Positions 1 to 30,108 of a stretch of 30,108 bases of DNA are shown here, piece after piece. The notes under the pieces are model-generated. The model was not told the DNA's origin and ran no database searches. It saw only the letters and a program-made list of their open reading frames with translations. Position numbers and translations under genes: made by a program. The DNA comes from a virus (lineage: Duplodnaviria > Caudoviricetes), in the IMG/VR virus record IMGVR_UViG_3300009095_000050, positions 1-30,108 of that record. One strand, written 5' to 3'. Each line of letters starts with the position of its first letter. Position 1 is the first letter of the stretch.

Positions 1-1
1 A

Positions 2-109
2 TTCATGTCCGGTGAAAAAGCCTCAGCAATTGCCAAAGATTATGGGGTTACACGTCAGGCAATCTGGAAGAACGTTACCAATAGACTTAAAATGTACAAC
101 TACGCCTAA
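2..109 (+). CDS. 3' end of a gene truncated by the window edge; C-terminal helix-turn-helix
   Basis: Manual translation of frame 2 gives ...MSGEKASAIAKDYGVTRQAIWKNVTNRLKMYNYA* (TAA 107-109). IAKDYGVTRQAI is a typical HTH. Confidence 0.6.
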   Translation, partial: FMSGEKASAIAKDYGVTRQAIWKNVTNRLKMYNYA

Positions 110-119
110 ACGGAAAGCT

Positions 120-983
120 ATGAGCGACAATACATTTAAGCAAAACACCTTCGTTCTCAAGGAGGACGGAATTTACACGGACGATGGAATACAAGTAAGT
201 AACGAAGATGAAGTTTCGCAGGCTCTCATTGATGCTTATGATCTTCCTTATAAGAGCGGTCCTTACACCCTGAATTGTAGGGTGGATATTGCGACAGAGT
301 TATTTTATACATTCAGGGATCAAGAGCAAAAATGGGTACAAGAGAATGAATGGAATAAGGATGTTGATTTACCACGTAGGCAAGTCGCCCACGTCACCTT
401 CCCCAAAGATAAGCCGGAACAGAAGCGCGTCACCTTCGATGAACAACCAGAGAAGAAAGTGTATGCTTCCGATGCTGGAAAGCCTTGTGAGTGCGGTAGT
501 TATATCTACTCGGACTTGAACGCTGCCCATTTTGTGAACTGCGAATGCGGAAACCCGCGTCCAGAGGAAAATGATTATTACAACAGGAAATGCAAGGAAA
601 CAGAAGCAGCAGGACAAGAACAGGAGACAGCAGAAGCCTTTCTGAAAGCCATGAAGCCGCAGGTGGCGGATTTCGACAAGCATGATAAGGTTGCAAAGGT
701 ATTTGACTATTACGATATGACCGGGTTTGCGGCACAATACGCCTCACAACAAACCGCCTCCATTCAAAAGCAGGTGGAAGAATGTGCTATACAAATAGAT
801 CACTACTCTAACGATCTTAAAATTAAAGTAGAACGCATTGCCCAACTGGAAGAAGCGCTGAAAGAAATGATGGATCAACACCAGATAAGAACCAATCTTG
901 AGGACGATTGCGAATTACCAGGATGGGCCGTGAGAAGGATAAACAAAGCCCTCAATCCACAAGATAACCAGGAAAAGAAATGA
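120..983 (+). CDS. Hypothetical phage protein with a CxCG...CxCG zinc-ribbon-like motif and C-terminal coiled coil
   Basis: ORF track 12..983. ATG at 120 (MSDNTFKQ) is preferred because it lies just past the upstream stop at 109. Motif PCECGS-x-NCECGN. Confidence 0.65.
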   Translation: MSDNTFKQNTFVLKEDGIYTDDGIQVSNEDEVSQALIDAYDLPYKSGPYTLNCRVDIATELFYTFRDQEQKWVQENEWNKDVDLPRRQVAHVTFPKDKPEQKRVTFDEQPEKKVYASDAGKPCECGSYIYSDLNAAHFVNCECGNPRPEENDYYNRKCKETEAAGQEQETAEAFLKAMKPQVADFDKHDKVAKVFDYYDMTGFAAQYASQQTASIQKQVEECAIQIDHYSNDLKIKVERIAQLEEALKEMMDQHQIRTNLEDDCELPGWAVRRINKALNPQDNQEKK

Positions 984-1171
984 TTGATACAATGCAAACG
1001 GCTGAATTAGCAGCCATGGCTGCTAAAATGAACGCGGAAATAGCCCGACTTCAAACCGAGAACGCCGCCGCGAACAAGCGCATAGAGGAACTAACGGCTA
1101 AGAACCTGAAACTGTTAAATGAAAACAACGACCTGTGGGATAAGGTCAACAACCCTAAAATGAAGGTATGA
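980..1171 (+). CDS. Small coiled-coil hypothetical protein
   Basis: 63 aa with a heptad pattern; ATGA overlaps with both neighbours. Confidence 0.65.
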   Translation: MIDTMQTAELAAMAAKMNAEIARLQTENAAANKRIEELTAKNLKLLNENNDLWDKVNNPKMKV

Positions 1172-1491
1172 CAGAATTTAAACGCGAGTTTTTCAAAACA
1201 GATCCTGTGATGAAAAAGCTATGGCAGCTTATCATGCAGAATCACAAGGTAGCAAAGCATACTGAAAAGGTACTATTCAAAAACCGGCATGTCAAAGACT
1301 TCTGTGAAGAGGCGCGACACTTTGTAGAACTGCCCGGCGAAAATCCTTTATACATTCATTACGATGTTGCTACGTGGTGGAAAGACCCGGCAGGCGTTAA
1401 ACTTCGAATAGAAAGCATTGGCGTATATGACGATTTCCTTGAATACCAGAAAGAACGCGCCCGAATAACCGAAGGATCAACCCTAAACTAA
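1168..1491 (+). CDS. Hypothetical phage protein
   Basis: 107-aa ORF, ATGA-coupled to the upstream gene. Confidence 0.65.
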   Translation: MTEFKREFFKTDPVMKKLWQLIMQNHKVAKHTEKVLFKNRHVKDFCEEARHFVELPGENPLYIHYDVATWWKDPAGVKLRIESIGVYDDFLEYQKERARITEGSTLN

Positions 1492-1497
1492 ACCACT

Positions 1498-1764
1498 ATG
1501 ACACCTATAAAATTTGAAGGACAAAACATTGTCTTTGCTGAAGACCAACCGGAATATCAACCCCTACCCGCGCTACGCTATCCACAAGACCCATGCGGCA
1601 CGGTCATTACTTGTTGGAAATTAGACCCTGACGAACTGCACGAAGTGATGAGAACGGGGAAGATTTACCTTTCACAGATGACATTTAACGGGCCATTGCA
1701 GCCGGTGTTAATGTCTCCTGATTTAAGCATTTTAGTCGAGGCACGTGAAAACTTCGGAAAATGA
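1498..1764 (+). CDS. Conserved small phage protein of unknown function
   Basis: The pattern PIKFEGQNIVFAEDQPEYQPLPA...VITCWKL...TGKIYL..MTFNGPLQP resembles a widespread uncharacterised phage family (recalled, not searched). Confidence 0.7.
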   Translation: MTPIKFEGQNIVFAEDQPEYQPLPALRYPQDPCGTVITCWKLDPDELHEVMRTGKIYLSQMTFNGPLQPVLMSPDLSILVEARENFGK

Positions 1765-1913
1765 CCGACCTTGAAAAACGCCGCTCCGATGTAGCTTTCT
1801 GGCAAAGAAAGTACGAAAGGGACCGTTCAAAGTACGCGAGGGGAATGCTTAAAAACGCTAGTGATAGGCTGAAACTGGCAGAGATTGAACAATATAACCA
1901 AGGAAAGAATTGA
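1761..1913 (+). CDS. 50-aa basic hypothetical protein (not in ORF track)
   Basis: MTDLEKRRSDVAFWQRKYERDRSKYARGMLKNASDRLKLAEIEQYNQGKN*. ATGA overlap upstream and TGATG overlap with the csf1 start, so it fills the gap exactly. Confidence 0.6.
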   Translation: MTDLEKRRSDVAFWQRKYERDRSKYARGMLKNASDRLKLAEIEQYNQGKN

Positions 1914-2566
1914 TGAACATGAAACATCCATGCGAAGTAATATACTATCTATCCTCCCAACCTATCTATGGTGACACGCAAGGTATCTGCAGGATTACAG
2001 GAAAGGAATCAACGGGTACGCCCTTTCACAAATGGGTTCGTGACACGTTTACAGATATTGGGAGCCTACATCCAGGTACGATTATCAGCAACGAAGCAAT
2101 GTTTTGTTTTGAAGAAGGTAGCGAATATTTACAGCAAAAGGCTGGCAAGGATAAGCCGCAGCGATTTCGTAATTACTCTCATTTTGTTTTGAATAATGAA
2201 TGGCACATGAAAGACAAAGGTCAGAAATCCGACATGTTAACACTTCTAGTTTCAAAACCTGAAATATGTGTGATTGCGGAAAGCGGTCAGCGTCATTTAT
2301 TATTTAAGCACAAGCCGGGCACTTGGCAGTTTGAAGATCAAACGATATATCCCGATGTTGATTTCTTAATGTATCTACACTCACTAGTATATTCATTGTG
2401 TTGCACATTCAGCATAGATGAAGTGTTATCCGGTCAATATTCACAACATCGAATTATAAAACACGGCGCTTCATTGTGGAGAGAGGCGGAGAGCAAACTA
2501 AAACAACACAGAGGCACTCCAATGTTTTCTTTATCATTATTTTTCGCGAAAGTACATCCGATATGA
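1913..2566 (+). CDS. csf1: Type IV CRISPR-associated Csf1 (Cas8-like large subunit)
   Basis: Motifs CRITG, TFTD..SL, RNYSHFV and CVIAESGQRHLLF (cf. the Csf1 SGQKH motif); first gene of the csf cluster. Confidence 0.8.
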   Translation: MNMKHPCEVIYYLSSQPIYGDTQGICRITGKESTGTPFHKWVRDTFTDIGSLHPGTIISNEAMFCFEEGSEYLQQKAGKDKPQRFRNYSHFVLNNEWHMKDKGQKSDMLTLLVSKPEICVIAESGQRHLLFKHKPGTWQFEDQTIYPDVDFLMYLHSLVYSLCCTFSIDEVLSGQYSQHRIIKHGASLWREAESKLKQHRGTPMFSLSLFFAKVHPI

Positions 2567-2835
2567 AAGATTTCACAGATAAGGAAATTATAACCTTAAT
2601 AACAACCTACAGACGTAAAGGAATTAAAGCATGTCGGGTTAATCCAGATCGATCAGATAAGAGCCTTTATGAAAAAGTCCGCCGCCTTAAACTACAAAGG
2701 ATTCCACGATGGAGTGAATCAGACCTAAACACTCTAATGAATAGCAATAACATTACAGATGCCTCACGTATCCTTAAACGCACAGAGAATGCTTGCAGAA
2801 TCAAAAAACATAGAATTAATAATTATGGAAAATGA
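2563..2835 (+). CDS. Tandem Myb/SANT-like helix-turn-helix DNA-binding protein (90 aa)
   Basis: ATG 2563 overlaps the csf1 TGA. Two repeats: FTDKEIITL...RSDKSLYEKVRRLKL and WSESDLNTL...RTENACRIKKHRI. Strongly basic. Confidence 0.6.
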   Translation: MKDFTDKEIITLITTYRRKGIKACRVNPDRSDKSLYEKVRRLKLQRIPRWSESDLNTLMNSNNITDASRILKRTENACRIKKHRINNYGK

Positions 2836-3226
2836 AATAACCCAACAGCGAATCGGGGAAGAATTACTATTTCCTTTATTCCGATGCCTCGATGAAGGCT
2901 ACAAAAAAAAGTACGTGAAGGATATATGGGAGCAGTTTGAAAACAATATTCGTGCATCAGCATACACGTCACGCCTCACAAAATTCTTCGAAAACATCAC
3001 ACGATCAATGCCGATAACACTAGAACGGCAATACGCTGAGCCTGTTTTGCAAATTATTCAAAGCGGGCTTGATGAAGAGGTTCTAACGTGGCTAAGAAAT
3101 GAAACAACCTATCTTGTACTATTAGCACGAATGAGAAATGAAGAACGTAAAGAATCACTTAAAAGTAGGCAACAGGATTTATTTTCAGAACCAGAACCAT
3201 TATCAAATAATAACGAAACATTATGA
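2825..3226 (+). CDS. cas11: Type IV-B small subunit Cas11 (Csf4-like)
   Basis: All-helical 133 aa starting MENEITQQ, with IWEQFENNIRASAYTSRLTKFFE and VLTWLRNETTYLVLLAR. Lies between csf1 and csf2, as in IV-B loci. Confidence 0.75.
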   Translation: MENEITQQRIGEELLFPLFRCLDEGYKKKYVKDIWEQFENNIRASAYTSRLTKFFENITRSMPITLERQYAEPVLQIIQSGLDEEVLTWLRNETTYLVLLARMRNEERKESLKSRQQDLFSEPEPLSNNNETL

Positions 3227-4170
3227 GAACCATTTCTTTTGAAGGTGTAGCAACAGCAATTACATCTATTATTCACAATGGCGGAGAGAAAAACGGGATC
3301 GCCTCCATGCTTCGTCGGGAAAAGTTCGTACAACCTAACGGCAAGGTAAAAGAAGTTCCCGTAATAAGCGGCAATGCTATACGTGGTATTTTGCGGGACG
3401 TTGGGATGTATGACATGCTGCAAAAAGTTGGGTATGGAGTGCAGGATGACGGCACCGTAAAGGGCTTGCCATTATCCGCTTTTTACTTCCTGTTTTCAGG
3501 TGGAGCATTAAGCAGCACAGGTGAAGCCGGAATTAATGTAGATCGATTTCGTAAAATGAAAAATCTAATTCCTTTGATTGGTCTATTTGGCGGCGCTATA
3601 GGCAATGCGATTATGCCAGGCAAATTAAAAATCGGGAAGCTGATGCCTATATGCAAAGAGACATTACACCTTTTGCCTGAAAAGTATCAGAATGAAGAAG
3701 CGGAAAGCATTTGGGATTATTGCCAAACCGAAATGTACACCCGAAGAGACGATGAAAAAAACGATAAGGTGCGCGGCATGATTGATGAAAATGTCAGAGC
3801 TTTGCTAACAGGCGGAACCGCAAAAGTGGATATAACAAAATCGTCCACAGCACAACAGATGATGTATAGGAATGAAAGTCTTGCAGCGGGGACGCAATTT
3901 TACTGGAAGGTTACACTAGAGGACGCAAGCGACATCGAATTTGAAGCCTTTGTAAATACGTTAATTGTTTTCAGTAAAGCTCCGTACCTAGGCGGACGAT
4001 CAGCCGTTGGTCATGGTGAAATTTCAATTAAAATGGACAAGTGGATTGAGATCGACAGTAGGAGCAACCTGGAAGGCAAAGAGGTTGGGTTGCCGTTACT
4101 GCAATCTTATTTCAATCACCTTGAAGATAAAAAGCAAGATATTCGAGCAATGTTAAATGCGATTGTATGA
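3223..4170 (+). CDS. csf2: Type IV CRISPR-associated Csf2 (Cas7 backbone RAMP)
   Basis: VPVISGNAIRGILRD, FLFSGGAL, PLIGLFGG, YTRRDD, QMMY..E.LAAGT and the C-terminal G-rich loop LGGRSAVGHG. Confidence 0.92.
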   Translation: MRTISFEGVATAITSIIHNGGEKNGIASMLRREKFVQPNGKVKEVPVISGNAIRGILRDVGMYDMLQKVGYGVQDDGTVKGLPLSAFYFLFSGGALSSTGEAGINVDRFRKMKNLIPLIGLFGGAIGNAIMPGKLKIGKLMPICKETLHLLPEKYQNEEAESIWDYCQTEMYTRRDDEKNDKVRGMIDENVRALLTGGTAKVDITKSSTAQQMMYRNESLAAGTQFYWKVTLEDASDIEFEAFVNTLIVFSKAPYLGGRSAVGHGEISIKMDKWIEIDSRSNLEGKEVGLPLLQSYFNHLEDKKQDIRAMLNAIV

Positions 4171-4649
4171 GCATAGACAATTCTGACTTTCGATTAAAGG
4201 TTGATGTGCGTCAAAAAGGATTGTCCTTGGTTCGCCCCCCTTATAACGTGCTGGAATTATATGCTGGAACCGGAATGCTAACCAATCACCTTTGGGCAAA
4301 GGTCGCGGAAAGGGTGTTATCAATCGAAAAGGATCCTCATAAATTCAATAGCACATTTAAAAATGTTACTGCGATCACAGACCATAATGCTAATCACATC
4401 GATAAAGCTAAAGACTTCAATGTTATAGACTGCGATGCTTACGGGATGGTACTTCCTGTTGTCCTGAAATGTATAGAGGCGGCAAAAGAAAACAGCATCG
4501 TGTTTTTTACAGAGTTCAACCCAGTCAGGTACAAAAACGATTGGATTGGCGAGACTGTTAAGGCGGTATCATCACACAAAAAAGTAAAAGGCTTTTGGTT
4601 TCATCAGGCTAATAACTCACAAGTAATTTACGCTTATGCACAACTTTAA
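4167..4649 (+). CDS. Small class I SAM-dependent methyltransferase-like protein
   Basis: Motif I VLELYAGTG, acidic motif II SIEKD, and FNVIDCDAYG resembling the D-x-D-P-Y-G motif IV of Trm1-like/amino-MTases. Overlaps the csf2 stop (ATGA) and the csf3 start. Confidence 0.75.
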   Translation: MSIDNSDFRLKVDVRQKGLSLVRPPYNVLELYAGTGMLTNHLWAKVAERVLSIEKDPHKFNSTFKNVTAITDHNANHIDKAKDFNVIDCDAYGMVLPVVLKCIEAAKENSIVFFTEFNPVRYKNDWIGETVKAVSSHKKVKGFWFHQANNSQVIYAYAQL

Positions 4650-5298
4650 TTTTCAGCCACTCCGCATACGCGCATACTTACAAACTGGTGTTATCAGCGA
4701 TCAGTTTTTGCCTCTCGATAGCGTCATCTATGCGCAGTATGTTCGTGAAAAAATGGGAGAGCGTGACTACTCTTTACCTCTTGAAAACACAATTAAAGAA
4801 GGACAGCAGATCAATTTACCGTTCAGGAAAGCGAATGTTAAAAACGATGCTTGGTTTTATAAATGCTCGTTCGCGCAATGGCATGAAAAGACAATAGAGG
4901 ATCAGCAAACATACAGTAAACGATTTGATTTAATCCGAAGTGATCTTGCTGATTTCGGTAAGAAAAAAGCAACTGTTGATAACCAGCGTGGTTTTTATAA
5001 AAGCTATCATGTGAAAGTCTATTACAGACATGCCCCTTACATTGAATGGTATGCTGACGGCGACAAGAAAGAACTGGAACGGGTACTAAAATTCTGTACT
5101 CATTTAGGTAAAAAAACATCACAAGGCTGGGGCGTTGTATTAAAATGGCAAGTAATTGAATGGATAGAGGATTGGAGCGTTAGGGGCCCGGGTAACAGGC
5201 TAATGCGGAGTGTCCCGGCCATGAATGGCGTTTTGTACGGAATCCGGCCATCGTACTGGCTTCCACGTCATCAATTTAAGAGTTTGCTCCCAATGTAA
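4636..5298 (+). CDS. csf3: Type IV CRISPR-associated Csf3 (Cas5-like RAMP)
   Basis: PLRIRAYLQTGV...LPLDSVI N-terminus, IEWYADGD, G-rich loop HLGKKTSQGWGVV and C-terminal GIRPSYW. Confidence 0.88.
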   Translation: MHNFNFQPLRIRAYLQTGVISDQFLPLDSVIYAQYVREKMGERDYSLPLENTIKEGQQINLPFRKANVKNDAWFYKCSFAQWHEKTIEDQQTYSKRFDLIRSDLADFGKKKATVDNQRGFYKSYHVKVYYRHAPYIEWYADGDKKELERVLKFCTHLGKKTSQGWGVVLKWQVIEWIEDWSVRGPGNRLMRSVPAMNGVLYGIRPSYWLPRHQFKSLLPM

Positions 5299-5339
5299 GA
5301 TTGATGTAAGGGAAACTTAAACAATATTTTAGTAAAGGC

Positions 5340-5370
5340 TTGCGTATATCGTATATACAGGATATATTTA
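5340..5370 (+). promoter_or_regulatory. Bacteroidota-type sigma promoter with an overlapping near-palindromic operator
   Basis: cTTG-N19-TATATTTA matches the -33 TTTG / -7 TAnnTTTG consensus with one mismatch in each box. The spacer contains GTATATcGTATATAC. Confidence 0.55.
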
Positions 5371-5393
5371 CATCATAATTAAACGCTAAAGCA

Positions 5394-5804
5394 ATGTTCA
5401 TCGCACGTCAATCAAGCCACATTCAGGAAGACATCAAAAGAAACTGGTCGAGCTGGAATTTTGGTCAAGAGGGTTTTAATGGCACGTATGATGAATTACA
5501 CACTGCAATTAATGAGGCTATAGAATCCGATAGTTCTTTTTCAATCTCTGGGTTTGAATTGTGGGGTAGCGACATTAAAAACGCTGATATCCGCGAATTG
5601 TACGCAGGTTATTGGGTGCTGGTTGACAATGTTAATGGTCACGGAAAAGGAATTTTTGGGACAGAATTGAAAGCATCCACACTTAGCGAGGCAATTCAGG
5701 AATCAGCAGACGCCCAGTATTGGGGTGAAGGAGTTCGCTTTGATGCATCAGACGCGAAACTGGTTTACTCAAATAAAGATATTCACATTTTTGAAATTGA
5801 CTGA
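5394..5804 (+). CDS. Acidic hypothetical protein (136 aa)
   Basis: Clean ORF downstream of the promoter; D/E- and aromatic-rich; no recognisable family. Confidence 0.7.
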   Translation: MFIARQSSHIQEDIKRNWSSWNFGQEGFNGTYDELHTAINEAIESDSSFSISGFELWGSDIKNADIRELYAGYWVLVDNVNGHGKGIFGTELKASTLSEAIQESADAQYWGEGVRFDASDAKLVYSNKDIHIFEID

Positions 5805-5941
5805 TGAGAAAGATTATCGACATACCCGACAACATTGTAAAAGACCTTAAAAAAATGGCCGTGGACGCGGATTTAGATTTGAAGAATTATATTCAAAATC
5901 TGCTCGTTCTGCACGTTCAAAAAAAGGGTAAGGCAAAATAA
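5804..5941 (+). CDS. Ribbon-helix-helix (CopG/Arc-like) DNA-binding protein, 45 aa (not in ORF track)
   Basis: MRKIIDIPDNIVKDLKKMAVDADLDLKNYIQNLLVLHVQKKGKAK*: beta strand RKIIDI followed by two helices. TGATG-coupled to the upstream gene. Confidence 0.7.
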   Translation: MRKIIDIPDNIVKDLKKMAVDADLDLKNYIQNLLVLHVQKKGKAK

Positions 5942-5971
5942 CCCACTCACCTACAGCGTGACATCTTCCGT

Positions 5972-6382
5972 TTAATTCACTACAGCAATCCCGGCAAGGA
6001 TAACCCCGAGGATCACGGCCCCGGTTCTTTGGAACCTCAAGGAGCGGTTTTGTTTTTTCAATTCGTGGTTCTCTCTTTCAAGCGATTCGGAAACTTTTTC
6101 GTGCTGTTGGGAAATTTGTTGGGCTATTGATGTTTTGTTTCTCTCGGATTGCAGCAAGTCTTCGTAATCCCTGTAGATTGTTATTCTTTCGCTCTCGAGC
6201 AATTCTACCTTTCCTGACAGTTCATTAATCAGCGTGTCTTGCAATAGCTTCTGATAGGCCATCGCGTGGATAACCCTACTCTCTTGAATCGGCAGGCAGT
6301 GCACATCAGATTCCTGCGCGTAGGATCTCCCTGCGAACACTGTCAAGGTCAGTAGAAGTATTATTTTTAAAACTGACTTCAT
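5972..6382 (-). CDS. Signal peptide + coiled coil + C-terminal TM protein; spanin-like lysis accessory
   Basis: N-terminal MKSVLKIILLLTLTVFAGRSYA, central heptads, C-terminal GAVILGVILAGIAVV; last gene of the lysis region. Confidence 0.5.
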   Translation of the reverse strand: MKSVLKIILLLTLTVFAGRSYAQESDVHCLPIQESRVIHAMAYQKLLQDTLINELSGKVELLESERITIYRDYEDLLQSERNKTSIAQQISQQHEKVSESLERENHELKKQNRSLRFQRTGAVILGVILAGIAVVN

Positions 6383-6647
6383 CTATTTCTCCGCGCAATC
6401 GCGCTATGGTGATTTCCTTGCGTTTTAAGGCATCCGCGTGGGCAGCGCTATCTTGCTTCATCTTTTTCCTGATCGCAGCGCTGACGGAATCCTGCGCAGC
6501 CCTTAGCGCTTTTAATTCCTCGATTCGTTTCTGATATGTTTCCCGCTCCCGTTCATACTGTGAAACGTCTACTTTGTCGCCTGGAGCAATGAGCCATCCC
6601 AGCAGGAACATTGCGGCGCCAATGATATATGACAGGTACTTATTCAT
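6306..6647 (-). CDS. N-terminal TM + coiled-coil protein, i-spanin (Rz)-like
   Basis: YIIGAAMFLLGWLIA TM followed by a long charged helix; overlaps the next gene by 77 nt. Confidence 0.55.
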   Translation of the reverse strand: MNKYLSYIIGAAMFLLGWLIAPGDKVDVSQYERERETYQKRIEELKALRAAQDSVSAAIRKKMKQDSAAHADALKRKEITIARLRGEIDEVSFKNNTSTDLDSVRREILRAGI

Positions 6648-6921
6648 TTTCCTTCCGTCGGCGGCGTTCGAACATCAACTCCATCTTATCAAGTCGTAGC
6701 TCCATTTTCTTGTCAAGCTTGTCGATAGATGTTTCCATCTTGTGCTCAAACTTTTCCAGGATGTTGTAAATCCGCTGAAGCTCACTATTGACACGCTGGT
6801 CGTTTATGTTGTTTTCCTTTATCGACTGCTCGTTTGCGTAAATTCGTTTGGTGAGGAAAACAAGCCATCCAAAAATGACTGTCCCGATGGTGATGATTGG
6901 TATAGCTACACTTTGTTCCAT
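6640..6921 (-). CDS. Single-TM + coiled-coil protein (holin/XhlA-like)
   Basis: Start at MEQSVAIPIITIGTVIFGWLVFL (ATG 6921); C-terminal KME..IDKLDKKMELRLDKMEL repeats and a basic tail. Confidence 0.55.
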   Translation of the reverse strand: MEQSVAIPIITIGTVIFGWLVFLTKRIYANEQSIKENNINDQRVNSELQRIYNILEKFEHKMETSIDKLDKKMELRLDKMELMFERRRRKENE

Positions 6922-7286
6922 TGCAGTTGCCGGACGGAGATTATTGATAAGACAAGGAATTTGGTCACTGTGATTCCTATCCCCAAGGTAAAAATATAAA
7001 ACCACGGGCTGTTATAGGTCAGCAGGTAGTCGATAAATTCAACTGCTTGCAGCCAAAACCACGTGGTTAATATTGGGCGGAATGAAATTAGAAGGGTGGT
7101 GAATGCGTATGCAAACACCATCATTGACACGTAATGGCAAAGAAAATACACATAAGTCTGAATATTCAGCTCAATGTCATAGAAAGGGAAGGGGTCGAAC
7201 GTGTGCGCTGAGAATGGTATTAACGTCCACGCCTCTCGTATGGCTAAAGCCGCCAAAATTAGAATTATGCAATTCCTTTCAGCCAT
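6906..7286 (-). CDS. Multi-pass membrane protein (about 4 TM)
   Basis: 126 aa with several hydrophobic segments; overlaps both neighbours. Confidence 0.65.
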   Translation of the reverse strand: MAERNCIILILAALAIREAWTLIPFSAHTFDPFPFYDIELNIQTYVYFLCHYVSMMVFAYAFTTLLISFRPILTTWFWLQAVEFIDYLLTYNSPWFYIFTLGIGITVTKFLVLSIISVRQLQWNKV

Positions 7287-7392
7287 TTCCTCCCGGGGGC
7301 TTTGGCGGTGGCGGGGGTGTGTTGTCTGGTGCTGATGCCGGGGCCGGATCTGTTTTTGGCTTAGGCTTTTTGGTTTTGTCGTTCTTTGCCAT
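7279..7392 (-). CDS. 37-aa Lys/Pro-rich peptide (not in ORF track)
   Basis: MAKNDKTKKPKPKTDPAPASAPDNTPPPPPKPPGGNG*. A-rich upstream context; the stop overlaps the next start by 8 nt. Confidence 0.5.
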   Translation of the reverse strand: MAKNDKTKKPKPKTDPAPASAPDNTPPPPPKPPGGNG

Positions 7393-7555
7393 AAAGTTTG
7401 TTTTTAATCGCCTCAATTTGTTTTAACTGCTCACGGTTCGCCGCTTCCATTTCCCTATTCCGTAAAGTGTGAACTCTCACACGATAAGTTAGGACAGAAA
7501 GCCAAACGACACAGACACAAAAAAAGGCTATCAAAAATTCCACTCCGACAAGCAT
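7361..7555 (-). CDS. Small N-terminal TM protein
   Basis: 64 aa; FLIAFFCVCVVWLSVL TM followed by a charged helix. TAATTTTG (-7-like box) lies 3 nt upstream of the ATG. Confidence 0.5.
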   Translation of the reverse strand: MLVGVEFLIAFFCVCVVWLSVLTYRVRVHTLRNREMEAANREQLKQIEAIKNKLYGKERQNQKA

Positions 7556-7715
7556 TTACAAAATTAGCCCGGGGATTGGTTTCTTTTTGTTCACATTAGC
7601 CTGATTCATGTCATGCGTAACAGATGTAACATATCAGGGTAAAAGTAGTCAAAAAGCCGGGTTATATTCCAGCGTTTAAGGTACAATTAATCGACCAACA
7701 TTTTACCCCTTATTT

Positions 7716-8141
7716 CTAAGGTCGCTTTTCCGCGTTCGTAATCTCGAGCGTGAACTTGTCCGGCATAAAGTCTGTCAGCTTCTTTAGCGTCTTTGCCGTG
7801 TTCAAAATATCCAATACACCATCTGTGTTTATGTCCTGAAGGATTTCACCAGGGAGTATACAGCCTAAAATATGACTTGTGTACGTGCCTGGGTGGAACA
7901 AAATACCGGAACGTCCAGGCACATCCTGAACACGAAAGTACACGTACGCGCGCGTAGAAGAAGGTCCTTCCTTGTGAACTTCGTACCGTCCCTCCGGGAT
8001 GCAGCTTATGTTACGTTCGTTCCCTTTCCACGGCAGTTCAAGCGTTTTACATCGGAACACAACCAAGCCAGTGTCGTCGATCACTTCCAAGTCACCGTAC
8101 GTCGCTTTTGCGCGATACCAGCGTTTCAGTTTTAGTCTCAT
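7716..8141 (-). CDS. DUF5675-like protein, putative endolysin (L,D-peptidase-like His/Cys)
   Basis: TLELPW..N...ISCIPEG.Y, VPGRSGILFHPG and GCILPG motifs; immediately downstream of a holin-like gene. Confidence 0.75.
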   Translation of the reverse strand: MRLKLKRWYRAKATYGDLEVIDDTGLVVFRCKTLELPWKGNERNISCIPEGRYEVHKEGPSSTRAYVYFRVQDVPGRSGILFHPGTYTSHILGCILPGEILQDINTDGVLDILNTAKTLKKLTDFMPDKFTLEITNAEKRP

Positions 8142-8422
8142 TCTACCTTCCCCTTTCCAATCAAATCTTTAATAGGCTTTAAGAAATAATCATATCCTAA
8201 AACAGCGATGCCGAACGAAATAAGAAGCTTCCACCAGCTATCGACCGTCGCGGCGTCATCGAACACGATCTGAACGATAGCTGCGAGTAGCGCGACTGCC
8301 AGCGTGATCCACTTTGGATTGGTCTTCGGTTTGGCTAGTGCTTTGATCAGTTCCACGGCCACGGTTACTGCAATGATGTAGGTTGGGAATGTGAATCTTT
8401 CAAAGAAAACAATAAAATCCAT
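8138..8422 (-). CDS. Putative holin (3 TM)
   Basis: 94 aa with three hydrophobic segments and a basic C-terminus; ATGA-coupled to the lysin. Confidence 0.65.
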   Translation of the reverse strand: MDFIVFFERFTFPTYIIAVTVAVELIKALAKPKTNPKWITLAVALLAAIVQIVFDDAATVDSWWKLLISFGIAVLGYDYFLKPIKDLIGKGKVE

Positions 8423-8432
8423 ATTCGTTAGG

Positions 8433-9278
8433 TTAAGATGGCATTTGATTGAGCGAGGCCTGGATACCGGTTTTCAACCTGGTAACTTCTGCCTGCGCGG
8501 CATTTCGCTGGCTTGTTAGGGTTGAAATTTGCGCCTGTAAAGACGTGATTTGCGCCTGTGCTGCTGTCAACTGCTGCTGAATTTCGTCACAGTTTGTCGC
8601 TGGTGGCGCTGGTGTGGGCTGGGCTAGACTGAGCTCATTTATAACGAACTGTAGCGCCTGATCGTTGGACGTGTTTGCGTTGAAGGCCTTGGTCCATGCT
8701 TCGTAACCAGTGTTCGCGAATGACACAAGCGCCATGCTTCCCGGAAACGAGTTATTATACTTGTTCACCGTATCCTGATGCAGCGAGATTGGGTAACGAG
8801 TATCGTTCACGCCGTGGAAAGCAAGCCCCTTCACAGATGTCCACTTGGATGGGATAGAACCGGTCCGTTCACTGTATCCGGACACCGCGATCACAAGTTT
8901 AATGTCGTCCGCGTCTTTGTTTTCGCTGAGGATGTTGTACATATCGACGGCGCCCCGTCCCAGTCCGACCAACACGATGTTTTTTGGATTGTACCTTTTG
9001 CGCATCGCCGGGATGATTGTATTCAGAATGCCGTGCAGCGTGGTAGTGTTTGTCTGAAGTGCGAAAATGTTAAATGGGTAGTTCTGATTCCGCGCGAACT
9101 TCGGCCACCAGTCAATGGATTCAAGAACATTTAACTGTGACCCGTCTGCCGAGCCTTTCAGTTCCTCCGGGTGCAGCGCAATGACAAGTGTATCCGATCC
9201 TCCTGGAGCAAGATATTCCCTGCCTGTGAAGCTCGACGCAGTGCCGCCGGTGTAGTTTTTGACGTCGTTGATAATCAT
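8433..9278 (-). CDS. Alpha/beta-hydrolase-fold protein, apparently catalytically inactive, with C-terminal coiled coil
   Basis: Paralog of 9275-10030. The nucleophile elbow reads GLGRG (no Ser), FHGVND is retained, the His position reads GYEAW, and a PTPAPP linker precedes Q/A heptads. Confidence 0.7.
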   Translation of the reverse strand: MIINDVKNYTGGTASSFTGREYLAPGGSDTLVIALHPEELKGSADGSQLNVLESIDWWPKFARNQNYPFNIFALQTNTTTLHGILNTIIPAMRKRYNPKNIVLVGLGRGAVDMYNILSENKDADDIKLVIAVSGYSERTGSIPSKWTSVKGLAFHGVNDTRYPISLHQDTVNKYNNSFPGSMALVSFANTGYEAWTKAFNANTSNDQALQFVINELSLAQPTPAPPATNCDEIQQQLTAAQAQITSLQAQISTLTSQRNAAQAEVTRLKTGIQASLNQMPS

Positions 9279-10030
9279 GCGATCAGGGTTTGAAGGTTTG
9301 ATTTAGCTGTCTGGAAGTCTTTCAGCTTCTTGTCCCGCTCGGAGTGTGTGAACATTTCAATAACCTTTTGCGCTGTTCTGTCCTTCGCAATGTTTGTGTT
9401 GAAGGCATACGTCCACGCGTTGTGTGCCCGGTCGATCAGGGTGTTGAACTCTATGCTTCCCCCGGCTTCATTGTACGCATCCACAAATGATTTATGCCCA
9501 GAAAACGCAACGGTAGGATCGGCCGTTCCATGCCATGCGATGCCCGGAAGCTTGACCATGCTGGAAATACTGCTCGTGGATGCCGAACCGCAGATTGCCA
9601 CAAAGCCCTTTAACAATTCCTTGCCGGGGGGATCAATGATAAGCCGGTACGCGCCATAATTGCCCATACTGATACCGCCAACGATTATGTTTTGATAGCC
9701 GTACTCATCCCGCAGGAACGGCAGAATTCGCGGTTTGAGGAAGTCGTAACTCTGTGCGAAGTCACTATGCTTCTTCACCTGCACGGCGATAATATCAAAA
9801 GGGTATTCGATACTTCCTGTAATGGTCGAACCCCACGGGCGTTTGCCGCGCGCGAACCTGGGAAAGCCTTCCAGCTTCTCTACGAGGTCAATCTTTGAAC
9901 CATCAATAGGCCCCTCCTCACCTACACCGTGATACCAAACAACAACGTTTTTGCTGCCGCCAGTGTATCTCATGTAGTTCATCTTTATGCCGTCGCCGAT
10001 GTCCTTTTGTATGTGCTGTGTTATGTTCAT
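9275..10030 (-). CDS. Alpha/beta-hydrolase (esterase/'predicted peptidase'-like) with intact Ser-Asp-His triad
   Basis: WYHGVGEEG oxyanion region, GISMG nucleophile elbow, WHGTADPTV (Asp) and AHNAW (His). Confidence 0.8.
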   Translation of the reverse strand: MNITQHIQKDIGDGIKMNYMRYTGGSKNVVVWYHGVGEEGPIDGSKIDLVEKLEGFPRFARGKRPWGSTITGSIEYPFDIIAVQVKKHSDFAQSYDFLKPRILPFLRDEYGYQNIIVGGISMGNYGAYRLIIDPPGKELLKGFVAICGSASTSSISSMVKLPGIAWHGTADPTVAFSGHKSFVDAYNEAGGSIEFNTLIDRAHNAWTYAFNTNIAKDRTAQKVIEMFTHSERDKKLKDFQTAKSNLQTLIA

Positions 10031-11970
10031 ATTAAAGTATTATTTAGCGCATAATCTTTGGCCGCTTCGAAGAACCTACGTCCTTGTTCAACCATTCCAT
10101 CTGGAGACGTAAAATGAGTGCCATCCGTGAGTGGAATGTCTGCTGTAGAGAAGTAGTGACCTCCTTTATAATAATCAGAATATGCTGGATAATCAGTCAA
10201 GAAGTCATCAACAGCAGCTTGTAGGTCTTGAATAATGTCATCCCTGTAATCACGAGAAGGACTGAACGGATTATCAATTAATGATACAAAAACGTGAGCA
10301 TCAATCTGTTCTGGTTCAATTACACCATCGGCAACTAGTAGGTCAATCTGGTCTAAAATCTGTTTTATAACCTGCTGGAAATCATGCTTGCAATTTGCGT
10401 TACCCACCTGCGCGTCAGCCTCTGCGCCACGCCACAAAAAGCCTTTATAGATAGGGCGGAATCCGTACTTAAATTTGGTGTACTTCACCGCATAGTAAAC
10501 GGCGTTTTTTGCATTGAACAGCATTTCATTCGTAGATGCTGAGTTCCAGTCTTGACCGCTTGGGTCTTCAAACAAAGGCGTTCCTCCGGTAGCATATTTT
10601 GCGAGGAATATGTTTCTACCAATATATTCACTCATCAAGTACGAAAACTCATCATCTGGTCCTAACGCAGTTGTCCCGGCAGTATTCAGTAGACGGGCCT
10701 CAAATTTATACGTACTATTAACAGCACCAGTTCGCATGTTGCCATAATATCCATGCTCACTGCCATACTTCGAAGGAATTGTCCCCACCTGATGGCCAGC
10801 CATGTTAGATTGACCATGCGCAGAATAAATCAATGCATCCCCTCTTATATCCAGGTCCTCAGAACCAGCGAGAAGGTAAGCGTTGATATATGAAAGTTGG
10901 GATGAGTCGGGTATTATATCCAACAACAATACGTGCTTAACAAGACCATCAACCATATAATTTGCTCCGTAGAACATTTGCAGGTCTTGGAAGTGATTAG
11001 ATGTGCTGTTGGGATAGGCATTGTTCGTGCTGCTTATTTCTGTCCCATCACGATACACCTTTAGCGTTGTCCCGTCATAAGTAATTACAAGGGAGTGCAT
11101 CGTACTCAATGTAAAAAAGTTATCCAGCACAACATTTTGAGGCGGCTGCCCACCAACCCCTCTATTGATGGAAACAACCAATGCCATGCTTCGACTCTGA
11201 GCTGCTCGATTGTCATAGTTACACACTATTCCAACGTTGCCTGTACTTGTTGAGGTTGAACATAATTGATAGGTTAAATCAATGCTGTTATATATGCCTA
11301 TCCGCATGGCGATGCAAAATGACGATCCGTCATGCAGGAATTTAAACGTTGTTTTATCAGCAGCCTTCGCATATCCAGCGGACGCGGGGAAATACATCAT
11401 TAACCCATTGAAGCAAGGAACTCCAGAATTCTGCTTTGTTAACGTCATCGCATATGAATCGTTCGTGGTGATGTTTCCGAGTTCACTACCAAATAACCCA
11501 GTTGGATTTTTGCCATCCGATGTCCTGCCGTTTATCCAAAGCCTAAGATTAGAATTGAATACATCAAGAGGACTTGAAAGTTCGTCAGCAGCCAAAAACG
11601 ATCTAGGATTGTTACGTGCTGTTGTAATGATGTATTTTTCACTGCCAGGGTCTCCTGCATACTCAAAAACCCTAACGTAATAAGTTTCCCCAAGACTAAG
11701 ACCAGTTACGTTAAAAGTACTACCCGAGTCGTTATAAACTACGTACCCATCACCAATATCGCTACCAAATCCGAAAATTGGATTAGCTAAATAACTTGTG
11801 CCGTCCGTTGGTAAATCTTCAACCGGCGCGCCTTCACGCATTACTACTAACCTCCTTGTACCAACGCCTTTTGTAAAAGAGATGGTGGCAGTGTTTTCGG
11901 TGACATTCGTAAACACTAGATCGTAGGCCTGTGCAATTTTTTGACTCAACAAAGCATGAAAGAAACTCAT
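10027..11970 (-). CDS. Receptor-binding/tailspike protein: FN3-like + LamG/ConA-like + SGNH sialate-O-acetylesterase (SASA/CE6-like) domain
   Basis: N-terminal VTGLSLGETYYVRVFEY (FN3); HSLVITYDGTTLKVYRDG (LamG); HGQSNMAG, KYATGGT, GFLWRGAEAD and DGTHF (SGNH esterase blocks). Confidence 0.75.
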   Translation of the reverse strand: MSFFHALLSQKIAQAYDLVFTNVTENTATISFTKGVGTRRLVVMREGAPVEDLPTDGTSYLANPIFGFGSDIGDGYVVYNDSGSTFNVTGLSLGETYYVRVFEYAGDPGSEKYIITTARNNPRSFLAADELSSPLDVFNSNLRLWINGRTSDGKNPTGLFGSELGNITTNDSYAMTLTKQNSGVPCFNGLMMYFPASAGYAKAADKTTFKFLHDGSSFCIAMRIGIYNSIDLTYQLCSTSTSTGNVGIVCNYDNRAAQSRSMALVVSINRGVGGQPPQNVVLDNFFTLSTMHSLVITYDGTTLKVYRDGTEISSTNNAYPNSTSNHFQDLQMFYGANYMVDGLVKHVLLLDIIPDSSQLSYINAYLLAGSEDLDIRGDALIYSAHGQSNMAGHQVGTIPSKYGSEHGYYGNMRTGAVNSTYKFEARLLNTAGTTALGPDDEFSYLMSEYIGRNIFLAKYATGGTPLFEDPSGQDWNSASTNEMLFNAKNAVYYAVKYTKFKYGFRPIYKGFLWRGAEADAQVGNANCKHDFQQVIKQILDQIDLLVADGVIEPEQIDAHVFVSLIDNPFSPSRDYRDDIIQDLQAAVDDFLTDYPAYSDYYKGGHYFSTADIPLTDGTHFTSPDGMVEQGRRFFEAAKDYALNNTLI

Positions 11971-12416
11971 TAGCGATCCATGTTTTTAGCGACTACATAA
12001 TAACCCCCTGCGCTTCTTTTCTTTAGTGAAACGACATATTCATCCCCTGAAACGCCAACTAGAGTAAGTACATTGCTGCCCGATGAAACACCATCGCTTA
12101 CACATAATGAACCACTCGGGAATGTCCATTCAGTTTCCGTAGTGTTCAAAGTAAGTTCAATTGTAATGTCATCCCCCGTGTAAGATGATGTGAATGTTAT
12201 TTCAGCTTCATCACTTGTAAGTGTATGACGTGTTGCTGTTAATGCTATAGCCGACCCATCCGTAAGGGCTACCGCTGTGTTTGTGTGATCAGCCTTCGTA
12301 TCATAAAGATCGTTGACAGATTCTTTGACTTCGTTGGCGTCTTCGGCACGCCATTTCTTTTCCGGATCGGAAGGGTCTGCCGATGCACTTTTATCCGAGT
12401 ATGCTATCTTTGCCAT
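11970..12416 (-). CDS. Short tail fibre/adaptor protein
   Basis: N-terminus KIAYSDK...AEDANEVKESVNDL resembles tail-fibre anchor segments; Thr-rich beta C-terminal domain; TAATG-coupled to the RBP. Confidence 0.55.
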   Translation of the reverse strand: MAKIAYSDKSASADPSDPEKKWRAEDANEVKESVNDLYDTKADHTNTAVALTDGSAIALTATRHTLTSDEAEITFTSSYTGDDITIELTLNTTETEWTFPSGSLCVSDGVSSGSNVLTLVGVSGDEYVVSLKKRSAGGYYVVAKNMDR

Positions 12417-12434
12417 TCTTTATTTTTGGTTAGG

Positions 12435-12578
12435 TTACTGATCAAATTCAAAATCAAACTGGTAATCAAATCCATCATTCGGTTCTGGTTCTGGCTCAGG
12501 CGTTGTAATCTTGATACTCGTTCCAAGTTCAAGACACACAACCGACTGTAAAAAATGATCAAGGTTTACTTCAATCAT
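12435..12578 (-). CDS. 47-aa tail-associated peptide with GFDYxxDFEF motif (not in ORF track)
   Basis: MIEVNLDHFLQSVVCLELGTSIKITTPEPEPEPNDGFDYQFDFEFDQ*. ATGA overlap with the upstream stop; fills the intergenic gap. Confidence 0.65.
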   Translation of the reverse strand: MIEVNLDHFLQSVVCLELGTSIKITTPEPEPEPNDGFDYQFDFEFDQ

Positions 12579-12910
12579 ATCACTGTAAACATTTTTATCC
12601 CTGTAATATCGACATGATGAGGGTCTATATCAAACTCCTCATTATCGGCTTGCAAGGTCAACCGCACCCATACGTCGAACCCAGATGCCATTTTCGATGT
12701 CAGCGAAGACGTAATTTCGATTTCGAGTTCGTTGGCTGCGTTGCCTTCCCGTATCTCAGGACTTTCACCAAGTAGGTAAACAGCATGCGTTTTCTTCAAC
12801 TGATTGATTTCAGCCTTCAAGGAAATGAGGTCAGACAGGTTCATCGGTGTTCCGTCCTGCTGCCTGAGCGCTATCCGTACTATCAAATTTTCCCCTTTAT
12901 ATATTCGCAT
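12575..12910 (-). CDS. BppU-N-like baseplate/fibre adaptor protein
   Basis: The IYKGENLIVRIAL..QDGTPMNLS N-terminus and all-beta pattern are typical of these Ig-like adaptors; located in the tail module. Confidence 0.5.
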   Translation of the reverse strand: MRIYKGENLIVRIALRQQDGTPMNLSDLISLKAEINQLKKTHAVYLLGESPEIREGNAANELEIEITSSLTSKMASGFDVWVRLTLQADNEEFDIDPHHVDITGIKMFTVI

Positions 12911-12916
12911 GGCTGT

Positions 12917-13657
12917 TTATTCTGTGAACTCGAAATCCAATTCATAATCAAACCCTTCCGGCGGGGGATCGACTGAGGCACTAAAATTTCCTGACAGCAG
13001 ATAGCCACTGGTGGTTGTATCTGCGTGCAAAACGGGCATATCCGTTTCCGTCGTTCCTATCGTACCGTTCGACTGCGCGTAGTACACCGCCCCGGCAGTA
13101 AGCCCGGAAAGCCCTTGTACGTACCCGTGTATAGCCAACCGGAAGCTGTCAACATTCAAAACCTGTTGAACTATCCCAACGCGAAACTGCGTTGATGGAT
13201 CGCTTACCTTTGCGTACTCACCATCCTCTGTCAACCGGATAACGTCTTTCACCGAAAATCCATGATCCTCCTGTGCAACATTCCTCACGACCAAATCCGT
13301 TGATAGTTCGGCGGTCATGTTTTCGCCTGCAAGCAATTTATATGATGCGAGACTTGCTTTGTTTCCCCCAGGGAAAAAGTATATTGCCCACCCACCCGAT
13401 AGCGATGGGTCCCCCGTAGCGTCGCCCACATATGCGAAGAAGTTCCCGGCCAGATCAGTATTCGTCAACATTCCAGCTATATCAGTATAGCTTTTGACTG
13501 GAGCACTTCCAGCGGCTAAAATCAACGTTGCCAGCGCTTGTAGTGTATTCTTTCCGCCTTGCCCCGTGGCGGAATTGGCCACAAAGAGCAACTGCGACAA
13601 ATCCAGATTTACAAAGGGTATGTTTTCGTTCTGATTTAATTTGCTTGGCCCTGGCAT
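12917..13657 (-). CDS. Minor tail/fibre protein
   Basis: HGFSVKDVIR..., VGIVQQV and GLSGLTAGAVYY beta-rich motif; C-terminal PPPEGFDYELDFEF. Confidence 0.55.
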   Translation of the reverse strand: MPGPSKLNQNENIPFVNLDLSQLLFVANSATGQGGKNTLQALATLILAAGSAPVKSYTDIAGMLTNTDLAGNFFAYVGDATGDPSLSGGWAIYFFPGGNKASLASYKLLAGENMTAELSTDLVVRNVAQEDHGFSVKDVIRLTEDGEYAKVSDPSTQFRVGIVQQVLNVDSFRLAIHGYVQGLSGLTAGAVYYAQSNGTIGTTETDMPVLHADTTTSGYLLSGNFSASVDPPPEGFDYELDFEFTE

Positions 13658-13661
13658 CGCA

Positions 13662-15767
13662 TTAATTCAAATTAATTGTTATCGTATTACCGTTTTGAAC
13701 CCCGTACACAGTAGTATAGTACCACTTCGCCCCATCTGCGGCAGTCACTGGCACTAGCGTTGTGGTTCCCCCAGCACCAATCCGCGTCACGTTCAAAGAA
13801 GCATTACCCCCGCCATTCGGTATTAAGTACACCCATAGTCCAATAGCGCCTAACTGCATGTTACGGCCCATCAAGAACTGGCCAGGCATGACAGGAAATT
13901 CACCTGTAAGAACCATGATGGACGTAGCATTGCTCACTTCCCCGCCAGGAGCGCCTACAAATACTTGAGTGATCAGGTACGTACCAGTATTGTTATTTAT
14001 TGAAAATTGAACGTTAACCTGAGATGGCTGAACCACCGAGACAGATAGTGTATTTGACGGATCGTTAATGTTTACAAGCGTGATAGTACCCGGTCGAGTG
14101 GCTCCGGAGTTGTTGACGCTGAATGTTACATTTATTGACTTACTGCCTGTTTGTATTGCGGCTGGCACTGATATCCATGGTACATTTGATAATGCCTGCC
14201 ATTGCGCGGTCGCATCCGCGGTTACGGATATAGATTGCACCGACAAATTACCATTCGGGAGCAAGAATACTGTAGGGTCAACACTGATAAGGTCACCATA
14301 CTCTGGAACAGGTTCCTCCTCACCGGCCTCCTGCTCAAACGATATTTGAGCCGTAACCCCTGCAATGTCCTCGCTAAACGCCGTTAAAATAGCCGTCTTA
14401 CCGTCCGTGTATAGGTTTTCAGCTACAGTAAACTCTATATAGTCATCGTTCTCAAACTCATTTACGTCCGCAGTAATCCAGTCGGGAAGGGACGTGAACT
14501 TGAATTTGCTTGAACTATTGCTGATGAATTGAGCAACCAATACATCTCCTTCCGCTGGTATTCCTGTAAACGAGGATGGATTAAAGCTTGCGGTAATCTC
14601 AACGTCAATAACTGAAAGGAACTTACGACGGTCGTTTTTCTGCCGCAGGTTTATTTCAAAATTATTCAGATCTGAATCGTCAATGTTTTCGGTGTTCCCG
14701 AAGTCGGCAGGCCTCCACCAGTAGTCATTGATCAGAATTGAATCGTGACCAAATACGACATTCAATTTATCGACCACCCAAGAAGGCTGGTTGTAGGCCT
14801 TAAAAGTGAGTTCGCGATATGCTACCGCCTTGAGCTGCTCCCTGATTCCAAAATCATCATTGTAAACCTCCATTTCCCCGGAGGTTGTCAGCACATTGAA
14901 GTTTGATTTTACCCGTATCACGTTCGTCCAATCGGACAGATACAAATACTCCCAGGTATCGAAGTCCTCAAATTCACCTTCATGGCGATATCCAATAGCC
15001 AGGCTCTTTTGATGGAATTCCTGAACGTCAATCGGCTCGGATGAATAGGAAACGACGGTATTTAAATTTCCTCCCGTTGTCGTAATTCCGAACTCCATAC
15101 GAAGTACAAAAATCCCCTCAAGTGTGGAAAGATCGACCGGCACGGAATACAAATCGGCATCGCGTTCGTTGTATCGGACCTCCACAACGCCATCGACAGG
15201 GGAATTTATCGCGTAATCCTTGTCGGTTAAAAAGCCCTCAGCCTGCAGTTCCGGCACCCAAATAACACTATCAACGAAAGAGAACTGCTCCCCCGTGCCA
15301 CCAACATTGAAACGAACGACACTTCCATTCCCTACCCTGTCCACCAACTGCCCGGGCAATCGTCCTTCGTGATTGGCGGCAATGGTAGGTACTTCAAAAT
15401 CCTCGTCGCTGTACTCGTTCCCGGTGTCGAAGTAAATGAATAGCTTCCCGCCAACGCTGACGAACTTAGCATCTGCCCGGTAATATTTACGGGTGAACTG
15501 TTTGGCTATCGTGGGGTTGTAACTCGCGACAGTGTTCCATGTGAAACAATCTATAACCGAAAGCTTTGAAATAGGGAAATTCGTGTAAAACTGAGGTCGG
15601 AGCGGGTCTTGCTGTTCAAAAGGCTGGTAAAAATCGCGCTCCATCATGCCCATATGTACCGCGTCTGCAAATCGCTGTTGGTCAAAACTAGCCCGGCGAT
15701 CAGTGTTTCTGTCGTCTCTGGTAAACTTGACAGCGTTTGCAACCGGAAATTCAATAATAAATTCCAT
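13662..15767 (-). CDS. Baseplate/tail-tip protein with two BACON-like Ig domains
   Basis: FNPSSF..PAEGD...PDWIT...FTVAEN and ISVDPT...WQALSNVPWISV...VTFSVNNSGATRPGTITL match the BACON pattern. Confidence 0.7.
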   Translation of the reverse strand: MEFIIEFPVANAVKFTRDDRNTDRRASFDQQRFADAVHMGMMERDFYQPFEQQDPLRPQFYTNFPISKLSVIDCFTWNTVASYNPTIAKQFTRKYYRADAKFVSVGGKLFIYFDTGNEYSDEDFEVPTIAANHEGRLPGQLVDRVGNGSVVRFNVGGTGEQFSFVDSVIWVPELQAEGFLTDKDYAINSPVDGVVEVRYNERDADLYSVPVDLSTLEGIFVLRMEFGITTTGGNLNTVVSYSSEPIDVQEFHQKSLAIGYRHEGEFEDFDTWEYLYLSDWTNVIRVKSNFNVLTTSGEMEVYNDDFGIREQLKAVAYRELTFKAYNQPSWVVDKLNVVFGHDSILINDYWWRPADFGNTENIDDSDLNNFEINLRQKNDRRKFLSVIDVEITASFNPSSFTGIPAEGDVLVAQFISNSSSKFKFTSLPDWITADVNEFENDDYIEFTVAENLYTDGKTAILTAFSEDIAGVTAQISFEQEAGEEEPVPEYGDLISVDPTVFLLPNGNLSVQSISVTADATAQWQALSNVPWISVPAAIQTGSKSINVTFSVNNSGATRPGTITLVNINDPSNTLSVSVVQPSQVNVQFSINNNTGTYLITQVFVGAPGGEVSNATSIMVLTGEFPVMPGQFLMGRNMQLGAIGLWVYLIPNGGGNASLNVTRIGAGGTTTLVPVTAADGAKWYYTTVYGVQNGNTITINLN

Positions 15768-15768
15768 C

Positions 15769-18099
15769 CTATTGGTACAGTATTATGTCGTTCGGGCCAT
15801 CCCCATACTTTACAAAGTCCTCGATGCCGTCTCCGTATTTCAGCGCGTCGAAGACTTCCGGATCTTCAGCTACATCAACCGGCGTAGGTTTGGTTCCCAG
15901 CATCTTCCATCTTCCGCCCTTGTTTTCAACCTCAGCGTCCACCTCAAACAGGAAGTCGTAGAACGTTTCTTTCTCGTATGTAAACTTCACGATTCCAAAT
16001 GGATTATTCAAGATGTCCGCTAAAACAGATAGCCTTATCGGCGCTTGGAAATCGTGCATTTCGGGCAGGAAGTACGCGGGATCATTCAAATTAAGATCTT
16101 CGCCGTCATTGGATTGCCCCAGTGGGGTAGTTACCTGGAAACCGGAATTTTTGTCTTTGCTTTGGAAGAAATAAACGGGAATCTTCCGGTGCAGTGGAAT
16201 CGCAAGGTACCGCTGCCACATCAACATTATCTGACCTGGCGATATCCGCGCATTCATTACCGTTGTCGGGTTAATGATCCCACCGACATAGTTTATACCC
16301 TCAAGGCGCCGCGACATAAGCTCGCCGCCGCTGGTCTTCACCAGGTCGATAAAGAAAATCTTATCGTCATATCTAGAGTCCTTTGTTCCCGTCTCAGAAA
16401 TCTGTAAGCGTCGAGCTTCCTCTATTCCGCGACCATCTGCCCGGTAAACGCTCCTGATATCAAGTTCTTTTTTTACCGCCCGGAAGGAGTTGGTGTACTG
16501 CACTTCCGTATTGAACTCGTCGCGGCCGTTATCTTCCTCGTATTCTGTTTTTGGATATCCAACGATCACCGAATTGAAAATGAAATCTTTGGCGGGAGAA
16601 ATAACCAAGTCCGACACTTCGCCCAAATCCGCAATCAGATTCCTATTAAACATGGCGTCCTTTCGGTCTATCCGTATCCTGTTGTTGTTCTCGATTACAC
16701 AGGCGAGGTTCAGGATATTGTAGGACTTATACGCGTCACGCATGGACGTCGAAACTTGCGTTTCTTCCAGCGGGACACCGCGCAGAAGGTCACCCTTTGT
16801 GATGGCCAAGTACGCAAACTCTCCATCCTCCTCATATCCCAAGTCTTCACGGCCAAACAAGGGGGAATATACCGCGTTATCCAGACCGGTCATTTGGGCA
16901 ATTAGATTTGTAAACAATTCGTGCGGAAGTATGACCGGGGCTTTGGTGTCGGGGTATGTACTGTTCTGCAGGATAGTCATGTGCATTTCGTTATACACAG
17001 TTTCTACCTTAAATTCCGTCATAGGAGCAGCACCGTCAACTTCCGGATCCATCGCAGGGCCTATGCCCATAGGAAAATCACGATAGGCATCACCGCCATA
17101 CCAAATGTTTACATACCGCTCATTTGTAAACATAATGTACTGATCCGGGCCGACTGTCACAGCGCCTTGAAACGAATCCATATACGTTCCGCTGGGGAAT
17201 AATGAACTTGCTCCCCCGCCAATGGTCGGCACTTCGTTTGTGTAAATATCGTTCCCATTGATAACCTTCTGATAAAGGATAGTGTCAATGGTGTTATCAG
17301 CGTTCATCCGAAGGAACCGGATGACGTTTTTCACGGCGTGATACCGCGGTGGCGCACCATGCGGCACCGATTCGCTAAGCCTATGTGGAAGGGTCAGCGG
17401 TCCGGTGTAGGTCATTGTGTAGTTGATGTCCCACTCGATATTGAGCGTCTGGGTAAGAGGAGAACGGTTTTCAAAGATGGCGTTTTCGCGGTGATACAGC
17501 GTCTCGATCTCATGACCTACCTCGATATTATTGATGTTCTGAACCGTAGGGTTGTCGTTGACTTTGATCAGAAACGGCAGTGTGTGGTGATAAATCTGAG
17601 GTTCATTTCCATAGATTGCGCCATCGAATTCACTGTACCGCTGCAATACTCGATCCCGTATAGTGGCTATCTTGACATCTGCTGGGTTGATCTGCTTTCG
17701 GTTTGTGGATAAATTATTGAGAACATTGAACTTCACGCTTTCAAAGTTCTGGAAGGATTCAACGAACGCAGACTGAATAATATCTACCTGAAACTTTCTG
17801 TACCTGCGGTCCTCTTTATAGTTCTCATAGTTTACTTTTCCTTCAAAGATAAACTCCCCGTTCCCGTACAACCGGAATAAAACATCCGCATCTCCGCCGT
17901 ATCGAAGTCTTTGAGACTGTAAGAATTTGAACCCATCGCCAACGAAATTGAACTCTACCGACAGGGTTTTGAATACCCCGAAATAGGTCATGTCCTTTAT
18001 GACGTTGATCTTCGTTTGGTCCCAGCCGTCCGGGGCGTCCTGCAGGCTTAACCGTTCGCCGGAGTCGTTGGAAAGCAATATATACTGGTACTTACCCAT
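15769..18099 (-). CDS. Distal tail/baseplate hub protein
   Basis: 776 aa immediately after the tape measure. The APDGWD N-terminus and NGRDEFNT motif are reminiscent of Bacteroidota phage tail proteins. Confidence 0.6.
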   Translation of the reverse strand: MGKYQYILLSNDSGERLSLQDAPDGWDQTKINVIKDMTYFGVFKTLSVEFNFVGDGFKFLQSQRLRYGGDADVLFRLYGNGEFIFEGKVNYENYKEDRRYRKFQVDIIQSAFVESFQNFESVKFNVLNNLSTNRKQINPADVKIATIRDRVLQRYSEFDGAIYGNEPQIYHHTLPFLIKVNDNPTVQNINNIEVGHEIETLYHRENAIFENRSPLTQTLNIEWDINYTMTYTGPLTLPHRLSESVPHGAPPRYHAVKNVIRFLRMNADNTIDTILYQKVINGNDIYTNEVPTIGGGASSLFPSGTYMDSFQGAVTVGPDQYIMFTNERYVNIWYGGDAYRDFPMGIGPAMDPEVDGAAPMTEFKVETVYNEMHMTILQNSTYPDTKAPVILPHELFTNLIAQMTGLDNAVYSPLFGREDLGYEEDGEFAYLAITKGDLLRGVPLEETQVSTSMRDAYKSYNILNLACVIENNNRIRIDRKDAMFNRNLIADLGEVSDLVISPAKDFIFNSVIVGYPKTEYEEDNGRDEFNTEVQYTNSFRAVKKELDIRSVYRADGRGIEEARRLQISETGTKDSRYDDKIFFIDLVKTSGGELMSRRLEGINYVGGIINPTTVMNARISPGQIMLMWQRYLAIPLHRKIPVYFFQSKDKNSGFQVTTPLGQSNDGEDLNLNDPAYFLPEMHDFQAPIRLSVLADILNNPFGIVKFTYEKETFYDFLFEVDAEVENKGGRWKMLGTKPTPVDVAEDPEVFDALKYGDGIEDFVKYGDGPNDIILYQ

Positions 18100-21000
18100 T
18101 CCGCAGGCTTTGAATGTACGTTACCCTAGTTCCACCCTTACGGTATCCTGCAACCTGACCCATTACGCGAACCTCTTTTTTGTTTCGTATTGACCTGTCG
18201 ATCCTGTCAAGTTTCGTTTCCATTCGGGATGAGTCGAACTTTTCCACCCGATCAGATTTTGCCGAATATTTCAGCCCGTTAAGCGCCAGCCAAGCAAGCG
18301 TTTCATCGTGCGGAGTGATCGATGCGCCGGCAGGCAGATCAATAACCGAGTCACGATCAGGAGTCATCGCCAGTTTGCCAGAAGCGTACCGGATCAACTC
18401 AAAGCCTTCCTCCCCTACACGGATAGGCCCGCCTTTATGGTTCTCGATACCTTCAGCCGCGGCAGGGATCTGAGGGATAGGCTTCGCAGCGATGGCGGCG
18501 ATTTGGATGGCGCCGAGTGCACCGACTGCTGCGGCTGCGGGTACACCTGCCGGGAATCCCAGCGTTGCGAAAGTCTTTATCACCGCCAGCGCGGTGTTGA
18601 TCGCCGCAGACGCTATGCCTTGAGCCTTTTCGTAAATAGCCGCCTTGCGTTGCTGCTGAAGTTTCTTGCGTTCTATCGCTTCCTCCTTCTTCGCGTATTC
18701 TTCTTCGATTTCAGCCTGACGTTGACGTGAGCTTTCCTGGATAGCCTGCTTCTGTTCGGCTGTCAGCCCTTCCCTTTCCAGCGCAAACTCCCGTATTTCT
18801 TCCTCATGCTTCAAAAGAGCTTCCCGCTGGGCAATAACTGCATCTTGTTCGCGATCCAATTCAGCAATCCTACGATCTGTCAGTGAAGTAAACAGCTCCC
18901 CGATAGAGTTTGAAAATTCCTCATAATACCCCTGAACCTTTTCAAGCACGCGTATTTCTTCATCGAAACGGTGCTGAACTACGTCAACGATTGATTCATT
19001 AAGCTTAACTTCCAGTTTGTAAAGCTCATTCCTGATTGCGGCCTGTTCACTCGCAGATTGCTCGGTGATTTGCGTAATTTCGTCCTGCGTTTCCTTCTCA
19101 ATCTGTATTTGAGCAGAAGCAAACAGTTCCGGGTTGTCCTTATACTGTTCTTTGAGGATTGCTAACCGCCTATCTGCACCCTCGCGCACGACAGCTATTT
19201 CCTGTTCCCGAGTGTTGGTTTCATTCTCCAACATTTCACCGAGAACAGCTATTTGTTCCTCAATCAACTGCCTGTTTGTGTTCCTGCGTAGCTGTACTAT
19301 GTCAAACTCTGCCTTTTCGCGTGTGATCAGCCCGGAAAGGTATTGTTGGTTGATAATGTCGATTTCTTCCTGTATGAACTTCTCGACCTGTTCTACACGT
19401 GCCTTGCCTTCCCTGATAGCTGAATCCTCGGACAGTTTTATCCTGTCGATAGCAGCCTTTTTGTCGCGCTCGATGATTTGGGTTTGAAGCATTGCAATCT
19501 GGCGCGTATTACGAACCCTTGCGGCATGAGCATCAGCCTCCAGTTGAATTATCTCAGCTTCGAGTTCCTTTTGCCTCAAAAGATCATCCTCATTTGACTT
19601 TGACAGTTTCATCCGCTCGTTGAAAATGTAAAGTTCCTGACGTGCCTTTTGAATCCGTCCAGACTCAAGCTTATCACGTGCTTCACGTTCCCGGTTAGCA
19701 GCTTTCAATCTTTCTTCCTCAGTAAGCAATGAATCTGCTGCTATTTCGCGCTGTTTGTTGATCTCCCTATTAAGTTGGGCCTCTTTAACCAGCCATTCAC
19801 GCTTTTTAACAATGAGTTCGTTTTCAAGACGCTGCAATTCCACAGCCCTGTTTACTTCCTGCGCTGTTTCTTTAACCCACTCCTTGACCTTCTGGAATCC
19901 CTTCGCTGCCTTATCGACAAAGTTATCAATGCCGGTTTGCGCCTGGATAAAAGACTCTGCACCTCGTTTGCCAGCGTCTACCAAATCCTTTTTAGCCTGT
20001 TCAAGAGCAGCTTTATCCTCATTCCCCCAAAGGCCTTTGATCTTTTCTTTGATGATCGTGAAAGTAGCCACCCCGGCATCTTTCATGGCGATGAACAAAT
20101 CAATTGTTCCTTGGATACGGTTAACGATATTCTCCTTGATGGCCTCCCACAGGTCAATCGCGGCTTGTTTTGGGTTACTCAGTGCGTCGAAAATAGCCTT
20201 TCCAACGTCCATGAATACATCTTTGGCAGATGCAAATACCTGATTAACCCCAGCCATGATTAGCCTTAGACGCTGAGCGCCTTCCTCTGTGCCCTTGAAA
20301 TAACTGATCAGTGAGGCAATAGCCCCCACGATGGCAAGAATTGGAATAGCGCGAAGTGCCAAGCTGAATAGCTTTGCCCTCTTTTCTGCGGTTGCCATGG
20401 CGCTGGATGCAGTCATCATTTGCGCCCCAACGCGACCCGTTGTTCCTCCGAAAAGCAACATAGGCGCGATGGCCTTTTGAATGGCCTCCGTATATCCTCC
20501 GACCTCTTTCTGGTTCTGCCCAATGGCTTTTGAAAGTTCCTTTGATTCCTTGTCTTGCGACTGAATAACTTTAAGAAGTTCTTGCCCCTGCTTGCTATTG
20601 CGCTGTTCTTCGTTGGTAAGCTTAGACCATTCCTCACGATTCTTGCGAAGCGCTGCTTCCAACACCTTCAAGCTTGCGTTTTTAGCGTTTATGGCTTTCG
20701 AGTCTCGCCCTTCCAGGGTAATATGATCCTGAATATCCTTGTTAGCGTCCCTGAGCTTCAGGGTGTATTCTGCCATCCGCGTATTTGACGCGTTGATGAT
20801 TTCGTTATACTCCGTCCGGGTGATTTGCCCAAGCTTCAGCGATTCTGCCTCCTCTTTCTGTGATCGTTTTTCTTCGTCGATGTATTTTGTAAGCTGATCG
20901 CGCTTTTGAATTAATTCCTCTAGCGATCCTTTTTCCGCGATAAATCCCTTCTGAATCTCTTTCGTGGCCTGATTTGCCTTTTTGGAAGTCTGCTGCATAG

Positions 21001-21364
21001 CTGCACCCCATGCAGTGGCGGCATTGGCAGCCTTGGCCATTTCCTGTTCCTGCTGACTAATGACGGTGCCTGTCTTCTTCGATTCTGACGCCAGCTTCTT
21101 CTCATATTCAATGACCTCGTTTTGTGAGGTAATGATGACCTTTTGCGTCTCGTTGAGTTCCTTCTGAGCTTTTGAAAGCTTCTCGGTTTCAGATTTGAGT
21201 TTTGATACAGACGTGGCAGACGTAAGTGATTTTTCAAGCTGCTTCATCTGGTCAACGATGGAAGTCAGCGCCGGGGGTATCTGTATTAAATTTGACAACA
21301 ACTCAAGCGGTGCCCGGATGGCGTCATCGCTTATAATGTCCTCGCGTCTGATTTGATCAGCCAT
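18092..21364 (-). CDS. Tail tape measure protein
   Basis: 1090 aa, highly helical/coiled-coil, central hydrophobic stretch, C-terminal AAAAVGALGAIQIAAIAA...GG..VGEEG.E.I signature. Confidence 0.9.
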   Translation of the reverse strand: MADQIRREDIISDDAIRAPLELLSNLIQIPPALTSIVDQMKQLEKSLTSATSVSKLKSETEKLSKAQKELNETQKVIITSQNEVIEYEKKLASESKKTGTVISQQEQEMAKAANAATAWGAAMQQTSKKANQATKEIQKGFIAEKGSLEELIQKRDQLTKYIDEEKRSQKEEAESLKLGQITRTEYNEIINASNTRMAEYTLKLRDANKDIQDHITLEGRDSKAINAKNASLKVLEAALRKNREEWSKLTNEEQRNSKQGQELLKVIQSQDKESKELSKAIGQNQKEVGGYTEAIQKAIAPMLLFGGTTGRVGAQMMTASSAMATAEKRAKLFSLALRAIPILAIVGAIASLISYFKGTEEGAQRLRLIMAGVNQVFASAKDVFMDVGKAIFDALSNPKQAAIDLWEAIKENIVNRIQGTIDLFIAMKDAGVATFTIIKEKIKGLWGNEDKAALEQAKKDLVDAGKRGAESFIQAQTGIDNFVDKAAKGFQKVKEWVKETAQEVNRAVELQRLENELIVKKREWLVKEAQLNREINKQREIAADSLLTEEERLKAANREREARDKLESGRIQKARQELYIFNERMKLSKSNEDDLLRQKELEAEIIQLEADAHAARVRNTRQIAMLQTQIIERDKKAAIDRIKLSEDSAIREGKARVEQVEKFIQEEIDIINQQYLSGLITREKAEFDIVQLRRNTNRQLIEEQIAVLGEMLENETNTREQEIAVVREGADRRLAILKEQYKDNPELFASAQIQIEKETQDEITQITEQSASEQAAIRNELYKLEVKLNESIVDVVQHRFDEEIRVLEKVQGYYEEFSNSIGELFTSLTDRRIAELDREQDAVIAQREALLKHEEEIREFALEREGLTAEQKQAIQESSRQRQAEIEEEYAKKEEAIERKKLQQQRKAAIYEKAQGIASAAINTALAVIKTFATLGFPAGVPAAAAVGALGAIQIAAIAAKPIPQIPAAAEGIENHKGGPIRVGEEGFELIRYASGKLAMTPDRDSVIDLPAGASITPHDETLAWLALNGLKYSAKSDRVEKFDSSRMETKLDRIDRSIRNKKEVRVMGQVAGYRKGGTRVTYIQSLRNG

Positions 21365-21983
21365 GCTTTACCCCGTTCTTTCGTGCCTTACTCTGTTTTT
21401 CAATGCGTTTTTTAAGTGCGTTGTACTGGCTTAGTCTTATGTCATCCTGGATGATCATGGGAGCCACGGCCAACGACAAAGCCGCCCAAATGTCATCAAA
21501 TGTTTCCTTCGGTCCTTCTTCTTTTTGCTCACTGCCCGTGAGCCGGTCCAATTCATTCTTCTTTGAATTATACTTCGTGATCAGGTTGTCCGATTGCCTG
21601 AAGGCCCGCTCAACACTTTGCGCAAGTGTTATGGAGTTTGTCATATCCACCTTGTATCCGCACTCCCTTACCTCCTGAACAACCGTGTAATCAATCGGAT
21701 TGTGCGCCAACCGCCACAGCAACGCCCTTACCTTAGTATGTTTCGCAACCAGTAGCAAGTAAGACTTATACAAGTAAAAATACTGATCAAAATTAAAACT
21801 ACCGTTTGCTTTTGCATTCAGTTGGATGATTCTCTCCCACTTTTCCACTGCTTCTTCGTGATCGTACCGACCCTTGATCAGTAACGGGCGAAGGTCCCCT
21901 GAATTTGCAACTTCAATGAACGTCTTTAAGGTGATGGTTTCATAATGGTGATAAGATCCTCGCAAAATAGCTAAGGATTTCAT
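21357..21983 (-). CDS. Putative tail assembly chaperone
   Basis: ORF track 21357..22052, likely start MKSLAIL at 21983; helical protein directly upstream of the tape measure. Confidence 0.5.
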   Translation of the reverse strand: MKSLAILRGSYHHYETITLKTFIEVANSGDLRPLLIKGRYDHEEAVEKWERIIQLNAKANGSFNFDQYFYLYKSYLLLVAKHTKVRALLWRLAHNPIDYTVVQEVRECGYKVDMTNSITLAQSVERAFRQSDNLITKYNSKKNELDRLTGSEQKEEGPKETFDDIWAALSLAVAPMIIQDDIRLSQYNALKKRIEKQSKARKNGVKHG

Positions 21984-22389
21984 CTTTGAGATAGGACTGA
22001 TTAAGCTCCCGAAGGTTTTCTTCATTAATCCCGAGGATTGCACCATAATCACTTTTTAGCATTTCTGTTTTTTCGTCCCTCCCCTCGAACATTACCGGGA
22101 ATTGGTCAGCGTCCAAAAATATACCGCGGTAAAAATCTCCCTGGTCGAATAGTCTTATCGGTCCTTCTGGTTTTCCGAATACTTGTACCGACGTTGGGCT
22201 GTAATCCGGCAGCATGCTACCGTCTGGCCTTTCACCCTCCCATAACTGGTCGGTGTTCATATTGGTTATCACTTCTTCATGGTCGCGGATTATTTGTAAC
22301 AGGGATTCGTTTACGTCCTCCTCCGTGACCTGCTGAAGCTTAGCGATATATTCACCGAGCCTCCCCACGAACAAAAAGCCAACTGACAA
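21940..22389 (-). CDS. Neck/tail-completion protein (HK97 gp10-like/virion morphogenesis-like)
   Basis: NTDQLWEG...YSPTS...K...PIRLFDQGDFYRGI...YGAILGINEEN pattern; start codon uncertain. Confidence 0.55.
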   Translation of the reverse strand: MSVGFLFVGRLGEYIAKLQQVTEEDVNESLLQIIRDHEEVITNMNTDQLWEGERPDGSMLPDYSPTSVQVFGKPEGPIRLFDQGDFYRGIFLDADQFPVMFEGRDEKTEMLKSDYGAILGINEENLRELNQSYLKDEILSYFARILSPL

Positions 22390-22537
22390 ACAACCCGATA
22401 CCGTACATCACTGCATGAATAACCAATGAAATCAAAAACCACCGTTCAACCCAAATTGACAGTATTCCACCCATCATCAAAACTGAAATTGCGATGACTA
22501 CAAGCCGGGCCACAAACTGAATGATCTTGAATTCCAT
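22352..22537 (-). CDS. Small two-TM membrane protein
   Basis: 61 aa with two long hydrophobic segments; follows the terminator. Confidence 0.55.
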   Translation of the reverse strand: MEFKIIQFVARLVVIAISVLMMGGILSIWVERWFLISLVIHAVMYGIGLFVSWLFVRGEAR

Positions 22538-22549
22538 AATCTAAGGTTT

Positions 22550-22584
22550 AAAAAGGGAGCCTCGCTAACACTCGAGGCCCCTTT
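22550..22584 (-). terminator. Rho-independent terminator after the major tail gene
   Basis: Minus strand reads AAAGGGGCCTCG-AGTGTTAG-CGAGGCTCCC-TTTTT: GC stem with one bulge plus a U tract. Confidence 0.75.
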
Positions 22585-22615
22585 CTCACATGAAACCTAC
22601 CCGACCAAAGGTATC

Positions 22616-23497
22616 TTAAGCAATAGTGACAGACACCACGTTGCTTTCGTAAGCCTGAATACTCAAATCAGCGGGTGCACTGAGAGACACGGTGCCAGAC
22701 TCAAGGTCAGTCCCCGCCAGGTTGTAACGACCTGGAACGGTTGTGCTTGGTGTCACTGCTACAGTTTGAGCAGCACCAGTTTCGTCAAGAACAACGAAGT
22801 CAGCAGTCACTAGCCCGAGAAGCGGCTCCCCGTCGCAAGACTGTGCAACGTCAACCACGATAAGAGCATCTGTCGCACTCACTACAGTAATGTCCACATC
22901 CATGAGTACATCGAGGGAACTTATGCTCCATGATGGTGCTACGCGGATCAGACCATAATCGTAGTGGTTGATTTCGTTCGGATTGGCAAGGCCGACACGT
23001 ACCGGCGTTTCAGATGGACGCGTACCATCGTTGAAGCGCAGGTTTTCAGTGTGCAGCATTTCAATCGTGAATCCAGCAAAGTGAGGAACGCCACCGACCA
23101 TGACCTTTGTACCGTACAGGTTACCGGCTTGATCAATCAGGATAATACGTCCTTCACTTGCGCGGTGTGAAAATGCGGCCTTGTGGAAGCAGGTTGTTTT
23201 CGAAAATAGGAACAACCATTCATACTTACCGTCAACAACGGGAGCCACACCGGCCACATTTCGCAGATAAACGGTTTCTGATCCCGCATACTCAGGCACG
23301 TCGTTGACGTTTGGCCATTTGTAAATACGGTTTGCAGGATCTGCTACTATCGCATCCTGCCAAGTATCCTGCTCAAGCGCGTCATCAAACGGCACCGACC
23401 AATTGCGCGGGGTCGTGATGAAGCTTTGCAGTGTAGTTGGGAGGTCCATGCATCTGCCGACCCCCAAATTTTTTTTGTCAATGTCACATACTGCCAT
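22616..23497 (-). CDS. Major tail (tube) protein with C-terminal Ig-like extension
   Basis: 293 aa, beta-rich, N-terminal C...NLGVGRC; located after the head-tail genes and followed by a terminator. Confidence 0.7.
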   Translation of the reverse strand: MAVCDIDKKNLGVGRCMDLPTTLQSFITTPRNWSVPFDDALEQDTWQDAIVADPANRIYKWPNVNDVPEYAGSETVYLRNVAGVAPVVDGKYEWLFLFSKTTCFHKAAFSHRASEGRIILIDQAGNLYGTKVMVGGVPHFAGFTIEMLHTENLRFNDGTRPSETPVRVGLANPNEINHYDYGLIRVAPSWSISSLDVLMDVDITVVSATDALIVVDVAQSCDGEPLLGLVTADFVVLDETGAAQTVAVTPSTTVPGRYNLAGTDLESGTVSLSAPADLSIQAYESNVVSVTIA

Positions 23498-23519
23498 GTT
23501 TAGCTTATGTTTTGTCAGT

Positions 23520-24050
23520 TTAACAATTCGGTAATTTTTTCAAGCGAAGATTGATGATTTCAATGGCGTCAATCGGCTCGTTGAATATGTTTTTTTCATT
23601 CTTTTCCGGTCCAGGTGTGCCCCAAAAGTATCGGTTTATCTTCGTGTGAGGCGGCTCATATTGCTGCCCCTGCCAGAAGAATAGACCGCTTGTTTTCAGT
23701 GCTTCCATGAATCGGACGTATAAAGGTTCCAGTATTGGATCAAAAACATTGGCCTTTCGCTGTCGGGCGTTGTATTGCTTTTGTGTGCTCTCAACTATTG
23801 CTAAGTTCAGCGAGTATTCAGTTATCCCGCCGCCGGTTTTTATCTCCGGAATGTCCAGCCGTAGGGCGATCAAGGGAAATTTCTGATACTTGTACTTGTT
23901 GTCAAGATTCTTAATGTCCAGTCCCATCGCGATTTCATGCCGGTGCCCATACTCGAAATATGGCGATCCAGCTCCTTTGGCCAGCGGGTCGATGATAGGA
24001 TCACGCAGCGATGCAACAACCGTCTCAATATCTTGTATGATATCGGTCAT
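23520..24050 (-). CDS. Tail terminator/head-tail joining protein
   Basis: Start MTDIIQDIE (ATG 24050, ATGA overlap). FEYGH, KYQKFPLIAL and FDPILEPLY..FME motifs; position before the tail tube gene. Confidence 0.6.
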   Translation of the reverse strand: MTDIIQDIETVVASLRDPIIDPLAKGAGSPYFEYGHRHEIAMGLDIKNLDNKYKYQKFPLIALRLDIPEIKTGGGITEYSLNLAIVESTQKQYNARQRKANVFDPILEPLYVRFMEALKTSGLFFWQGQQYEPPHTKINRYFWGTPGPEKNEKNIFNEPIDAIEIINLRLKKLPNC

Positions 24051-24637
24051 ATGTTCAACGTGTTCATGCGATCCGGCCACCAGGTAGCGCGATGCAGGTA
24101 AGACGAAACAAGATCATAACCACCAAGCACATCCAGGTACAAATCATCCGAGTAGTGCAGGTAACCGTACAAAGTGTTTTTCAACTGGTACTTGTTGCCT
24201 ACCATCCTTGAAAATGCGTTGTATCCCTGGACGATAATGCGTGATGGATTAACCACCCTCCCGTTCTCTGCTTTTGGTTCAATAATTGAAAGCGTAGTAG
24301 GGTATTGAAACGTGTCCCTGATCCACATTGAATGAATGTATGGAACGAGGATTTGCTTCAACCCATACCACTTATACGGATATATGCCGTCCGTATACCC
24401 AACCCCATCACGCAGCGCGACCCATCTAGGCTCAACTTCGATAGGGGGCAGCGCTTCGGGGTTGGGAACTACGGCAAGTCCGGCAGTCATAGCCTGATAT
24501 AGCGCGTCACCGAGAATCTTCGACAATACCTCCTGTTCCTTCTGCTCGATGTAATCGTTGAAGGTGTTTATTACCTGATCCAAATTTGGAAGCTGGTAAG
24601 GCGGCACGCCGAAATCGTCTATAGTGACAAAGGCCAT
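24047..24637 (-). CDS. Head-tail adaptor protein
   Basis: YIEQKEQEVLSKILGDALY and W.AL.DG..Y...W.GL pattern; position after the capsid gene. Confidence 0.6.
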   Translation of the reverse strand: MAFVTIDDFGVPPYQLPNLDQVINTFNDYIEQKEQEVLSKILGDALYQAMTAGLAVVPNPEALPPIEVEPRWVALRDGVGYTDGIYPYKWYGLKQILVPYIHSMWIRDTFQYPTTLSIIEPKAENGRVVNPSRIIVQGYNAFSRMVGNKYQLKNTLYGYLHYSDDLYLDVLGGYDLVSSYLHRATWWPDRMNTLNI

Positions 24638-24656
24638 GTTTGGAATCCTTTACTGG

Positions 24657-24848
24657 TTACTTTTCAGCCTTTTTAGAGGCCTTTCCTGCTGGTTTCTGTG
24701 TCGGTTTGTCTTCGGATGCTACACCCTTTGCAACCAGTTTTGCAGCCGGGATTGAGTGAAGTTTGTACTCTTTGCCGAAGGCAAGGCGACCCTTTCCCGT
24801 TCCATACACAGTTACCACGTCTTTTTTCTTTGCAAGTTTCTCTGCCAT
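24657..24848 (-). CDS. Small basic protein following the major capsid gene
   Basis: MAEKLAKK...AAKLVAKGVA with a Lys-rich tail; alternative start at 24875 (TAATG with the capsid stop). Confidence 0.6.
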   Translation of the reverse strand: MAEKLAKKKDVVTVYGTGKGRLAFGKEYKLHSIPAAKLVAKGVASEDKPTQKPAGKASKKAEK

Positions 24849-24874
24849 GATTATGGTATTTTCAGTTGTGAACA

Positions 24875-26176
24875 TTACTCGATTTCTTCTTCTTCAGCTG
24901 TTACCAATTCCTTGATAGCGTCGAACTCACCATGCACAAACGATCCGTCATTGTTTGATGCGATGTAGTTGTGGAAGAACTGTTCCACGATAACACGGAA
25001 GCGGTTGTGATCGAAGTCAGGTTGAACGTCTGTCACGTTACCGCCGCCATTTGAAGTACCACCGGTCACAGTTACACCATAACCCATACGCACAGTGATA
25101 GGCTCTTGCTCGATTTCCCACAGGCCAGATTCACCAAGGATGAATTCACCCACAGGTATTTTTGTTGACGTACGAACCTGGAAGCCCATCAGGCGCGGTG
25201 CACCAGTAGGGTCGATTGACGGGATGTTCAGGAAGAACTGTCCATTTGATCCCTGGAGCATACCAATCCGCCATTTGTCCTCAGGGTTGAGTATAAGCAT
25301 GTCAGGTACGAAACCAAGCGCTTCGATCTGCGCTGCTACCGCTGCAATTGCATGGTAATCGGTCACCTGCTCAGCAGGGTACTGTCCATCAAGAGCGGAA
25401 GAAACGTAAGAAGCAGCATCACCTAAAAGGCTTGTGGTAAGGATACCAGCCTTATCGCGAAGCATCTTTTGCTGGATGATGCGCTGAATAATGTTGTACG
25501 CGTTCCGGCGGAACTTCGCGAATTCTTCAGTCACAACATACTTTCCAGCCACTTTGCGAACTGTGGAGTAGTTGCGAACCAGTGAAGTCGAAACAAGCGG
25601 TTTCAACCCGCCTTCTGCCACAACTGCAAACGCACCTTCTTCAGAACCTTCTTCAAGCCAGATTTTGTACTGCTCTACTTCATCAACAGTTGTCACGTTT
25701 GCAAGGTCGTACACATACTCGCGTGCCTGGCGCTTGGGAACAAACGCAGCCTCTGAGAATGATTCAATCAACGCATCAGGCAGGGTTGAGTGACCCGTTA
25801 CGCCGTTGGTGGTAGTCATTACCGCTGCGGCTTTAACATTTAGCCTGATTTCCTGGTTGGACGAGCGATCATGGAAAATCTTTTCAGCGTCCTTCAGTTT
25901 CGCATCGAGCGCTACTTTGAAAGGATTCTCATCAGATTTACCTTTTACGCCTTCCGCAAGGGCGGTGATGGCCTCTCCTTGTTTTTTCAGGATTGCCGTG
26001 ATGCCTTTGTCCGGATCAGTGAATTGCTTTAGCTGATCGAGGTCAAGGCCCTCAAAAGCCTTCATCCTTGCGGCAACAGCTTTGTCGAGGTCTTCTTTTG
26101 TGAGGAAGCCTTTTTTGCTCAAGCTCTCCTCAAACTGGGTTTTAATCTTACCCAGCAACACTTCTTCTTCGTTCAT
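24875..26176 (-). CDS. Major capsid protein, HK97 fold, with N-terminal scaffolding delta domain
   Basis: 433 aa; helical N-terminus, VAEGGLKP, ILNPEDKWRI..GSNGQF, LMGFQVRTSTKIPVGEFILG and DFDHNRFRVIVE. Confidence 0.92.
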   Translation of the reverse strand: MNEEEVLLGKIKTQFEESLSKKGFLTKEDLDKAVAARMKAFEGLDLDQLKQFTDPDKGITAILKKQGEAITALAEGVKGKSDENPFKVALDAKLKDAEKIFHDRSSNQEIRLNVKAAAVMTTTNGVTGHSTLPDALIESFSEAAFVPKRQAREYVYDLANVTTVDEVEQYKIWLEEGSEEGAFAVVAEGGLKPLVSTSLVRNYSTVRKVAGKYVVTEEFAKFRRNAYNIIQRIIQQKMLRDKAGILTTSLLGDAASYVSSALDGQYPAEQVTDYHAIAAVAAQIEALGFVPDMLILNPEDKWRIGMLQGSNGQFFLNIPSIDPTGAPRLMGFQVRTSTKIPVGEFILGESGLWEIEQEPITVRMGYGVTVTGGTSNGGGNVTDVQPDFDHNRFRVIVEQFFHNYIASNNDGSFVHGEFDAIKELVTAEEEEIE

Positions 26177-26839
26177 TTAGAAAATGTTTTTGGTTGTTAA
26201 AATTTGATTAAGTTGTTTGAGTGGTAGCTTGACCGGCTCATTATTCTCGGAACTGGCTGTTGCCGGGTTCTTGAGTTCTTTGATTTTAGCAATGATCTCC
26301 TCGATCAATTTGCCTTTTTTGTTGCTGACGTCATACTTACGAAGGTACTCCTCCATCTGCGCGATGTCATCGAATCCCTTAATGTCAAGTAATGGAGTTT
26401 CAGGATTCATTGCGAGTCCAACGGTTGAATACTCGTACATTTTCAGCTCAAGTATTTCTTCCCCGCGATCTTTTGCTTTTCCTTTAATTGTCTCGTAACC
26501 AAAGGAATGCGTCAGAGTCTTACCGTGGGCATTGAAGAACTTGTAATCGGCGAACAGGTCACGGGCAATCTGCTTATCAAGGTTTAGCGCAGACTCGACA
26601 ACAGCGTGCTGATCAGTTTCGTACATCTTGACCGGTAGCCCAACGTTAAACGCCTGTTTCATCAGGTGATCGATGTAGTGTTTAATCCGGTCACCGCCCT
26701 CTTTGAAGGTCTTTACAAATGCGCCCTTTCGTACTATGTCGCCGCCGAGATCCTCGTTATCAAATCGGGAAATAGCGATGGTGACAATGCCCTTTTCGAC
26801 AACGTCAACAACCTCTGATTTGTAGTCCTTGAATTTCAT
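26177..26839 (-). CDS. HK97-family prohead maturation protease
   Basis: DLGGDIVRKGAF.KT, DH (catalytic His), HSFGY (catalytic Ser) and LKMYEYSTV..AMNPET. Confidence 0.9.
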   Translation of the reverse strand: MKFKDYKSEVVDVVEKGIVTIAISRFDNEDLGGDIVRKGAFVKTFKEGGDRIKHYIDHLMKQAFNVGLPVKMYETDQHAVVESALNLDKQIARDLFADYKFFNAHGKTLTHSFGYETIKGKAKDRGEEILELKMYEYSTVGLAMNPETPLLDIKGFDDIAQMEEYLRKYDVSNKKGKLIEEIIAKIKELKNPATASSENNEPVKLPLKQLNQILTTKNIF

Positions 26840-26937
26840 TTCTTCTTAATTTTGTCGTTCACCTGGTCCTGGTAACTCTTGCTCACCTTCGTTTTGACCT
26901 TCTTCGCCGGTTTGGTTTTCTTCCTCTTGTCTTCCAT
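26836..26937 (-). CDS. 33-aa lysine-rich ORF overprinted on the portal 3' end (not in ORF track)
   Basis: MEDKRKKTKPAKKVKTKVSKSYQDQVNDKIKKK*. AAGGAGG lies 6 nt upstream; its TGA overlaps the protease ATG. Confidence 0.45.
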   Translation of the reverse strand: MEDKRKKTKPAKKVKTKVSKSYQDQVNDKIKKK

Positions 26938-28219
26938 TTGAAACCTCCTTGTATTTGTCGAATTCGGGATCATCAACCGGGGGCCTCCCCAATTCTTCCA
27001 GCCATTGATTTTTAGTCATAAGCCCCGCATCATACTCCATCTGGCAGTAATCATTAACCGCCTTTCTGGCTTCCGCTTTGGTTTTCAGGTCTTCCTGCAG
27101 TACGGGAACCTCTGAATAATCACACGCTATCTCAATGGTTGATTCATCACCAAAGAGAATCCGTGAAAACTGCTCCATCCGGGAATCAGCCTCCGGAATA
27201 ATTACGTTCGTGTAAAGGTCTTTACGGGCCTGGAATTTGTTGTCAAATGTAACATCCTTGCCCCTGGCGATCAGCTCTACCGGCCAATAATACGCATCGC
27301 AAAGGCGCTCAATGTCGGCTGTTTCTTCCTCGAAAAGCATCAAATCTTTCGTCGGGAATCCCATTTGCTGCCATTTCAGCGTCGCGTCGGTGATAATGAT
27401 CTGATATGGTTGTCCGAGTAGTCCGTACTTAGCAAAATCGCGCTGCAGATCTTCCTTCTGACCTGGTAGCATGGCAACCGTGCCTGTAGCGTCCTGGCTT
27501 TCGTTGGATAGTATACCTATAGCCCCGCGCTTGGTGATCAGTGTATTCCGGCTTTTATAGGTCGCTATCAGGTTTGATATGACGTAGTCCATCCCGACAA
27601 GGCGAGAATCCGGAATCGTCAGGTTCGTATCATCCTCTGTACCGATGCCGTCATCCAGGATAAACCGAACGTTATTTAAATTGAGTTTGATGCGATCACC
27701 ATCCCAATTCATCCAGTATTCCTTGTAAATACCTTCGATTGACGCTTGGAGGAGCCACTTACGGGTATATTCAATATCAAACAGCCACGGCGGAATGTTC
27801 CATATGCTGGAGTACGAGCCCGTTCCCTCAAACCCCGATGGCTCGACAAATAGTACCGGGCAATACCCGTAGATGTCAACGTAGTGGTTTTGCTGAGCAA
27901 AGAACTGCTTTTCGTTTTGCAGTATGTTGGGCCGGCTGATCAGCTTTTTGATTTCATTATTCCCCCGGACCGGCTGTTTGGATTCAATGTAACGGATAAC
28001 TCTTTTGCCGGTATTGAAAGTCTTTGCGCGTTTTGAAACGATAGCTTTTAGCGGCGGGCACTGGTTGAACGCATCGCGAAAATCACGCTCACACTTCAAT
28101 GGCAGGAACCAGTCAGACCCACCAACGGCAGAAATAAACGGTTTCCCGGCTGCCCTGGCGTATTCATCCACAAAGTAGTTTTTACCGGCAATATTTACCC
28201 ATCCGCCACGGTCGATCAT
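26846..28219 (-). CDS. Portal protein (HK97-like)
   Basis: LISRPNILQN, GAIGILS, LKWQQMG..TKDLMLFE, LCDAY..PVELI and TFDNK motifs; located between terminase and protease. Confidence 0.9.
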   Translation of the reverse strand: MIDRGGWVNIAGKNYFVDEYARAAGKPFISAVGGSDWFLPLKCERDFRDAFNQCPPLKAIVSKRAKTFNTGKRVIRYIESKQPVRGNNEIKKLISRPNILQNEKQFFAQQNHYVDIYGYCPVLFVEPSGFEGTGSYSSIWNIPPWLFDIEYTRKWLLQASIEGIYKEYWMNWDGDRIKLNLNNVRFILDDGIGTEDDTNLTIPDSRLVGMDYVISNLIATYKSRNTLITKRGAIGILSNESQDATGTVAMLPGQKEDLQRDFAKYGLLGQPYQIIITDATLKWQQMGFPTKDLMLFEEETADIERLCDAYYWPVELIARGKDVTFDNKFQARKDLYTNVIIPEADSRMEQFSRILFGDESTIEIACDYSEVPVLQEDLKTKAEARKAVNDYCQMEYDAGLMTKNQWLEELGRPPVDDPEFDKYKEVSNGRQEEENQTGEEGQNEGEQELPGPGERQN

Positions 28220-28464
28220 TTCACAGGGGGTTTGTCGTTCATTAAGCGAGTAGAAATATCAACCCATTGACCTTTTGTAAAAGTCACCGTTTCCCCCTCA
28301 AGAATGGCAGTATAGGGCGTAATTTGATAGAATTGCAGGACTTCGTAGGTCTCGAGCCAAACGATTTGGCCGTTAATATTGGTAGGCAAAAAAGCAAACA
28401 CCCGCTTTAGTCGAGTGCTTCCGTGCTGGTAATCTACGTGAGTATACTTGCTGCTCCAGCGCAT
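28216..28464 (-). CDS. Hypothetical protein
   Basis: 82 aa; RVFAFLPT.I....VWLE.Y pattern; ATGA-coupled to the portal gene. Confidence 0.6.
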   Translation of the reverse strand: MRWSSKYTHVDYQHGSTRLKRVFAFLPTNINGQIVWLETYEVLQFYQITPYTAILEGETVTFTKGQWVDISTRLMNDKPPVK

Positions 28465-28553
28465 TACCTCATATCGGGGTTATAGAATTCGTCTATTTTC
28501 TGTAAAATAGGACAGTTTGAACCTATTAAGCAAACAAGTTGTAGAAAAATATT

Positions 28554-30092
28554 TTACCCCTCCGTGCCACCTTTGAGGTTTAAAGCGAAAATGTGAGGAA
28601 AATTACGCTCGTAATACACCGCCGCCATTTCGCAAAGATCTGGCGCATCATCATGTTTGTTTGACTTCCCCGGCTCCTGGATTTTCATATACGAAGTCAG
28701 GTTCCGCATGAATTTCGCGTATTGAGGGTATTTATCCCAGTCCTTCCGGAATACGAAATTATTGCGAATGAATGATGACCTGTTCAATATCCTGGTGTGC
28801 TTCTTTGTCCTGGGGCGTAAGTTCCTGAACTCGTTTTTGAATCCTTTTTCCCATAACGCCGTCCTAACCCGCTTGGCTGTTTCCTCCCATCCAAACACCG
28901 CCTCCACCCCTACGGATTTGGCCTTATGTGTCATTACCATGTTTTCCAGCGCAGATTCGTTATGATCGGTCCCCTCGGTGTTGTAGATTACATCTGTAAC
29001 ATAGATTTTGTCTCCTATCAGCTTGAACACACCCGCCGCGAAATCGTCTCCACCTTCACCCGCAGGGTCTGCGCACACGTAGCAAAAGTCAGGGTCAAGT
29101 AAGGCATCCTCGTTTTGTTCCGTGTCGTAAAACTGTAGGTCCTGGATAGGGAATAGCAGCCCTGCCTTTGGTTTAGGGTTCTGCATATGTTGACGCTGGA
29201 ACACAACATCATTATGCTTCTGTAGCGCCAGTAGTTCTTCGATTGTGTGTTTCTGTGGGCAAAGTGCTGTCCCGTCCTCTTTGATCGACGGTAGGGATAA
29301 CACGTGCCAGATGCCACCATCCTCCACGCGCCCTTGTTTTCTGATCAAGTATCCGCTCAAATCGTCCTCGTGTGTACGCTGCTGGATAATGATGATGGGC
29401 GTTTTACGCGAGTTTACCCGGTTGCTGATTGTACTGTCATATCGTTCGTTCACGCGCTGGCGCATCGTTTCGGAATCAGCATCGTCTGGTTTATTCGGGT
29501 CATCAATAATGATTGCCCCGCCGAATTCGCCCTTTTTGCCCAGCCAGTGGTTTGGTATTGCGCTATCCAGGGCAACGACCTCGGAGCCCAATTCTTCTTC
29601 TTCCGGATCCACAGTCCCGGCACCAAACCCCGTAATTTGGCCGCCAGTAGAAGTAGCATATACTCCTCCCCCGGCGGTAGTGTACCATTTCTTTTTACTA
29701 TCAGATGTTTTCTTTATTTGGACAGACGGAAATAATTCCTGATATTCTGCAGACTGCACCCAATCCCTGGCCATTTCGGAGTTATCCAGGGCAAGATCAT
29801 CCGAATAGGACAGATGTATGAACTTTGACGCAGGATTCAGCGCCAGACCGTGGGATATGAAGGACTTTACGGCGATTTCCGTTTTGCCGTATCGTGGAGC
29901 GATGTTTATAATAAGCCTGGTGATTTCACCGGACAGAACCTTTTCCAAGTATTGCCCTATGACAAGTAGGTGCTCCCACTGTGCCCACTTTCGCTTGTAT
30001 TGTGCTTTGAAGAAATACCGAGTATGAAAAATCAGATCAGACTTGCAAAGTACGTGAGCAACCTTGTTTATTTTGACCTGTTCGGCAGTCAT
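28554..30092 (-). CDS. terL: Terminase large subunit
   Basis: Walker A INIAPRYGKTE, Walker B AIIIDDP, IIIIQQRTHEDD coupling motif, RNase H-like nuclease ADPA...DD and HDDAPD. Confidence 0.95.
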   Translation of the reverse strand: MTAEQVKINKVAHVLCKSDLIFHTRYFFKAQYKRKWAQWEHLLVIGQYLEKVLSGEITRLIINIAPRYGKTEIAVKSFISHGLALNPASKFIHLSYSDDLALDNSEMARDWVQSAEYQELFPSVQIKKTSDSKKKWYTTAGGGVYATSTGGQITGFGAGTVDPEEEELGSEVVALDSAIPNHWLGKKGEFGGAIIIDDPNKPDDADSETMRQRVNERYDSTISNRVNSRKTPIIIIQQRTHEDDLSGYLIRKQGRVEDGGIWHVLSLPSIKEDGTALCPQKHTIEELLALQKHNDVVFQRQHMQNPKPKAGLLFPIQDLQFYDTEQNEDALLDPDFCYVCADPAGEGGDDFAAGVFKLIGDKIYVTDVIYNTEGTDHNESALENMVMTHKAKSVGVEAVFGWEETAKRVRTALWEKGFKNEFRNLRPRTKKHTRILNRSSFIRNNFVFRKDWDKYPQYAKFMRNLTSYMKIQEPGKSNKHDDAPDLCEMAAVYYERNFPHIFALNLKGGTEG

Positions 30093-30108
30093 TCAGAATA
30101 ATATTTGG

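Follow-up and report, generated by a model that had tools for sequence, protein, structure and literature searches.

A recurrent type IV-B-like csf cassette in which a short methyltransferase clade stands in place of CysH

The window, that is, the whole stretch of 30,108 nucleotides that was analysed, is a tailed-phage fragment whose genes include those for terminase, portal, capsid and tape measure, and the phage contig is estimated to be 39% complete. It encodes an operon in the order csf1, a small basic ORF, cas11, csf2, a methyltransferase (MTase) gene and csf3 (Table 1), and all four Cas genes of this cassette match type IV models. The window csf1 is 47-54% identical to the csf1 of the nearest operons, and small basic ORFs are also found in the operons L001, L002 and L056. 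Among the 26 window ORFs scanned on this 39% complete contig, no Pfam match to DinG, Cas6 or adaptation genes was found, nor any CRISPR array at the window locus. PF01507 gave no match in the 30-kb record, and neither did an HMM of the csf-type cysH. With cysH missing, the cassette is a type IV-B-like variant rather than a canonical IV-B member. A promoter scan performed at chance level (16 matches vs 16.3 expected by chance).

Table 1. Features of the csf-MTase cassette, in window coordinates.
Feature	Position	Strand	Remarks
Whole csf-MTase cassette	1889..5290 (approximate limits)	+	Single gain/loss unit
csf1 (type IV Cas8-like large subunit)	1913..2566	+	PADLOC Csf1_0_IV, E 1e-9
Small basic protein, probably helix-turn-helix type	2563..2835	+	Weak match to PHROG 323, D5-like regulator, E 0.005
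cas11 (type IV small subunit)	2825..3226	+	PADLOC Cas11_1_IV, E 1e-22
csf2 (Cas7 backbone)	3223..4170	+	TIGR03115, E 4e-20; PADLOC Csf2_0_IV (typeIV_Cas7), 5e-78
Short csf-linked class I MTase, Trm1-like catalytic half	4167..4649	+	Slot held by cysH in relatives
Invariant K11 and R15, N-terminal helix	4197..4211	+	Invariant in 34/34 rows of the alignment
Motif I LELYAGTG, predicted SAM binding	4251..4274	+	G34 invariant, G36 nearly so; strand 1 of the model ends here
Motif IV VIDCDAYG, aligned to Trm1 VDiDPFG	4422..4445	+	D88 and D90 invariant; D90 the predicted catalytic residue
Strand-5 FFTE, aligned to Trm1 TATD	4503..4514	+	T115 invariant
csf3 (Cas5)	4636..5298	+	TIGR03116, E 7e-15; PADLOC Csf3_0_IV (typeIV_Cas5), 8e-44

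The csf-MTase cassette is gained or lost as a whole. In a strain and junction comparison that drew on contigs of four of the 23 listed sequencing runs, contigs of runs X2 and X3, from two studies, join position 1888 to 5291 with 27 other letters between them; the joint in two runs means that there is a related phage without the whole 3.4-kb cassette. The 136-aa gene that follows the cassette and its upstream region (5291-5804) vary among related contigs and match no family, and one contig joint skips 5465-5762. Further along, the structural module ends with minus-strand genes at 8433-11970, two of them alpha/beta-hydrolase-like and one for a protein that combines laminin-G and SASA esterase; a Bacteroidota host is suggested by the BACON domains at 13662-15767.

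The MTase gene was first noticed by reading the sequence, and the initial annotation described it accurately: the ORF encodes 160 residues with LELYAGTG (residues 29 to 36), SIEKD (52 to 56) and VIDCDAYG (86 to 93), and it overlaps both RAMP genes, sharing 4 nt (ATGA) with the end of csf2 and 14 nt with the beginning of csf3. It is under purifying selection: one near-identical strain contig differs from it by 11 substitutions, of which 9 are synonymous where 20% would be expected (p 2e-5). The csf2-MTase and MTase-csf3 junctions are each bridged by contigs from other studies, so that the gene order is no misassembly. An artefact and a chance insertion of the gene were both rejected.

Structurally, the protein is a single domain. 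An AlphaFold2 model built from a 34-sequence alignment (pLDDT 94.1) shows a seven-stranded Rossmann core and no second domain, in agreement with the remark that no target-recognition domain is evident. The Rossmann core, the glycines of motif I (G34/G36) and E54 after strand 2 identify a class I SAM-dependent methyltransferase; AlphaFold and Foldseek, initially proposed as the way to settle the fold, thus confirm the class and do not pick out a subfamily. In VIA-align the protein matches Trm5b (Z 15.8, rmsd 2.5, 149 residues aligned), fibrillarin chains are among the tied matches, and Trm1 is outside the top 50 of the list. In Foldseek, Trm1 ranked second among near-ties. Small-molecule and protein methyltransferases appeared at tied scores in both searches.

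Profile comparison separates the two halves of the domain. Profiles were built for Trm1 (25 rows), for KsgA, Trm5 and RsmD (15 rows each) and for TcmP (8 rows). Over the whole domain, RsmD (E 4e-10), Trm5 (1.5e-8), Trm1 (8.7e-8) and KsgA (1.4e-7) all match and Trm1 is not singled out, and TcmP (TIGR04474), with one of its 8 rows possibly mis-picked, reaches E 0.09. The SAM-binding half matches the RsmD, Trm5 and KsgA profiles, while the catalytic half (residues 76 to 125) matches Trm1 at E 7.6e-6 and KsgA, Trm5, RsmD and TcmP at 0.1 or worse. Here DxDAYG is aligned on the DxDPFG of Trm1 and the strand-5 FT[DE] on TATD, with Ala at the position of the Trm1 Pro. The resemblance to a Trm1-type D-x-D-P-Y-G motif that had been claimed at the outset stands for the catalytic half. 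Two family assignments were rejected: true Trm1 (PF02005), with 16.6 bits against a cut-off of 27 for a protein of 160 residues without the C-terminal domain, and KsgA/Erm (PF00398), whose 26.9 bits (cut-off 24) cover only residues 23 to 92 and whose catalytic half gives E 0.1. The best Pfam and NCBIfam matches are nucleic-acid methyltransferases.

The second Asp of motif IV is the catalytic residue of Trm1. According to PMC9957541, Trm1 is a tRNA enzyme that methylates guanine at N2. Since the catalytic half of the MTase matches Trm1 alone among the five profiles, guanine-N2 methylation is the predicted chemistry, and the sequence comparison suggests this as its product. A non-polymer substrate (a Csf or host protein, a free nucleotide or a signal molecule), with the Csf complex as scaffold or sensor, would be in keeping with the tied scores of small-molecule and protein methyltransferases, and radical SAM (L014) and phosphatase (L026) genes found at the slot in other operons could act on nucleotides. 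We consider it unlikely, as the match of motif IV and strand 5 is specific to Trm1 and the best family matches act on nucleic acids.

Seven residues (K11, R15, G34, W43, D88, D90 and T115) are invariant across the 34 sequences, which range from 21 to 86% identity, and K11 and R15 remain nearly invariant when the long family described below is included. This constancy, in particular that of G34, D88, D90, T115, K11 and R15, makes it very improbable that the protein has no catalytic activity and serves the Csf complex in a structural or SAM-sensing role, as its very short length and the change from Pro to Ala in the Trm1 motif might suggest; the Ala of motif IV is, moreover, common to the long family.

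A profile search recovered 54 proteins among 1.84 billion representatives, and the family divides into two forms. The short form comprises 21 rows, or 16 distinct loci with the window included, once the duplicates L043, L045, L052, L057 and L145 are dropped. Genes of the csf type adjoin the short MTase in all 16 distinct loci, in four gene orders; the MTase lies between csf2 and csf3 in 12, after csf3 in three and after csf1 in one. ParB, a radical SAM gene and a csf-type cysH were found in none of the 16. These loci are fragments, and 7/16 end less than 0.2 kb from the operon or inside it; because the contigs are incomplete and cut this close, a cysH may exist elsewhere in the genome. PF01507 is absent from the three viral records that were searched whole (10-32% complete).

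The long form has a different setting. In its 88 loci, which include the best 80 of 170 from one locus search and retain near-copies, a ParB-like gene lies directly upstream of the MTase in all 88, a radical SAM gene lies within 3 kb in 83, and a csf gene lies within 3 kb in none. Terminase genes follow the module in the loci inspected. The two forms are homologous (hhalign E 1.7e-28), and in a quick tree of 97 rows, which samples 31 of the 88 long loci, the short form makes up one side of a 99* branch; this side holds 50 rows, 34 of them without known genomic context. From motif IV to the C-terminus, short proteins have at most 78 residues and long ones at least 93, and in the model of the long form strand 5 is followed by three additional helices, an insert that is absent from the short form after the strand-5 FFTE. 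The median net charge is +1 in the short form (35 rows) and +10 in the long form (102 rows, a large share of them cut back to the HMM envelope). The description of the MTase as a stripped-down catalytic domain thus acquires a concrete meaning, namely that the basic three-helix insert of its long relatives is missing. Likewise, the concern raised in the initial annotation that homologues might mostly occur away from csf genes is borne out for the wider family, with its 88 ParB-linked loci, but not for the short clade, where the proposed count of co-occurrence with csf genes, 16/16, came out stronger than had been suggested.

Other searches delimit the distribution of the family. No match to the MTase was found among 50,697 GenBank phages, and a csf2 search of the same set returned Skermania phage SPI1 as its sole match. 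Viral scans with A1 and A7 gave no match. No fusion of a Csf protein with the MTase was seen among 7,999 scored longer-protein candidates, a weak search. The ParB-like gene, the long Trm1-like MTase and the radical SAM gene form a common phage module (L059-L144, L147 and L002:1152-3031), a candidate phage DNA-modification pathway; a literature search found no paper that combines these components.

The position taken by the MTase is that of cysH. Two reviews (PMC8175902, PMC7038947) describe cysH as either strictly conserved or close to invariant among IV-B systems and suggest that CysH is recruited by the IV-B complex for nucleic-acid modification; the 2025 classification places CysH 'typically' in IV-B and calls its role enigmatic (PMC12669027). 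A cysH-like gene is present in 37 of the 39 distinct viral contigs found with csf2, and in 16 of the 39 it separates csf2 from csf3, contrary to the initial statement that these two genes are normally adjacent. All seven nearest csf2 relatives (55-70% identical) carry cysH in the MTase slot. The short MTase occurs in 0/39 of these contigs, which is no unbiased frequency, since the L041/L042 clade, which bears the MTase, escaped the patterns used to search for csf2. What is observed is a genuine IV-B-like variant that recurs and in which a dedicated clade of methyltransferases takes the place of CysH.

Phylogenetically, the MTase-bearing cassettes do not hold together. The window csf2 is 40-47% identical to that of the nearest MTase operons, and in a quick tree of 50 rows it is sister to the cysH-bearing L003 (99*). 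In AU tests on 30 chosen loci, a single clade of the 11 MTase cassettes was rejected with csf1 (p 1e-8), csf2 (0.002) and csf3 (0.012). A narrower test of the window with six near MTase cassettes, a group chosen after the tree had been seen, rejected their union with csf1 (0.012) but not with csf2 (0.29) or csf3 (0.25). Rejection of a single MTase-bearing clade implies that the slot was exchanged more than once. The existence of a variant with a methyltransferase in this slot shows that CysH is no fixed part.

Further enzymes are encoded at or near this slot. Two csf operons without cysH carry other genes after csf3, namely a radical SAM gene (L014:11585-13126) and an ORF whose DSGAF motif was read as TGT-like and which has no Pfam match (L030:7401-8123). 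Between cysH and csf3, L026:11613-12538 encodes a SpoU-family methylase (PF00588, E 1e-8) and a DSP-type phosphatase, and L027:12144-12560 contains a SpoU-like ORF similar to that of L026. In the MTase operon of L146, a Dam-type (D12) DNA adenine methylase lies directly 3' of csf3 (9166-10092). A phage-type PAPS-reductase gene lies 125 bp after csf3 in L051 as part of an insert of about 1.1 kb (3663-4792); it was rejected as a part of the cassette, as L057, which is 99.97% identical, has no such insert and the csf-cysH HMM gives no match to the gene.

Phage methylases often act alone, and the MTase might be co-regulated cargo: it would modify nucleic acid by itself or jointly with some other partner, and its place in the cassette would reflect an anti-defence purpose common to both parts. 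The Dam-type methylase next to csf3 in L146 fits such an arrangement, as does the lack of any Csf fusion in the weak search above. We nevertheless regard cargo as a fairly unlikely explanation: the MTase lies within csf operons in all 16 loci, in four gene orders and in distant csf clades, it excludes the csf-type cysH, and it lacks the basic insert and is nearly neutral in charge.

The operons themselves offer few clues to a guide. No CRISPR array was found in nine operon regions scanned, no Rfam family matched in 13 sources near operons, and no tRNA was detected in 19 loci. No RNA run was among the sequencing runs listed. A 57-nt repeat at the start of L056 was rejected as an array, being by eye a leucine-rich-repeat coding sequence. 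Four MTase operons do encode Cas6e, Cas6f (Csy4) or Cas6 (L053:1480-2040, L054:4491-5024, L055:4171-4629 and L056:820-1404), which hints at a processed RNA, although no array was seen in the sequence available for these four. The long csf2 of L056 (1380-2702) matches both Cas11 and Csf2 models and so is a Cas11-Csf2 fusion, and the long csf2 of L146 (6740-7999) looks the same by eye. On the DNA side, 18 of 46 csf1 tails match a sliding-clamp-binding pattern; these were rejected as support for a DNA target, as 12 of these matches fall within the cas11 frame, 11 on its F(V/I)xSxC segment, and three coincide with a conserved helix. A clamp-binding-like QQDLF is present in the window Cas11 tail (3175-3195), and clamp-like peptides (QLSLF and QKSLW) occur at free csf1 ends, the csf1 ends concerned being those of L047, L042 and L051.

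Some cassettes lie close to DNA packaging genes. The ParB module of L002 lies 3.5 kb from a cysH cassette (5749-9051), with the terminase gene between them. Both this csf cassette and the MTase cassette of L041 (1798-4948) are located between terminase and portal, within the packaging module, a neighbourhood that is plausible as the place where the MTase may have been captured.

The explanation that we prefer, and consider somewhat probable, is that this minimal SAM-dependent MTase is an interchangeable base-modifying enzyme of the csf cassette, delivered by the Csf complex. Csf1, Csf2, Csf3 and Cas11 would assemble on RNA, as the solved IV-B complex does. The Csf filament would then supply the binding and specificity, bringing the small MTase to a nucleic acid that it may bind poorly alone, and the enzyme would methylate the N2 amino group of a guanine in the nucleic acid so presented. 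As the trees are unrooted, we can only infer that the long ParB-linked form is ancestral and that the enzyme changed its partner from ParB to Csf. Such a mark might benefit the phage by countering host defence or elements that compete with it.

Delivery by the Csf complex leaves two kinds of target. In the RNA version, which forms part of the probability just given and is doubtful when taken separately, the guanine would be methylated in Csf-bound RNA or in host tRNA, rRNA or crRNA, with a stabilising or silencing effect. Trm1 is itself a tRNA enzyme (PMC9957541), the solved IV-B complex, as PMC7937560 describes it, binds heterogeneous RNA and is type III-A-like, and an SpoU RNA methylase (L026, a cysH operon) and Cas6-family genes (L053-L056) occur in csf operons. 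Against RNA, the closest relatives lie behind a ParB-like gene in every one of the 88 loci (including the best 80 of 170) and next to terminase in the loci inspected, a locus context that PMC4738411 and PMC13229309 tie to DNA modification, and the MTase model has no RNA-binding domain. Kinship with an enzyme of the ParB/terminase locus shifts the odds somewhat towards DNA, so that within the preferred explanation DNA is slightly favoured over RNA as the target. The long relatives of the MTase, which lie behind ParB-like genes, provide a parallel to delivery by Csf: a DNA dioxygenase is activated on dsDNA by a phage ParB, and exchange of an insert frees the dioxygenase from this requirement (PMC13229309).

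In its most far-reaching version, Csf delivery would mean that array-less IV-B complexes write base modifications under RNA guidance by means of an enzyme that can be exchanged, and that the present variant is a natural RNA-guided guanine-N2 DNA methyltransferase; we put this forward tentatively, as fairly improbable in such a complete form. A ParB-dependent methylase would have lost its binding insert and docked on the Cas7 filament. A literature search found no paper on a guanine-N2 mark in phage DNA. If this version is true, it would yield a programmable methylase together with this guanine mark, and, if the enzyme is guided at all, a base methylase of 160 aa carried by a Cas scaffold would offer a lead for tool development.

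The role of IV-B is an acknowledged open question, and reviews single out the CysH-like gene as central to it. A methyltransferase in the CysH slot fits the idea of a modifying enzyme delivered by the complex. The MTase variant makes the IV-B target testable, since labelled SAM would tag the substrate and the modified site would point to the guide RNA. We found no paper describing the pairing of MTase and csf genes, which subscription papers, bioRxiv supplements or the data files of PMC7038947 may list. The word 'methyltransferase' is absent from the main texts of PMC8175902, PMC7038947 and PMC12669027 and from two supplements of the last. The methyltransferases treated in a Bathyarchaeia virus preprint and in PMC10734277 are unrelated to the csf-linked MTase.

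Among known systems, the phage ParB-MTase-radical SAM module (L059-L144; a general locus type covered in PMC4738411) is the source of the closest relatives, with which the MTase shares the DNS...K...R start, the DxDAYG motif and a terminal Tyr strand. The long form has the basic three-helix insert and ParB upstream, whereas the short form has neither. The DndDE and CxC ABC-ATPase systems offer another likeness, a scanning core in which the PP-loop enzyme DndC, of the CysH family, is replaced by methylases in some loci; unlike the csf cassette, however, their core consists of an ABC ATPase and an RHH protein rather than a RAMP ribonucleoprotein, and the methylases are cytosine DNA methylases (PMC10853773). 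With Trm1, the tRNA (guanine-26-N2) dimethyltransferase (PF02005; PDB 3axs and 2dul), the MTase shares the class I fold and can be aligned in motif IV (DxDAYG to DxDPFG) and in strand 5 (FTD to TATD), but the Trm1 family profile spans 376 positions against 160 residues, and the MTase lacks the C-terminal domain, has Ala for Pro and a canonical motif I, and is phage-borne and csf-linked. The box C/D ribonucleoprotein is an analogy in organisation, as fibrillarin is a compact class I methyltransferase that takes its specificity from the particle; it differs in its unrelated scaffold, its 2'-O chemistry and the lack of a Trm1-type motif IV. The cassette most resembles type IV-B itself, as represented by the complex of Mycobacterium sp. 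JS623, the only one for which a Csf2/Cas11 filament on RNA is known (PMC7937560): Csf1, Cas11, Csf2 and Csf3 are all present, the cassette is borne by a mobile element, and it has no array, no DinG and no adaptation genes. It departs from IV-B in that four related MTase operons carry Cas6 and, above all, in that cysH is absent from the window operon and an unrelated methyltransferase fills its slot.
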